Shown: piece by piece, positions 1 through 64,000 of the stretch
Position numbering within the stretch: the stretch's first letter is position 1
How the letters are laid out: each line of letters begins with the position of its first letter
Origin: Puniceicoccaceae bacterium
GTDB taxonomy: Bacteria > Verrucomicrobiota > Verrucomicrobiia > Opitutales > Coraliomargaritaceae
Length of the DNA: 64,000 bases
Assembly: GCA_022448585.1 (NCBI GenBank)
Contig: JAKVCN010000009.1
Span: forward strand, 13,426-77,425
Direction: 5' to 3'
Made by a program: the position numbers and the translations under genes
Notes under the pieces: generated by a model
The model's database searches: none
What the model was told of the DNA's origin: nothing
What the model saw: the letters and a program-made list of their open reading frames with translations, nothing else

Positions 1-1322
1 GCGAAGCATTACCAGTCGTTCGTAATATCGGAGATTCTGTACGCGCAGGTACTTGGTCTGTGGATGGTTTATTAGAAATTAAAGTTAGGGCTCAAGCGGG
101 TAATCGAGATCTTGATGATTTGTTGCAAAGAGTCGATAACCAAGCAGGTAATCCTTCTAAATTTGAAGCGCAAGCAAATCGCTTAATTCAGTACTTTTTA
201 CCCTTTGTCGTGATAACCAGTTTTTTATGCTTCACCTATTGGTTATTCGCAGGCTCTTGGGTTGAGGCAGTGTTTAATAGTATGGCTGTCTTGCTTGTCG
301 CTTGCCCATGCGCCCTTGGTCTTGCAACACCAATTGCGATTTGGCAGGGCTTGCTCCGACTTGCTAAAATGGGAATAGTTAGTCGAGATGGCGCTTTAAT
401 TGACGCATTAGCAACGACCCGTCTTGTATATTTTGATAAGACAGGTACGTTGAGTGATGCAACTATGCAAGTTACTAACCTACATGTGGTTAAAGAATGG
501 GAGGATCGTCATGAATCTCTACGAGCAATGATTTATGCGCTGGAGTCAAAGCTAAGTCATCCTATTGCTCGAGCGATTACAAATTTTCTACCGAAAAGTG
601 ATCTTTTAATTAAAAATTTTAAAATTATCCCAGGGCTCGGCGTTTCAGGAACTATTGCGAACAAGTATATAGAAGTTGGCGAATTGAGGCTAAATCCTAA
701 TTTAGTTAAGGATGATATCCTCGCTAAAATAGAAGTTGGCAAAGGAAAGAGTATTTACGTTTTTATTGATAAACAGCTGGCTGCTATTTTTACTTTAAAA
801 GAGCAATTACGTTATGGGTTTAGCCGTTTAATACGAGGATTCAAAAATTTAAACATCGAGCTTGAGGTTTTAACTGGTGATCCAAATCCAGAGATAGAAC
901 TACCAGTTTTCGTCCGTTCTGGATTGTCTGCGCAGCAAAAAGAATCACATATTAGAAGTGCGATTAAAAATGGATTATGCCCAATATTTGTAGGTGATGG
1001 TATTAATGATGCACCTGCTATGACCGCTTGTATGGCTTCTATTTCCATGGGTAGCGGTACAGCTTTGACTCGTTCAATTGCAAGTGCTCAGTTGGTTAAC
1101 GATCAGATTAGCGTTTTACCGGAAGCAATTCATTTTACGCGCGCTTTACATCGTCGCTTGAGATCAAACCTCATTTATGCTGCAAGCTACAATGTTTTGG
1201 GAATGAGCTTAGCTTTTTTTGGTATTTTACACCCAATAGTTGCTGCCATCATTATGGGTCTATCTAGTTTTATCGTTACTATTCGTGCTGCATGTTTTAA
1301 CTGGAACTATAATCCTGATTAA
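1..1322 (+). CDS. Heavy-metal (Cu-type, P1B) P-type ATPase, C-terminal ~440 aa; 5' end lies outside the window
   Basis: The reading frame stays open to position 3 (EALPVVRNIGDSVRAGTWS precedes the listed GTG). It carries the CPC transmembrane metal site (ACPCALGLATP), the phosphorylation motif FDKTGTLS and the hinge GDGINDAPAM. A CcoI/FixI-like role is inferred only from proximity to the cbb3 genes. Confidence 0.9.
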   Translation, partial: EALPVVRNIGDSVRAGTWSVDGLLEIKVRAQAGNRDLDDLLQRVDNQAGNPSKFEAQANRLIQYFLPFVVITSFLCFTYWLFAGSWVEAVFNSMAVLLVACPCALGLATPIAIWQGLLRLAKMGIVSRDGALIDALATTRLVYFDKTGTLSDATMQVTNLHVVKEWEDRHESLRAMIYALESKLSHPIARAITNFLPKSDLLIKNFKIIPGLGVSGTIANKYIEVGELRLNPNLVKDDILAKIEVGKGKSIYVFIDKQLAAIFTLKEQLRYGFSRLIRGFKNLNIELEVLTGDPNPEIELPVFVRSGLSAQQKESHIRSAIKNGLCPIFVGDGINDAPAMTACMASISMGSGTALTRSIASAQLVNDQISVLPEAIHFTRALHRRLRSNLIYAASYNVLGMSLAFFGILHPIVAAIIMGLSSFIVTIRAACFNWNYNPD

Positions 1323-1568
1323 TACGACATATTGTGTTTACTAATTGATGGGTTCTTTGCTAAACAAGTCGTTGCGTAATTTGTTATTATGATTGATAAT
1401 TTACTATGATTTTATAACATTAATACGATTGTTTTGAGGTTTTTTTTTGAACACCATGTATACACCTACGCTTTCTGGCATTATTTCTATTATACCGTTT
1501 TCTACAGTTTGTGTAGAAAACGTTTGCCATGTGTTTTAGTCATACCTTTAACATCCAAAAACAATCTG

Positions 1569-1775
1569 ATGGATCGCACACGCCAACCGACTCGAAAGGG
1601 CTTTCTCAAAAGGGCTAGCTTATCTATTGCAGGTGCTCTTACGCTTAACAATTTAGCACATACGGATACTCCAGCTGGTAAGCTAAGTAGTACTAAATGC
1701 GAGATTGAAACGCCTGTAGTTGGTGTGCAACGAGCAAAAGGATCTGTTGCTCGCTCTACAGATTTACAGTCCTAA
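1569..1775 (+). CDS. Small hypothetical protein (68 aa) with Tat-like signal peptide
   Basis: An internal ATG of ORF 1434..1775 gives MDRTRQPTRKGFLKRASLSIAGALTLNNLAHT, a near-consensus Tat motif (T-R-K-x-F-L-K) plus h-region and AxA-like site. It lies 36 nt upstream of actA on the same strand. There is no recognisable mature domain. Confidence 0.3.
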   Translation: MDRTRQPTRKGFLKRASLSIAGALTLNNLAHTDTPAGKLSSTKCEIETPVVGVQRAKGSVARSTDLQS

Positions 1776-1811
1776 TCGCACAATATAAAAACACACTAAA
1801 TAAAGCTAGCA

Positions 1812-2465
1812 ATGGCGAACATCTTTCCCAGGTGGGTTAATACATTACCAGTTAAGATAATCATAGGGATTGTTTTAATCAAGACAGCTATTGTCTTAGG
1901 TGTTAGCTATTATTTTACCCCTAAGTATACTCGCGTTGGCTACGCGCCAACGCAACCAGTTGCATTTAGTCATGCCTTGCACTCTGGGCAATTGGAAATA
2001 GACTGCCGTTATTGCCATACATTTGTTGATCGTTCTGAACATTCTAATGTTCCGGGCTCTAATGTATGCATGTCCTGTCATTCAATGGTTCGCAAAGATG
2101 ATCCCCAGTTAGCACTTATTCGAGACAGTTATGAATCAGGAGATCCCGTACCTTGGGTGCGTATTCACAAGACTCCAGATTATGTTTATTTTAATCACTC
2201 TGTTCATGTTAATCGCGGAATTAGCTGCGTAGAGTGCCATGGTAGAATTGATCAAATGGAAGTTGTCGAGCATGCCATGCCATTGAGTATGGGATTTTGT
2301 TTGGAATGTCACCGAAACCCAGAAGAATATATACGACCAGTCCAGGAGGTTTATAATCTTGATTGGGAGCGACCCGAAACCGAAGAGTATAAAGAAGCCG
2401 CTACTGGCTTCGTTCATGATTGGAAGATTAATCCACCGCAGAGCTGCTCTGGATGCCATCGTTAG
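1812..2465 (+). CDS. actA: Alternative Complex III subunit ActA, pentaheme cytochrome c
   Basis: N-terminal TM anchor and five CXXCH motifs (CRYCH, CMSCH, CVECH, CLECH, CSGCH). First gene of an actABCDEF-ordered cluster. Confidence 0.9.
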   Translation: MANIFPRWVNTLPVKIIIGIVLIKTAIVLGVSYYFTPKYTRVGYAPTQPVAFSHALHSGQLEIDCRYCHTFVDRSEHSNVPGSNVCMSCHSMVRKDDPQLALIRDSYESGDPVPWVRIHKTPDYVYFNHSVHVNRGISCVECHGRIDQMEVVEHAMPLSMGFCLECHRNPEEYIRPVQEVYNLDWERPETEEYKEAATGFVHDWKINPPQSCSGCHR

Positions 2466-2479
2466 TATAATTTAAAAGG

Positions 2480-5400
2480 ATGATTGAAAAAAATATAGTT
2501 GGCCCACGCTACTGGAAAAGTCTCGACGACCTAGCCGAGACTGCTGCTTTCAGGGAATGGATGGAACGAGAGTTTCCATCTGGAGCAAGTGAGCTTGATG
2601 GCGTCAATAGGCGACAGTTCATGAAAGTTATGGCAGCATCTTTTGGTCTTGCTGGATTAGGAATGAGTGGTTGTCGCCGTCCGGAGCAGACCATTTTACC
2701 TTATGCTAAGCAGCCCGAAAACGTTATTCCTGGTGTACCTATTTATTATTCCTCTTCCATGCCAGGGGTTCGCGAGAATATTCCGTTAATTGTTGAGACG
2801 CATACAGGACGTCCGACTAAGCTAGAGGGAAATCCTAGCTATAAAGCATATGGCGGAGCGACTACAGCATATGCGCAAGCAAGCATTTTGAATTTATACG
2901 ATCCAGATCGTGCAACTAAGAGTCGTGAAGGGGAGGGGACTATTACTCTAGAGGTGGTACGTGATCGGCTCTCTGAAATAAGTGTTTCCCATTCTAATGA
3001 TATGGGCGAAGGTCTTGTTTTTCTAGCTGAGCCAAGCACTTCTCCAAGTCGAAAGTCATTAGTCGATGCTATCAAATTAAAATATCCTAAGGCTACTTGG
3101 ACTGAATACTCAGCAATCGATGAGAGTTCTGCGGAAACCGCAGCTATGACAGTTTTAGGAAAGCCAATTCGTGCAATACCTCAATTTGATAGGGTTAAGC
3201 GGGTCTTAGCAATTGATGCTGATTTTGTTTCATCTGTAAGTGGGCATCTTGGTTATGCGCGTTCTTTTGCTAAATCCCGCAAAGTTACTAGCGCTAAAGA
3301 TGCTAATTCAATGAGTCGTTTATATTCGGTTGAATCCTTACTTACGGCGACTGGATCTACTGCAGACCATCGCCTGCGCTTATCGAGTAGTCAGATGGTT
3401 GGATTTACTGCTCAAATTGGATCATACATTCTAAAAGCGTGTAATGCTGGAGATTCCCTTATTAAAAAGCTTGATGAGCTTGGGGCTTCAGTTTCTGTCG
3501 ACCCTGCATGGGTTAATCAATGTGCTGCCGATTTAGTTGAACATGGAGGCAATTCTCTTGTGTTAGCTGGTGACCATCTTCCAGAGGCAGTTCACCATAT
3601 AGTACTGGCTATTAATACAGCACTGAATGCACCGATCAATTATTTGAATGTGCCCTTTAAAGAAAGTGGGATTGAAGTTGCAGTAGAGCGACTAAATAAG
3701 GGAGGAGTAGATACTCTAATTATATTAGGTGGCAATCCAGTTTATAATGCACCGATTGATCTAGATTGGGAAAATGCGCAAAGTAAGGCAAAGAAGACTC
3801 TGTTTTTGAGCGATGCGAAAAATGAGACGGCAGCGCACGCAGATATCTTCATAGCGCAGTCTCATTATTTAGAGAGTTGGGGCGATGGGCGTGCTTACGA
3901 TGGCGTGCTCTTACCTGTGCAACCAATGATCGAACCATTGTTTCCAACAGTCAGTGAACTCGAAGTTCTTTCACTATTACTAGGTTCACAAACGACGGAT
4001 GCATATAAGATTACTCAAGATACTTTTAGACAGTTAGGTGGTCGTGATTTTAATAAGTTCCTTTCCGATGGTTTATTTGAAAAAAGCTCATATGAAATTA
4101 TTCCTATTGAGGTCGACTACGCTGTAATTTTTGACGCTTTAAATGTGGATCAATATTCTGCAGAAAATGAGCTTTGTTGTGATAATATAGAAGTGCGTTT
4201 TACTCCTAGTTCACATGGAATGGATGGACGTTTTGCCAACAACGGATGGATGTTAGAGTGTCCTGATCCGATGACAAAAATTACTTGGGATAATCCTATT
4301 TTAATAAGTCCTCGACTAGCGAAAGATTTAGAAGCGCGTGACGGGGTTCAAATATTTCCTAAAAAGACAGTGCTTAATGGAACTACTTTTGAAGCTGCTA
4401 AAGGGACATTACAGCGCAATAAGGCCGTATTTAATGGCGGTAAGGAAATGGCTGTTATAGCAGAGCTAACTATCAATGGGCGTAGCATTGAAGCGCCTAT
4501 ACATGTCTTGCCTGGCCTAGCTAATTATACTATACAACTACCGCTTGGTCTCGGCCGTAAGGTGGTGGGCCGCGTTGGGTCAGGTGTTGGCTTTGATTTT
4601 TACAGGCTACGAGAATCATCAAGTATGGGTTATGCTAACAATGCTGCGATTAGGCTGACTGAAAAAACATACCGCCTCGCCAATACTCAGGAACACTGGT
4701 CGATGGAAGGGCGTGCAATTGTACGCGAAGCCAATGCGGACTATTACACCAAGCATCCTAACTTTGCTAACAAGGTTGGTGTTGAATCTCATGCACCCGC
4801 TAATTATGGTAAATATGAATACAAGTCGCTACAGAAAAAGTCATTGAATAATTACCGGGGTAACTCTGCTTATGAGCATCCAAAATTCAACGAGCCATAT
4901 CCGAATGTTAGGGTATGGAAGAATAATCAGGACAAGTTCCCAAGAATTCAACAATGGGGGATGGCATTGGATGCAAATAGTTGTTTTGGTTGTTCCGCAT
5001 GTGTGGTCGCATGTCAAAGCGAGAACAATATTCCAATAGTTGGTAAAGATCAGGTACTTCGTGGTCGGGAAATGCATTGGATTCGAATTGATCGTTATTT
5101 TTCTGCTGCTAAGTATGAACAAGCTGAAATACCTGAAGACGTACAAGTTTCGTTTATGGGAGTTGCTTGTGCACATTGCGAGAATGCGCCGTGTGAAAGC
5201 GTATGTCCGGTAAATGCCACTGTTCATGACAAGCAAGGTATTAACACGATGGCGTATAATCGCTGCGTGGGTACTCGCTACTGCGCAAATAATTGCCCCT
5301 ACAAGGTACGACGTTTTAACTTCTTTGATTGGAATAAAAGACAAGTAGGGGAGTTCTATAAAGGTCCCCTAGGTAAGGTTGATGAACCAGAACTTCAAAA

Positions 5401-5881
5401 AATGCAGAAGAATCCCAACGTTACCGTGCGTATGCGTGGTGTTATGGAGAAGTGTACTTACTGTATTCAGCGCATAGAGTCAGCAAAGATTGATCAAAAG
5501 CGCCGCGCGGGACCTTCTGGTGATATCCATGTTAAGGACGGTGCGATTAAAACTGCCTGCCAACAAGTCTGTCCGACCGATGCAATCACATTTGGTGACA
5601 TTTCTGATCCCAATTCAGAGGTTTCCAAGATGAAAGCAAGTGACCGTAATTATTCCTTACTTGGATATCTAAATGTTCGCCCACGAACTACATATCTTGC
5701 TCGTTTGCGAAATCCAAACAAAAAGATGCCCGACTATTATGATAAGCCATTTGCCTACGCCCAATATGATGTACGTTATGGTCATGGGTCTTCAGGAGAC
5801 AAACACTCTGCAGATGAACATAATAAGCAGGGTGTATTAGACAAAATTCATGATCACCACACTCCTACAGTAAGTGATTAG
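2480..5881 (+). CDS. actB: Alternative Complex III subunit ActB (fused molybdopterin-like B1 and Fe-S B2 domains)
   Basis: Tat signal [18 protein letters not shown] and a large molybdopterin-oxidoreductase-like N-terminal part. The C-terminal part has ferredoxin-type Cys clusters ([50 protein letters not shown]). Confidence 0.92.
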
Positions 5882-5933
5882 TCTAACCATTGGTAATTTA
5901 AATTATTTCTTTTGAGTATTTTACATAAAGATA

Positions 5934-7430
5934 ATGACAACTAATTCAAATGATAGTTCGATAGACAACTCACAGGCATCTCTTTTAGCAAAAGTCGAAC
6001 CTGCTGAACTTATCGAGCAACCTCTTGTTGGTAACCAACGTAGTTTTGCTTGGGTAACCAATAAAATTTGTCGTATCGTTGAATCGCCAACTCCGACTTG
6101 GTGGTGGGTTTGTATGACAGTAGCACTAATTACAGCAGCTTTTACTGGGATGGGGTTACTCTGGCTTGTTAGTACAGGTGTTGGCGTATGGGGTTTAGCC
6201 AATCCTATCAATTGGGGTTGGGCTATTGTTAACTTTGTTTTTTGGATAGGAATTGGTCATGCGGGAACACTTATCTCAGCAGTTCTTTGCTTGCTCAAAC
6301 AAGGCTGGCGCACATCGATTAATCGTGCGGCAGAAGCGATGACAATTTTTGCTGTAGTGTGTGCAGGAATTTTTCCGTTATTCCATGTAGGTCGAGTATG
6401 GTATGCTTGGTGGTTATTTCCACTTCCGAATGCGAATGCAATTTGGCCGCAGTTTCGATCACCACTAGAATGGGATGTTTTTGCAGTTTCCACATACGGC
6501 ACGGTATCAGTGCTATTTTGGTATATGGGTATGATACCAGATTTGGGAGTATTACGTGACCGTGCTTTGCAACGCTTAAATCTAGATGCCTATAGTGGGT
6601 CAAATTTTCTAGCTAAAGCTATGGATATATTTAGAAAATATTTTTATGGTTTATTGGCTATGGGTTGGCGAAATGCTGGTAATCATTGGCGTAATTATGA
6701 AATGGCATACTTAATTTTAGCAGGTCTTTCAACGCCACTTGTTCTGTCTGTTCATACTATCGTTTCTTTTGATTTTGCTGCTGCTCAATTACCTGGTTGG
6801 CACACTACAATTTTTCCTCCTTATTTCGTTGCCGGTGCAATTTTCTCGGGATTCGGAATGGTCTTAACACTTATGCTGCCTTTACGCGCAATATATGGCT
6901 TACATGATTTTATTACACAGCGCCACATTGATAACATGTGTAAAATTTGCTTGGGTACTGGATCCATAGTTGGCTATGCCTACATTATGGAGTTTTTTAT
7001 CGCTTGGTATGGTGCAAATCCATACGAGAGCTTTGCCTTCATTAATCGCGGGTTTGGTCAGTATTCATGGGCTTACTATATGATGTTTGGGTGTAATGTA
7101 TTTACGCCTCAGCTATTTTGGTTTAGCGCCGTGCGTCGTAATGCTGCTCTTGTTTGGGTGATGTCTATTTTTATCAATGTAGGCATGTGGTTTGAGCGTT
7201 TTGTAATTACCGTTACATCGCTTGCCAATGACTTTTTGCCTAGTTCATGGGGTTACTACTCTCCTACGATTGTAGATATTTTTACTTTCTTTGGTACTTT
7301 TGGTTTATTTAGTATTTTGTTTCTGTTGTTTCTTAGGTTTTTACCCTTATTACCTATTGCTGAAGTTAAATTTGTGATGCCGGCAGCCAATCCGCACGGT
7401 CATAACGATTCTAAAGGAGGGGGGCATTAA
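5934..7430 (+). CDS. actC: Alternative Complex III subunit ActC (NrfD/PsrC-like polytopic quinol-binding membrane subunit)
   Basis: 498 aa, about 10 hydrophobic helices, NrfD-like pattern, position after actB. Confidence 0.88.
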
Positions 7431-7960
7431 TGGCAGAGTCGTACGGCATAATTGCATCCTTTGCGGATACCCCTTCTTTCTACCACGCAGCTGAAAAAGT
7501 ACGTGATGCTGGATATAAAAAATGGGATACATATTCATCTTTTCCAGTTCACGGTATGCCTGAAGCGCAGGGGCAGGCTCGCTCGAAGGTGCCTATTTTC
7601 ACGTTCATCGGTGGTATTACTGGATTCACTGTAGGGACCATACTTGTTTGGTATATGAATTATTTTGATTATCCTTTGATTGTAGGAGGAAAGCCATTTT
7701 TTAGTCCAGTATTTCCATTCCCCGTAATGTATGAGCTCACTATACTACTGGCAGCATTCGGTACACTTGGTGGAATGTTTTTAACAAACTTACTTCCACA
7801 ACACTACAATTCTCTTTTTAACAGCGAGACTTTCCTTGAAGTTTCAGGTGAACGTCTAGTGATTGCCATTGAGTCTCGAGATCCCAAATTTGACTCTGAT
7901 TTAACTCGTCGTTTTCTAGAGCAAATCGGCGGCAAAGACATCGAGGAGGTCTCTAAATAG
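7430..7960 (+). CDS. actD: Alternative Complex III subunit ActD (DUF3341-type membrane subunit)
   Basis: TAATG stop/start overlap with actC and a GGAGG Shine-Dalgarno inside the actC 3' end. Soluble N-domain followed by two TM helices, with size and position typical of ActD. Confidence 0.82.
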
Positions 7961-7969
7961 TATACTGCT

Positions 7970-8623
7970 ATGCGGACATTTTTGATCATATATGCTTTTA
8001 TTATAGTCGCGACTGTGACCATACTCGGGTTTCGCGGGAGCAATAGCAAGAAGCCCCCCATAGAGATTTTCCCTGATATGGATCGTCAGGCTCGATATAA
8101 ACCTCAGGCAGAAAATCAGTTTTTTGCGGATGGTCGTAACGATCGTCCTATCCCTATCAATACTGTCGCAAGAGGAAATTACCACAATCAAGTGGAGGTT
8201 TTTTCAGAGGATTTCAGCGATTCGCATCTTGGTGATACTGTTTATAATTTTGGTAAGTCTACTGATGGTGAATTTGTACAAAAAATACCGATTAACGCAT
8301 CTAATGAACTAATGCAGTTAGGTCACTTGAAGTACGATATTTTTTGTACGACTTGCCACGGTGCTGCAGGAGACGGCAACGGTGTGGTAAAGCAGTATGG
8401 CGTATTAGCGGCGACTTATCATGACGATCGATTGCGTGATGTTGAAGATGGGTATCTCTATGATGTCATATCAAATGGAAAGGGATTAATGTATGGGTTG
8501 AAGGATCGAATGAGTCCAAAGGAACGCTGGGCAGTTGTTTTATATATGCGCGCTTTACAAACTTCACAAAATGCCCAGACAAGTGACTTGTCTGAGTTAC
8601 AACGTCTCGAGTTGGGATTATAA
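7970..8623 (+). CDS. actE: Alternative Complex III subunit ActE, membrane-anchored monoheme cytochrome c
   Basis: N-terminal anchor, single CXXCH (CTTCHG) and a distal Met region (GLMYGL). Confidence 0.85.
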   Translation: MRTFLIIYAFIIVATVTILGFRGSNSKKPPIEIFPDMDRQARYKPQAENQFFADGRNDRPIPINTVARGNYHNQVEVFSEDFSDSHLGDTVYNFGKSTDGEFVQKIPINASNELMQLGHLKYDIFCTTCHGAAGDGNGVVKQYGVLAATYHDDRLRDVEDGYLYDVISNGKGLMYGLKDRMSPKERWAVVLYMRALQTSQNAQTSDLSELQRLELGL

Positions 8624-8625
8624 GC

Positions 8626-9864
8626 ATGATTTCTGATCTAAGTATTTCTAATAGTAAGGTAAGTAGCATTGCTTTAATTGTAGGCTTGGTTGGTTCATCC
8701 ATTGCTTTATTTGGACTGTATCAAGGTGTTCAAAACCAAGAGGTACGACCACTTATGAGCTGGCTAATTGGTATCGCATTTTGGCTATCTATAGCAGTAG
8801 GTATGCTCTTTCTTACACAAATATGGTATGTATTTCATGCTCGCTGGCCGACAGTTCTGCGCCGCCAATGCGAGCATTTTTTCGCTGTTTTCCCGATTAT
8901 TTTTATCTTATTTATTCCACTTTTAGTAATTACCTACACAGATCAGCCAGGTTTACTTTGGAAGTGGTTAGACGGTACAAATGCTTTACCTGGACATGGC
9001 ACCGTAGGAGAGGACCCAATATTTACTTGGAAGCAGCCGTATCTGAATCACGGGTTTTTTATTTTTCGTGCAGTTGGTATATTTGCTACTTTTGTATTGG
9101 TTGCCGGTCTGCTGAGGAAATGGTCTTTTGATACAGATAAGTCTGGAAACATAGCTAACACGCACAAGGCTCGTCGTCTTTCTTCAGTGGGTCTATTTAT
9201 TTGTGCAGGAGCTGCTACACTCGGCTCAATAGATTGGTTCAAGTCACTAGAGTATCACTGGTTCTCTACAATGTATGGGGTATGGTTCTTTGCCGCTTCG
9301 ATGCGAGCAGCACTTAGTGCGCTATTAATAATTTCTGTATTATCCGCTATCAAGGGATCTCTTAAGGGAATTTTAAAACAAGCGCACCGCTATGATATTG
9401 CATGTATGATGCTAGCATTTACGATTTTTTGGGCTTACATTAGTTTCTCTCAATATTTCCTAATATATAATGCTAATATTCCTGAAGAAACTTTTTGGTA
9501 TAATATTCGCGAGAAAAACGGCTGGTGGACAGTTAGTATGTTACTAATATTTGCGCATTTCTTAACCCCATTTATCGTTCTTCTTTGGTATAAAACAAAA
9601 GTAGTTGTTTGGCGTACTATTGCTGTATCTGCTTGGATTTTAGTTTTTCACATAGTCGATCTTTTTTGGAATATAATACCAGGTAAAATTCCAACAGAGC
9701 ATGGTTACACAGTGCGACCTTTTACTATTTCTGTATTTGATTTTGCAGCAATTATTGGCATCGGCGGGTTTTGTATTTGGGCTTACTGTAAGAGTATTAG
9801 AAAAACAGAGCCAATTCCGATTCGTGATCCTAACATCTTAAAGTCGATTGACTATACTGAATAA
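8626..9864 (+). CDS. actF: Alternative Complex III subunit ActF (second NrfD-like membrane subunit)
   Basis: 412 aa polytopic membrane protein starting 2 nt after actE. Order and size match ActF. Confidence 0.8.
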   Translation: MISDLSISNSKVSSIALIVGLVGSSIALFGLYQGVQNQEVRPLMSWLIGIAFWLSIAVGMLFLTQIWYVFHARWPTVLRRQCEHFFAVFPIIFILFIPLLVITYTDQPGLLWKWLDGTNALPGHGTVGEDPIFTWKQPYLNHGFFIFRAVGIFATFVLVAGLLRKWSFDTDKSGNIANTHKARRLSSVGLFICAGAATLGSIDWFKSLEYHWFSTMYGVWFFAASMRAALSALLIISVLSAIKGSLKGILKQAHRYDIACMMLAFTIFWAYISFSQYFLIYNANIPEETFWYNIREKNGWWTVSMLLIFAHFLTPFIVLLWYKTKVVVWRTIAVSAWILVFHIVDLFWNIIPGKIPTEHGYTVRPFTISVFDFAAIIGIGGFCIWAYCKSIRKTEPIPIRDPNILKSIDYTE

Positions 9865-9872
9865 TTTAAACA

Positions 9873-10154
9873 ATGAAACAGCCTGCATCAAATACGAATA
9901 ATAGTCTATTAACCTTTGTTGGTGCGATTGGAGCTATTTTAATTTTCGCGCTCATTATATTTGTCGCCTATCTTCCAAATATACCAGATCCAGCTGATCA
10001 GGAAATCCGCGATAAGCGCCAAAGCGATGCGGATACAGTTCGTGCTGAAGGTGTTGCTAAGCTTAATCGCTATGAATTAATCGACAAGGATTCGGGCACC
10101 GTGCGTATCCCTATTGATAAGGCAAAATCTTTAACTCTTCAGGCATACAAATAA
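9873..10154 (+). CDS. Small single-pass membrane protein linked to the ACIII/cbb3 operon (possible ActG-like accessory subunit)
   Basis: 93 aa with one TM helix (LLTFVGAIGAILIFALIIFVAYL), 8 nt after actF and 4 nt before ccoS. No diagnostic motif. Confidence 0.5.
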   Translation: MKQPASNTNNSLLTFVGAIGAILIFALIIFVAYLPNIPDPADQEIRDKRQSDADTVRAEGVAKLNRYELIDKDSGTVRIPIDKAKSLTLQAYK

Positions 10155-10158
10155 ACCA

Positions 10159-10350
10159 ATGCCAGTAGAAAATTATATCGATCTACTTCCAGTAATTCTT
10201 CTGGGTGTGGTTTTTTTCGGGTCGGCGGTCGGAATGCTTTATTGGTCCGTTCGTCGTGGTCAGCTACGAGACTTTGACGAGCAAGCAAAAGTAATTTTTA
10301 CTCAGGAAGAACCTGAGGGTGAAATATCGGATCTTTTTCCAGACAAGTAG
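10159..10350 (+). CDS. ccoS: cbb3-type cytochrome oxidase maturation protein CcoS/FixS
   Basis: 63 aa with one TM helix followed by YWSVRRGQLRDFDEQA, matching the CcoS W-x-x-(K/R)-x-GQ-x-D-D/F-D signature. Sits directly upstream of ccoN. Confidence 0.78.
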   Translation: MPVENYIDLLPVILLGVVFFGSAVGMLYWSVRRGQLRDFDEQAKVIFTQEEPEGEISDLFPDK

Positions 10351-10419
10351 TAGCTTTAGCAATATGAGAATATTTAGATCTAAATACTTAAAAATTAGTA
10401 TTACTTTTTAAAATAACTT

Positions 10420-11907
10420 ATGAGTCAAATGCCGCAATACTCAGCACCGATAAAACCGTATTCTTCTACGAATTCATCCATTCGTGCTGAGCTAAGCGAA
10501 ATTGATGCATCACTACGTGTTTCGTCATTATTTTTTATTACTTCAGCTATCTTTTGGCTCATGGCAGGAACGATACTAGCGCTTATTGCTGCTATTAAGT
10601 TACATGAGCCAAGTTTCGCTGCTGGTTCTGAGTTGACCACTTTTGGCCGTATGCGCTCCGCTCACATGAACGCAATGGCACTAGGATTTGGTAACAATAT
10701 GATTTTTGCTGTTTGCACATGGATTATGGCACGCTTGTGCCGAACTCCAATACGGCATGGCGGTTTACTATTAATAGCCGGCAGCTTCTGGAACTTAGGA
10801 TTAACTGTTGGCATAGCAGGAATTATAAAAGGTGACATTACCTCGGTCGAGTGGCTTGAAATCCCAAAGTATGCAACTCCTTTACTAGCAATTTCCTATG
10901 TCCTTATAGGAGTTTGGGGTATTATGGCTTTTCGTTTTCGCAAAGGTGAGCATGTATATGTTTCGCAGTGGTATTTCCTAGGAGCTTTATTCTGGTTTCC
11001 TTGGCTATATATTGTAGCCCAAGTTATGATTATTTGGGTACCTGCTCAAGGTGTGGTTCAATCAGTTACAAACTGGTGGTATGCACATAATTATTTAGGT
11101 TTATGGCTAACTCCAATGGCGCTGGGAACTGCGTATTATTTGATCCCTAAAGTACTAGGACGCCCGATTTATTCCTACTATTTATCTGTTTTAGGTTTCT
11201 GGTCGCTCGCTATTTTTTACAACTGGGCTGGAGTGCACCACCTAATCGGTGGGCCTGTGCCTGTATGGCTACTATCTGCTGGTATTGTAGCATCTGTGAT
11301 GATGGTAATTCCTGTAATAGTTGTAGCGATTAATCACCATTTAACACTTATTGGAAGTCGCTTAAATTGGTGGAAGAGTCCTACACTTCGCTTTGTTGTC
11401 TTTGGCGCAGTTAATTATACACTTGTTAGCATTATTGGTTCAACAATGGCGCTACGCACAGTGAACATGACTACTCATTTCACTCATTTTACAGTAGGCC
11501 ATGCCCACCACGGAGTTTACGGTTTTTTCGCTATGATAATGTTTGGGGGTGTCTACTATATGATGCCTCGTGTTTTAAATCGTGAATGGCCTTCAGCAAC
11601 GTTGATTAGGGTACACTTTTGGATGTGCGCACTTGGTATATTATTAATGGTTTTTGCATTACAGATCTGTGGTTGGATTCAAGGCACACAAATGAATGAC
11701 GCGATTAACTATCCTGATTTTTTAGAGATAGTTAAGAGTACCAGACCATACATGATTATTCGTTCCATTTCTGGAGTAATGTTGATGATCGGACACCTTG
11801 CATTTGGACTAAATTTCTTTTGGATGTTATTTTCTGCCAGTGCTCATCGTGTGCAAAAAGAGGGACCTACCTTACTCATATCAAAGAAAGAGGTTATTAA
11901 GACATAA
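10420..11907 (+). CDS. ccoN: cbb3-type cytochrome c oxidase subunit I (CcoN)
   Basis: 12+ TM helices and heme/CuB ligand motifs [14 protein letters not shown] and [14 protein letters not shown] typical of the C-family heme-copper oxidase. Followed by ccoO with a TAATG overlap. Confidence 0.9.
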
Positions 11908-12578
11908 TGAATAATTTACCTCTACTATTTTGTGGCATTTTCTTTACCCTAGCATTTTCTTTTACAGGAATTGTTTTAACCAGCCATCTTCAGTTTGGTA
12001 ATCTAACTTTATCCACTGAGGAACTAGAAGATGACGGTGATGGTAATTTAGTAATGGTTGAAGGGGATCCGATGTATCCAAGGCTAGAAGGTGGTGTCGC
12101 TCTTCAGGGTAAGCAGGTTTACATTGAGATGGGTTGTATTTATTGCCATAGTCAACAATTACGTCGTGAGTCACATGGTGCTGATATGGATCGTGGATGG
12201 GGACCTCGTGCATCTGTGGTGCGTGACTATATTACCCAAAAACGAGTCCTACTTGGAACTATGCGCACTGGTCCAGACTTAACTAATGTAGGTGGGCGCT
12301 TACAAGGAGATGCTGGTCGTGATTGGCATCATAAGCATTTGTATAATCCGCAGATTACTTCAAAGGGCTCTATTATGCCGCCGTTTGCATTCTTGTACTC
12401 TCTGCAGAAAGTCGATGGAGATCCATCTGAGAATGCTATTTCAATACCAGCTGATTCAGAGTATGCATTGGATCCTGGATACGAGATAATTCCGACTCGT
12501 AGAGCAGTAGCATTAGTAGAGTACTTGCTAAGCCTTAAAATTGATTATAGTTTACCAGAGGCACCAATTTTAGAATAA
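11907..12578 (+). CDS. ccoO: cbb3-type cytochrome c oxidase subunit II (CcoO), monoheme
   Basis: N-terminal anchor plus [19 protein letters not shown] (the CcoO CXXCHSQ signature) and MPPF distal Met region. Confidence 0.9.
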
Positions 12579-13285
12579 TGACTGAAGAAGAAAAATCTGC
12601 GAACAAAGGAAGTCCTTCGCTTGAAAAAGCGAATATGCAAGATACTGATATGCAAGATATTCACGCTCAATTGATGCGTGAAAAAGAAGAGCCCCGTGAA
12701 GGATTCTCACCGATTCCTATTTTTCTACTTTTTGCCTTTGCAGCGTTATGTTTTTGGGGAGGCGTTTATTTTGCTGAATATTCGCAAGATTTTCGTTGGG
12801 ATGTCTATGATCCAAACGCGGAACTAGCAAGTGCAGCTGCTCCAAGACCTGAAAAGCCTCTGGCTGAAATAGGCGCTAAAATATACCGCGCCCAATGCAT
12901 TGCGTGCCACCAAGCAAGTGGACTTGGTGCTCCTGGTGCTTTCCCTCCACTAGTCGCTTCACAATGGGTTTTAGGATCTGAGGAACGACTCGCGAGAATC
13001 TTAATAAATGGCTTGAAAGGACCAGTTTTAGTTAACGGCATGACTTATAACGGAAACATGCCCGCTTTTGGTCCAGAAGGTTTGAATTTAAAACCGAAGC
13101 AAATAGCTGCTGTTCTTAGTTACATACGACAGGAGTGGGGTAATGATGCTCCTGAGGTTACAGTTGAGGCGATGGATGCATATATCGATGACTATGGCAC
13201 TAGAGGTCCTCAATGGACAGCGGAGGAGCTACTTGCAGAGTTTCCAATGGAACCGTCAGTGAAAGTGGATGCCCAAATTCAATAA
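12578..13285 (+). CDS. Membrane-anchored monoheme class I cytochrome c occupying the CcoP position
   Basis: TAATG overlap with ccoO, one TM helix ([20 protein letters not shown]), a single CIACH and a distal GNMPAFG. There is no second CXXCH. Confidence 0.8.
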
Positions 13286-13725
13286 AAGCGTAAGTATCAT
13301 AATTATTAGTATGACGAAACCGTAGTTAATTCCGTTGTAGTAAAAAGTAGCAAAGTATTAGCCATTTTATAAGCAGTGTATGTAGTGCAACGCATCAAGC
13401 ACTGGACTGGTTAAGCCAGCAGAAATTGTTTTCCGGCAAAAAGTCAAAAATTATGGCAAGCACATATCCAATTGTAGTTATGCTGAGATAAAAAGTACTC
13501 ATCTCTCTAATGAGGCATGTTCAACAAAGTTAATATCGACCTAGATTAAAACAAATTTTTTAATACGATATTCGCCATAATTGTGACAATTTCCAGAGCA
13601 TTAAAATGGTGTAATTTGGTGTTGGGAGTTTTCGTTTTAGTGAAAAGTTTAAATATAATATAAGTATATAGTAAGCTCTTAATTTATGCTGACAGTCAAA
13701 TTTTTGCACTATTTATTCTCTGACT

Positions 13726-14550
13726 ATGAAGACCTTTTTAATAGTTATTTTATGTGTAATAAATTATAGTCTTATTGCCAATACTCCTGATTTATCTGTA
13801 CCTTATAAACTTACTAAACAAGGCGAACTCAAACTACATATATTTTTACCAAAAGATCACAGAGTAAATGATACAAAACCGGTCATTTTACTTTTCTTTG
13901 CTGGAGGTTGGGTTGGCGGTGAACCGAAGCAATTTTTTAGGCAATGTAAGTATCTTTCCTCTCGTGGTATTGTTGCCATATCGGGAGAGTATAGAATTAA
14001 AAAAAAGCATGGAACTAGCCCAAAAGAGTGTGTTATGGATGCAAAATCAGCTGTTCGTTGGGTACGTATCAATGCAAAAAAACTAGGAGTGGATCCTGGT
14101 CAACTCATAGTTGGGGGTGGTTCTGCAGGTGGGCACATCGCAGCTGCAACTGCTACTTTAGCAGGATTTAATGAGGCAGGCGAAGATATTTCAGTTAGTT
14201 GTATTCCTAACGCTCTGGTGCTATTTAATCCAGTTTTTGACAACGGACCCGGCTGCTTTGGTCATAATAACGTGAAGGACTACTGGCAGGAAATATCGCC
14301 GAAGCATAATATTAGTACTGTTGTTCCTCCAACTATTATATTTCAAGGTTCTGAAGATCACCTAATTGACTTGGCCTCTCCTAGAGATTTCAGGTCGCAG
14401 TTAATTGCACTAGGAATTCGTTGTGAATTGCTAATTTACGAGGGACAAGGGCATGGTTTTTTCAATGGTGCTAAATACCGTGAGACTATGCTTGAGACGG
14501 ATCGCTTTTTATCCAGCTTAGGCTATATCAGTGGTAATGCTACCCTGTAG
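13726..14550 (+). CDS. Secreted alpha/beta-hydrolase (esterase/lipase-type)
   Basis: Signal peptide, oxyanion-hole region LLFFAGGW, nucleophile elbow GGGSAGGH, and C-terminal Asp/His region (EDHLID, GQGHGF). Confidence 0.8.
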   Translation: MKTFLIVILCVINYSLIANTPDLSVPYKLTKQGELKLHIFLPKDHRVNDTKPVILLFFAGGWVGGEPKQFFRQCKYLSSRGIVAISGEYRIKKKHGTSPKECVMDAKSAVRWVRINAKKLGVDPGQLIVGGGSAGGHIAAATATLAGFNEAGEDISVSCIPNALVLFNPVFDNGPGCFGHNNVKDYWQEISPKHNISTVVPPTIIFQGSEDHLIDLASPRDFRSQLIALGIRCELLIYEGQGHGFFNGAKYRETMLETDRFLSSLGYISGNATL

Positions 14551-14587
14551 CAGCGATTAGATATTATTAAAACTGTAATGGTGCGCA

Positions 14588-15865
14588 TTAAAGTGCACGT
14601 ATGGCGTTACACAAAATATCAATCGCTAAATCTATGTCTTCACCTTTGTGCTGAGTGCACATAAAACAAGTCTCGTAAGCAGATGGTGGTAAATACACTC
14701 CATTAGATAAAGCGTAATTAAAGAGTGATTTGAAGTGATATGTATCAGACGCAACTGCATCTTTGTAATTGCGCACAGGGCAATCACTAAAAAACAGTGC
14801 AAACATAGACCCTACTTGCGGTACTTGTAGTGCTATGCCTTTGGACTTAGCAGCATCGAGAAGTGCATCGCGAACCAGATTGCCGAAGTATTCTAATTCT
14901 GTGTATGGTTGCAGCGATTTAAGTTTGTTAAGAGCAGTAATTCCAGCTGCCATAGCCAGTGGGTTACCACTTAGCGTTCCTGCTTGGTAAACTGGTCCTA
15001 TTGGCGCTAGCTGATCCATTATATCTTTACGACCACCAAAAGCACCGACTGGCAGACCACCACCAATAATTTTTCCCATAGCAGTAAGGTCAGGCGTAAC
15101 TCCTACTATTTCTTGCACACCCCCAAGAGCGACCCGAAAACCTGTCATTACTTCATCGAATATTAATACGCTATTATGTGCTGTGCACAGTTCACGTAAT
15201 AGCTCCAAATAGCCAGCGTCTGGCATAATTAATCCGCAATTTGCGGGATAGGGCTCAACTATTATGGCTGCTATTTCACTACCTTGCTTAGCAAATGTAG
15301 CCTGTACTGCAGCAGAGTCATTATAATCTAATACTATGGTTTCAGCCGCAAATACTGCAGGTACCCCAGAACTATCTGGGTTCCCAAGCGTTAATGCGCC
15401 GGAGCCAGCTTGCACCAATAGAGAATCCACGTGTCCGTGGTAGCATCCTGTGAATTTGATTATCTTATTTCTACCTGTAAAACCGCGTGCAAGACGAATC
15501 GCGGACATAGTTGCCTCTGTTCCACTATTACACATGCGTAACTTCTCTATTGATGGCACACAATCTACTATGAGCTCAGCCATCTCTACTTCATAAGGAT
15601 TAGGTGTCCCAAAACTTGTGCCCTTATCAAGCGCTTCAATAATGGCATTCCTAATGTCTGGATCATTATGGCCGTGAATAGAAGGACCCCATGTACAGAC
15701 AAAATCAATTAGTTGCTTTCCATCTACTGTAAATAAATGCGCACCTTTAGCGCGTTCTGTGAAGAATGGGTTTCCGCCTACTGAGCGAAAAGCGCGCACT
15801 GGAGAATTAACCCCACCAGGTAGGAGTTCTTGGGCACGCTGAAAAAGACTCGTTGAGGTTTTCAT
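14588..15865 (-). CDS. hemL: Glutamate-1-semialdehyde 2,1-aminomutase
   Basis: Full-length class III aminotransferase with the HemL N-terminus ([20 protein letters not shown]), the PLP-Lys region ([11 protein letters not shown]) and [13 protein letters not shown]. Confidence 0.95.
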
Positions 15866-15914
15866 TTATTAGTAGATTGGCAATTCATGCAGAGCATAAA
15901 AATAAGTGATTAAA

Positions 15915-17567
15915 TTAGTTCACATACTTTTGGACTATAGGTATTCTACGTCCTGCACCAAATGCAAGTTCTGTAATTTTGAGTCCAGGAGGAGCCTGTT
16001 TTCGTTTATATTCATTTAGATCAACTTTCCGCACTATATCATTTACTATGGATCTATCGTAACCTTTTTGAGCGATCTCATCCCTTGATAGACCTTCTTC
16101 AACATAAAGCTCCAGAATCCCATCTAGTATTGGGTACGCCGGTAATGAATCTTCATCTACTTGATTTAGGCTTAGTTCAGCAGAGGGTGCTTTATTTATC
16201 GTATTAATTGGTATAATTTCTTTTTCACGGTTTATATACTTAGCGAGTGCGTAAACTTTCATCTTTGGTAGGTCAGATATAACTGCTAAACCTCCACACA
16301 TGTCTCCATATAATGTGCAATACCCAACCGAAATTTCGCTCTTGTTGCCAGTAGTCAGCAGTAGAGCGCCAAATTTATTAGAAATTGCCATTAATAATAG
16401 GCCGCGTGCGCGTGCTTGTATATTCTCTTCGGTAACATCTCTGGTATTAGCTTTAAACAAGGTAGCTAAAGCTTCTTCGGAAGCAGTCACAGTATTTTCA
16501 ATAGAAACTTCGTGATATATTATAGATAGCGTATCTGCCAATTTAGCGGCATCATCTCGACTGTGTTGACTCGATATTGCTGAAGGCAAGGCAACACCAA
16601 TTACATTTTCAGCGCCAAATGACTCTACCGCTAGTGCACAAACTACAGCGGAATCAATCCCACCAGATAGTCCAATAAGAGCTTTAGTAAATCCACTTTT
16701 TAACGCGTAGTCGCGAAGTCCTAAAACTAAAGCATCATGAGTAGCAGCATTACCAACTAGGTTGTAGGAATCTGCAAATTTTGGCGCATAGAGTTTTTCA
16801 CTAATGTCAATAATGGATAAATCGGAACGAAAGCTCGCTAGACCTCCAATTATTCCACGTTCTGGACAGCTAACCATACTACTGCCATCAAAAATTAGTT
16901 CATCATTTCCACCGACTGCATTGCAATAGACTACCGGACAGTTGCAGCGCTCTCCGGCCTCTAAAACAAGTTGTTCTCTTTTCTGTGGTTTACATGCATG
17001 CCATGGACTTGCTGACAGATTTACTAATAGTTCTAAGCCTTCATTTTTTAGTGCCTCAATTGGATCCTTTTGATAGCGACGCTTGTCAGGCGCAAAGGAA
17101 GGAATCCATATATCTTCACAAATAGTAATACCAATGCGCTTTCCGTTCCAATTATGAATTAATGGTGAGGAAGCTGGTTCAAAGTATCTATCTTCATCAA
17201 ATACATCATACGATGGCAGTAGCGATTTTCGGGCAATGGCACGTATCTCACCAGATTCGCACCATGCTGCTGCATTATTATAAGCTCTGCCACTATTTGC
17301 TCTAGTACGGATTTCAGGGTAACCAATAACTGCAGGCACTTGGTCTATTACTTCACTTGTGATTCGATAGAGAGCTTCTTGTATATCGGCACCAAATCGA
17401 CTTTTAAAAAGTAAATCTCGAGGTGGATATCCACTAAGCGTTAATTCTGGAAAAACAACAATCTGAGCTCCATCATTAACTAATGAGCGGTAAGCTTCAA
17501 TTATGAGTCGAGAATTTCCGCTTAAGTCACCAACCGTAGTATTGATTTGTGCGATTCCTATCTGCAT
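15915..17567 (-). CDS. nadE: Glutamine-dependent NAD+ synthetase (CN-hydrolase plus NAD synthase domains)
   Basis: 550 aa. The N-terminal nitrilase-like domain has [11 protein letters not shown] and ICEDIW. The C-terminal part has the ATP-pyrophosphatase motif [10 protein letters not shown]. Confidence 0.95.
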
Positions 17568-17704
17568 AGGCTTAATAATCTCGTTTTTGAGCTTGTATGC
17601 AAGCTCACCTACAAAATCTTTTTCATAATTAACATAAATAATATGGCGTTGTTGCTAGTTACAGTAAAAGTTCTTATCTATATCATCTAGTATTTTATCT
17701 TCAT

Positions 17705-18298
17705 ATGCGATTTCATCCTTCTTACTTATTGCTCGCATCGACTTCTCCAAGGCGTAGCGAGCTACTTGCTCGTATGGGATTGAGGTTTCAGGTATGTTCT
17801 CCAATCACTCAAGAGTGCGAACTATTCGATAATGGGCCGGAGGAAATGGTTCTTAAAAATGCTCGTTTGAAGGCCGATTCACTAACAAGCGCCCGCTTTA
17901 AAGATGCTTTGATTATAGGCTCAGATACGACTGTTGATCTCGATGGTATTGCTTTAGGTAAACCTTTAGATATCCCTTCAGCCAGTAAGATGCTTCAGCA
18001 ATTATCTGGTCGTTGTCATTCAGTTCATACGGCTGTTGCCCTGCGTTGGAGGAGTGGAAATTTTATTCATGAGTTTTACGAAAGCAGTAGGGTGCACTTT
18101 AAAAATTTAGATTTAGCGACTATTGAGCACTATTTTACGATAGTTGATCCGCTCGATAAAGCTGGATCGTATGGAATTCAAGCAGGACGTGATCTAATTA
18201 TTAAATCTGTCGAAGGCTCCATTGAAAACGTCATGGGACTACCTATACAGAATCTTGCAAAGATTTTCAGCCAACAGAATTTTAATTTTGCAGAATAA
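17705..18298 (+). CDS. maf: Maf-like nucleoside triphosphate pyrophosphatase
   Basis: LLLASTSPRRSELL, GSDTTV and GSYGIQ motifs typical of Maf/YhdE. Confidence 0.9.
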   Translation: MRFHPSYLLLASTSPRRSELLARMGLRFQVCSPITQECELFDNGPEEMVLKNARLKADSLTSARFKDALIIGSDTTVDLDGIALGKPLDIPSASKMLQQLSGRCHSVHTAVALRWRSGNFIHEFYESSRVHFKNLDLATIEHYFTIVDPLDKAGSYGIQAGRDLIIKSVEGSIENVMGLPIQNLAKIFSQQNFNFAE

Positions 18299-19409
18299 AG
18301 TACCAGTTTCTTGTATTCGAACATTAGTAAGCGGTGATTTTGAAAAAAGGATTACTGCGCTTTTAATTAGTTTTATCGCTGGTATAATTTTACATATTAT
18401 ATGTTTAGATGGTTTAGGTGATGTTGTAGCAATGAGCCGAATTTTAGAGAATAAAACGGTATTTGAAGTAGAGCTTGTAGAACCCGCTCAAGAAGATCTC
18501 AGGTTCGTTGAGGCAAATCCCAATGTGGCAGAAAATATCCCTGATACTACTAATCAATACTCCTACCGAAATCAACAAGCTGCTGATAATGATCCAAAAT
18601 CTAACCTTCAGGATATCCCGAAAGTCGAAGGTTCTCACAATAGCCAAAAAATAATACAGGGTCAGGCGATCGAATCATTGCCTATACAACCTACTTATTA
18701 CCACCAAAATAAGGGGGAAGAGAATGCTCAGGCTAGCCAGGAACATGCTCCCGATAAAAAGGGTAGTGCACAAGAATTTGCAAAAGCATCATCTCCATCT
18801 AAGCCATATTTTTTACATAACGATTCAGCTCTTTTAGAGGATAATGGAAGTGGTTTTGAGAGTGTATCTAAGAAAGATCAATTTTTGACTTCTGAGGCGA
18901 TTAAAAATCCACGAATTGACGTGTATCGCCAATCATCAAGATCAAATACTGATTTAGTAAATATGCCTACATCTACTAACGATGGAAATTCTCACGCCAG
19001 GGCCTTACCAAGAACTAGGCCGCGCTTATCTCCAGAATTACTACATGGTCCCCTCATGGCTGCTGTTGGATCTGCGTCGAGACGAGGTACACTAGCTATC
19101 GATTCAACTTTTAGTGAATTCGGAGAGTATCAGCAACAGTTCTACGCGGCTATACAAAGCGGCTGGTATCAAGAGATTGATTTTTTTCAACCTATCGATA
19201 CTGCCGCACGTGTTCAGATACGATTTATTTTGCTTTCTAACGGTAGCATTAAAGAACTCGAGACCACATACTCAAATGCTGGTGAGATAGCTACAATCAT
19301 TTGTAAGAATGCTATTTCTAAGCTTTCTCCTTTCCGTAAGTGGACGCAGCAAATGATCCAAGTCTTTGGAAATGAAAGATCGATGCAATTGGTATTTTAC
19401 TACAAATAA
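18222..19409 (+). CDS. Membrane-anchored protein with TonB-C-terminal-like domain; start uncertain
   Basis: One TM helix (ITALLISFIAGIILHIICL) and a long low-complexity Q/N/S/P linker. The C-terminal ~90 aa (QQQFYAAIQSGWYQ...VQIRFILLSNGSIKELE...ISKLSPFRKW) resemble a TonB/TolA C-domain pattern. The ATG at 18222 overlaps maf by 77 nt, and in-frame TTG codons at 18255 and 18288 are alternative starts. Confidence 0.5.
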   Translation: MKTSWDYLYRILQRFSANRILILQNKVPVSCIRTLVSGDFEKRITALLISFIAGIILHIICLDGLGDVVAMSRILENKTVFEVELVEPAQEDLRFVEANPNVAENIPDTTNQYSYRNQQAADNDPKSNLQDIPKVEGSHNSQKIIQGQAIESLPIQPTYYHQNKGEENAQASQEHAPDKKGSAQEFAKASSPSKPYFLHNDSALLEDNGSGFESVSKKDQFLTSEAIKNPRIDVYRQSSRSNTDLVNMPTSTNDGNSHARALPRTRPRLSPELLHGPLMAAVGSASRRGTLAIDSTFSEFGEYQQQFYAAIQSGWYQEIDFFQPIDTAARVQIRFILLSNGSIKELETTYSNAGEIATIICKNAISKLSPFRKWTQQMIQVFGNERSMQLVFYYK

Positions 19410-19411
19410 GT

Positions 19412-20242
19412 ATGAATGCTGAAAATTATAGCAAACTACCTTTAGGTGCTGGTGTTCGAGTGCTTAATTTTAGTAAAGAGGGGTTGATAGCACTACACAA
19501 ACCTACTGGAGTATTGTCACATCCGAACATAAGCAATGAAACGGATCGTGCGTTACTAAATGCTGAATATAATTACGACGATGAAGTATATACTTTCAAC
19601 CATCAAGGTAAGAAAAGACGCGTATGGCTGATAAATCGATTGGACTCACCGACTTCTGGTATAATTTTAATCGCAGTAAGCTGTGAAATCGCAAAATTGG
19701 TTAAGCTTGAGTTCGCTAATCACAAAGTAACAAAGACATACTACGCACTGGTAAAGCATCGAATGAAAAAGTCTAAAGGCAATTGGATTGATCAAATTTC
19801 AAAAAGTTCGTATCTTAATAAAAGGTCAAGTCGTTTAAAACTAACTACAGCTAAATCTCGCTTTCAAGTAATAAAAAGTCCGCATGGCGGGTTACCAATA
19901 ACCCTACTTAAACTTTCTCCACTCACTGGACGTACCCATCAATTAAGGGTTCAATGCCAACTTCACGGATATCCTATTATTGGCGATCGTACTTATGGTA
20001 GTTTTAGTTTTAATCGCACAGTCGCAAAAGAGACGGGAAGAGAAAGATTAATGCTTCATTGTGCAGAAACCTCATTGAAGTACTTTCATAACGGTAAAAT
20101 GGTTAAATTTGCAGCAAAGTCCGCGTTACCTGAAGATTTTCAGGAGGTTCTTAGTTGTCGACCTGGTATGAATAAGGGGCATGATACAAAGAATCAAACA
20201 TCACGTAAAAGTAAGTTAATAGAGAGGCGATTTAGAAAGTAA
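19412..20242 (+). CDS. RluA-family pseudouridine synthase
   Basis: Catalytic-Asp motif NRLDSPTSGIILIA and GRTHQLRVQC motif. Confidence 0.85.
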   Translation: MNAENYSKLPLGAGVRVLNFSKEGLIALHKPTGVLSHPNISNETDRALLNAEYNYDDEVYTFNHQGKKRRVWLINRLDSPTSGIILIAVSCEIAKLVKLEFANHKVTKTYYALVKHRMKKSKGNWIDQISKSSYLNKRSSRLKLTTAKSRFQVIKSPHGGLPITLLKLSPLTGRTHQLRVQCQLHGYPIIGDRTYGSFSFNRTVAKETGRERLMLHCAETSLKYFHNGKMVKFAAKSALPEDFQEVLSCRPGMNKGHDTKNQTSRKSKLIERRFRK

Positions 20243-20422
20243 CTTATTTCAATCGCTAGTAGAGTCCTGAATGCACTATGAATAAATGATATATTGGAGA
20301 TACTTTCATTTAATCAGTGATTCATTGTTAGCGATCATGAGTTGAAATTTTTAAACACTGTGGTATCCTAGATTTTACTTTATTAGTGCTTTTTAAGGAT
20401 TTTAGTTTGTTAGTATATTGTT

Positions 20423-21655
20423 GTGAATGATTCATTTCCATTTGACGTCGAGTCTACTCGTTCGGATTTTCCAATCTTAGCTTCAACTGTGCATGGTAAA
20501 CCGCTAACTTATCTAGACAGTGCAGCAACATCTCAAAAGCCTCAGTCAGTAGTTAGCGCTATAGAAAGGTACTATGCGCTTGAGAATGCTAACATTCATC
20601 GTGGATTACATCATTTAAGTGAGAAGGCAACAGATGCTTACGAGTCTACTAGGGCGCAAGTTGCTGATTTTATTGGTGTTAGTGATCCAGATACCATTAT
20701 ATTTACCCGAGGAGCAACTGAGGGCATAAATATAGTTGCACATGGCTTTGTTGAAAGCGTTTTACAAAAAGGAGACGAAATTTTAATTTCACACATGGAG
20801 CATCATGCCAACATTGTTCCTTGGCAGATAGCGTGTGAAAAAACTGGTGCAATTTTGAAAGTCTCGCCAGTTAATGATGATGGTTCACTCGACTTAGCTG
20901 CTATGGAGCAATTAATTAATGATCGAACAAAGCTGTTAGCTATTGTACACGTATCAAATTCTCTTGGTACCGTAAATCCTGTAGAATCAATTATTAAAAT
21001 TGCCCATGCCAACGCAGTGCCAGTTCTCTTAGATGGCTCTCAAAGTGTTCCTCATCAAACAGTAGATATCAACAGCATTGGATGTGATTTCTTTGTATTT
21101 TCAGGCCATAAAATCTTGGGTCCGACTGGTATCGGTGTGTTGTGGGCAAAGCGTGATTGGTTGGAGCGATTTCCTCCTTATCAAAGCGGAGGTGATATGA
21201 TCGAGACGGTCGATTTCGATGGTACATCTTACAAGCAAATCCCCGGAAAGTTTGAAGCAGGGACTCCTCATATAGCAGGTGTAATCGGTTTATCTGCAGC
21301 TTTAAAATACCTAAAAAATATGGATCGAATAGGTGCCTACCGCCATGAACAAGAACTCCTAACTTTGGCAACCGAGCAACTAAAAGATATTGATGGATTG
21401 CGTATTATTGGTACGGCTTTACCAAAAGCTTCTGTTATTTCTTTTGTATTTGATGGCATCCATGCGCATGATGTTGGTACTTTTTTAGATGCTGACGCAA
21501 TAGCCATTCGTTCGGGACACCATTGTACTCAACCTCTTCTAAAGCGCTTTTGTATTCCAGCTACAGCTCGTGCATCATTCGCATTTTATAATAATAATGA
21601 TGATGTAAATCGTTTGGTGATATCGATAAAAAAATTGAAGAAGTACTTTTCCTGA
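20423..21655 (+). CDS. sufS: Cysteine desulfurase SufS (class V aminotransferase, group II)
   Basis: GTG start, PLP-Lys motif [13 protein letters not shown] and active-site loop [10 protein letters not shown]. Followed by sufU. Confidence 0.92.
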
Positions 21656-21704
21656 ATTAGTTTAGTACAGTTTAGTTAGCGCATCAAATTAGATTGGATT
21701 ATGT

Positions 21705-22154
21705 ATGAAAAACGACTCTCTTGACGAGTTATACCAGTCTATAATATTAGAACATAACAAGCGTCCAAGCAATTATGGTCATTTAGGTAGTGCGACTCAC
21801 ACTGCAAAAGGTTTCAATTCTCTTTGTGGAGATAAGTGTACCGTACAGCTAAAAATAGTTGACCAGTCTATTGAGGCTATAAAATTTGAAGCTGCATGTT
21901 GTGCTATTTGTAAAGCTTCGGCTTCAATGATGTCCAATGCGTTACTAGGTAAAAGCTTAGCGCAAGCAGAGAAATTTACACTCCGCGTAGATCGTATTTT
22001 ATCGGATGATGATTTAGATGATTTTGAAGATGACGGTGATTTGGTCTCCCTTAACGGTGTAAAAAATTTTCCTTCACGAATAAAGTGCGCATTGTTACCA
22101 TGGCGTACCTATCAAGCTGCTATTCGAAATAAAAGTACGACAGTATTAGAATAA
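21705..22154 (+). CDS. sufU: SufU/IscU-like Fe-S cluster assembly (sulfur acceptor) protein
   Basis: LYQSIILEHNKRPSNYG, NSLCGDK and CCAICKASASMM (three conserved Cys). Adjacent to sufS. Confidence 0.85.
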   Translation: MKNDSLDELYQSIILEHNKRPSNYGHLGSATHTAKGFNSLCGDKCTVQLKIVDQSIEAIKFEAACCAICKASASMMSNALLGKSLAQAEKFTLRVDRILSDDDLDDFEDDGDLVSLNGVKNFPSRIKCALLPWRTYQAAIRNKSTTVLE

Positions 22155-22175
22155 GAAATCAGGTTCTTGATTTAT

Positions 22176-23228
22176 TTAGAAGTTATCCTCCCCATCTAAT
22201 GCTAGCGTGACTGTAATATTTAAGAAGGTTAATTCACCCATAGATTCGCAGCAATGGAAGCGTTGATCATTATGCATTTGCGCCAACTCTCTCCTTAATT
22301 TTAGAACTTTATCTTTGCTCGATATTTGATCGGTGCACATGCAGTTACGTAAATGCCGTATTCTGTATCGTGAAAAGTTCAAGCGACGTTTTATTAGACT
22401 ACGTTCTTCACGCTGATACTGTCGACTAGTCTCTACATTAATAAGTTCAGTACAGAGCCGTACTACAGGAAAGTTATTTTTAAAAAATTGTGGCAAGTAC
22501 AGTGAGCGACGTCCCTCATAGCTTTGTTGGTCAAAATCGATCGCGCGAACTCGGTATTGATTTTGCTCAAAGTCTGGCGTTACTTCTACCACATAATTGT
22601 ATGCCCTCATGTCTCCTAGTAGTCGCACGAAACAGCGTTCATTAAATTTTATAAACTCTTTTGCTAATCGAACGGAATGTAAATCAGTTCGAGGTAAGTA
22701 GTCGCGAATGAAATCGTCACCGGGAACTCCAATAATGTGCTCTTCGATTAAAGTATCACCATAAACAAGGAAGTTTATATGGTTTGGAGAGAGTAGTTCT
22801 TCTAGCTCTAGTCCATAGATACGAGAAGCATCTGCTTTTTTTACATAAAAATAGTCATGGTTGTCATTGTGCTGGTTAACAACTCGTACTCGCATTGGTT
22901 TCGTGTTGCCAAAGGTACAAAAGTCAACGCGATCAATAAATAGATTGCCTATCGCTGTTTCATCTCCACCAGAACGTAGTATTACATATATCTTTTTGAG
23001 GCCTTCATATAATTCTCGACCGCGCTGTTGCTCATAAATTAGAGTTAACCATAGCGAATCCTTACCATCTTTATTTATTAAAGGAAAGGCATCATCATAA
23101 TCGAGTAGGTCTTCATAGCTTACAGGTAGATCAATACCACGTCGGTATTCAGATAGATAGTCCCGAAAAGCTGAATTTATCGGAAAAAATTGTTTACGCT
23201 GCTGCGATACTACACCGTCAATAGTCAT
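22176..23228 (-). CDS. Hypothetical protein with PI3/PI4-kinase-like (atypical kinase) catalytic motifs
   Basis: 350 aa clean ORF. It has LLGDMRAYN (cf. GDRHxxN catalytic loop) followed 19 aa later by IDFD (cf. the DFG/IDFG metal-binding motif), with YFYVKK as a possible ATP-Lys strand. No family could be assigned from memory. Confidence 0.6.
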   Translation of the reverse strand: MTIDGVVSQQRKQFFPINSAFRDYLSEYRRGIDLPVSYEDLLDYDDAFPLINKDGKDSLWLTLIYEQQRGRELYEGLKKIYVILRSGGDETAIGNLFIDRVDFCTFGNTKPMRVRVVNQHNDNHDYFYVKKADASRIYGLELEELLSPNHINFLVYGDTLIEEHIIGVPGDDFIRDYLPRTDLHSVRLAKEFIKFNERCFVRLLGDMRAYNYVVEVTPDFEQNQYRVRAIDFDQQSYEGRRSLYLPQFFKNNFPVVRLCTELINVETSRQYQREERSLIKRRLNFSRYRIRHLRNCMCTDQISSKDKVLKLRRELAQMHNDQRFHCCESMGELTFLNITVTLALDGEDNF

Positions 23229-23326
23229 CTGTTTTAAGCATTTTGAAATATGATGATTAGGACAAGCTTCAAAGATAGTTGCATTTTTTGGTTGTCTGTA
23301 AGAATTATACGATGTCTTTTGATTAA

Positions 23327-23421
23327 GGCCGGGTCCTATGCAATACTGGACAAGCGAACCCCGTCAGGCCCGGAAGGGAGCAGCGGTAGTTTGAACGGCA
23401 TGTGCCGTAGGGTGCCTGGCC
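23327..23421 (+). ncRNA. ffs: Signal recognition particle RNA (small 4.5S type)
   Basis: CCCGUCAGGCCCGGAAGGGAGCAGCGGUAG matches the universal SRP domain IV core (GUCAGGUCCGGAAGGAAGCAGC). The termini GGCCGGGU / GUGCCUGGCC pair to close a long hairpin. It lies immediately upstream of dnaX, a synteny known from Bacillus. Confidence 0.85.
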
Positions 23422-23521
23422 ACTTTAGTATAGCTTAATTATATTTTCCTACTGCTGGTCTCTATACTATGAAAAGTCACTTGCCAGTAATGATATTTAG
23501 TAGCTTTATAAAATAATTAGT

Positions 23522-24676
23522 ATGGATAATGGATATCAAGTTATTGCTCGTCGCTGGAGACCTAAGCAATTTGACCAATTAGTCGGTCAGGATCATATTA
23601 TTCGTACTCTAAGTAATGCTATAGAATCTAATCGTATAGCTCATGCTTATTTATTTGTTGGACCTAGAGGCACAGGGAAAACTACTTCTGCGCGCCTCTT
23701 TGCCAAATGTTTGAACGCTGCTGGAGGTCCAACTATTATGCCAGATAATGACTCCGATATAAGCCAAGCAATAATGAACGGCGCATGTATGGATGTTATA
23801 GAAATTGATGGAGCTTCCAATAACAGTGTTGATCAGGTTCGCGACTTAAGAGACGACTGTCAGTATGCTCCAACTCAGTGTACTTTTAAAATCTATATCA
23901 TTGATGAAGTGCATATGCTTTCAACTGCAGCATTCAATGCCTTACTTAAAACCTTAGAAGAGCCGCCAAGCCATGTTAAGTTCATTTTTGCGACAACTGA
24001 ATCTCATAAAGTTCTACCAACAATTGCTTCTCGCTGTCAGCGCTTTGAGTTTCGACCAATTGCTAACAATGTAATTGTTGATAAATTAAAAATGATTTCT
24101 GAATCAGAGGGCATTAAAGTAGAGTCCAATGCACTAGATTCAATTGCTCGCTTAGCAAATGGTGGAATGCGAGACTCTCAATCAATATTAGATCAGATGA
24201 TTTCATTTTGTGGAGATACAATCAAGGAGCAGGATGTACTAGATGTATATGGACTAATATCCGCAGAACGAATTAATCAACTAGCTTCATTTTTGGGAGC
24301 AATGGATTATAAATCAATAATAGCATCGGTGGACCAATATGCTAGTGAAGGACGCGACCTCTATAGAATACTCCAGGATTTAATTACTTATCTAAGAGTT
24401 GTATTACTCGATTCAATTGATAAGAATGGTCAGACTGAAATATTGGGAACTGTTCATACAAATGAGTCGATTATGCGTATGCTCGATGCCTTACAACGCG
24501 GTGAGCAAAGTGTTCAAAAAGGACTGTCTGAAACAGTAAATTTTGAGGTCGTTTTACTCAAAGCATCCGAAGAGTCTCGTGCTCGAGCTATAGATACTGT
24601 AATCAAGCAATTAGTCGGTACTGGATTGACTCAAGGCGGCAGCATTGCAGATAGTAATGTTCAAAAAAAAAAGTAG
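23522..24676 (+). CDS. dnaX: DNA polymerase III subunit gamma/tau, zero-frame product (384 aa, gamma-like)
   Basis: Walker [19 protein letters not shown] and SRCQRF (sensor). The ORF ends ...VQKKK-UAG directly after an A10 run. Confidence 0.95.
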
Positions 24677-25062
24677 CGACTAGTACAATTGATGTAGTCC
24701 CTCTAGTTATTCCTGATCCTGCGAGTAATGACTGGCGTTTTACTAGTATCAATAGAGAGCGCAAAATTGACCCAGCAGTCGACCAGACAATGATCAATTC
24801 TACTGACGAAGTTAAAGTAAGTATCGAAGGTAATGAATCAATCATTGAAGCTAGTTCATCGGCAGTGGAACAAAGTGATGAATTAAGCGAAATGGTCGAT
24901 CAAGATTTTGGCTCATTAACTTTGGAGGAATCTTCTGATCTAATTACAATCGAGCAGGCTAATGAACGGTTGAGCGATGCAATACTAGATTCATTACTTA
25001 AAAATTTTAATGGTAAAGTATCCAAAGTAAGAAATATTGATAGTAAAGATAGAATATTTTAA
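24658..25062 (+). CDS. dnaX: dnaX -1 frame extension (129 codons beyond the A-run), putative tau-specific C-terminus
   Basis: The -1 frame reads [24 protein letters not shown] ... [22 protein letters not shown] and stops at 25060-25062. The acidic linker plus ...F-x-G-x-V-x-x-V ending resembles the C-termini of full-length DnaX proteins. The listed ORF 24790..25062 is the ATG-delimited part of this frame. Confidence 0.6.
24663..24673 (+). other. Recoding signal candidate: A10 run containing the slippery heptamer A_AAA_AAG (24667-24673) in the dnaX zero frame
   Basis: Zero-frame codons are CAA AAA AAA AAG UAG. The heptamer is identical to the E. coli dnaX -1 frameshift site. The -1 frame has a TAA at 24655-24657 and is open from 24658. 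Confidence 0.6.
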
Positions 25063-25107
25063 TTTGTGTATGCTGTTTTTATTTTTAATATTTTAGTTAT
25101 TATAAAA

Positions 25108-25731
25108 ATGATACATAAATATATTGGTGCAGCTTTACTTTTTTTCGTTTTATTTTGTACTCTATTATTAGCAAATATTCATACAAAGGATATTTCTACA
25201 TCTTATATGTCATCAAAGAATTTAGAAATTGCAGAATGTGCTTCTGCTTGCGCACTTCCTTCTCATGTTGATCTTTCAGGAGATTCTTTTCCTGTAAAAC
25301 GTACAGAAAAGCAATGGCGGGAACGCTTATCGCCACTTGCATACAGCGTTACTCGTGAGCAAGGAACGGAGCGTCCATTTTCAAATGCCTACCATGATAA
25401 TAAGGCTATCGGTATTTATAACTGTGTCGGTTGTAACACACCTCTATTTTTAAGTGCAGATAAGTTTGATTCAGGTACTGGTTGGCCAAGCTTTTCAAGA
25501 CCAATAGATCCACGTACTCTAGGAGAGAAGCGCGATATTAGCTATGGTATGCAGCGTATAGAAGTTCATTGTAAGGTGTGTGGTGCCCATCAAGGACATG
25601 TTTTCCAAGATGGTCCTTCCGATCGGGGTGGTCTTCGGTATTGCATCAATTCTGCATCACTTCTTTTTGAGCCTTTGAATGACTTAGATGAGGTTCGAGC
25701 AAAGGTAATTGCTTGGTATGCAGCAAAGTAA
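25108..25731 (+). CDS. msrB: Peptide-methionine (R)-S-oxide reductase MsrB with N-terminal signal/anchor
   Basis: SelR domain with zinc CXXC pairs ([21 protein letters not shown]), GWPSF and catalytic RYCINS. The ATG at 25108 gives the hydrophobic N-terminus [17 protein letters not shown]. Confidence 0.88.
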
Positions 25732-25790
25732 GAATTGATTGTAGCTTCTACAGCTGGCTTTTTTCTCAATATTTCTATTATTCTAAGATT

Positions 25791-27170
25791 ATGTCTGAGC
25801 AATTTTCTTCATCTCGCCGCCATTTTATTAAAGGAGCTGGACTCATAGGCGGCGCATCTTTATTGTCTAGCTCCCGTGCATTCTCTAACGGAAACACTGG
25901 ACTTAAGACTGCTAAAAACCTTATTTTTTTGGTTGCTGATGGAATGGGAGTTGGATCGTTAGCATTAGCTAATCACTGGAAACTTCGCCACCATGCTGAA
26001 CCACTAGAATGGGTGCAATTATTAGAAAATAATAATGTACAAAGAAGTCTACAAGACACAGCTTCGGCTAGTTCACCAGTGACTGATTCCGCTGCAGCTG
26101 GAAGTGCATGGGGTAGTGGCGAGCGTGTTAATAACGGTTCTATTAATTATTCTGTTAAAGGAGACGCTCTGGTACCACTGATGCAATATGCCAAGCAGGC
26201 TGGGAAATCTACAGGCTTAGTGAGCACCTGCCGAATTACCCATGCGACACCAGCATCATTTGCTGCAAATGTAATAGATCGTGACTTAGAGGCGACGATT
26301 GCGGATCAATATTTAGAGCGTGAAGTAGACTTGTTATTGGGGGGTGGACTCGAGTATTTTATTACTAAAGGGCGAAACTTATGCTCGGAATTTAAACGTC
26401 GTGGTTACTCTTTCGTGACCGATAAAGCAGGGTTGTCTAATCTTAGTGATAGCCAACGAATATTAGGATTGTTTGCTAATAGCCATCTACCTTACGCGAT
26501 TGATCGTAAAAATGATCCAACTTTTGCACAGATACCTAGCCTAGCAAATATGTTTAAGGCAGCTCTCCATCCTCTAAGTGAAAACGATAACGGGTTCATA
26601 CTACAAGTAGAGGCTGGTCGAATTGACCATGCGGGGCATGCCAATGATCCGGCGGCTATTTTGCAGGAGCTTCTAGAATTTGATAATTGTATACCAATTG
26701 CTTTAGAGTTTCTTAAATCCAACCCAGACACGCTTGTGGTTGTGACTACCGATCACGGCACAGGCGGTTGTCAATTAAATGGAGTTGGAGAGAGCTATAA
26801 TGGTAGTGGCTCTGCGCTGGATCGAATTAACAATTTTCGTGGTAGTTTTGAATCGATAGAGCGCATCTATCAGAAGACCGGCAAATTTAGTCGTGCGCAC
26901 TTTAATTCAATTTGCGATCTAGATATCACAAACGATCAGCAGTCAGTAATTGTAGAAAAAATGCTGGCTGGCTCTGATTATATGACAAGTGTCATTGCTG
27001 ATGCTATCGCTTCTGAGCTCTATGAGGAGACAGGGGTAGGGTGGACATCTCATGCCCATACATCAGAGCATGTAGAGCTAGCAGCTGTTGGTGTTGGTGC
27101 AGAGCACTTTCCTAAGCTAATGAAAAATTACGAGCTAAATGGAATTGTAAGAAATACACTTAGGATTTAA
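25791..27170 (+). CDS. Alkaline phosphatase (PhoA family), Tat-exported
   Basis: The internal ATG gives MSEQFSSSRRHFIKGAGLIGGASLL (twin-arginine signal). Motifs: nucleophile VTDSAAAGSAW, metal ligands DHAGH and TTDHGTGG. Confidence 0.88.
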   Translation: MSEQFSSSRRHFIKGAGLIGGASLLSSSRAFSNGNTGLKTAKNLIFLVADGMGVGSLALANHWKLRHHAEPLEWVQLLENNNVQRSLQDTASASSPVTDSAAAGSAWGSGERVNNGSINYSVKGDALVPLMQYAKQAGKSTGLVSTCRITHATPASFAANVIDRDLEATIADQYLEREVDLLLGGGLEYFITKGRNLCSEFKRRGYSFVTDKAGLSNLSDSQRILGLFANSHLPYAIDRKNDPTFAQIPSLANMFKAALHPLSENDNGFILQVEAGRIDHAGHANDPAAILQELLEFDNCIPIALEFLKSNPDTLVVVTTDHGTGGCQLNGVGESYNGSGSALDRINNFRGSFESIERIYQKTGKFSRAHFNSICDLDITNDQQSVIVEKMLAGSDYMTSVIADAIASELYEETGVGWTSHAHTSEHVELAAVGVGAEHFPKLMKNYELNGIVRNTLRI

Positions 27171-27180
27171 TCTTTTTCTT

Positions 27181-28962
27181 TTAATAGACGTCTCTTAAGT
27201 ACCTACCATCCGATTTCATGGATTTCACATACTCTTCAGCCTTTTTGCTATCCATTTTACCCTCATTTTTTATTATACTATGTAATGCTGCGTCCACATC
27301 GTGCGCCATACGACTAGCATCACCGCAAACGTAAAAAACTGCACCTGCATCTATCCATTGGTAGAGTTCAGTAGCATTTTCTAACATTTTATTTTGAACA
27401 TAAACTTTTTCTGCTTGGTCACGAGAAAATGCTACATCAAGTTTAGATAATACGCCATCCTCTAGGTATTCTTGTATTTCACTTTGGTATAGAAAATCAG
27501 TTAAGTAGTGTTGATCTCCAAAGAATAACCAGCTTTTTCCAGCTTGATCTTGCTCGGCACGTTCTTCGATGAATGCTCGAAATGGTGCTATACCAGTACC
27601 TGGACCTACCATGATGATAGGTGTTTGCGGATTATCAGGTAATCTAAACTTTTTATTAGGTGATATATAAACATCGACCGGATCTCCCGAGTCTACCATG
27701 TCTGCCAAGAAAGAAGAGCATACACCTTTTCGTTCGCGTCCTGCAGTGTTATAGCGCACGACTCCGACTGTTAAGTGAACCTCTCCTTGGTGAGCTTTTG
27801 GGCTAGAAGCGATTGAATATAACCGCGGTGGTAACTTGCGCATTATACTAACCAATTGTTGCGCATCGATACTATCAGCTGGAAAATCAATCAGTACATC
27901 AATGATTTGCCTACCCCAAATATAGTCACTTAACTTAGACTTATCATTTATAATTTCATCGAGCTCTTTATTTTGTGCAAACTCATTATAGCGAGTTAGT
28001 ACGGGCTTAGAAATAGACGTTATATCAAGATGGCGCGTTAATGCATCGCGCAGTGAAAACTCTCCGCTTTTAAGGGAGACCAATTCTCCTGGATTAAGTG
28101 TTGTGATCTCAATGATTGAATGAACTACATCTCCTGCATTGTGCGGCAGTACAGCAAGCGCGTCACCTACAGTGTAATCCATGCCTGATCCAGCCAGGTC
28201 TAATTCTAAATGGACTGTTTCTTTGGCGGATCCTTTGCCGTTGAGTAATACTCGCTCAATAAGTTTTGCAGGGAACGGATTTTTTCTTGAATACGGTTCC
28301 TTTGGTATGGAGGAGGTTGCTGGGGATGTTTTCTGAGCAGTAGATAAACTATCAGACCCGGTGATCTTTACTAGCGCTTTAAGACTACTATCAATCCATT
28401 CTGCGTAGTCATCATCATAATCAACATCACAATCTTTGCGATTACTGATTCTGTTAGCACCTAATACTTCTAGTCGAGTATCAAAATCTTTACCCATTTT
28501 ACAAAAATGCTCATAACTGGTATCACCTAATCCAAGCACCGAATAATTTAACCCTTTCAAGCTTGGAAGTGCTTTTGAAGTAAACTCTTCATAAAAATCG
28601 ATTGCATTTTCAGGTGGATCTCCTTCACCCCAAGTGCTAATAATAACGAACAAGTTACGCATAGTAGATAACTTTTCGGGCTTTATATCAGCCATACTGA
28701 CAGACTGAGCCTTGAACCCTAATTTTTTCGCAGCTTTGACTGACAGGTCGGCAAGTGCTTCAGCATTGCCAGATTCTGATCCAAAGAGAACTACTAATTC
28801 TGATTTAGCTAGACCTTTAGTTACATTGCTACGAAAATTGTTTAAGTAACCTACAATCCAATCGATTTGATTACCTTCTAGTGTAGGTAATAGCTTATTA
28901 AATACCTTAGATTGCTCTTCTGAAAGTGGCGAAGAAGACTGCAATGGATTTGAGTTAGACAT
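27181..28962 (-). CDS. cysJ: Sulfite reductase [NADPH] flavoprotein alpha-component
   Basis: Flavodoxin-like FMN domain (VLFGSESGNAE, ISTWGEGDPP) plus FAD/NADPH domain (RLYSIASS, GPGTGIAPFRAF, C-terminal YLRDVY). The start was taken at MSNSNPLQ. Confidence 0.9.
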   Translation of the reverse strand: MSNSNPLQSSSPLSEEQSKVFNKLLPTLEGNQIDWIVGYLNNFRSNVTKGLAKSELVVLFGSESGNAEALADLSVKAAKKLGFKAQSVSMADIKPEKLSTMRNLFVIISTWGEGDPPENAIDFYEEFTSKALPSLKGLNYSVLGLGDTSYEHFCKMGKDFDTRLEVLGANRISNRKDCDVDYDDDYAEWIDSSLKALVKITGSDSLSTAQKTSPATSSIPKEPYSRKNPFPAKLIERVLLNGKGSAKETVHLELDLAGSGMDYTVGDALAVLPHNAGDVVHSIIEITTLNPGELVSLKSGEFSLRDALTRHLDITSISKPVLTRYNEFAQNKELDEIINDKSKLSDYIWGRQIIDVLIDFPADSIDAQQLVSIMRKLPPRLYSIASSPKAHQGEVHLTVGVVRYNTAGRERKGVCSSFLADMVDSGDPVDVYISPNKKFRLPDNPQTPIIMVGPGTGIAPFRAFIEERAEQDQAGKSWLFFGDQHYLTDFLYQSEIQEYLEDGVLSKLDVAFSRDQAEKVYVQNKMLENATELYQWIDAGAVFYVCGDASRMAHDVDAALHSIIKNEGKMDSKKAEEYVKSMKSDGRYLRDVY

Positions 28963-29164
28963 GATTGTTTTAATAGTTATATAAGAATTTCCATTAAGCA
29001 ATAAAACGTAGCTAAAGCTTGTAATAAGTGTAAAAAGACTTATCTTTAGTTTTTGAGTGTTAAACCTATGAACTAGTCATAATTGTTGGTAATTGTTGCA
29101 TGGTTTTAAGAATAGGTATACATATTAACGGTAGTTACTATATTTTCAACTCATCCTTACTTTT

Positions 29165-30919
29165 ATGATATCCGACAGTCAATCAGCACCAAAACTTCAC
29201 AAAAATGAGGGTATCAAAGCCTCTAGTAAGTATTTACGGGGTACTATATTGGAAAGTATTGCGGATGTCTCAACAGGATCTATTGCGACTGACGATCAAC
29301 AACTGACTAAATTCCACGGCCTGTATCAACAAGATAACCGTGATGTACGTAATGAGCGTCGGAAGCAAAAGTTAGATAAGGCTTATAGTTTTCTTTGCCG
29401 CATCGGTGTACCAGGTGGGGTGAGTACCCCAGAGCAGTGGCTAGTTATGGATGAATTGGCTACCTACTGTTCTTTTGATACAATTAAACTGACGACACGG
29501 CAAGCTTATCAATTACATGGTATTTTAAAGAGTAATTTGAAAAATGTTATTCAGCGCTCCACCCAAGCTGCGATGTCTTCTCTGGCAGGTTGCGGCGATG
29601 TAAATCGTAATACAATGGCGTCTCCCAATCCGGCACAGACTGAGGTTCACGCGCAGGTACAAAATATTGCCGATAAAATAGATGCGTATTTGAAACCGCA
29701 GACGTCAGCGTTTTCTGAGATGTGGCTTGATGGTAAAAAGATAGCCTCGATGAATCCAAGATCGCTAGACATGGGTGGAGATGAAACCGAACCGCTCTAC
29801 GGAAGTACGTATTTGCCGAGAAAATTTAAAATCGCAATTGCGATACCTCCTCAGAATGATGTTGATGTCTATGCTCATTGTTTGGGTTTTATTGCTATTA
29901 TTGAAAATGACGTATTGGTTGGTTTCAATGTAACTGTTGGTGGAGGTATGGGTATGACGCATGGCAATGAAAAAACATTTCCAAGATTAGCAGACACTAT
30001 GGCTTTTGCATTGCCAGATCAAGTTGTCGATGTTGCTGAAAAGATTGTATCAATTCAGCGCGATTGGGGCGATCGTGTTGATCGTGCGCATGCAAGATTT
30101 AAATATACAGTCGAAGATCATGGCGTAGACAAGATTCGTACTGAATTAGAAAATCGACTCGGTTACAATCTAGGGGAAGCCAAGCCCGTAAATTTTGAAG
30201 GTAATGGCGATCGCTATGGCTGGGTTAAGGGCAGTAATGGTAATTGGAATTTGGGTTTATTCATAGAGGGTGGACGAATCATTGATACTGAAAAAGCTAA
30301 ACTCAAGACTGGCATGCGGCACATTGCTCAGAGTGGTTTTTGCGAGTTTCGTCTCACTCCAAACCAAAATATTATACTGGCGAATATCGCACCGGAAAAT
30401 AGGGACTCGATAGATGCTTTAGTAAATGAATATGGATTGGATTCCTACATGAACGCCTCTGGTATGCGAAGAAGCCAGATTTCTTGTGTTTCCTTACCTA
30501 CTTGCGGCTTGGCGCTTGCTGAATCCGAGCGATATCTACCAAGTTTGGTGAGCGACTTAGAGTGCACACTTGAGGAAGCAGGACTCAGTAATGATGATAT
30601 AATTATACGCTCTACTGGTTGCCCTAATGGCTGTGGGCGTCCTTACCTTGGTGAAATCGGGTTAGTTGGAAAAGTGCCTGGAAAATATAATTTATATCTT
30701 GGTGCTGGTTTTGACGGCACACGTTTAAATAAGCTATATCGTGCTTCGCAAACACATGAAGAGATTATTAATATACTTAAACCGATGCTAGTTAATTATG
30801 CTAAAGACCGAAAATATGGTGAGCGCTTTGGAGACTTTACGATACGCAAAGGCTATGTAGCGGCAACCCTTGATGGAAAGCGTTTCCACAAGGATATAGG
30901 GGAAGTAAGTCCTAATTAA
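29165..30919 (+). CDS. cysI: Sulfite reductase hemoprotein beta-component (siroheme/4Fe-4S)
   Basis: Full-length NiR/SiR repeat architecture with Cys cluster motifs SCVSLPTCGLA and TGCPNGCGRP. Divergent from cysJ. Confidence 0.92.
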   Translation: MISDSQSAPKLHKNEGIKASSKYLRGTILESIADVSTGSIATDDQQLTKFHGLYQQDNRDVRNERRKQKLDKAYSFLCRIGVPGGVSTPEQWLVMDELATYCSFDTIKLTTRQAYQLHGILKSNLKNVIQRSTQAAMSSLAGCGDVNRNTMASPNPAQTEVHAQVQNIADKIDAYLKPQTSAFSEMWLDGKKIASMNPRSLDMGGDETEPLYGSTYLPRKFKIAIAIPPQNDVDVYAHCLGFIAIIENDVLVGFNVTVGGGMGMTHGNEKTFPRLADTMAFALPDQVVDVAEKIVSIQRDWGDRVDRAHARFKYTVEDHGVDKIRTELENRLGYNLGEAKPVNFEGNGDRYGWVKGSNGNWNLGLFIEGGRIIDTEKAKLKTGMRHIAQSGFCEFRLTPNQNIILANIAPENRDSIDALVNEYGLDSYMNASGMRRSQISCVSLPTCGLALAESERYLPSLVSDLECTLEEAGLSNDDIIIRSTGCPNGCGRPYLGEIGLVGKVPGKYNLYLGAGFDGTRLNKLYRASQTHEEIINILKPMLVNYAKDRKYGERFGDFTIRKGYVAATLDGKRFHKDIGEVSPN

Positions 30920-31573
30920 TCACACGTTAATTATGTTTGCTAACCAGTATTTGACTCGTTCTAAAGCTGGCAGGCCTTGAGTAAATATAGTGAAAATAAT
31001 TAGTGCGTATATTATTATTGCGCATATACCTACACTATACGCAATTAAACCGAGTAAGCCGTCTCTTTCAGATAATCCAATACCAACTAGGAATATTACG
31101 ATAGCTGGAAATGTATTGGTAAGGGGTATGGGTAGGACCATAAGTAATGACATCAAAATAACAATTAGCGCCGCTAAATAGTACCCTATGCCAAAATATA
31201 CTGCATGTAAACGAGGGCGAATAAATCTCTCTATTGCTCTTAAGAATCTAGTTCCAGTGTGGATCATCTTCGATGCTAAAGATGACTTAATTTTATATAT
31301 TCTTATTTTTTTCGGCAGCCAAACGGTATGACGCCCTCCAAGCATTTGAATTCCTATTATTGCAATGGCTATTCCAAATGGCGTACTGTAGCCAGGTGCA
31401 GGGATAGGTAAAGCGCTTGGTAACGATAGGATTATGAGTACTAGGCCAAATCCCTTATCATTAATTGCATAGCTTAAGTCGCCTATACTTAGTTCACTTG
31501 AGTTTCTATTTTGAAGTACTTGCTGAAGTGCTTCAGTTAAAGTATGACATGAATTACTTTGTATATTATCCAT
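30920..31573 (-). CDS. ExoD-family membrane protein
   Basis: 217 aa with the pattern GFGLVLIILSLPSALPIPAPGYSTPFGIAIAIIGIQMLGGRHTVWLP typical of exopolysaccharide synthesis ExoD proteins, then 2-3 more TM helices. Confidence 0.7.
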   Translation of the reverse strand: MDNIQSNSCHTLTEALQQVLQNRNSSELSIGDLSYAINDKGFGLVLIILSLPSALPIPAPGYSTPFGIAIAIIGIQMLGGRHTVWLPKKIRIYKIKSSLASKMIHTGTRFLRAIERFIRPRLHAVYFGIGYYLAALIVILMSLLMVLPIPLTNTFPAIVIFLVGIGLSERDGLLGLIAYSVGICAIIIYALIIFTIFTQGLPALERVKYWLANIINV

Positions 31574-31650
31574 ATTAATTAGAATAGTACTTTATTGTAG
31601 ATGCCTTAATGTATAATAATGTAAATATTTAAACTCTTTCAAAAGTATCT

Positions 31651-32244
31651 ATGGATCCTCTAAAGGGTAAACGAATCGCAATATATGGCGGATCTTTTGA
31701 TCCTGTGCATAATGCCCATATAAAAATAGCAGAAACTGTATTAGGACAGGGGCGTATTGACTGTTTGATTTTTTTGCCATCTGCTCGTTCACCACTAAAA
31801 CAATGTGGTCCAGTAGCCAGCGATGCGGATCGCTTAAAAATGCTTGAACTAGCCACTGGTGAGCAACCACGCTTTAGTGTTGATTCAAGTGCAATTGAAA
31901 CTGGCGGTGTTAGTTACACTATAGATTGGGTGCTCAACTTTAAGGCAAGACACCCAAGTGACTCTTTATTTTGGATTTTGGGTGCAGATCAATTTGAGCA
32001 ATTAGATCGATGGCGAGAGATTGATAACTTAGCTAAGCTTGTAAGTTTCATAGTTATAGCTCGTCCGAGCTATTCGCTAGAAAAAAAACCAAACGCAATT
32101 ATAGACTTTATGCATATTGAAATGCCTTTATTAAATGAAAGCTCGAGTTCCATTCGTGAAGACTGCAGAAATTCGCAGAGTATTATGGGACGAGTGCCGC
32201 CCACAGTTCAGGCTTTTATTTCCAAAGAGTCCTTGTATAAGTAA
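31651..32244 (+). CDS. nadD: Nicotinate-nucleotide adenylyltransferase
   Basis: GGSFDPVHNAH (the (H/T)xGH nucleotidyltransferase motif) and ISSSSIR-like SSSSIRE near the C-terminus. Followed by rsfS as in many bacteria. Confidence 0.92.
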   Translation: MDPLKGKRIAIYGGSFDPVHNAHIKIAETVLGQGRIDCLIFLPSARSPLKQCGPVASDADRLKMLELATGEQPRFSVDSSAIETGGVSYTIDWVLNFKARHPSDSLFWILGADQFEQLDRWREIDNLAKLVSFIVIARPSYSLEKKPNAIIDFMHIEMPLLNESSSSIREDCRNSQSIMGRVPPTVQAFISKESLYK

Positions 32245-32254
32245 TTAATACACT

Positions 32255-32632
32255 ATGCCTGATACACAATCAAATACCACAAAGCCATTTTCCACTGAAC
32301 TTGGTAGCGCATTGAATGCTCTAAGAGATAAGAAGGCTGAAAATATCCGTTTATTAGATGTTAGTGATATTTCTTCTATCACAGATTACATTGTTTTAGC
32401 TACCGGCACTTCTGATCCTCACCTTAAAGCAGTGAAATCGGAACTAGATGGTGCGCTAAAATCTGCTGGTGTTTCTCTAATAGGAGAGGATCGCGATACC
32501 AACAGTGGTTGGGTGATTGTAGACGCCTTTGACTTTATGATACACTTACAAACCGATAGTATGCGCAGTTTCTATAATCTCGACCATCTTTGGAATGATG
32601 CCAACGAAATCGATGTTAGCTCAATTAAATAG
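32255..32632 (+). CDS. rsfS: Ribosomal silencing factor RsfS (Iojap)
   Basis: 125 aa with DYIVLATGTS, GWVIVDAFDFMIHLQ and YNLDHLW motifs. Confidence 0.9.
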   Translation: MPDTQSNTTKPFSTELGSALNALRDKKAENIRLLDVSDISSITDYIVLATGTSDPHLKAVKSELDGALKSAGVSLIGEDRDTNSGWVIVDAFDFMIHLQTDSMRSFYNLDHLWNDANEIDVSSIK

Positions 32633-32709
32633 AAATTCATATTTTTCATTATGTCTGAATTATCTTTCTCAATTAAAAAGGGAAATGTGAATATCTAAGT
32701 TATCAGCTA

Positions 32710-33507
32710 ATGAGTTTAAATGAAACCACTGACCTAGAATCTAGGCGCTCTTCTTATGCATATCGAGTAGTTATATTCGCTTCTATTCTAATTGGAGTAT
32801 TTTTAATTATAAAAATTGTTCTTTCTGGATTTAGTTTATCCAACTTCGAAAATACGATTCTATCTGTATTTGCTGCACTTGGTGTCACTTTGTTTATCAT
32901 TCGTGACCGATATTTAGGTAACCAATTAAAATCCTTGGAGAGTAAATATTTGAGCATTATTACATCACATAAAGAGCGAATAGAATCTATTTATTCTAGC
33001 CATTCAATTTGCTGTGCAGTAATAGATATAGTTACTCTGGAATTACTAAGAGCTAGTCCAGTATTCTATGACTTATGCTCTATCGAAAAAAACTCTGATA
33101 CTAAGGGCATAAATTTTATTTCCTTACTAAAGATAGAGAGCGATACAATGCACTCATATTTTGAACAGTTGAAGAATGGAGCTGACGATTCTGTAACCAA
33201 GGTCAACGCAGTCGGCTCTAATGACATCACTCTTTGTTTAATTATTAGTGGACGTATCTTAGCCGATGGTCATTCAGCAGAATTAATTATATTCAATTCA
33301 CCATGTGAATTAGTTGACAGTGACGAACGCCAACTCATGGTTGCTGAGCTTGATCGATATAGCCAAGGGGTGATTAGCCGTGAATCACGCATACTCGACT
33401 TGAAGAAAGAAGTTAACGACTTACTAGTAGAGTCAGGACAAGTATCACGCTACAAGGTTGATTCAAAAAGCAATGACAGTAACAATGAGATGTCGCTAAA
33501 TGATTAA
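32710..33507 (+). CDS. Hypothetical membrane protein with PAS-like module and C-terminal coiled coil
   Basis: Two N-terminal TM helices, a ~110 aa alpha/beta segment, then SRESRILDLKKEVNDLLVESGQVSRYK. It overlaps the downstream kinase gene by 8 nt. Confidence 0.55.
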   Translation: MSLNETTDLESRRSSYAYRVVIFASILIGVFLIIKIVLSGFSLSNFENTILSVFAALGVTLFIIRDRYLGNQLKSLESKYLSIITSHKERIESIYSSHSICCAVIDIVTLELLRASPVFYDLCSIEKNSDTKGINFISLLKIESDTMHSYFEQLKNGADDSVTKVNAVGSNDITLCLIISGRILADGHSAELIIFNSPCELVDSDERQLMVAELDRYSQGVISRESRILDLKKEVNDLLVESGQVSRYKVDSKSNDSNNEMSLND

Positions 33508-35365
33508 GCCCATAAAGATTCAGAGTACAAAACAATCGATTTCTCGAGTCATTTGGAATTGGGTAGGTATTCCTTTGTCCCTTATAATAATGTTATTTAC
33601 TGCATGGTTGTGCGTGGGTGCCTTCGAAAATTATACACAAGAGAGAAACGCGCTAATAGACCAGAATCTCATCAGTTCTAATTCTGATACAAAGAACGAT
33701 CTGAAAAGTTTGTATACTTCGGATACCGGTTACGAACTTCTCAAGGTTTTACGTTATGAACTTTATACCGAGTTAATGTTAGTTGCAGCTATAGGATTTT
33801 TGGGTGTGATTGTTCCTATTTTTGCATCTAAATATTTAGCAGATAGTCTAGTTCGAAATTTAAATCGCTTAAAAAGTACCTTATCGATGGATACATTATC
33901 CAATCAAGAACAAGGGTATGACTTTATCGAATTTGAAAAGATGAGTATTATGATTGGAGGCATTATATCAAAAAGTAGTGAGACACAACGCCGATGGAAT
34001 ATTGTAAAGAAGCAATTAAGCAGCGCTAATAATGATTTAATTGAACAAGCAAAGGAGCTCAAGCAAGGCCGTAAAATTGCGCTTAGCATGATGGAGGATG
34101 CAGAAAAGGCGCGGTCTCAACTTGAGGTTGCTAATAATCGTTTGAAGCAGGTCATTGAACATGCACGTCAAAGCGCTCGCGATGCAGACCATGCAAATCA
34201 CGCAAAGTCAGATTTTATGGCTACGATGAGTCACGAAATTAGAACACCATTAAACGGTGTAATTGGCTTTATAGATATGCTTGCAGAAACGCCACTTAAT
34301 GATGAGCAAAAAGACTTTGTTGATACATTACAAGTTAGTAGCGAAGCGCTACTTTTCTTAATTAGTGATATATTAGATTTCTCCAAAATTGAATCTGGGC
34401 GTCTAGATTTAGATATGCACGCACTTAATTTGAATGATTTGTTGAACGAAACTTTACGGTTGTTTCAAGCAGACGCTGCTAGTAAAAAAATCAAGTTATT
34501 ACACGAATTTGATGATGCGCTTCCAAAAGTCATCATTGGCGATGAAAAGCGCATACGGCAAATTTTGATTAATCTTTTGGGTAATGCAGTCAAATTTACC
34601 AACAATGGTTTCGTTATGTTGAAGGCTTCTGTACGGGAAAATGAAGATCAATCTTCCCAGAGTCACTTAGAGTTTGAAATTAGAGACACTGGAATTGGTA
34701 TCAAACCCAACGAGATAGATACTATATTTGAGCCATTTTCTCAGGCAGACTCTTCCACTACTCGTAGATTTGGAGGTACTGGACTAGGGCTTAGTATTAG
34801 TCGTCGTTTAGCTAGTGCTATGAATGGTCAACTGTCTGTAAAGAGTCAGCAAGGTTCTGGTTCGAGCTTCTTTTTTGATGTCATTGTAGATACTCAAAGC
34901 TATAAACTACCATCTTTAGATGCTCCGCTTAATTCTGATGTATCTCTAAATAAAAGCTTAGGAAATACTACTGACGATAGCTTGGATTTAAAGGTTCTTG
35001 TAGCTGAAGATAATTTAGCAAATCAAAACCTTCTTCGTTATATGCTCAAGCGTATGGGCTGCACGGCTCAATTTTGTATCAACGGTAAGGAATTAATTTC
35101 TTTATTATCTGAGCAAACATGGGATTTAATCTTAATGGATTTACAGATGCCTCTAATGGATGGCTTTGAAGCAACCCATGCAATTCGTAATGGAGCGGCT
35201 GGTCATAAGGCAGAGTCTATTAAGATAATCGCACTAACTGCTAATGCTCTATCAGGCGATAGAGACCGATGCTTGGATGCAGGAATGGATGCTTATTTAA
35301 GTAAACCCATAAAAATATCTACACTTAAAAAGTGTGTTGTAGCACTTTTTGAGGAAATATCTTAG
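33500..35365 (+). CDS. Hybrid sensor histidine kinase / response regulator
   Basis: Two TM helices, a coiled coil, HisKA H-box MSHEIRTPLNGVIG, HATPase N/G boxes (LINLLGNAVKFT, DTGIGI, GGTGLGLSI) and a C-terminal receiver (LVAEDN ... LMDLQMPLMDG ... LSKP). Confidence 0.9.
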   Translation: MIKPIKIQSTKQSISRVIWNWVGIPLSLIIMLFTAWLCVGAFENYTQERNALIDQNLISSNSDTKNDLKSLYTSDTGYELLKVLRYELYTELMLVAAIGFLGVIVPIFASKYLADSLVRNLNRLKSTLSMDTLSNQEQGYDFIEFEKMSIMIGGIISKSSETQRRWNIVKKQLSSANNDLIEQAKELKQGRKIALSMMEDAEKARSQLEVANNRLKQVIEHARQSARDADHANHAKSDFMATMSHEIRTPLNGVIGFIDMLAETPLNDEQKDFVDTLQVSSEALLFLISDILDFSKIESGRLDLDMHALNLNDLLNETLRLFQADAASKKIKLLHEFDDALPKVIIGDEKRIRQILINLLGNAVKFTNNGFVMLKASVRENEDQSSQSHLEFEIRDTGIGIKPNEIDTIFEPFSQADSSTTRRFGGTGLGLSISRRLASAMNGQLSVKSQQGSGSSFFFDVIVDTQSYKLPSLDAPLNSDVSLNKSLGNTTDDSLDLKVLVAEDNLANQNLLRYMLKRMGCTAQFCINGKELISLLSEQTWDLILMDLQMPLMDGFEATHAIRNGAAGHKAESIKIIALTANALSGDRDRCLDAGMDAYLSKPIKISTLKKCVVALFEEIS

Positions 35366-35492
35366 GTATTTTTAATCTATCTATTACCAGAATTTTTTTT
35401 AAGTTATTGTATTATTTGCCTCAGAATACATACTTTTAGATTAAAAGCGTCTCGACAAATTTACTTAGTTTGAAAGCCTAAATTTTACGATT

Positions 35493-36545
35493 ATGAGCCA
35501 TGACATGCAAACTGAGTTAGATTCAATCATAGAAGTTGTTTATGAAAAAGTGCCATATCTTACAACTCGTGCAGAGGTTGAGTTATATAAAGCAACAATT
35601 TTAGGACCGAAGGGCACAATGACTGCAGTGATGAAGTCAATGGGGCAGTTACCAAAAGAGGAAAGGCCCGCTGCTGGAAAATTAATTAATCAAGCAAAGT
35701 CTTCAGTCATTACAGCATTTAATGACGTTTTGCAACGCATTGATGCTAGTGAGATGGCTACGAGGCTGGGGCCATCAATTGATCCAAGTCTGCCGAGTCC
35801 AGATCCAGATAGAGGAACACTACATCCGATTTCGCAAGTACGTGAAGAAATCGTTCAATTATTTAGTAGGATTGGGTTTACAGTTGCTGAAGCTACAGAA
35901 GTAGAGACCGAGTATTATTGTTTTGACGCTTTGAATATTCCTGCGGATCACCCAGCGCGTGACATGCAAGATTCGTACTATCTTCCAGATCAGTTAACCG
36001 TTGCCAATATGTCGAAGCATGCGGATGAAAAATATTTGCTGCGAACTCATACCTCAACTGTACAGATTCGCACGATGCTCGAATCAAAGCCTCCAATACG
36101 TATCATAGCACCTGGTCGCTGCTTTCGTAGGGATACACCAGATGCAACTCACAGTGCAAACTTTCATCAGATTGAAGGTCTTTATGTAGATGAAAATGTT
36201 AGTTTACTCGACCTGAAGGCAACTCTAGATCATTTTGTAAGATCTATATTTGGTTCTAAGGCTAAAACACGCCTACGCCCTAGTTTCTTTCCTTTTACAG
36301 AACCTAGTTTTGAAATGGATTTTTATTCACCAGATCTTGGAAAGCTGAGTAATAAGTGGCTCGAGATAATGGGTTGTGGAATGGTTGATCCAGAGGTCTT
36401 TAAATCTGTTGATATTAATCCAGATCGATTTACTGGATATGCCTTTGGAATGGGTATCGAGCGCATTTCTATGATCCTTCAAGGAGTCGATGACATACGC
36501 TATTATTACCAAAATGATATACGCTTCTTAAAGCAGTTTGCTTAG
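35493..36545 (+). CDS. pheS: Phenylalanine--tRNA ligase alpha subunit
   Basis: Class II aaRS motifs (FRRDTPDATHSANFHQIEG, GMGIERI) and conserved PheS length. Followed by pheT. Confidence 0.95.
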   Translation: MSHDMQTELDSIIEVVYEKVPYLTTRAEVELYKATILGPKGTMTAVMKSMGQLPKEERPAAGKLINQAKSSVITAFNDVLQRIDASEMATRLGPSIDPSLPSPDPDRGTLHPISQVREEIVQLFSRIGFTVAEATEVETEYYCFDALNIPADHPARDMQDSYYLPDQLTVANMSKHADEKYLLRTHTSTVQIRTMLESKPPIRIIAPGRCFRRDTPDATHSANFHQIEGLYVDENVSLLDLKATLDHFVRSIFGSKAKTRLRPSFFPFTEPSFEMDFYSPDLGKLSNKWLEIMGCGMVDPEVFKSVDINPDRFTGYAFGMGIERISMILQGVDDIRYYYQNDIRFLKQFA

Positions 36546-36601
36546 TCTTCAATTGTCACCTTGTTGAACGCCATAAAAAGAACCATATAAGAGCAGTTGA
36601 A

Positions 36602-39055
36602 ATGATAATTTCCTACAATTGGCTTAAAAATTACATTGATCTCGACTCAGTCGAACATAGTCCAGAAGTGTTAGCAGATACGCTGCCTCTGTTGGGATTT
36701 GATATAGAAAACTATCAGAAGTTAGGCCCAACAGAAATGCCTAATGTGGTCGTTGGTCAAGTCATCTCTTATCAGGAGCATCCCGATGCAGATCGCTTGC
36801 GTTGTTGCGAAGTATCCACTAGCCAGCAAGGTACACCGCACCAAATTGTTTGTGGAGCAAAGAATTTTAATCCAGGAGACAAGGTGATGGTAGCTTTACC
36901 AGGAGCTGTGCTTCCAGGTGATTTTAAAATCAAGAAGTCAAAAATACGCGGTCAGCCTTCTGAGGGCATGTTATGCTCCGCTAAAGAACTTCACCTCGGG
37001 CAGGATCATGACGGAATTATGATAGTTGATGAGGATGCTTCATTAGGTACTTCAATTAATGTATTATTTTCTCAAAGCGACACGGTGTTTGATTTAGAAA
37101 TCACTCCGAATCGTGTAGATGTACTTAGCCACATTGGCGTAGCACGTGAACTTTCTGCTCGCTTCGGACTACCTGTGAAGTATCCACAACTGTCGGCAAA
37201 CATCAAAAACGACGGTGATTCGCTCCTGACTGACGTCAAGGTACAAGCTTACGATCTTTGTCCGTACTATACTGCGCTCTCGATACAAGGAGTCAAGGTA
37301 GGCCCTAGCCCAGAATGGTTGAAAGATGCGATCGAGGCTACTGGGCAGCGTTCGATAAATAATGTAGTTGATGTGACAAATTATGTTTTATATGAAACCG
37401 GTCAGCCTTTGCACGCTTTTGACGCAGCTAAGATAAGAGGAGGTAAGCTTGAGGTGCGTGCTGCGCGAAAAGATGAGTCGATTACTACTTTAGATAATGT
37501 GGAGCGAAAGTTGAATAGTAGTAACTTGGTAATAGCTGATTGTGAGCGACCCCTTGTCGTGGCTGGCTTGATGGGTACAATTGACGCAGAAGTCGATCAG
37601 CAGACCGCTAATGTGGTTTTGGAGTCCGCCTATTTTTTGCCTAAGTCGATTCGAGCTACATCACGCGCACTCAATTTATCAACAGATAGCTCGTATCGAT
37701 TTGAGCGTGGTACCGATCCAAAGGGTATCACTTATGCCTCGCTTCGCGCCGCGGATTTAATTCTCGAGGTGGCAGGAGGCTCAATTGTCGGTGATCTTAC
37801 AGAAGTTGGCACTGAGACATCTACGCTTCCTGATATAACTATATATCCTAAGCAGATCCGAGATTTTATTGGTTTCGAAGTCAGTGATGCTGTGATTCAA
37901 TCGGTACTAGAGTCACTTGACTTGCAGGTCGCTGAACACAGAGATCCTGAAAATTGTATGCGCTGGGAAGTGAGCATTCCATCATATAGAAGAGACTTGC
38001 TTCGTCCTGTTGATTTAATCGAGGAATTTATTCGTGTTTTTGGTACTGACAAAATCCCTGAAAGTGAAGTAGTTGCACGCGGTATTGGTCGCACAGATAA
38101 TCGTATGTACACTGTTAACGCTTGTGTTGCTGAATACTTGACTGGGCAAAACTTTAATGAAGCCTTTCTTTACTCATTGCGAGATCCAGAGGAAGTCCGT
38201 TATTTCTTTGGCGAATCCAGTCACGTATGCCTTGCATTAGACAACCCATTACAAAGCGACCAAAGTCACTTGCGTCCTTCGTTAATACCCGGATTGATTG
38301 ATGTGCTAGAACTCAACTCTGCGCGTGGTACTGCAGGCACTCGCTTCTTTGAGCGCGGCCATGTATATCGTGAAGTTCAGGGGCAATTAGTAGAGCTGGT
38401 ATCAGTTGGTTTCGTCATGGCTCAAGAATCCAGTCTACGAGAATGGCTTGCACGCGAATCGGAAGATTTTTACTCTTCGCGTACACTCTGTGAAAATATT
38501 CTTGAAATCGCAGGGCAGTCCGCAAAAAAATTATCTTTTCAACCAATTGTATCCTCCAAACTATGGCAGGGTGGACATGCTGCTTATGTAGGAGATCTTG
38601 GGCGTATGGGCTTTGAATTCACCTGTGGTATGATTAACATAACTACACTCAAGGAGCGCTGGGACTTAACGATACCCGTTATGGCTGGATCGATTTTAAT
38701 GACGCCACAATTTTTTAAGCGCAAAACGAAGCGCAATCGACACAAGGCAATTAGCAATCAACCGGCTTCTAGTAAAGATCTTGCCTTGATTGTAGATGCA
38801 TCGACATTGGCGCAGCAGGTGTATAATGATGTGCGCAAATTCGCACAGAAATCGTCACAAGGATTTGATTGTGAGAGCGTACGTATTTTTGACCTGTATC
38901 ATGGAGAGGGTGTACCAGAGGGTAAAAAGAGTCTCGCCTTGAATATTAGTTTTCGCGCTCCTGATCGCACACTTAAAGACAAGGAAGTGAATGCTGCGTT
39001 TGATTCGATACAACAATTGATCTGTGAAAAGACTAATTACACCATCCGTAAGTAG
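36602..39055 (+). CDS. pheT: Phenylalanine--tRNA ligase beta subunit
   Basis: 817 aa with the N-terminal ISYNWLKNYI motif, tRNA-binding OB domain, B3/4, B5 and C-terminal FDX-ACB-like domain. Confidence 0.95.
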   Translation: MIISYNWLKNYIDLDSVEHSPEVLADTLPLLGFDIENYQKLGPTEMPNVVVGQVISYQEHPDADRLRCCEVSTSQQGTPHQIVCGAKNFNPGDKVMVALPGAVLPGDFKIKKSKIRGQPSEGMLCSAKELHLGQDHDGIMIVDEDASLGTSINVLFSQSDTVFDLEITPNRVDVLSHIGVARELSARFGLPVKYPQLSANIKNDGDSLLTDVKVQAYDLCPYYTALSIQGVKVGPSPEWLKDAIEATGQRSINNVVDVTNYVLYETGQPLHAFDAAKIRGGKLEVRAARKDESITTLDNVERKLNSSNLVIADCERPLVVAGLMGTIDAEVDQQTANVVLESAYFLPKSIRATSRALNLSTDSSYRFERGTDPKGITYASLRAADLILEVAGGSIVGDLTEVGTETSTLPDITIYPKQIRDFIGFEVSDAVIQSVLESLDLQVAEHRDPENCMRWEVSIPSYRRDLLRPVDLIEEFIRVFGTDKIPESEVVARGIGRTDNRMYTVNACVAEYLTGQNFNEAFLYSLRDPEEVRYFFGESSHVCLALDNPLQSDQSHLRPSLIPGLIDVLELNSARGTAGTRFFERGHVYREVQGQLVELVSVGFVMAQESSLREWLARESEDFYSSRTLCENILEIAGQSAKKLSFQPIVSSKLWQGGHAAYVGDLGRMGFEFTCGMINITTLKERWDLTIPVMAGSILMTPQFFKRKTKRNRHKAISNQPASSKDLALIVDASTLAQQVYNDVRKFAQKSSQGFDCESVRIFDLYHGEGVPEGKKSLALNISFRAPDRTLKDKEVNAAFDSIQQLICEKTNYTIRK

Positions 39056-39106
39056 TTTATCCAAGGCAGCCTGATACGAACAAAATATCTCTTTATTTAA
39101 TTTATT

Positions 39107-39400
39107 ATGAGTGAAAAACCTTACATTGATATTGATTATGTCGCTAATTTGGCACGCATTGAACTAACGAATGAAGAAAAATCAACACTGTCTGCTCAAC
39201 TAGATGATATTCTTGGTCACTTCGAAAAGCTGAGCGCGGTTGATGTGGATGGAATTGAGCCTATGGCGCATACTCAAAATATAAACAACGTTTGGCGCGT
39301 GGGTGACACACCAGGTCCGACTTTTATAGCAGAGACACTTAAAGAAATGGCGCCAGAGCAGCGCGATAATCAAGTAGTTGTACCTAAAGTTGTTGAATAG
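39107..39400 (+). CDS. gatC: Asp/Glu-tRNA(Asn/Gln) amidotransferase subunit C
   Basis: 97 aa with VANLARIELTNEE typical of GatC. First gene of the gatCAB order. Confidence 0.9.
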   Translation: MSEKPYIDIDYVANLARIELTNEEKSTLSAQLDDILGHFEKLSAVDVDGIEPMAHTQNINNVWRVGDTPGPTFIAETLKEMAPEQRDNQVVVPKVVE

Positions 39401-39434
39401 GCTCTTAAGGTAAAAATTTTTCTAAAAGCATTTT

Positions 39435-40901
39435 ATGTCTTTTTTGCACTATAACTCGATTGCTCAGATTGCGGACGCACTGAAGGCAGGCGAAACAACC
39501 TCGGTCAAAGTGACGCAAGCGGTATTAGATCGAATCGAAGCAATTGATGGTCAAGTGCAGGCATTTCTTTGTTTGGATGCGGTCGATACTATCTCGCAGG
39601 CGCAGGCATCTGACGCGCGGCGAGCACAAGGCAGTGCTATTGGCCGGCTAGATGGTATTCCTATTGCAATCAAGGATATCTTAGCTGTCAAAGATCAACC
39701 GCTACGCTGCGCATCTAAGATGTTAGAGTCATATATTTCACCGTTTGATGCAACTTGCATACGCAGACTTCGCGATGCTGGCGCAGTAATATTCGGCCGA
39801 TTAAACATGGATGAATTTGCCATGGGTTCATCAACGGAGAACTCAGCATTTCAAACGACTTCTAATCCATGGAACTTAGATACGATACCCGGTGGATCTT
39901 CTGGAGGTAGTGCAGCCGCGATTGCAGCGGGCGAAGCGATTGCTACGCTAGGGACGGATACAGGGGGCTCAATTCGTCAACCAGCTGCTCTATGTGGTGT
40001 AGTTGGCACGAAACCTACTTACGGGCTTATCTCTCGTTATGGGCTTGTAGCCTTTGCATCTTCATTAGATCAGGTCGGACCTTTAACTCGCACAGTCGAA
40101 GATGCCGCTTTACTGATGGAAGCCATGATTGGAAAAGATGCGCTAGATTCAACTTCGATTTCGCCACAAGGCGATATATGTTATGCAGAAGCTTTGCAGA
40201 AAAAAAAGGGTCCGTGGAAACTAGGCGTACCACGTGAATTTTTTGGAAATGGTATTGACCCTGAAGTCAAGGCAAACATCGAAAATGCCATCGAATGGTA
40301 CCGCTCCCAAGGGTGTGAGATTATTGATATTTCACTTCCACATTCTGACTTAGCTGTACCGGTTTATTACATTATCGCTACAGCAGAGGCATCCTCCAAT
40401 CTAGCTCGCTTTGATGGAGTTCGTTACGGCCATCGTAGTGCGGCGGCAGATGATGTGCTCTCTTTATTTACAAAAAGCCGCGGTGAGGGCTTTGGAGAAG
40501 AAGTAAAGCGTCGAATTATACTAGGTACCTATGTTTTGAGCTCTGGATATTACGATTCTTACTATTTACGCGCTCAAAAAGTACGTACTTTAATTCGAAA
40601 CGATTTCGTAAAGGCGTTCGAGCAGGTAGACGCGATCTTGACACCAACTTCACCGACTCCAGCATTTAAGCATGGTGAGCGTAATGATGATCCGCTTGCT
40701 ATGTATCTAAGCGATATCTACACAATTTCAGTTAATCTCTCAGGACTCCCAGCTATCTCGGTACCTAGTGGTTTCACTAAAGCTGGCCTGCCAATAGGCT
40801 TGCAAGTAATTGCGCCAGCTTTTGGCGAAGCCGATTTGTTCGCCGTTGCACACTCGTTTGAGCAGGCTCATGATTATCACGAGCAAAGGCCAAAGCTTTA
40901 G
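39435..40901 (+). CDS. gatA: Asp/Glu-tRNA(Asn/Gln) amidotransferase subunit A
   Basis: Amidase signature GGSSGGSAAAIAAG ... GTDTGGSIRQPA. Confidence 0.95.
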   Translation: MSFLHYNSIAQIADALKAGETTSVKVTQAVLDRIEAIDGQVQAFLCLDAVDTISQAQASDARRAQGSAIGRLDGIPIAIKDILAVKDQPLRCASKMLESYISPFDATCIRRLRDAGAVIFGRLNMDEFAMGSSTENSAFQTTSNPWNLDTIPGGSSGGSAAAIAAGEAIATLGTDTGGSIRQPAALCGVVGTKPTYGLISRYGLVAFASSLDQVGPLTRTVEDAALLMEAMIGKDALDSTSISPQGDICYAEALQKKKGPWKLGVPREFFGNGIDPEVKANIENAIEWYRSQGCEIIDISLPHSDLAVPVYYIIATAEASSNLARFDGVRYGHRSAAADDVLSLFTKSRGEGFGEEVKRRIILGTYVLSSGYYDSYYLRAQKVRTLIRNDFVKAFEQVDAILTPTSPTPAFKHGERNDDPLAMYLSDIYTISVNLSGLPAISVPSGFTKAGLPIGLQVIAPAFGEADLFAVAHSFEQAHDYHEQRPKL

Positions 40902-40951
40902 AGGATTTCTCGCCTATATTTCAGTACACTACACTTTCACATTTTACTATC

Positions 40952-42418
40952 ATGTCTTACGAAGCAGTTATAGGTCTTGAAGTACACGTACAAATAAAGA
41001 CGCGTACGAAGATGTTTACTGCTGCGCCCTATGTTTATGGAGCGGAACCAAATACGCTAACTGATCCCGTGGTACTTGGCTTACCTGGTACCTTGCCAGT
41101 ACTTAATCACGCCGCAATTGAGAAATGTGCTAAACTAGGGCGCATGCTACAATGTACTATTGCTGAGCAGTGCAAATGGGATAGAAAAAATTACTTCTAT
41201 CCAGATTCTCCGAAGAACTACCAGTTGACTCAAAATGAACAACCGCTGTGTATTGGAGGAAAGGTTGAAATTGAATTGCCTGGGCCATCAAGAAATATCG
41301 AGGGCGATCACCGTTGGGTGCAACTCAATCGCATCCATTTAGAGGAGGATCCAGGTAAGCTGAGTCACGAGGCATTCGATACAGTCATCGACTTCAATCG
41401 TGCTGGAGTACCTTTAGCAGAGATTGTCACTGAGCCTGATATGCATAGCTCTACCGAAGCAGTGGCTTTTCTTAATGCACTTCGTAATCTCATCATCTAT
41501 GCTGACATTTCCGATTGTGATATGGAAAAGGGGCAAATGCGCTGCGATGCGAATGTTTCGCTGCGTGCGGTTGGCACCCATTTGCTTGGTACTAGGACCG
41601 AAATGAAGAATTTAAATTCTATTTCTAATGTAAAAGCTGCGATCGAATATGAGATTGCTCGGCAAACCGAGATCCTTGATGAGGGTGGGGGTATTTCCCA
41701 AGAAACGCGTCGCTGGGATGTGGAGAGCAGCAGTAGTTTTTCTTTGCGCAGTAAAGAAGAAGCACACGACTATCGCTATTTCCCAGACCCTGATTTGATG
41801 CCAGTAGTGATGAATCCACAGCGAATTGAGCAGTTGGATTCGCAGTTACCAGAACGCCCATTGGATAAGCAACGTCGTTACCAGTCGGATCTCAACTTAC
41901 CTTATACTATTACGTCGGTGTTGTGTCCGAATTTACAGTTATGTGAGTTTTTTGAGGCAGCTATAGAAGTTTACCCTTCGCCCAAGGCGATCGCTAACTA
42001 CATAACTAATGATTTGCTCCGTGAACTATCTGATGCTTCCGCATACGGAGAATCCTCTCAGATTTTGAGTGATTGTAAACTTTCGCCTACGCACATTGCT
42101 AATCTCGTTAAAATTATCGATATGGGCGTTATCTCAAAGCAGATTGGCAAGGAAGTATTTACTGAAATGTTCAACACTGGAACTATGCCAGACGTGATCG
42201 TGGAAAAAAAAGGTTTAAAGCAAAGCAGCGATAGTGGAGAGATTGAAGCATTATGCCGCGAGGCAATAATGGATAATGAAAAGGCTGTTACTGAGTATAA
42301 GGCAGGTAATATCAAGGCGCTAAATGCACTCAAAGGCCCTGTCATGAAGGCAACTAAGGGCAAAGCAAACCCAGCGATGCTTGACGATTTATTAAAAAAG
42401 CTGATCGATAATGCCTAG
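40952..42418 (+). CDS. gatB: Asp/Glu-tRNA(Asn/Gln) amidotransferase subunit B
   Basis: YEAVIGLEVHVQ N-terminus, EEDPGK, RCDANVSLR, and a C-terminal YqeY-like tail. Confidence 0.95.
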   Translation: MSYEAVIGLEVHVQIKTRTKMFTAAPYVYGAEPNTLTDPVVLGLPGTLPVLNHAAIEKCAKLGRMLQCTIAEQCKWDRKNYFYPDSPKNYQLTQNEQPLCIGGKVEIELPGPSRNIEGDHRWVQLNRIHLEEDPGKLSHEAFDTVIDFNRAGVPLAEIVTEPDMHSSTEAVAFLNALRNLIIYADISDCDMEKGQMRCDANVSLRAVGTHLLGTRTEMKNLNSISNVKAAIEYEIARQTEILDEGGGISQETRRWDVESSSSFSLRSKEEAHDYRYFPDPDLMPVVMNPQRIEQLDSQLPERPLDKQRRYQSDLNLPYTITSVLCPNLQLCEFFEAAIEVYPSPKAIANYITNDLLRELSDASAYGESSQILSDCKLSPTHIANLVKIIDMGVISKQIGKEVFTEMFNTGTMPDVIVEKKGLKQSSDSGEIEALCREAIMDNEKAVTEYKAGNIKALNALKGPVMKATKGKANPAMLDDLLKKLIDNA

Positions 42419-42530
42419 CAGCTTGCTTGGCTGTGCTTGATTAGTGCAAACTAATGTGCTCGTAAGCTACTTGTGTTTGTTTTCGGTGCTTTCTTTCTTG
42501 AGCGTTAGTGCTCTTATCTAAAGCGGCTTG

Positions 42531-42551
42531 CAATCGATTTTCGATTGTTTT
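42531..42551 (+). terminator. Possible intrinsic terminator of gatCAB
   Basis: CAATCGA-TTT-TCGATTG is a perfect 7 bp hairpin followed by TTTT. The stem is AT-rich, so confidence is modest. Confidence 0.4.
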
Positions 42552-42740
42552 GCGCTACCATTACAAGGGGTCGTCTGATAGCTTAGCATCGGCTACTGCG
42601 ACACCTTGCTGTGCCAATTAGTTATTATCGAACTTTAGTTCGAGTAGTTGGATTTACCTGCAATGATCAAATGCGCCTCTCCAGTAGACCCAATTCTCAG
42701 AGGAAGTTTTTTCATCAGTAAGTATCAGTGATAGATGCAC

Positions 42741-42770
42741 AAAAAACCCGTAGACTACAAAGTCTACGGG
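42741..42770 (-). terminator. Strong intrinsic terminator on the minus strand
   Basis: The minus strand reads CCCGUAGACU-UUGU-AGUCUACGGG (perfect 10 bp stem) followed by UUUUUU. On the plus strand no U-tract follows, so it is unidirectional. Confidence 0.78.
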
Positions 42771-43715
42771 TCTATCGCCACTCAAATAAGAATTTTGATA
42801 CTATCTAATTATTATTCTCCGAAGATGTAATAAAAAGGTGAGGAGTGGGAACTCGCCACGTTCTCTTTCCTCGTTGCACTGGCATTAGGCGCCATCCCAT
42901 CCGTCGAATGATGTGGCTGCCAGTTCCCCGACGCTACGCTAGTTAGTAAGACGATTCTAACTAATAGGTCCCGTAGCGGGACCAGTAACTGATGTCACCA
43001 TCAGTAACTCTTGGGGTGAGACTTCTCTGCTTGCAACATAAATACTTGCTAATATTTACAATACAAACACGGCTTCTAAAAATACTGAGATTAATTTTAA
43101 GTAGCCTTAGCAAAAGGTCGGCACTGCTATAAAAGTCAGTCGTTTGCCTTATACCACGGGTCTTGTCTCTTATCCCGCAAGTTGCATTCAATTCTCAGGC
43201 GAACGATTCTGTTAAAACCTCCCGCTTATCGAATGTTATTACATAAAGAGCCCGCCAACGGCCGCCCGTTGTCACAACTTAATATGCTCAATTCACAGAG
43301 TTACGATTTTTTTTCCCCTAATTGGTTGCGAAACCTTTAGGATCGAGTGGTTGTATAATTGTCTTACCACTAAATAGTAACTCCATACTAGCTCACAGTA
43401 GCAACTATCGGTCTGAGACCGACTGTGTGTGTAATCATAAACAAATGAACCCTGTTATTGACTACATAACTCGGAGAGCAAGGGGTTCATGCTATAGCGA
43501 CAAATTATAAAAAGTGCTATTGCGAATGCTCACCGCCTACATCCATATCGTTAAACGCAGAAGGTAAACGAACCCTCTGTGAAAGTAGGTGACATGTGCC
43601 TACCTTATGCGCCACCAAAGTGTCGCTACAGTAGGAGCCGGGTACGCTAGTTCTGCCCGGCTATTTGTCTGAACTAATCAGACTTTATCGAGATAATGTG
43701 CGAGTAGTACAATTA
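42741..43715 (-). ncRNA. Candidate large (~0.95 kb) highly structured non-coding RNA of unknown family; 5' end approximate
   Basis: ORF-poor region carrying at least 15 near-perfect hairpins (listed in findings). G.U pairs occur only when read on the minus strand. A GUGA loop and a terminal intrinsic terminator fit that strand, and a TTGACA hexamer lies at 43740-43745 (minus). No canonical tmRNA, RNase P, 6S or group II signatures are complete. Confidence 0.4.
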
Positions 43716-43853
43716 AGTAACACTTACACAGATCGCTTCTGTCAAAGATCGTCTACCAGTAATGATAGGTTAGTTATAATCTTAATAATAATCATCGAGG
43801 TCAATAATTAATTTTATAAATTGCTGTTTGTTAATAATTTACGTAATTATTGT

Positions 43854-43926
43854 GAATAAGTTCGGAAACATATGTTTATCAGTATTTTATGTTGTTAATA
43901 AGTCGTTAATAAGTGTGAACTTATTC
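43854..43926. promoter_or_regulatory. Cluster of AATAAGT-core repeats (possible operator array) in the AT-rich spacer
   Basis: GAATAAGT at 43854-43861, tandem GTTAATAAGT at 43894-43903 and 43905-43914 (11-nt period), and inverted ACTTATTC at 43919-43926. Confidence 0.3.
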
Positions 43927-44266
43927 TTTTCACGAAAATAATTGATATTTATTAGGCATTTTTTGATTTTTTGTCCGTTATTTTTTGTATCTCATTACTT
44001 CTAAGTTCGATTAAAACAGACCATTGGTTCTTGCAGTTAAGATACTAGTTATAATTATATCTTTGGTTTATGAATAACCCCTTTCTATCGTATCATTATA
44101 GATGCTTTCTGGTATCGTTCATTCTGTTTTGAAAATTTACCCGAACATTGTTTTAGCTGAAAACTCAGCAGAATTTCTAGAATACTCGAGTCACGCACTC
44201 CTACATAAAGGTCTAGAACTTGGACTTATTGTCTTTCTGGGGAGTCTAAAAGTTGCCCTAAAATAA

Positions 44267-45070
44267 GTGAAGTATGCGCCTATAATCCTCCTTAGCCTCT
44301 CATGGCTAACGCCACTTACGTGGTCTTCTGAGTCAACTATAAAGCCTTACCGTTACGGAGACTTACTAATAAATGAGGAGACGGTTCTACCAGAGCCGAT
44401 GGATACCGATGGGCTTAGCCAGAAAGTAAGGGACACGCTAGAAAGCTATTACAGAAATAACCTTGGTGGTGCAAACAACTGGCAGAAAATAAAAAGCATG
44501 CGTGTTAAGGGTAAGTTAAATCTCCCTAATGGTAAATCCTATGAATTTGCTAATTATAAGAAGAAACCCGATTTTAATAAGTCTGTTGTGTATTTGGCTA
44601 ATAATCATAAAATTATTACTTGCTTCGATGGAGTCGAAGCTTGGCAAATTATGACTTTCGAGTCGGAAACTGCCAAGACAATGCCACAGGATGCTTCAGT
44701 AGATTTTATTCGTGATTCTTGGTTTGGTGGTCACTTACTTCGTCCGTTGCTTCCAGGTAAAACCATAGAGATACTTGAGGCTATTGAAATAGATGGTAAA
44801 ATATGTGTACAAGTTAAGGTTGTCCTGCCTAATCAGCAGTATTATCTATACGCCTTAGACTCTAATCGTTATCAAGTAGTCGAGGAGTCAGTTAAAGTTG
44901 ATGGCTCTAAGAGGCTAATTAAGCAATCCGATTTTAGGGTAGTATCGGGACTAATGATACCCTTTAGGAGTAAATTGTACACCGATGGCGTGCTTGTTCA
45001 GGAAATACTCATAGAAAGCGTGGTCGTAAACAAGGGAGTCATGCCTTGGATGTTCAAAAGACCTGAGTAA
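44267..45070 (+). CDS. Secreted hypothetical protein (possibly LolA-like beta-barrel fold)
   Basis: GTG start and signal peptide MKYAPIILLSLSWLTPLTWSSE. The sequence is beta-rich with no catalytic motif, so the fold assignment is only a guess. Confidence 0.55.
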   Translation: MKYAPIILLSLSWLTPLTWSSESTIKPYRYGDLLINEETVLPEPMDTDGLSQKVRDTLESYYRNNLGGANNWQKIKSMRVKGKLNLPNGKSYEFANYKKKPDFNKSVVYLANNHKIITCFDGVEAWQIMTFESETAKTMPQDASVDFIRDSWFGGHLLRPLLPGKTIEILEAIEIDGKICVQVKVVLPNQQYYLYALDSNRYQVVEESVKVDGSKRLIKQSDFRVVSGLMIPFRSKLYTDGVLVQEILIESVVVNKGVMPWMFKRPE

Positions 45071-45138
45071 GTGGTAACTGTAGGTGGAGGACTTGAACTC
45101 TCCCTTCTAATCTTCAGCAACTACTGCGCAACTTTCGT

Positions 45139-46164
45139 TTAAGATAAACTAATCCCTAGTTTTTCGATATCATTTTTTCGTACGATCCACCTCGAACGTA
45201 GCTCTTCTAGATGCCTGTTTCCTTCAGCTTTATTGATATGTCTTCGGCTAAACTCTAAACTTAAGGATGATGGAAGTGCATCACCTTTTTCGGTGTACGC
45301 AAAAGTTAAAAAGTTTAGTAGAGTGTTGTAGGAAGGAAACTTGGGAAAATCATTAGAAAAATTGGTTTTATACCAGAGCTTGAAGTGATTGGAAAGTTTG
45401 CCACTCCCGTCATCAAAAAAGCGTTCAGTGCTGTTTCCTGCTACAGAATAAGGATGGTATTTAAATAGTTCAGGATAATGTTCTGCCATCCAACTTGCTA
45501 CCATCCAGTATTCACTAAAGGTTTCGTGAGTTTCGACACTATCAATCATTATCTCCAGCCAGTGCTTGGAATTACCATGTTCAAGATGACTCAACAGCGA
45601 ATCTATAGCCGGTCGGTAAAACCACATATGGTGAGGAATAAATGTGGCTTCTGAATCATGTACAGGACTTACAGAAAGGAACTCATCTATCCATTGCTCC
45701 CAGAAAGAGACAATTTTCTTATTGAGCTTACTTTTGTGCTGTAAGAGTGCGTAGGCTGGGGAATTATTTATTTCTCCCCTCCATGCCTTTATTGGGATTA
45801 GATCGCTATCCCAAATAAGTGTCCAATCGCTGAGAGCAGGAAGCACACGAAGGCAGCCTAGCTTTAGTAATTGTTGATAAAACCAGCCAGGTTGGTACTG
45901 GTCGTTAATATTTTTAAGACGGTCGCAAATTAGTTTTTTACTTAGTTTATTATCAGCAAAAAAACTATTTTCGTCGTAGAAATAAACTGGCGCACAGTCC
46001 CACTTTTTTACATATTTTCCGAGTGTTTCTATTTCGCTAGGCAAAGTAGCGATATGTATAGACCTAGGACTGAAATGCTTTGAAATACCCTCTAATACCG
46101 ACCTTGTATGCCAACCACTCTCAAATAAAGGCATAAAAATAGTTTTAGTATTAGAAATTTGCAT
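45139..46164 (-). CDS. Hypothetical protein, possibly GT-A-like nucleotide-sugar transferase
   Basis: 341 aa, soluble, with a DxD-like motif in LIWDSDLIPIKAW. It starts 16 nt downstream of the cyclase gene on the same strand. No family could be assigned from memory. Confidence 0.55.
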   Translation of the reverse strand: MQISNTKTIFMPLFESGWHTRSVLEGISKHFSPRSIHIATLPSEIETLGKYVKKWDCAPVYFYDENSFFADNKLSKKLICDRLKNINDQYQPGWFYQQLLKLGCLRVLPALSDWTLIWDSDLIPIKAWRGEINNSPAYALLQHKSKLNKKIVSFWEQWIDEFLSVSPVHDSEATFIPHHMWFYRPAIDSLLSHLEHGNSKHWLEIMIDSVETHETFSEYWMVASWMAEHYPELFKYHPYSVAGNSTERFFDDGSGKLSNHFKLWYKTNFSNDFPKFPSYNTLLNFLTFAYTEKGDALPSSLSLEFSRRHINKAEGNRHLEELRSRWIVRKNDIEKLGISLS

Positions 46165-46180
46165 AAGCTAATGGGGGACT

Positions 46181-47896
46181 TTAAGAAGCTACGCCAACAA
46201 CACTAGGGTCTTCTAAACCAACGTCGCTGCATAGTGGTTCGATCCCAACTCCCTTTCTAGGATACAAATTACAAAATTTCTTGTACTCTAGTATAGAGTT
46301 TTTGAGTTCTTCACGACTTATATTATTTATATATCCGCACATACCCAGTGAGCCCTTTGGAACCGGTGCAGCTAGGTTTCCACCGCGTTTCTCCGTCATC
46401 TTTAATTGGGCAGACCAAAGTATTTCTGTATCTAGTAATATATCGTGCCAAATACTTAGGCCGAACAAAGTAATGATGTCTAGAAGGCGTAAAAATTCGT
46501 CCTTTTCAATCCATCCCTTTTGGTAGCTAAGGTATCCATTAAATCCCATTCCTACCGAAACTGCGTGCCCATGAAGCATACCGGAAGCAATTTCAAAGCC
46601 TGGAGACCATGTATGTCCAAATGCATGGGGACGACATTGATGCGTTTCGTATAAATTATCGTACTCACTTTCGACGTAGCTTTTAAGCGCTAATCCAAGA
46701 ATATTATTACAGATAACATCCACTTCTGTGCCCTGCTTGGTGTTTATTGTTCCAAAAGCTGTGTCAACAAGAGCAGGACCTACTTGTTCTAAAAGATCTA
46801 AGAGTTTAATGTCCTTTACTCCGCCCATTTTGATTATTTCGGCTACGCCGTGACGAATCCATCCTTTGTGGAGAGTTTTAAAGAATGTTTTATCTGTTAT
46901 AGATAAGATAGGAGCGTGATATGCACCAAAGAGATTTTTGTAACCATAACCATCAGAACATGTTCTAGGTGATGGCCCAGCATCAATTCCGCTAACAACG
47001 CTGGTGTTGAGCATAACGTAGGGTGTGTTACGGTGATAGAGAGCTGTGGCAAAGCCTGCTATATCTGCGAGAACGCCTCCACCAATTATTAATATGGGTT
47101 CGTCCCTAGAAGCTCCCAGAGCTTTTAACTCTGCGAGTATTTTTTCGACATTATTGATGTGTTTATCAACTTCCATCGCACGATGTACTTTGTAGTGCAA
47201 CTTAATGTTATGATGTTCGAAGTATTTTTGTATATCTACCTTATAATGTAAATCTACATTACTATCTACTAGCGCAATACACCTACGATGAGGAGCGTAG
47301 ATGCTTCGCAACAGAGGGTCTGCAATACCTAGTGCATTGTTTTGCACCCTAATACTAGTTGAAATAGTAGAAGAAATCACTCCATCTATGACTGTGTAGT
47401 CTTCGTTTGATACGATGTGTCCTTGAGATATTCTGTATGGAGATGTTGGGTAGACTACATGTGCGTCTTTTGATAAATATTTTTCTTCTAACAATTTAAA
47501 CTTATTCGCTAGTGGACCTTCTGCCACAATTAGGCGCATTTGCTTATCAAGTTCATTATCAAGTATTACTCTATCTGCGAGAAGAGACCACTGTACTGCA
47601 TCTTCCTTGCATACAATGTTTATAAATGAGGACAGCTCGTTCAAAAATTTTCCACAGCTGAGACTTAAAGCAGATTTAAGCTGTCGATAAGCATAAAGAG
47701 ATCGTACACTGTCGTTGTCTTCAAATTCTACAGCCAGCGATTCATCATAAACATTGAGTTGTGAAATTGTATCAATTAAACAGTAAAGAGCGGGTTTACC
47801 ACTGAGTTCTTTGATAGCAGCTTTCGTAGGTAAGTTTAAAAGTTCCGAGATATTGATGGAACACGTAAAAAATTGAGCGAGAGATGTAGGTGACAT
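46181..47896 (-). CDS. Dehydroquinate-synthase-like sugar phosphate cyclase with ~165 aa N-terminal extension
   Basis: NAD-binding IIGGGVLADIAGFATALYHR, KNLFGAYHAPILSITD (cf. KNLIGAFHQP of DHQS), and metal ligands GVAEIIKMG, HAFGHTW and LHGHAVSVGMGF. The phosphate-binding loop is atypical (GIDAGPSPRT rather than VDSSVGGKT). Confidence 0.8.
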   Translation of the reverse strand: MSPTSLAQFFTCSINISELLNLPTKAAIKELSGKPALYCLIDTISQLNVYDESLAVEFEDNDSVRSLYAYRQLKSALSLSCGKFLNELSSFINIVCKEDAVQWSLLADRVILDNELDKQMRLIVAEGPLANKFKLLEEKYLSKDAHVVYPTSPYRISQGHIVSNEDYTVIDGVISSTISTSIRVQNNALGIADPLLRSIYAPHRRCIALVDSNVDLHYKVDIQKYFEHHNIKLHYKVHRAMEVDKHINNVEKILAELKALGASRDEPILIIGGGVLADIAGFATALYHRNTPYVMLNTSVVSGIDAGPSPRTCSDGYGYKNLFGAYHAPILSITDKTFFKTLHKGWIRHGVAEIIKMGGVKDIKLLDLLEQVGPALVDTAFGTINTKQGTEVDVICNNILGLALKSYVESEYDNLYETHQCRPHAFGHTWSPGFEIASGMLHGHAVSVGMGFNGYLSYQKGWIEKDEFLRLLDIITLFGLSIWHDILLDTEILWSAQLKMTEKRGGNLAAPVPKGSLGMCGYINNISREELKNSILEYKKFCNLYPRKGVGIEPLCSDVGLEDPSVVGVAS

Positions 47897-48127
47897 AGTT
47901 ATATGACTTAATAGTGATGAACTATATATAGACTACGGCTTACTCGCTAAATGCAAATTTCTTGGGTAAAAATTTAAACAAAAAATGAGTCTACGCCTCA
48001 GTTTTAAAACTTTTAGTAGTTGATTTTTTACTGGTAAATATTTCCGTAAAGCATCGTGTAATTATTTCTAATGTTTTTTTTATTAGACCACTTAACAACT
48101 ACACTACAATATTTTCATAGGCTCATT

Positions 48128-48934
48128 ATGAAAAACTCAAAAACTTTTAGTGTATCTTTATTATGCTTTGCTTTAGTTAGTATTGCCCAAGGGGCAGTAA
48201 ATGTGCTCGTATCTGACAGTTTCAATCGAACGAATAACACAGATCTGAATGCCGATACTGCCGGCAAATCTGGTAGTCTGGGTACCGTTGACTGGAGTGA
48301 GATTTCTCATAAAGGTTCTCCAGAGGTAGTAAGTAATCTATTACAACTTGGAGAGCTGAGTGCTGCTGGTGGATGGTCAATCGCTTGGATGAATCACAAT
48401 TTCACGGATAGTGAGATCTACAATTCAGGTGAATTTACTGTCTCGGTGGATATAATCAATTTAGGAAGTACGGGGGGTACACGCTTCAGTGGTTTTGCGG
48501 TCGGAAATTCATTAAGTGATCTTTCCAATTGGTCTGCTAACAATCCTAGCGTTTTCACATCAGATTTTTTTATTGGCTATGACCCCACAGGCACTACTGA
48601 AGTTAAAGTTTTTCTCGGTGGAACGCAGGATTATCATCAGACTATTGACTTGGGTTCAGAAGCAAACCTCTCGGTGAGATTTCATAGTTTTTCTAATTTT
48701 AATGCAGGTACAAATGTGAACTACGAAGCCTCAATTAATGATAGCATTGTAAAAACAGGGGTTTTCTCTTGGTCAGGTACGAACGAAAATTACATCAACT
48801 TGTACTCGAATTATTCCTTACACACTGCTCGATTTGACGATTTTGAGGTCAGTGCCGTGCCTGAACCGTCCACTTATGCATTTCTTTTTGGAGCATGCAT
48901 CCTCGGTTACGCATTGTGGCGAAAAGGAAAGTAG
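48128..48934 (+). CDS. PEP-CTERM-anchored secreted protein
   Basis: Signal peptide MKNSKTFSVSLLCFALVSIAQG and C-terminal VPEPSTYAFLFGACILGYALWRKGK (PEP motif, TM helix, basic tail). The start was taken at the internal ATG 48128. Confidence 0.85.
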   Translation: MKNSKTFSVSLLCFALVSIAQGAVNVLVSDSFNRTNNTDLNADTAGKSGSLGTVDWSEISHKGSPEVVSNLLQLGELSAAGGWSIAWMNHNFTDSEIYNSGEFTVSVDIINLGSTGGTRFSGFAVGNSLSDLSNWSANNPSVFTSDFFIGYDPTGTTEVKVFLGGTQDYHQTIDLGSEANLSVRFHSFSNFNAGTNVNYEASINDSIVKTGVFSWSGTNENYINLYSNYSLHTARFDDFEVSAVPEPSTYAFLFGACILGYALWRKGK

Positions 48935-49131
48935 AATAAGTATTCTGAACTAGAGCGCCCTAAAGAATCTGTGATGTTTTTCATGTTTACCTCCTCGATA
49001 TGAAATACGAAGGGCTTGTAGGGTCACCTAGATCATTAGTTTAGGATCCAAACGAATTGCTACTTTCTGCAATAAAAAGCGTGTGGAAAGTGTGTGGTAA
49101 TTGAGTCTATTATAATCTAAGCCTCATTAAT

Positions 49132-49219
<88 letters not shown>

Positions 49220-49297
49220 AAAACAAAGTTAGACCTTAAGTCGTGAAATTATCGCCGTGTCAACTCTACGCTACCTACTGTAAAAATTTTTAGTTCT

Positions 49298-51526
49298 TTA
49301 AGTAGTTATCGCTGCTATGATTCCATCGATGGATTGCGCGCGCTTAATTTGTTCTCTGGTACGCTCGGACCGGCAGTTACGAGCGATATCTGCCAGCGTA
49401 GCTAAGTGCCCTTCATCATCACCAACAGGACTTAGTAAAAAGAAGACGAAGTCGATACCATCCTCTTGGCCCTGAACCTGTAAGCCTCGATTTAGCCTAG
49501 CGACAAAACACACTCTGGTTTCCAAGTCGTCGCAATGTGCATGAGGTATTGCTATACCGTGTCCTATAAAAGCAGGAAAAACTTTTTGCTGCGCATTTAA
49601 ATTTGTTAGTATGGACTCTTTGGATATACCATTGATTTTTTGACCTGCAAGATCCGTCAATTGAGCATACAGGTTTGGTATGGAATCAGAGTGAAGGGTT
49701 GTATATCCGCCGCTTTGTATAGCGCGCATTAAGAACCCTTTTGTGCGGCGAAGACATAGGACCTCTTCTTCTTCTTTGGCTATGTCTTTGAGTGCTGCGT
49801 CATTTGCAACTACTTTTAAGTTTCGTCCACGTCGTACAAAAAGCGGATGCCAATCCCCAGAGGGTAGTGTCTTATTATTTTTCCAATGAACGATCTTAAA
49901 ACTACTCTCGCCTTGTATTAGTTCAGTACCAATAACGGACGGTCGGGTAAGATCACCGAATACAGACTGACCAGTAATTTGATCTTCTGCGTGTGGACTG
50001 CCTTGAGGAATCCACCCATAGACTTTCTCATTGTCTAAAATTTCAGCCCACCTTTGCATTAGAATTTGATTAAATTCAACGTTATCTGTTAGCGCGATTA
50101 CGTAGCCTGTTCCAAAGAGTAAGGGTTCTTCTTCGTAGAGTTTTTCAGCCTGCATGCCATCACAATTTAGGGATATTAAACCGTCTCGCCTTGCTAATGA
50201 CACATTACGCGCATTCGTATCAAGTAATACGACTGATTGCTCCTCTTCACGCGTTAACTTTTTTGCTAGTTCACGAGCAAAGTGGTGTGCGCCTATAATC
50301 ACCCAGTCATTGGGTGCGGGGCGCTGAAGGCGGAGTAAGCGAGCGACCAATCCAGAAGACAATCCTTGGATGAGTACAGTCGCGCAAATAACCGAGTAGA
50401 CAAACGACTCAATTAAGGCTGGATACGTGCTATCTGGATTTTTATTTGCTAGTGATAGCGCAAATAAAGAAGCCATCGATGCGGCAACTACGCCACGAGG
50501 AGCGACGTAACTAAGTAGCACTCGCTCGCGAATCTTCAGCGGTGTACCCCAAGCAGAAGCAATCACACTTAACGGACGCACAAAAGCTATAACTGATAAT
50601 AAAACCCAGCCACCACCTAAGTTGAAAAAGTTTTCGAATTGATCGATTCTTAAGCGAGACACAAGAAGTAAAAATAGTAGGCCGATTAACAAATCGACAA
50701 TTTCTGCCTTAAACGCCTTGATTTCTCGAAGTTGCTTGGGTTTTTTAAGTCCTACGATAAGTCCTGCTACAGTGACCGCTAACAGTCCAGCTTCAGGGCG
50801 TATTAGCTCGGTTAAGCCAAAAATTAGCATCGCGCTAGCTAGCGAAAAGGCATTAACAATATTATCTGGTACCAAACTGCGATGCATCGCATAATAAATA
50901 GCATATCCACCTAATCCACCTATTGCCGCCCCACTTATAATTCGAATTAAGAAATTTGGTATGGCTACGGTGCCGCCTCCTTCAACGACCCATTCATAGC
51001 ATAAAATGGCTACAAATACACCGATTGAATCGATCAAAACTGCTTCCCAGTGTAAGATGCTTCCCAATCGTTGTTGAATACGAATTCGTCGCAGGAGTGG
51101 AACGATCACAGTAGGACCTGTGACGATTATAAGGCTACCCATAAGTAGCGCCATAGAAGGCGAGGTATCAAAAATGAAGAAAACTGTAAGTGCTGATCCA
51201 ATCCAAGTAATAAGCACGCCTACTGTTAGAAGACGACGTATTACTGTAGAGGTTTGATTAAAGCCTTTAAGATCAAGAGTTAGTCCACCCTCAAATAATA
51301 TAAGTGCTACTGCTAGCGAAACAACAGGAGGCAAAAAATCACCCAACGCATCTGCATTGAGAATGCCGAATCCCTCTGCTCCAAATACAAAACCACCTAT
51401 TAAAAGCATTACAATAGTAGGCAAGTGTAGACGCCGAGCTAGTACTGTTAAAAAACATCCAGCAGCGATAGCTAGACACAGTGCCCACAGTGCATTTTGA
51501 CTATCGAGTGAGGCAAAAAATAGCAT
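49298..51526 (-). CDS. CPA1 (NhaP-type) cation/proton antiporter fused to an RCK/TrkA-N-like domain and a C-terminal PTS EIIA(Ntr)-type domain
   Basis: About 400 aa with 12-13 TM helices and Na_H exchanger patterns, then a Rossmann-like WVIIGAHHFARELAKKL...VVLLD. The C-terminal ~150 aa have the EIIA-2 phospho-His motif GHGIAIPHAH and LLSP. Confidence 0.85.
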   Translation of the reverse strand: MLFFASLDSQNALWALCLAIAAGCFLTVLARRLHLPTIVMLLIGGFVFGAEGFGILNADALGDFLPPVVSLAVALILFEGGLTLDLKGFNQTSTVIRRLLTVGVLITWIGSALTVFFIFDTSPSMALLMGSLIIVTGPTVIVPLLRRIRIQQRLGSILHWEAVLIDSIGVFVAILCYEWVVEGGGTVAIPNFLIRIISGAAIGGLGGYAIYYAMHRSLVPDNIVNAFSLASAMLIFGLTELIRPEAGLLAVTVAGLIVGLKKPKQLREIKAFKAEIVDLLIGLLFLLLVSRLRIDQFENFFNLGGGWVLLSVIAFVRPLSVIASAWGTPLKIRERVLLSYVAPRGVVAASMASLFALSLANKNPDSTYPALIESFVYSVICATVLIQGLSSGLVARLLRLQRPAPNDWVIIGAHHFARELAKKLTREEEQSVVLLDTNARNVSLARRDGLISLNCDGMQAEKLYEEEPLLFGTGYVIALTDNVEFNQILMQRWAEILDNEKVYGWIPQGSPHAEDQITGQSVFGDLTRPSVIGTELIQGESSFKIVHWKNNKTLPSGDWHPLFVRRGRNLKVVANDAALKDIAKEEEEVLCLRRTKGFLMRAIQSGGYTTLHSDSIPNLYAQLTDLAGQKINGISKESILTNLNAQQKVFPAFIGHGIAIPHAHCDDLETRVCFVARLNRGLQVQGQEDGIDFVFFLLSPVGDDEGHLATLADIARNCRSERTREQIKRAQSIDGIIAAITT

Positions 51527-51574
51527 CTAACCTAGGGATAATTAATCAAAAGTGAACGCCAATTGCATATAAAA

Positions 51575-52363
51575 TTACTCTTCTAACTCGTGACACATGC
51601 CAAGCGCAGGGGACACCTCGCTTGTTTTACCAATAATTTCTGCAGGTACGCCTGCGACACTTGTATATGCAGGCACATCTTTGAGTACTACGCTACCAGC
51701 ACCGACCTTTGCACACTTACCAATTTCGACATTTCCAAGAATCTTTGCACCAGCTCCAAGTAAGACTCCAGAGCGTACTTTAGGGTGACGGTCACCCCGA
51801 TCTTTACCAGTCCCACCCAAAGTAACCTCATGTAAAATGGAGACATCATTTTCGATTACTGTAGTTTCGCCTGCGACAAAACCAGTGGCATGATCAAGGA
51901 GAATGCCGCAGGCAATTTTTGCTGCCGGATGTATATCCACAGCAAATGTCTGAGCTACAAGACTTTGCAGATAGAGCGCAAATTCGCGCCTATCATGCCG
52001 CCAAAGAAAGTGTGCTACTCGGTAACAGACTAAAGCTTGAAAGCCTTTAAAGTAAAGTAGGGGAGTCAGCACATCTGGGCATGCAGGATCACGATCACAT
52101 ACCGCCTGCATATCACAAGCAATTTGCCGTAATATATCGGGCTCTTCATCAAACGCTTCTAGGAATGTAGTGTGCAATAGTTCAACTGAGGCCGCATGAT
52201 TGGCGAGTTTACGAGTGCTTCGATAAGCAATGCAATCTGCAAAAGAACTTCGCTCTAGGACTGTTTCATTACACAGTACAGCTAATCCAGGTTCGCGCAC
52301 TGTGATTGCGACCGCCTGTTCACGCAACTTAGACCAGTACGTATCGATATTAACTGTATCCAT
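51575..52363 (-). CDS. cysE: Serine O-acetyltransferase
   Basis: N-terminal SATase helical domain followed by left-handed beta-helix hexapeptide repeats (GVLLGAGAKILGNVEIG, GAGSVVLKDVP). Confidence 0.9.
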   Translation of the reverse strand: MDTVNIDTYWSKLREQAVAITVREPGLAVLCNETVLERSSFADCIAYRSTRKLANHAASVELLHTTFLEAFDEEPDILRQIACDMQAVCDRDPACPDVLTPLLYFKGFQALVCYRVAHFLWRHDRREFALYLQSLVAQTFAVDIHPAAKIACGILLDHATGFVAGETTVIENDVSILHEVTLGGTGKDRGDRHPKVRSGVLLGAGAKILGNVEIGKCAKVGAGSVVLKDVPAYTSVAGVPAEIIGKTSEVSPALGMCHELEE

Positions 52364-52558
52364 AAATATACATTAACGCATGTAAAATTATTAACATATT
52401 ATATTGATGCGAGATCAAAGGTTCTTGCAAACCTAATACGATAATCTTTAATCATTATATAGATATAGTTTGTTTCTATCACCTATGGATTTTATAAGAA
52501 TTATAGTTACTACTATGATTTTAGTAGTAACAGAATTATTAATTAGTGATACAAAATT

Positions 52559-53464
52559 ATGAGTAAGGGATTACTTTTCTCCGGTCAAGGGGCACAAAAT
52601 GTAGGAATGGGGTATTCTTTATACGAAAACTCAGCCATCGCTCGAGATTTATACGATAAGGCAGAAGATATCCTAGGCTGGAACTTTAAAAGTGTTTGTT
52701 TTGATGGACCCGAATCTGCTCTTACCGAAACTAAAGCCTGCCAACCAGCTCTCTATGTACATGGCTATGCATCATTTTCGATACTTCGTGAATTTGGTCA
52801 GTTAGATGACTTAACTGCCGTATGCGGTCTTAGTCTTGGTGAATTAACTGCACTTGCAGCCGCTGAGGTCTTTGACTTTGAGACTGGCCTAAGTTTAGTA
52901 GCGGAGCGAGGTCGACTCATGCAAGAAGCCTGTGAGTTAACTGAAGGTGGAATGGCTGCTGTGATTGGAGGTACTGCCGAGGAAGTAGAAATATTCTGCG
53001 ATGAATTTGGAATCGAAATCGCTAATCTTAATTGTCCAGGACAAATCGTAATTTCTGGTAATAAACATCGAATTATCGAAGCAGTATCTGCATCAAAGGG
53101 GCGATTTAAGCTGTGTAAACCACTTAATGTAGCAGGCGCCTATCATAGCAAGCTTATGCAATCTGCTGGTGACGCATTTGCTGTATATATGAAAGATTTT
53201 GATTTTTATCCACCTAAGTATATTACCTACACTAATGTAACTGGAGGTCGTGTTGAATCTGGGCAGGCAATTAAGGATGCATTGATTAAGCAAATAGTTT
53301 CTACTGTCCGCTTTGAGGATTGTTTACGCAATGCTGTAAATGATAATTTATTGACTGAACTATTTGAATGTGGACCTGGTAAAGTACTTGCTGGCTTTGC
53401 AAAGCGCATTGATAAGACTCTAAAAGTTACGCCTTTTTCCGAGTTCGAAGATTTACCCTTGTGA
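52559..53464 (+). CDS. fabD: Malonyl-CoA:ACP transacylase
   Basis: LLFSGQGAQNVGMG, active-site GLSLGE, AGAYHS. Confidence 0.93.
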   Translation: MSKGLLFSGQGAQNVGMGYSLYENSAIARDLYDKAEDILGWNFKSVCFDGPESALTETKACQPALYVHGYASFSILREFGQLDDLTAVCGLSLGELTALAAAEVFDFETGLSLVAERGRLMQEACELTEGGMAAVIGGTAEEVEIFCDEFGIEIANLNCPGQIVISGNKHRIIEAVSASKGRFKLCKPLNVAGAYHSKLMQSAGDAFAVYMKDFDFYPPKYITYTNVTGGRVESGQAIKDALIKQIVSTVRFEDCLRNAVNDNLLTELFECGPGKVLAGFAKRIDKTLKVTPFSEFEDLPL

Positions 53465-53596
53465 GTATTCGTTAAGTGCTAATTAGTCTCGTAACTGCAC
53501 AGTTTTGGTCTACTTAGTATATAAGATTATACTCGATAGATCGGTTATTGATTTTTTCAACGGTGACGTGATGGTTATCTGTTTCGTATTTTTAGC

Positions 53597-55408
53597 ATGA
53601 CCGATCTAAATCACACTCGCAACTTTTGTATTATCGCACATGTCGATCATGGTAAAACGACTCTATCGGATCGTATTTTAGAGCTCACTCAGACCGTGGA
53701 GATGCGAGAAATGAAGGACCAACTCCTTGATTCAATGGATCTTGAGCGCGAACGAGGTATTACTATTAAAAGCCATCCTGTTTCTATGATTTACAAGGCG
53801 AAGGATGGGCAGGATTATACTTTTAATCTGATCGATACCCCTGGTCATGTAGATTTTTCATATGAAGTATCGCGGAGTCTTACTGCTTGTGAGGGTGCAA
53901 TGCTTCTAATTGATGCCGCTCAGGGAATCGAAGCACAAACAGTTGCTAATGCACAATTAGCAATTGAGCAAGGACTAGAGATTATACCTGTAATTAATAA
54001 GGTGGATCTGCCTGGCGCAGATATTCCCGCAATACAGAAACAGTTAGAAGATGTGCTAGCCATACCTGCAGAGGAAGCAGTTCTTACAAGTGGTAAAACC
54101 GGACTTGGCATCGATTATTTAATGGAGGCAGCAGTTACACGTATGCCCAAACCAAGATGGGCAGATACGAATGGCTTACGCGTGCTAATATTTGACTGTG
54201 TCTATGATGCGTACAAGGGAGTTATTTGCTATGTCCGTGTGTTCTCGGGAAGCGTGCAGCCATCCGATCAAATTCTAATGATGAGCGATGGTCGAAAATC
54301 CCAAGTAAAAGAGGTCGGAAAGTTTTCTCCGCAAATGAATAAGTTAGAAAAACTACAAGCAGGTGATGTTGGCTATATTGTAACTAATATTCGTGATGTA
54401 GCAGATATTAAGCTAGGTGACACTATCACCCATACTAACTCACCTGCAGATGAAATGCTTCCTGGGTATAAAGAGGTTAGTCCTATGGTATTTAGTGGTA
54501 TTTACCCTATAGATACCAGTGATTACAACAAGCTAAAAGCTTCTATGGGTAAATTACGTTTGAATGATGCTGCTTTTGTCTATCAGTCAGAAAACTCTGT
54601 AGCGCTGGGCTTTGGCTTTCGCTGTGGTTTCTTAGGCTTGCTGCACATGGAAATAATTCAAGAGCGAATACGACGTGAATATGACCTAGATGTTATTTCC
54701 ACCTATCCTAGTGTGGTTTATAATGTAACGAAAGCTGGTGGAGAAATGATTGAAGTTCACAACCCAGTTTATCTGCCAGATCCCGCAGAAATAGAGTCGA
54801 TTGCAGAACCTATGATCAAGACCTCTATTCACATTCCTAGCACATCTATAGGCGATGTACTTGCTTTGATGAGTGAAAAGCGTGGTATATGTGAACAGAC
54901 TGAAACCATAGATGATATGCGCGTAATGCTGGTATGTCGTCTCCCACTTAATGAAATATTGGTAGACTTTAATGATCGATTAAAAAGCGTGACGCATGGC
55001 TATGGCTCTATGGATTATGAAATGGATGGATACGACTTAGGTAAATTATGCCGCTTGGATTTACTCGTTAATCAAGAGCAAATCGACGCGTTTTCATCTA
55101 TTGTTCATGTCGATAAGGCCGAAAGTAGGGGAAGAGCCCTATGCCGACGCTTAAAGGAAATATTACCGCGTCAGATGTTTAAGATCGCGATTCAAGCTGC
55201 AGTAGGCGGTAGAGTGGTGGCTCGAGAAACAATTAGTGCGTATCGTAAAGACGTTACTGCGAAGTGTTATGGTGGAGATATCTCGCGTAAACGTAAACTT
55301 CTTGAGAAACAAAAAGAGGGTAAGAAACGCATGAAAAACATTGGCAGTGTGTCCATTCCCCAAGATGCGTTTATCAAAATTCTAAAGACCTCGGATGGGA
55401 GTGGTTGA
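53597..55408 (+). CDS. lepA: Translation elongation factor 4 (LepA)
   Basis: G-domain AHVDHGKTT, DTPGHVDF and NKVD, plus the LepA-specific C-terminal domain (KRKLLEKQKEGKKRMK). Confidence 0.96.
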   Translation: MTDLNHTRNFCIIAHVDHGKTTLSDRILELTQTVEMREMKDQLLDSMDLERERGITIKSHPVSMIYKAKDGQDYTFNLIDTPGHVDFSYEVSRSLTACEGAMLLIDAAQGIEAQTVANAQLAIEQGLEIIPVINKVDLPGADIPAIQKQLEDVLAIPAEEAVLTSGKTGLGIDYLMEAAVTRMPKPRWADTNGLRVLIFDCVYDAYKGVICYVRVFSGSVQPSDQILMMSDGRKSQVKEVGKFSPQMNKLEKLQAGDVGYIVTNIRDVADIKLGDTITHTNSPADEMLPGYKEVSPMVFSGIYPIDTSDYNKLKASMGKLRLNDAAFVYQSENSVALGFGFRCGFLGLLHMEIIQERIRREYDLDVISTYPSVVYNVTKAGGEMIEVHNPVYLPDPAEIESIAEPMIKTSIHIPSTSIGDVLALMSEKRGICEQTETIDDMRVMLVCRLPLNEILVDFNDRLKSVTHGYGSMDYEMDGYDLGKLCRLDLLVNQEQIDAFSSIVHVDKAESRGRALCRRLKEILPRQMFKIAIQAAVGGRVVARETISAYRKDVTAKCYGGDISRKRKLLEKQKEGKKRMKNIGSVSIPQDAFIKILKTSDGSG

Positions 55409-55501
55409 GCACATCATATGTAGTTGATTACGAATAAATGAAACTCGCATTTTTAGAGCATTTCCACATATTCATATATTAAACACTCAAGTTATAATCT
55501 C

Positions 55502-56728
55502 ATGAAGAATCGACGTAAAAAAGCTAAGGAATTACTACAAGCTGCCCACAGAGTTAGTAACTATCGTCGTGATATTATCGATCCAAAGCAATTCTCTGTA
55601 CTGAAAGCTTTGGTTAAAGAGGTAGAAGTTTTATTAAATGATAAGCAAATAGATCATGCAGTTTTTGATCCTATGCTCGATCGGTTGGATGAATTACTAC
55701 GCAAAGTGGGTGGTAAAATTTACCCGAAAACTTTTTTAAGTGATAATATAGAAGTCATATTAGTTGCAGCAATCATAGTAATTGGCATTCGGTCGTTCTT
55801 TTTTCAGCCATTTATAATACCAACGAATTCTATGTATCCAACCTATAGTGGAATGAACTCGATAGTTTATAATGAGGAGACATCGCCTAGTAGATTGTCT
55901 AGAATATTAAACAAACTCACACTAGGAACGCGTCACTATAGAGTAATCGCTAACTACAGCGGAGAAATTGAACTACTAGTTGCGCAAACTAGTGAGGGTG
56001 GACTGGTTGCTTATTACGAGGTAGTTAATGGGCGAAAGTGGTTTGGCATCATGCCCGCGCGTCTTAAAGAGTATACATTTTTAGTTGATCAAAAGCCACA
56101 TACATTACGTATACCATTAGAATTCAGCCTCGAAGAAACATTAGAAAATAGCTTACTAAAGAATTTGAATCCTAAAAATATTCGTAACATTGGTAATGGC
56201 CTATTTGCGGTGAGTTTTGGTCAGCAAGCAAATAAAGGTGATGTTTTATTAGAGTTTGCTATAATGTCAGGGGATGCTTTGTTTGTGGATCGATTATCCT
56301 ATCATTTTGTTAAACCGAGTGTTGGAGATCCTTTTGTATTCCGCACCAATGATATACTGGATTCAGTTGGAAGAGCTACAGGTGATTATACTCCAAAGTA
56401 TTATATTAAAAGAATCGGAGGTATCGAATACGAGGAAATCGAGATTATTAATGGCTCATTACATGTTAACAAAACACCACGCACAGAGGTGGAAGCTTTT
56501 CTGAGTAATTCTAAGCAAGTAGGTGAATACACTGGATATATTAACGAACGATTGTTAGCGAAGGGTCGCAGTATGATAGTACCCGAAAATAACTACGTAG
56601 CATTAGGTGATAATTCAGCAAACTCAGCAGACAGTCGTTATTGGGGATTTGTTCCAGATCAAGCCGTAATAGGTAAAGCGGTTTTTATCTATTATCCCTT
56701 CACAAAGCGTTGGGGTTTAGCTAATTAG
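55502..56728 (+). CDS. lepB: Signal peptidase I (S26), long form
   Basis: Catalytic Ser box IPTNSMYPT, Lys box YIKRIGG and box E GDNSANSADSRYWGFVP. An ~80 aa cytoplasmic N-extension and a large insertion lie between the boxes. Sits downstream of lepA. Confidence 0.85.
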   Translation: MKNRRKKAKELLQAAHRVSNYRRDIIDPKQFSVLKALVKEVEVLLNDKQIDHAVFDPMLDRLDELLRKVGGKIYPKTFLSDNIEVILVAAIIVIGIRSFFFQPFIIPTNSMYPTYSGMNSIVYNEETSPSRLSRILNKLTLGTRHYRVIANYSGEIELLVAQTSEGGLVAYYEVVNGRKWFGIMPARLKEYTFLVDQKPHTLRIPLEFSLEETLENSLLKNLNPKNIRNIGNGLFAVSFGQQANKGDVLLEFAIMSGDALFVDRLSYHFVKPSVGDPFVFRTNDILDSVGRATGDYTPKYYIKRIGGIEYEEIEIINGSLHVNKTPRTEVEAFLSNSKQVGEYTGYINERLLAKGRSMIVPENNYVALGDNSANSADSRYWGFVPDQAVIGKAVFIYYPFTKRWGLAN

Positions 56729-56862
56729 CATATTTCAGACTTTATAATTAGCGCACAATATATATTATGTCTAATTATAATTGTTATACTACCCTATGTT
56801 AGAAAACTATTCATCAATTATTTACGTCTACAGAAATATAGAAACTCAAGGATCGTAATCAT

Positions 56863-58392
56863 ATGTCTGATGAAACATTATATAATTGGTTGCATACAAG
56901 GTCCGCTGGCTTGCAGTTGCCTATTTCTTCATTACCCTCAACTACTGGAGTTGGTAATTTAGGTTCTAGTGCTTATCGCTTTGTAGATTTTTTGAAGTCA
57001 AGCGGTATGCGTGTTTGGCAAATATGTCCGCTTGGCCCTACAGGATTCGGGGACTCCCCTTATCAATGTTTTTCTGCATTTGCTGGTAATCCATACTTTA
57101 TAGATCTCGATCCACTCGAATCTGAAGGACTAATTTTGAGCAATGAAAGAAAAACTCTTCAAAATTTGTCCAATAAGTTTGTAGATTATGGATCGATTTA
57201 CAGATCATTTTGGCGAATTCTAACAATTGCGTATAAGAGATTTTTAGCCTCAGGAAAAGATAGTGTAAGCGCTTACGGAAGCATTCAACATTTTCGCGAG
57301 CAACAATCTTTTTGGTTGGAAGATTACTCCTTATTCATGGCTTTAAAAAGTCAATATAATGGATCTTGCTGGACGGATTGGCCTACCAAGTATCGCAATT
57401 ATATTACTGCCCATAAACAAGAGCGTACGCAGGAACTAGATGATGCAATCGATGCTCAAGTATTTTATCAGTACCTATTTTATGCACAATTTGACCGATT
57501 ACATAGATACTGTGATTTAAATGGAATTAAAATCATGGGCGACGTACCTATTTTCGTATCTCTTGATAGCGCGGATGCTTGGTCCCATCGTGAGCTCTTT
57601 CAACTCAAGAAAAATGGTGAGCCAATAGCAGTAGCCGGCGTACCACCCGATTACTTTTCTGCAGATGGTCAACTTTGGGGTAACCCGTTGTACAATTGGA
57701 ATTCACACATCAATAGTGACTTTTCTTGGTGGTTGGAGCGCATTGGTAATAATCTAAGCTTTTACGATATTTTGCGTCTCGACCATTTTCGTGGTTTTGA
57801 GTCTTGTTGGTCTGTTTCAGCAAAAGAGTCTACCGCCCGTAATGGATGCTGGAAAAAAAGCCCAGGTTTAGAGTTATTCAGAGCGATACATTCGAAATTT
57901 CCGAATGCTCAAATAATTGCAGAAAATCTTGGCGTTATCACAGATGCGGTCCAATCACTACATTCAGCAACTGGATTTCCTGGTATGGCAGTCTTGCAAT
58001 TTGCATTCGATAAGGACTCCACGAATCGATATTTACCGCATAATCACATTATCAACAGTGTAGTGTATACAGGTACACATGATAACGATACAACGGTTGG
58101 ATGGTTTTCTAGTCTAGACGAATCAACTAAAAATTATGTATGTAATTATTTAAAGGTTACTGGAGAGGCAATCGCTTCAGATTTAGTTCGCTGTGCACTC
58201 TCCTCGGTAGCTAGATTAGCCATTGTCCCTGTACAGGATATTTTGAGTTTAGGCACGCAGGCGAGAATCAATACACCTGGAGCAGCTAGCGGGAATTGGC
58301 AATGGCGTATCACAAATACCCAATTAGAAGAGTTACAATCAGAAAGTGCACAATATTTACAGGAGCTTAATAAATGTAACCGTCGTATTTAA
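56863..58392 (+). CDS. malQ: 4-alpha-glucanotransferase (GH77 amylomaltase)
   Basis: GDSPYQCFSAFAGNP, LRLDHFRGF, GTHDNDT motifs. Confidence 0.92.
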   Translation: MSDETLYNWLHTRSAGLQLPISSLPSTTGVGNLGSSAYRFVDFLKSSGMRVWQICPLGPTGFGDSPYQCFSAFAGNPYFIDLDPLESEGLILSNERKTLQNLSNKFVDYGSIYRSFWRILTIAYKRFLASGKDSVSAYGSIQHFREQQSFWLEDYSLFMALKSQYNGSCWTDWPTKYRNYITAHKQERTQELDDAIDAQVFYQYLFYAQFDRLHRYCDLNGIKIMGDVPIFVSLDSADAWSHRELFQLKKNGEPIAVAGVPPDYFSADGQLWGNPLYNWNSHINSDFSWWLERIGNNLSFYDILRLDHFRGFESCWSVSAKESTARNGCWKKSPGLELFRAIHSKFPNAQIIAENLGVITDAVQSLHSATGFPGMAVLQFAFDKDSTNRYLPHNHIINSVVYTGTHDNDTTVGWFSSLDESTKNYVCNYLKVTGEAIASDLVRCALSSVARLAIVPVQDILSLGTQARINTPGAASGNWQWRITNTQLEELQSESAQYLQELNKCNRRI

Positions 58393-58406
58393 AGCCCCAC
58401 CCTATT

Positions 58407-58808
58407 CTAGTTGATCCATCCTATTACGAAAAGAATAGACCAGCAGATAGTACGGTACCAATTCGTGTCTACCAATTTTTTAAGTACAAAAGAGCTGGCT
58501 CTATTTCCACTGATCTTACGATGCAAGGGAATCGATACAAAATAGGTTAGTATCCATGTAGCAGTCACAATACAACCAGACAGTATATGTAAGGCACTTG
58601 TTTCTTTGACTATTTGCATGCTAACAATGGTTGTTTGAAGTAGAATTAATGGACCAGCTATCCACGCCATGCGTTCTGTGTACTTAGCATGCCACTGTAT
58701 TAGCTGGTCAGTAGACATGAACTGAAAAGACGGATAAATAGTCAGTTGTACTATCCAAATAAGAATGAGCAGGCTGCAGTCCGATAGATTACGAGCTAGT
58801 TCTAGCAT
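58407..58808 (-). CDS. Hypothetical 4-TM membrane protein
   Basis: 133 aa with four hydrophobic segments. No diagnostic motif. Confidence 0.5.
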   Translation of the reverse strand: MLELARNLSDCSLLILIWIVQLTIYPSFQFMSTDQLIQWHAKYTERMAWIAGPLILLQTTIVSMQIVKETSALHILSGCIVTATWILTYFVSIPLHRKISGNRASSFVLKKLVDTNWYRTICWSILFVIGWIN

Positions 58809-58821
58809 CTAGGAGTTAACT

Positions 58822-59835
58822 TTAATTTATGAGTTCCTTAGTATGCAATAATTCAGCAATCTGTATCGCATTAAGGGCAGCACCCTTCCATAATTGATCC
58901 CCTGTTACCCATATAGCTAATCCATTATTAAAGACTCGGTCTTTACGAATGCGCCCTATCGCACATGGGACTTTTTCAGAATAATTAAGTGGCATGGGGT
59001 ATTTTAGGTTATCTGGGTCATCGACTAATTCTACTCCCTGGAAAGATTGAATGCTAGAATGCGCAGATTGAAGGCTCACCGGTCGTTCAAATTCGGCGCT
59101 TATCGAAATGCAGTGTGCACGAAAGACAGGAACACGTACGCAGGTGCAAGATACAAGCAAGTCATCAATCCCCATTATTTTTTTACTTTCGTGAAGCATC
59201 TTCATCTCTTCGCGCGTGTATCCATCTTCTTCAAAACTATCTACGTGTGGAATGAGATTGAAGGCAATTTGGTGCGGGTATACTTCACTCTTTAATGACC
59301 TACCATCGGACCACGCCTTGATCTGTGTCTCTAATTCTTTTAAGCCAGCTGCTCCACTACCCGACACAGCTTGATAGGTTGATGCGATGAAACGTTTTAA
59401 GCCAAATGCTTGGTGCAATGGATATAATCCCATAAGGGCGATTGCCGTGGAGCAGTTAGGATTAGCAATGATACCTTTATGATCATTAATAGCATCTGGA
59501 TTGACCTCAGGTATAATAAGTGGGACGGATGGATTCATCCGAAATGCCGATGAATTATCGATAACAATACAACTGCTTTTTGATGCTGCTTCTGCGAACT
59601 GTAAGGATTGAGCAGCTCCAGCACTGAAAATGCATATATCTATGTCTGAAAAGCATTCTTCGGTAGCCTCCTGAATGATCCATGAATTACCAGCATAATT
59701 ATGGATTTTGCCTGCTGAATTAGCAGAAGCAAGTAGATGCAACTCACTAAACGGAAAATTACGATCGTGGAGTAAACGAATGATTTCTTGACCGACCGCA
59801 CCAGTCGCACCGAGTATGCCTACCTTATATGCCAT
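58822..59835 (-). CDS. asd: Aspartate-semialdehyde dehydrogenase
   Basis: GATGAVGQE NAD(P) motif, active-site ANPNCST, and QAVSGSG. Confidence 0.93.
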   Translation of the reverse strand: MAYKVGILGATGAVGQEIIRLLHDRNFPFSELHLLASANSAGKIHNYAGNSWIIQEATEECFSDIDICIFSAGAAQSLQFAEAASKSSCIVIDNSSAFRMNPSVPLIIPEVNPDAINDHKGIIANPNCSTAIALMGLYPLHQAFGLKRFIASTYQAVSGSGAAGLKELETQIKAWSDGRSLKSEVYPHQIAFNLIPHVDSFEEDGYTREEMKMLHESKKIMGIDDLLVSCTCVRVPVFRAHCISISAEFERPVSLQSAHSSIQSFQGVELVDDPDNLKYPMPLNYSEKVPCAIGRIRKDRVFNNGLAIWVTGDQLWKGAALNAIQIAELLHTKELIN

Positions 59836-59876
59836 TTAATTTAAAAGTGGAATACGAGCGTGTAAAACAAAGCTGC

Positions 59877-60377
59877 ATGGCATTGTCAATCTTGCCGACT
59901 ACCCATGTACTAGTTGTTTCAATAAAATCGCAACGCCTTTATCTTCTTATTAATGGAAAACTTTCACAAGAATACACAGTTTCTACTTCAAAAAATCCCA
60001 GTAGTTGTGTCGCTAATTCCTATGGAACGCCGACTGGATTACATGCAATTGCTACTATGATTGGTTCGGAGGAACCAAGTGGAATGGTTTTTGAAGGGCG
60101 AGTCCCAAAGAAACATTTTACCAAATTAACAATACAACAGCAGCAAAGTAATCTGATTACTAGTCGCATTATTCGTCTACGTGGCTTAGAACATGGGGTA
60201 AATTTAGGTGATGGGTATGATACTTATAAACGTTACATATACATACATGGAACGAACCATGAAGAACGAATAGGTAGTCGATTTAGTGGTGGGTGCATAG
60301 AGATGAGAAACTTTGATATCATTGAGTTATTCAAGCAAGTTAGTGAGAAACATTTAGTTTGGATAACGACTAATTAA
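59877..60377 (+). CDS. L,D-transpeptidase (YkuD) domain protein
   Basis: Catalytic motif IHGTNHEERIGSRFSGGCIEM (His ... Cys). The start was moved to ATG 59877 to avoid overlap with the divergent asd. Confidence 0.8.
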   Translation: MALSILPTTHVLVVSIKSQRLYLLINGKLSQEYTVSTSKNPSSCVANSYGTPTGLHAIATMIGSEEPSGMVFEGRVPKKHFTKLTIQQQQSNLITSRIIRLRGLEHGVNLGDGYDTYKRYIYIHGTNHEERIGSRFSGGCIEMRNFDIIELFKQVSEKHLVWITTN

Positions 60378-61663
60378 TGACTAAATCGGTGTCTAATAAA
60401 ATTAGCAGTAACATGAAATTACCTACTCGCTTTATTCTTATGATGGTTTGGCTTGCGACCGTACTTGCAGCCTTCGCTATTGGCAGAGGACTTCAACTAG
60501 TTGTAGAAAATCACACAATTACTAGCAAAAGTATTGAGTCATCAAACGTCAAAAAAAATGATCTATCTAGTGAGTATGGCTCTGTACAATTAGAAATAAC
60601 TGAAGATTTATTACCTAAAACTCAAGAAGACGTAAACTTCTATTTAGAAGTAGAATCGAAAGAATCATTAGAAGGCGCATTTTTACTACCACTTACTAAT
60701 CCCAAGCGTGCCAATATTATTAAAGATTTATTAGTTCAAATGGCATCGGATCAACCAGAGCTCGCCCTATTAGAGGCTACTAAGATTGCTTCTGTTCGTG
60801 ACCAAGAACGAGCTATAAATAGTATTTTACAAGCTTGGGGAGCAACGAACCCAAATGCAGCACTTTCTTGGGCAGATTCTCATATCGATCAAATACCTAA
60901 ACAGGTCATGAATAGAAAATTTATGGCTATATTTCGTGGTTATGCGCAATCCGACCCAACCGCAGCATTTGCGCAGGCATACGGAATGAAAGAAGCTACC
61001 AATGTAGAAAGACGATTAAAAAATAATATTTTAAGCGAGGTTATTGAGATGCAGGTGCGACAAGGCGGACTAGTACTAGCTCGTGCAACAGTAGAGTCAA
61101 TGCAGGATGGTGATACGAAAAATCGTTTGCTAACAGAAATGGTCGATGAATGGGCGGAATATGATCCTACTGCAGCGGCGAAATATGTCAAATCATTGGG
61201 AGAATCAGCAACCACTTGGATGAAGGCTTCTTTAATCAGTGAATGGGCAGAAAGTGATCCGATTTCTGCCGCAGATTGGCTATCTAATTTAGATATAGAA
61301 GATCCAGCTTTTGGTAGAGGTACCGCTAGCATTATTCGTGAATGGTCTCAGTATGATTTATCTGCTTCGGCAGAGTGGCTCAATACCCTGCCCGCTTCAC
61401 CTCAACTTGATCGTGCCGTTGCTAGTTACACCTTTCGTGCTGCTCAAGAAGATCCTGCTAACGCAATGAGCTGGGCAGAGTCTATTTCGAACGAACGTAT
61501 GCAAGGGTATCTTATGGAGAGAGTTGCAGCTAATTGGAAAGACCAAGACCCATCTGCTTTTGCAGTTTATTTAGAATCTAGCGAATTTAGCGATGAAATT
61601 AAAGAGCGTTTGGAAAATGCTACCTACCGAGATGGTCCAGCTCGTCATGGACCTTTTCGTTAA
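60377..61663 (+). CDS. Membrane-anchored/secreted helical-repeat protein (seven W-x-x-x-DP-x-A-A-x-x-W repeats)
   Basis: TAATG overlap with the L,D-transpeptidase gene and an N-terminal TM/signal (FILMMVWLATVLAAFAIG). The repeats include QAWGATNPNAALSWA, DEWAEYDPTAAAKYV, SEWAESDPISAADWL, REWSQYDLSASAEWL, AAQEDPANAMSWA and ANWKDQDPSAFAVYL. Confidence 0.6.
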   Translation: MTKSVSNKISSNMKLPTRFILMMVWLATVLAAFAIGRGLQLVVENHTITSKSIESSNVKKNDLSSEYGSVQLEITEDLLPKTQEDVNFYLEVESKESLEGAFLLPLTNPKRANIIKDLLVQMASDQPELALLEATKIASVRDQERAINSILQAWGATNPNAALSWADSHIDQIPKQVMNRKFMAIFRGYAQSDPTAAFAQAYGMKEATNVERRLKNNILSEVIEMQVRQGGLVLARATVESMQDGDTKNRLLTEMVDEWAEYDPTAAAKYVKSLGESATTWMKASLISEWAESDPISAADWLSNLDIEDPAFGRGTASIIREWSQYDLSASAEWLNTLPASPQLDRAVASYTFRAAQEDPANAMSWAESISNERMQGYLMERVAANWKDQDPSAFAVYLESSEFSDEIKERLENATYRDGPARHGPFR

Positions 61664-61664
61664 A

Positions 61665-63044
61665 CTAATCGTATTGCGAATTCGAAATAGAAACGAACAC
61701 CTCCTCGAAAGTAGCTATTGCCTTATTCATGAGATCTAAATCAAAGCTTTCATCGGGCGCGTGTAGGTTGTCGATCGGTGTAAAAAGTCCAACCATTATA
61801 GCGTCTAAACCTGCACGCTGTTTAAAGTCTGCAATGACTGGTATACTTCCACCTTCACGCAAGTAAATGGGTTCTTGGCCAAAGCAATTAGTGATTGCGA
61901 CTTCAACAGAGCGAAAGGCATTAGCCAGAGCAGCAGGTTGCTGTTTTGGAGTATTGGATCTGTCTGGAGGAATAACTAAATATGCGGGTGCTACTGCGCC
62001 GCGTCGTACATTTAATTTGACCTGTTTGGGGCATCGATCGTTGATTGTAGCGATTACTTTATCTTGGATGATAGCAGGATCTTGACCGTCAACTAAGCGG
62101 CAGGTGATCTTTGCGAAGACTTCGCTTGGGATGACAGTTTTGCTTCCCTCTCCTTGATATCCACCGCCCATCCCGTTAAACTCCAAAGTTGGTCCGAAAC
62201 GCACTGCTTCTAAAGGACTGAGCTTACCGCAAGGTGCAAATTCCGGCACGCCTAGCATGGCTTTATAGCTTTCTAGGGATTCCGGATACCGTTCTAATTG
62301 TATTCTCTCCCAGTCCTCTATAGGATCGATACCATCATAAAAACCCGGTACGTTGACTGTCCCGTCTGGATTGTGTAGTGATGCGCAAATTTCACTAATT
62401 GCTTGGAGTGGGTTGTAGACTGCGCCGCCATGAATACCCGAATGTAAATCTACTTTCGCTCCAGTCACTTTAATTTCTAAGTCTACGAGTCCCCTTAAGG
62501 CAGTAGTTATGACAATCTGCTTGGTATTTGGACTGCCTGTATCGGAAACTAGCATAAAATCAGCTTGGCTAATCCGTTCAGCATAATCATCAAAAAATTT
62601 ACGCATGCTCGGACTACCGATCTCCTCTTCGCCCTCAATAACGTAAGTAATGTTGAGGGGTAAATTAGGATGCTTTTTAAGCACTCTTTGCAGTGCAGTC
62701 ATGTGCACGATTGTAGGACCTTTATTGTCTGCCGCGCCGCGTGCATAGATACGGCCATCTCGAACTTCAGGATCAAATGGGCCGCTACTCCATAGTTCAA
62801 ATGGATCAGCAGGTTGCACATCATAATGGCCATAGAGTACTACATGTGGCCACTTAGGATTACCATGACGCTCCGCAAGTAGAATCGGGTGCAGAGCAGT
62901 CTCTATATTTTTAACTGAAAACCCCAGCGTTTCTAATTGCTCTCTAATATAATTGCGAGCGCCTTGCATACCATCCGAATAATTTGAATCGGTCGAAACC
63001 GATGGAAATCTCAAATATTCTTTTAAAGTATTAACTGCATTCAT
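61665..63044 (-). CDS. M20/M25/M40-family metallopeptidase (dipeptidase-like)
   Basis: YGHYDVQP, RGAADNKG and EGEEEIGS metal/catalytic motifs, plus a dimerisation-domain insert. Confidence 0.88.
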   Translation of the reverse strand: MNAVNTLKEYLRFPSVSTDSNYSDGMQGARNYIREQLETLGFSVKNIETALHPILLAERHGNPKWPHVVLYGHYDVQPADPFELWSSGPFDPEVRDGRIYARGAADNKGPTIVHMTALQRVLKKHPNLPLNITYVIEGEEEIGSPSMRKFFDDYAERISQADFMLVSDTGSPNTKQIVITTALRGLVDLEIKVTGAKVDLHSGIHGGAVYNPLQAISEICASLHNPDGTVNVPGFYDGIDPIEDWERIQLERYPESLESYKAMLGVPEFAPCGKLSPLEAVRFGPTLEFNGMGGGYQGEGSKTVIPSEVFAKITCRLVDGQDPAIIQDKVIATINDRCPKQVKLNVRRGAVAPAYLVIPPDRSNTPKQQPAALANAFRSVEVAITNCFGQEPIYLREGGSIPVIADFKQRAGLDAIMVGLFTPIDNLHAPDESFDLDLMNKAIATFEEVFVSISNSQYD

Positions 63045-63105
63045 TATAATTTGTTAAGAGTTTAAAACAAAATCTAATAATTTACAAACTACACGACTCG
63101 TAGTA

Positions 63106-63921
63106 CTAAAGTTTACTGTTGTAGTATTCTTGTAGTGCTAGAGGCATCACGCGGGTGAGTTGATGCTGTCGTGTAGCATCTGCTGGATGAGTCGATAAAA
63201 ACTCGGGTGGTCTACCCTCGTTTGCAGCATCCATACGTTTCCAAAAATCTACTGCGACTCGAGGATCATAACCTGCTCTAGCCGAAAAAATTAGTCCAAT
63301 TTCGTCTGCTTCCGTTTCATGCAATCGGCTATATGGTAGTAACGCACCGAGAGTGGTTGTAGCTCCATAGGCAACCATTATCATTTGCTGATCTGAGTTA
63401 TCCAAATCATTCGTACCATAGCTTAGAGCCATTGCTCCACCTGCAGCTAGGAGTTGTTGAGTGAATCGCTCTGCACCATGACCTGCTACAACATGAGCAA
63501 TTTCGTGCCCTACTACTATGGCTAGATCAGCATCTGTTTGAACTACATCAAAGAGCCCAGTATACACTGCAACCTTACCTCCAGGCATCGCAAATGCATT
63601 GATTTGATCAGGGTCTTCAAATACGACAAACTCCCAATTTACATTTTTTGAGTGTAAAGAGCTTGCAACAACTACGCTCGCTATGCGATCACCAACGCGC
63701 TTGAGCATTGCTGTGTATTTAGGATTATTGGAAATGCGTGACTGTTTTTTAAGTTCACCAAATTGAGTGGCAGCCATTACTGCTAGCTGCTGCGAGGATA
63801 CTAAATGAAGAGCAGAGCGTCCAGTTATTGGAACCGTAGTACAACTTGTTAAGCAATAAGCACTAACGATTAAGACAGCGGTAAAGAAATAAAAGTACCT
63901 CATAAATATAAAATAACCCAA
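63106..63921 (-). CDS. M48-family Zn metallopeptidase, lipoprotein-like signal
   Basis: HEIAHVVAGH (HExxH) with a downstream glutamate in ETEADEIG. The N-terminal hydrophobic segment ends in LTSC. Confidence 0.88.
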   Translation of the reverse strand: MGYFIFMRYFYFFTAVLIVSAYCLTSCTTVPITGRSALHLVSSQQLAVMAATQFGELKKQSRISNNPKYTAMLKRVGDRIASVVVASSLHSKNVNWEFVVFEDPDQINAFAMPGGKVAVYTGLFDVVQTDADLAIVVGHEIAHVVAGHGAERFTQQLLAAGGAMALSYGTNDLDNSDQQMIMVAYGATTTLGALLPYSRLHETEADEIGLIFSARAGYDPRVAVDFWKRMDAANEGRPPEFLSTHPADATRQHQLTRVMPLALQEYYNSKL

Positions 63922-64000
63922 AAATTGAGCATTTCCCAGAGAAAAATTAGCTAGTCTACTGATCTTAGTGTTTGAAGTGGCGCTTTGCTGTAAAAACCAT

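Follow-up and report, generated by a model that had tools for sequence, protein, structure and literature searches.

The window analysed here is a 64,000-nt (64-kb) stretch of a contig from a Puniceicoccaceae bacterium, an uncultured organism known from metagenome contigs alone. A normal SRP RNA lies elsewhere in it, at 23327-23424. gatB (NCBIfam GatB) reaches to 42418 and no further long ORF begins before 44267, which leaves a gap of 1.85 kb, as the preliminary description of this DNA had set out. The two short ORFs noted in that description are found at 42961..43191 (minus strand, 76 aa) and 43322..43510 (plus strand, 62 aa), with no others in the candidate region, and its by-eye impression of a GC-richer segment is borne out by measurement (GC 0.39-0.49 across 42.8-43.7 kb vs 0.22-0.27 across 43.7-44.1 kb). 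Into this gap it had placed an ornate structured RNA of ~1 kb on the minus strand. The feature is a minus-strand MISL RNA gene (Rfam RF03079), flanked by gatB and a hypothetical gene. The ~1-kb, highly folded non-coding RNA gene is real, and it was already known as a family, catalogued in Rfam before. Its parts, read 5' to 3' along the transcript, are as follows.

43776..43804, minus strand: predicted sigma-70-type promoter (consensus scan)
43799-43804, minus strand: predicted -35 element TTGACC, 17-nt spacer to the -10 (consensus scan)
43776-43781, minus strand: predicted -10 element GATTAT (consensus scan)
43754..43769, minus strand: 5' hairpin CUAUCA-UUAC-UGGUAG, specific to this lineage and preceding the conserved box (fold)
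43737..43750, minus strand: conserved 5' box GAUCUUUGACAGAA, of the form G-u-U-C-n-U-U-G-A-n-A-G-a-A, outside the Rfam model
43740..43744, minus strand: 5' strand of pseudoknot PK0, UGACA, pairing with 43590-43594 (pair counts)
43697..43730, minus strand: P0 hairpin, after the 5' box and before the Rfam model begins (fold)
42848..43690, minus strand: MISL RNA body, full-length RF03079 match
43590..43594, minus strand: 3' strand of PK0, UGUCA, within AGGCACAUGUCAC, single-stranded in the Rfam consensus
43445..43490, minus strand: loop-loop pseudoknot PK1, AUGAACCC (43483-43490) pairing with GGGUUCAU (43445-43452)
43014..43176, minus strand: conserved core domain, a multi-helix junction (covariation and near-invariant blocks)
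42878..42934, minus strand: 3' domain, with hairpin 42878-84/42918-24, invariant GCGUCGGGGA (42925-42934) and GCGCCUAA (42885-42892)
42840..42872, minus strand: 3'-terminal hairpin GAAC-GUGGCGA-GUUC (42849-42863) inside a closing helix
42869-72/42840-43, minus strand: the closing helix (3' clamp), GAGG/CCUC, its 3' strand past the Rfam model end
42774..42839, minus strand: lineage-specific 3' spacer from the conserved 3' end to the terminator, present in variable form in the closest relatives
42741..42773, minus strand: intrinsic terminator ACCCGUAGACU-UUGU-AGUCUACGGGU followed by a U run (fold)

To identify the RNA, we used cmscan on both strands of 42400-44300 with all 4227 families of Rfam 15 (E <= 1), a search of the kind the preliminary description had proposed. 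The complete MISL model (positions 1-751 of 751, not truncated) matched 42848..43690, on the minus strand only, with 304.2 bits (E = 7e-90; gathering score 274.6). Counted through model position 735, 150 of the 172 consensus pairs are canonical. The junction blocks UAAGAG..AGACCCGU..GGCAAACG, GCGUCGGGGA..GGCAGCC..GGCGCC and GGAAAGAG, near-invariant among 81 homologues, are all found in the window. With its conserved blocks, helices and Verrucomicrobiota setting shared with MISL, the window RNA is a member of the family, albeit a low-scoring one: 304 bits vs 301-605 in the 16 other loci, out of 18 tested, that pass the gathering score. The body measures 843 nt against 751 model positions, and the score lies close to the gathering threshold because of low GC and lineage-specific insertions. 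The sole other Rfam matches were L20_leader (E = 0.33) and Ocean-VII (E = 0.92), both at chance level. Neither OLE, GOLLD, ROOL, HEARO and raiA nor the tmRNA, RNase P, 6S, SRP and group II intron models gave a match in the region at E <= 1. The preliminary description had noted a resemblance to OLE, GOLLD and ROOL and had assigned the RNA to none of them. Gene callers had annotated nothing at the same locus on metagenome contigs carrying MISL. In the literature searched we found no paper on MISL function; the only MISL paper was the Ribonanza preprint, where a MISL window serves as a chemical-mapping example, and Weinberg et al. 2017 make no mention of the name in their main text.

Folding of the 843-nt core exceeds chance: the minus strand has an energy of -277.1 kcal/mol (z = -6.9, dinucleotide shuffles), the plus strand one of -237.1 kcal/mol (z = -5.7). 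Fifteen helices had been listed at first, and most match the consensus. Ten are Rfam consensus helices (42878-84/42918-24, 42940-63, 42967-83, 42985-43008, 43346-71, 43394-427, 43408-22, 43558-79, 43636-62 and 43667-83), two (43256-71 and 43324-35) are lineage-specific tips within consensus hairpins, and 43445-52/43483-90 forms the loop-loop pseudoknot PK1 with compensatory changes. The other three (43108-29, 43154-80 and 43582-606) are complementary here, but are unconserved in homologues and clash with the consensus. Minus-strand G.U pairs in three helices had been offered as evidence of orientation; the strand call holds, although two of those helices (43154-80 and 43582-606) are among the three left unsupported. 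The GNRA loop reported in 42985-43008 is GUGA here and GuAA in the consensus. Homologous loci and covariation, named in the preliminary description as things to look for, were both found. Across 81 dereplicated homologues, 74% of consensus pairs are canonical vs 40-50% in shifted controls and 109 of 171 pairs show double changes, counts that come from sequence-based MAFFT alignments in which several helices sit 1-2 columns off relative to the window. Near-invariant positions number 107, of which 68 are unpaired in the consensus and clustered at junctions.

The presence of two ORFs, of 76 and 62 aa, could be taken as the trace of a decayed or small protein-coding gene. However, substitutions fall evenly over the codon positions (e.g. 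33/30/29), relatives carry many frame-breaking indels of 1, 2, 4 and 5 nt, none of the 120-nt segments examined shows 3-periodicity of conservation (all p > 0.16), and Pfam gave no match to the ORFs here. No coding signal was found, and we give a decayed gene practically no weight. The high hairpin density might instead reflect dispersed palindromic (REP-type) repeats, or a mobile-element RNA: a group II intron, for example, or an IS-associated guide RNA. Against this, nothing in 42741-43770 has a second copy in the 64-kb window (best E = 0.67), where MISL occurs once, and four chromosome-scale records have one match per contig. No reverse transcriptase, transposase or integrase was seen among the neighbours at the loci listed, no RT-like ORF of the sort expected for a group II intron was found, and there was no Rfam intron or HEARO match. 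The repeat and mobile-element readings are refuted within the window and, in our view, negligible.

A genome scan with one strict pattern returned at least 119 homologous loci from species-representative genomes, counted as matches listed; a MISL homologue was confirmed at 119 of 119, nearly all of them in records titled Verrucomicrobiota. Among the matches listed, Opitutaceae and Puniceicoccaceae MAGs are closest to the window, and the genera Opitutus, Lacunisphaera, Nibricoccus, Roseibacillus and Haloferula are represented, all believed to have cultured members. MISL is flanked by lineage-specific housekeeping genes (HrpB helicase, TypA/BipA, L25, Pth, L9, CysK-like). This synteny bears on whether the RNA is a cis-acting element, i.e. 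a giant 3' UTR or antisense RNA of gatB, or a leader of a neighbouring gene. The RNA does adjoin the downstream end of gatB, and a weak L20_leader match overlaps its 3' end (42734-42867; 21 bits vs a gathering score of 58.7), but that match is at chance level (E = 0.33) and MISL and gatB lie on opposite strands. Neither gatA nor gatB adjoins MISL at any of the 119 other loci listed, and no neighbour family occurs at more than 24 of the 119. Because synteny is lacking, the cis-acting reading is effectively refuted, and we regard it as scarcely credible. A conserved gatCAB/pheT arrangement was likewise rejected, with none at the other loci listed.

The promoter predicted at 43776-43804 would initiate transcription near 43769. 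Its -35 element is identical in two strain-level variants, one of which has an altered, still AT-rich -10 region. In other lineages a TAnnnT-like hexamer lies 5-9 nt upstream of the conserved 5' box. Directly at the predicted start is the 5' hairpin (43754-43769). Strain L167 has C43769 changed to U with a G.U pair retained. In alignment A1 its place is taken, in the eight closest relatives, by a hairpin that differs in stem sequence and carries loops of UUCG or GNRA type. At the other end, the preliminary description had proposed a strong unidirectional terminator on the minus strand at 42741-70, and we concur: the hairpin at 42741-42773 folds at -26.6 kcal/mol (z = -6.3) and is followed by a U run that is missing on the plus strand. 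A consensus terminator scan did not list it, apparently because a G-U/A-U extension of the stem consumes part of the U run; folding confirmed it. The homologues examined also have a hairpin and U run after the MISL 3' end. In most other lineages the 3' spacer is missing and the terminator comes directly after the conserved 3' end, a terminator of MISL's own that again speaks against a cis-acting element. With a promoter-like element upstream and a terminator downstream across lineages, MISL appears to form a transcription unit by itself. Its primary transcript would be ~1030 nt, from a start near 43769 to the terminator at 42741-42773. The terminator end first given for the region thus stands, whilst the RNA would reach ~25 nt further 5' than the end noted then.

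A perfect TTGACA had been reported at 43740-43745 (minus strand) as a -35 element. The hexamer is there, but it is part of the conserved 5' box (the GUUCnUUGAnAGAAC box), in which ten positions are invariant among 70 dereplicated homologues. We rejected the -35 role on two grounds. In most lineages TTGATA, TTGAAA or TTGAGA stands in its place and lacks a -10 element 17 nt after it, and the variable base covaries with an internal position of the RNA. The pairing concerned is PK0. In a 50-sequence alignment the fixed pairs U-A, G-C and A-U each occur in 50 of 50, and the variable pair is AU in 21, UA in 9, CG in 8, GC in 3, GU in 2, UG in 1 and other in 6, with a regex count in agreement. Among columns outside the box, the PK0 partner column has the top mutual information with the variable box base. 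PK0 together with the P2 helix is paired at 87.5% vs 69.5% in shuffles, and 0 of 500 shuffles reach the observed pairing or covariation score; within PK0 the covariation is that of one position, with invariant pairs on either side. For box positions 5 and 15 we saw no convincing covariation partner elsewhere in the RNA. The box might also be drawn as a GUUC/GAAC hairpin; most lineages keep its stem unchanged, and in the lineage of the window it is broken. The helix equivalent to P0 covaries across the phylum, with pairs at one position of UA 25, AU 10, GC 10 and GU 8 and at another of CG 33, GC 10, AU 8 and GU 7.

Within the body, the core of PK1 is kept in 62-77 of 81 homologues. One position is AU in 55, GU in 11 and CG in 2, and alignment A1 contains the forms GAACC/GGUUC, AAACC/GGUUU, AAAUC/GAUUU and GAAUC/GAUUU. 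The core junction, with its invariant blocks GGGAUAAGA, AGACCCGU, GGCAAACG and GCCGACC, is closed by a long-range helix (43174-76/43014-16 plus 43166-69/43018-21) that is 100% canonical in 81 sequences, double changes included, vs 28-74% with a shifted partner. In the 3'-terminal hairpin the pair 42862/42850 is AU in 40, CG in 31, UA in 9 and GC in 1, and the surrounding closing helix is canonical in 74-80 of ~80 homologues, mostly as invariant GC. Covariation thus shows a fold with PK0, P0, PK1, the long-range helix and the 3' clamp. In order, the 5' box pairs with the internal strand (PK0), followed by P0 and then by the Rfam consensus helices including PK1. The long-range helix closes a junction rich in invariant unpaired nucleotides, and the short closing helix clamps the 3' hairpin. 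Two strain variants have 2 differences within the 843-nt body vs 15-19 in the adjacent ~500-nt spacer; judged from these sequences, the body is under purifying selection.

We also looked for MISL in mobile and viral collections. There was no blastn match in 50,697 phage or 72,556 plasmid records, and a phage or plasmid origin was rejected on that basis. In IMG/VR, 42 of 47 pattern matches were chance, leaving 5 short MISL fragments. At least 2 of the 5 are on RNA-virus cDNA contigs, probably chimeric, which also encode a picorna-like RdRP, helicase and VP4, or else a levivirus maturation protein. For a truncated MISL fragment on one of these contigs (L154) we considered a prophage att site, and rejected it since the remainder of the contig encodes a picorna-like RNA virus; we prefer to see a chimeric cDNA assembly in it. 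Because such contigs come solely from cDNA, their MISL sequences suggest, indirectly, that MISL is present as RNA in nature. In this sample, and in many orders of Verrucomicrobiota, MISL has the behaviour of a single-copy housekeeping gene passed down vertically, and as far as the sample shows it is restricted to one phylum. Taking the evidence jointly, we are highly confident that this is a stand-alone MISL gene, with a predicted transcription unit of its own and a covarying fold, whose product would be a trans-acting housekeeping RNA with an invariant junction core.

The invariant junction core would be the working surface of such an RNA, and several mechanisms can be weighed in a rough split. 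That MISL is the scaffold of a ribonucleoprotein, or a ligand-binding core, we put at a little under an even chance. MISL may instead be a ribozyme, its junction core (AGACCCGU, GGCAAACG, GCGUCGGGGA and others) being catalytic on itself or on a cellular substrate, as might be expected of a large RNA with several multi-helix junctions, at least two pseudoknots and 68 near-invariant, junction-concentrated unpaired nucleotides. Yet no Rfam ribozyme family is similar at E <= 1, a conserved flanking processing site was not identified, and OLE and raiA are comparably conserved without demonstrated catalysis; we consider catalysis unlikely. A further proposal is an RNA-only homo-oligomeric assembly, as cryo-EM has revealed for ROOL, GOLLD and OLE (Kretsch et al. 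2025, PMC12286853). MISL resembles these precedents in size and ornate architecture, has several GNRA-type loops and, at the loci listed, no consistently linked protein gene. ROOL and GOLLD, however, typically occur with prophages and tRNAs (PMC5737381), whereas MISL has no phage or plasmid blastn match and is represented in IMG/VR by just the 5 short fragments described above, and we judge such an assembly distinctly improbable. The remainder of the split goes to some other mechanism.

A scaffold or ligand-binding core thus being our first choice, we also entertain, though as unlikely, a more specific proposal: that MISL is a Verrucomicrobiota housekeeping RNA with its own biochemistry (a ribozyme or RNP core), whose functional form exceeds the Rfam model by the PK0-locked 5' box and the 3' clamp. 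Were that so, experiments in vitro confined to the fragment that Rfam defines would miss the native fold. The 5' box with PK0, P0, PK1 and the 3' clamp offer better construct boundaries for structure determination and for pull-downs and genetics with relatives in culture. For annotation, the 1.85-kb gap after gatB is explained, and MISL RNA gene is the proper label for it. We count the finding as a solid rediscovery, not a discovery; what it refines is the structure of MISL, not the function.

Relative to RF03079, conservation and covariation extend upstream, to the 5' box, PK0 and P0, and downstream, to the 3' strand of the closing helix; relative to other MISL RNAs, the window's lineage has the extra 5' hairpin and the 3' spacer before the terminator. 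At ~750-900 nt, MISL is among the longest bacterial orphan ncRNAs. Like RNase P RNA, tmRNA, 6S and SRP RNA it is single-copy and stand-alone, with a predicted promoter and terminator of its own amid housekeeping genes, but none of their models matches at MISL, which in this sample belongs to one phylum. The best behavioural analogue is OLE, a chromosomal ncRNA that is also large (~600 nt) and rich in invariant nucleotides, with a similar pattern of inheritance and clade restriction. OLE, however, comes from Firmicutes that are extremophilic and has partner protein genes linked to it, whereas MISL has no consistently linked gene at the loci listed and no sequence or structure similarity to OLE at E <= 1. 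ROOL and GOLLD, which are likewise ornate bacterial RNAs of very large size and came to light through comparative genomics, often lie within prophages and close to tRNAs (PMC5737381). MISL matches neither model and lies among lineage-specific housekeeping genes, with no phage or plasmid copies found, and its inheritance pattern in this sample contrasts with that of the phage-associated ROOL and GOLLD.

We scanned the whole window with cmscan against Rfam 15 at gathering thresholds, which returned three families. The minus-strand gap downstream of gatB carries a match to MISL RNA (RF03079), a family of large structured non-coding RNAs, at 42848-43690 (304.2 bits versus a curated threshold of 274.6, E = 7e-90). 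The match spans model positions 1-751 of 751, and 150 of the 172 consensus pairs, transcribed from the printed alignment, are formed by the window sequence; therefore, the locus belongs to this catalogued family. When 42400-44300 was searched permissively (E ≤ 1) on both strands with all 4227 families, just two further matches appeared, both at chance level, and none for OLE, GOLLD, ROOL, HEARO, raiA, tmRNA, RNase P, 6S or group II introns. The large minus-strand RNA proposed in the preliminary description is thus borne out, as MISL. The sole other gathering-level matches in the window were a bacterial small SRP RNA (23327-23424, plus strand, 71.9 bits) and a tRNA (49137-49218, minus strand, 52.9 bits).

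The gap is as originally described: gatB (NCBIfam GatB, 586 bits) ends at 42418, the first long ORF beyond begins at 44267, and the candidate region holds only two ORFs:
42961-43191, minus strand: ORF of 76 aa
43322-43510, plus strand: ORF of 62 aa
The GC contrast seen by eye also holds (0.39-0.49 over 42.8-43.7 kb versus 0.22-0.27 in the 43.7-44.1 kb spacer). Compared with eight relatives, both ORFs show substitutions distributed evenly among codon positions, and indels of 1, 2, 4 and 5 nt are plentiful. Conservation lacks 3-periodicity in every 120-nt window and neither ORF has a Pfam match, so we reject a coding or decayed gene. No segment of 42741-43770 recurs within the window (best E = 0.67), which has one MISL copy; the hairpins are thus not dispersed repeats. 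The window's organism is uncultured; its exact GatB is present on ENA metagenome contigs, where the gatB-gap-hypothetical order is kept and gene callers leave the gap unannotated. The ~320 nt from the gatB stop to the MISL terminator (42419-42740) contain a weak terminator-like hairpin (CAATCGA-TTT-TCGATTG-TTTT, ~42530-42553, plus strand); no feature was identified in the ~185 nt after it, and Rfam gave chance-level matches only across 42419-42740. Neither of the ORFs adjoining the RNA (44267-45070, plus strand, 267 aa; 45139-46164, minus strand, 341 aa) matches Pfam or NCBIfam, and the C-terminus of a 287-aa ORF (48071-48934, plus strand) weakly matches the PEP-CTERM anchor type (24 bits, under cut-off).

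A single scan of a species-representative genome collection, using one strict pattern of 20 specified bases from the conserved core, matched at least 119 loci. A MISL homologue was found by nhmmer in all 119 listed, and 16 of the 18 loci tested passed the Rfam threshold (301-605 bits, 759-909 nt). Among the matches listed, record titles are nearly all Verrucomicrobiota, including Opitutaceae/Opitutales, Puniceicoccaceae, Verrucomicrobiales, Akkermansiaceae, Chthoniobacteraceae, Limisphaerales, Methylacidiphilales and subdivisions 3 and 6; a North Sea Opitutaceae MAG and two Puniceicoccaceae genomes come nearest to the window, and a few records seem to be mis-binned or contaminated. Non-verrucomicrobial titles occur on a Stutzerimonas marianensis scaffold (858 bp), a Saccharimonadales MAG and a Blastochloridaceae MAG. 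Because each is either a short contig or part of a MAG, contamination or mis-binning is likely, rather than horizontal transfer.

MISL gave no blastn match in phage and plasmid collections, and no integrase, transposase or reverse transcriptase lies among its neighbours in the matches listed, which argues against a mobile element. Nor does gatA or gatB adjoin MISL at any other locus among the matches listed. The commonest neighbour families, of at least 119 loci, are a divergent HrpB-type helicase (24/119) and a downstream TypA/BipA (20/119), both apparently due to gene order shared within one family. In other lineages MISL lies beside L25, Pth, L9, a CysK-like enzyme or an M23 peptidase. With gatA/gatB not adjacent at the other loci listed and the top neighbour at 24 of them, we reject a cis-regulatory role. 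Comparison across loci indicates that MISL is a stand-alone gene conserved over many verrucomicrobial lineages.

Judged from sequence, the RNA exceeds the Rfam model on both sides. A conserved box, G-u-U-C-n-U-U-G-A-n-A-G-a-A-c, is found some 55 nt upstream of where the model starts, with ten positions invariant in 70 dereplicated homologues. The 5' features are:
43804-43776, minus strand: predicted promoter TTGACC-17-GATTAT, with its start just upstream of the next hairpin
43754-43769, minus strand: extra 5' hairpin specific to the window's lineage (relatives have stable tetraloops at this site)
43737-43750, minus strand: 5' box, window form GAUCUUUGACAGAA
43740-43744 with 43590-43594, minus strand: 5' box pseudoknot, PK0
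43697-43730, minus strand: P0, a hairpin between box and model start with clear covariation
The box holds the TTGACA that had been taken for a -35 element. We reject that assignment, since other lineages read TTGATA, TTGAAA or TTGAGA with no -10 17 nt downstream, and a TAnnnT-like hexamer sits 5-9 nt upstream of the box. A variable box base covaries with one base of an internal single-stranded block, AGGCA..n'UCAC; in a 50-sequence alignment the n/n' pair is AU 21, UA 9, CG 8, GC 3, GU 2, UG 1 and other 6, and the flanking pairs (U-A, G-C, A-U) are all invariant. PK0 is therefore defined by this covariation together with its invariant flanks.

At the 3' end, the terminal hairpin GAAC-GUGGCGA-GUUC covaries (AU 40, CG 31, UA 9) and sits inside a short GGG/CCC-type helix, the 3' clamp, whose 3' strand lies beyond the model end. 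The intrinsic terminator proposed at 42741-70 was confirmed: only the minus strand has the -26.6 kcal/mol hairpin with a U run after it. A terminator follows MISL in the homologues examined, directly adjoining in most lineages and after a ~65-nt spacer in the window's. The primary transcript would likely run from ~43769 to ~42741, roughly 1030 nt between predicted ends. The strong terminator (42734-42773) was confirmed by folding but missed by the promoter/terminator pattern scanner, likely because greedy stem extension via G-U/A-U pairs takes up some of the U run, and further terminators may escape likewise.

The 843-nt core folds at -277.1 kcal/mol on the minus strand (z = -6.9 versus dinucleotide shuffles) and -237.1 kcal/mol on the plus strand (z = -5.7), a difference of 40 kcal/mol. 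We aligned 96 full-length homologues (81 once dereplicated) with MAFFT, from sequence only. By counts from such alignments with simple controls, Rfam pairs were 74% canonical, versus 40-50% with the 3' partner moved 1-2 columns, and both sides had changed in 109 of 171 pairs. Many helices were 88-100% canonical; a few appeared to be out of register by 1-2 columns, which is to be expected when no structure guides the alignment. Among the 15 helices originally drawn, ten match consensus helices, two (43256-71 and 43324-35) are lineage-specific tips inside consensus hairpins, and one is a pseudoknot:
43445-52/43483-90, minus strand: PK1, a loop-loop pseudoknot
The PK1 core shows compensatory changes (GAACC/GGUUC, AAACC/GGUUU, AAAUC/GAUUU, GAAUC/GAUUU) and is kept in 62-77 of the 81 sequences. 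Three helices are unsupported: in 43154-80, which also overlaps a 100% conserved long-range helix, positions that should pair read A-G in 78/81 homologues and A-C in 66/81; 43582-606 keeps just two G-C pairs; and 43108-29 falls mostly in gapped columns. Covariation argues for a complex fold with at least two pseudoknots. Of 107 near-invariant positions, 68 are unpaired in the consensus; they cluster in the junction that the long-range helix closes (GGGAUAAGA, AGACCCGU, GGCAAACG, GCCGACC) and in the 3' domain (GCGUCGGGGA, GCGCCUAA).

Two strain-level variants of the locus (99.2% and 98.9% identity across the gap) differ from the window in the 843-nt body only at two adjacent positions, 42913-14, in a variable hairpin tip, versus 15-19 differences in the ~500-nt AT-rich upstream spacer (43751-44260; GC 0.22-0.27). 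Almost all differences fall in this spacer, which separates MISL from the divergent hypothetical gene; 42419-42740 is unchanged in both variants, and one variant (L167) has 11 differences clustered where the MISL -10 and spacer are predicted. A pattern scan of IMG/VR gave 47 matches, of which five are genuine MISL fragments, each on a short contig; two of these contigs also encode RNA-virus genes:
IMGVR_UViG_3300037627_000005, MISL at 31-421: picorna/dicistro-like RdRP, RNA helicase and VP4
IMGVR_UViG_3300034676_001488, MISL at 15-480: levivirus maturation protein
Given these genes, only a cDNA origin is possible, and the MISL segments are most likely chimeric joins with abundant cellular RNA in metatranscriptome assemblies. 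These "viral" records thus include cellular RNA. The fragments indicate indirectly that MISL is transcribed in nature, implying neither strand nor ends, and its abundance in RNA samples seems enough for co-assembly.

MISL is already in Rfam, and the window locus is an ordinary member with a low score. The 5' box with PK0, P0, the 3' clamp outside the Rfam model and the covariation support for PK1 may be new. A literature search found no functional study of MISL, the sole mention being its use as a chemical-mapping example. The preliminary call was correct. The locus gains a useful annotation and its structure is modestly refined, with no new biology. We suggest that the RNA would work in trans, with the invariant junction core as its functional surface. 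Tentatively, we favour an RNP or ligand-binding scaffold; a ribozyme is unlikely and an RNA-only assembly more improbable still, with the remaining probability left to something else. Its nearest behavioural analogue would be OLE RNA, whereas ROOL and GOLLD, being phage-associated, are poorer analogues.
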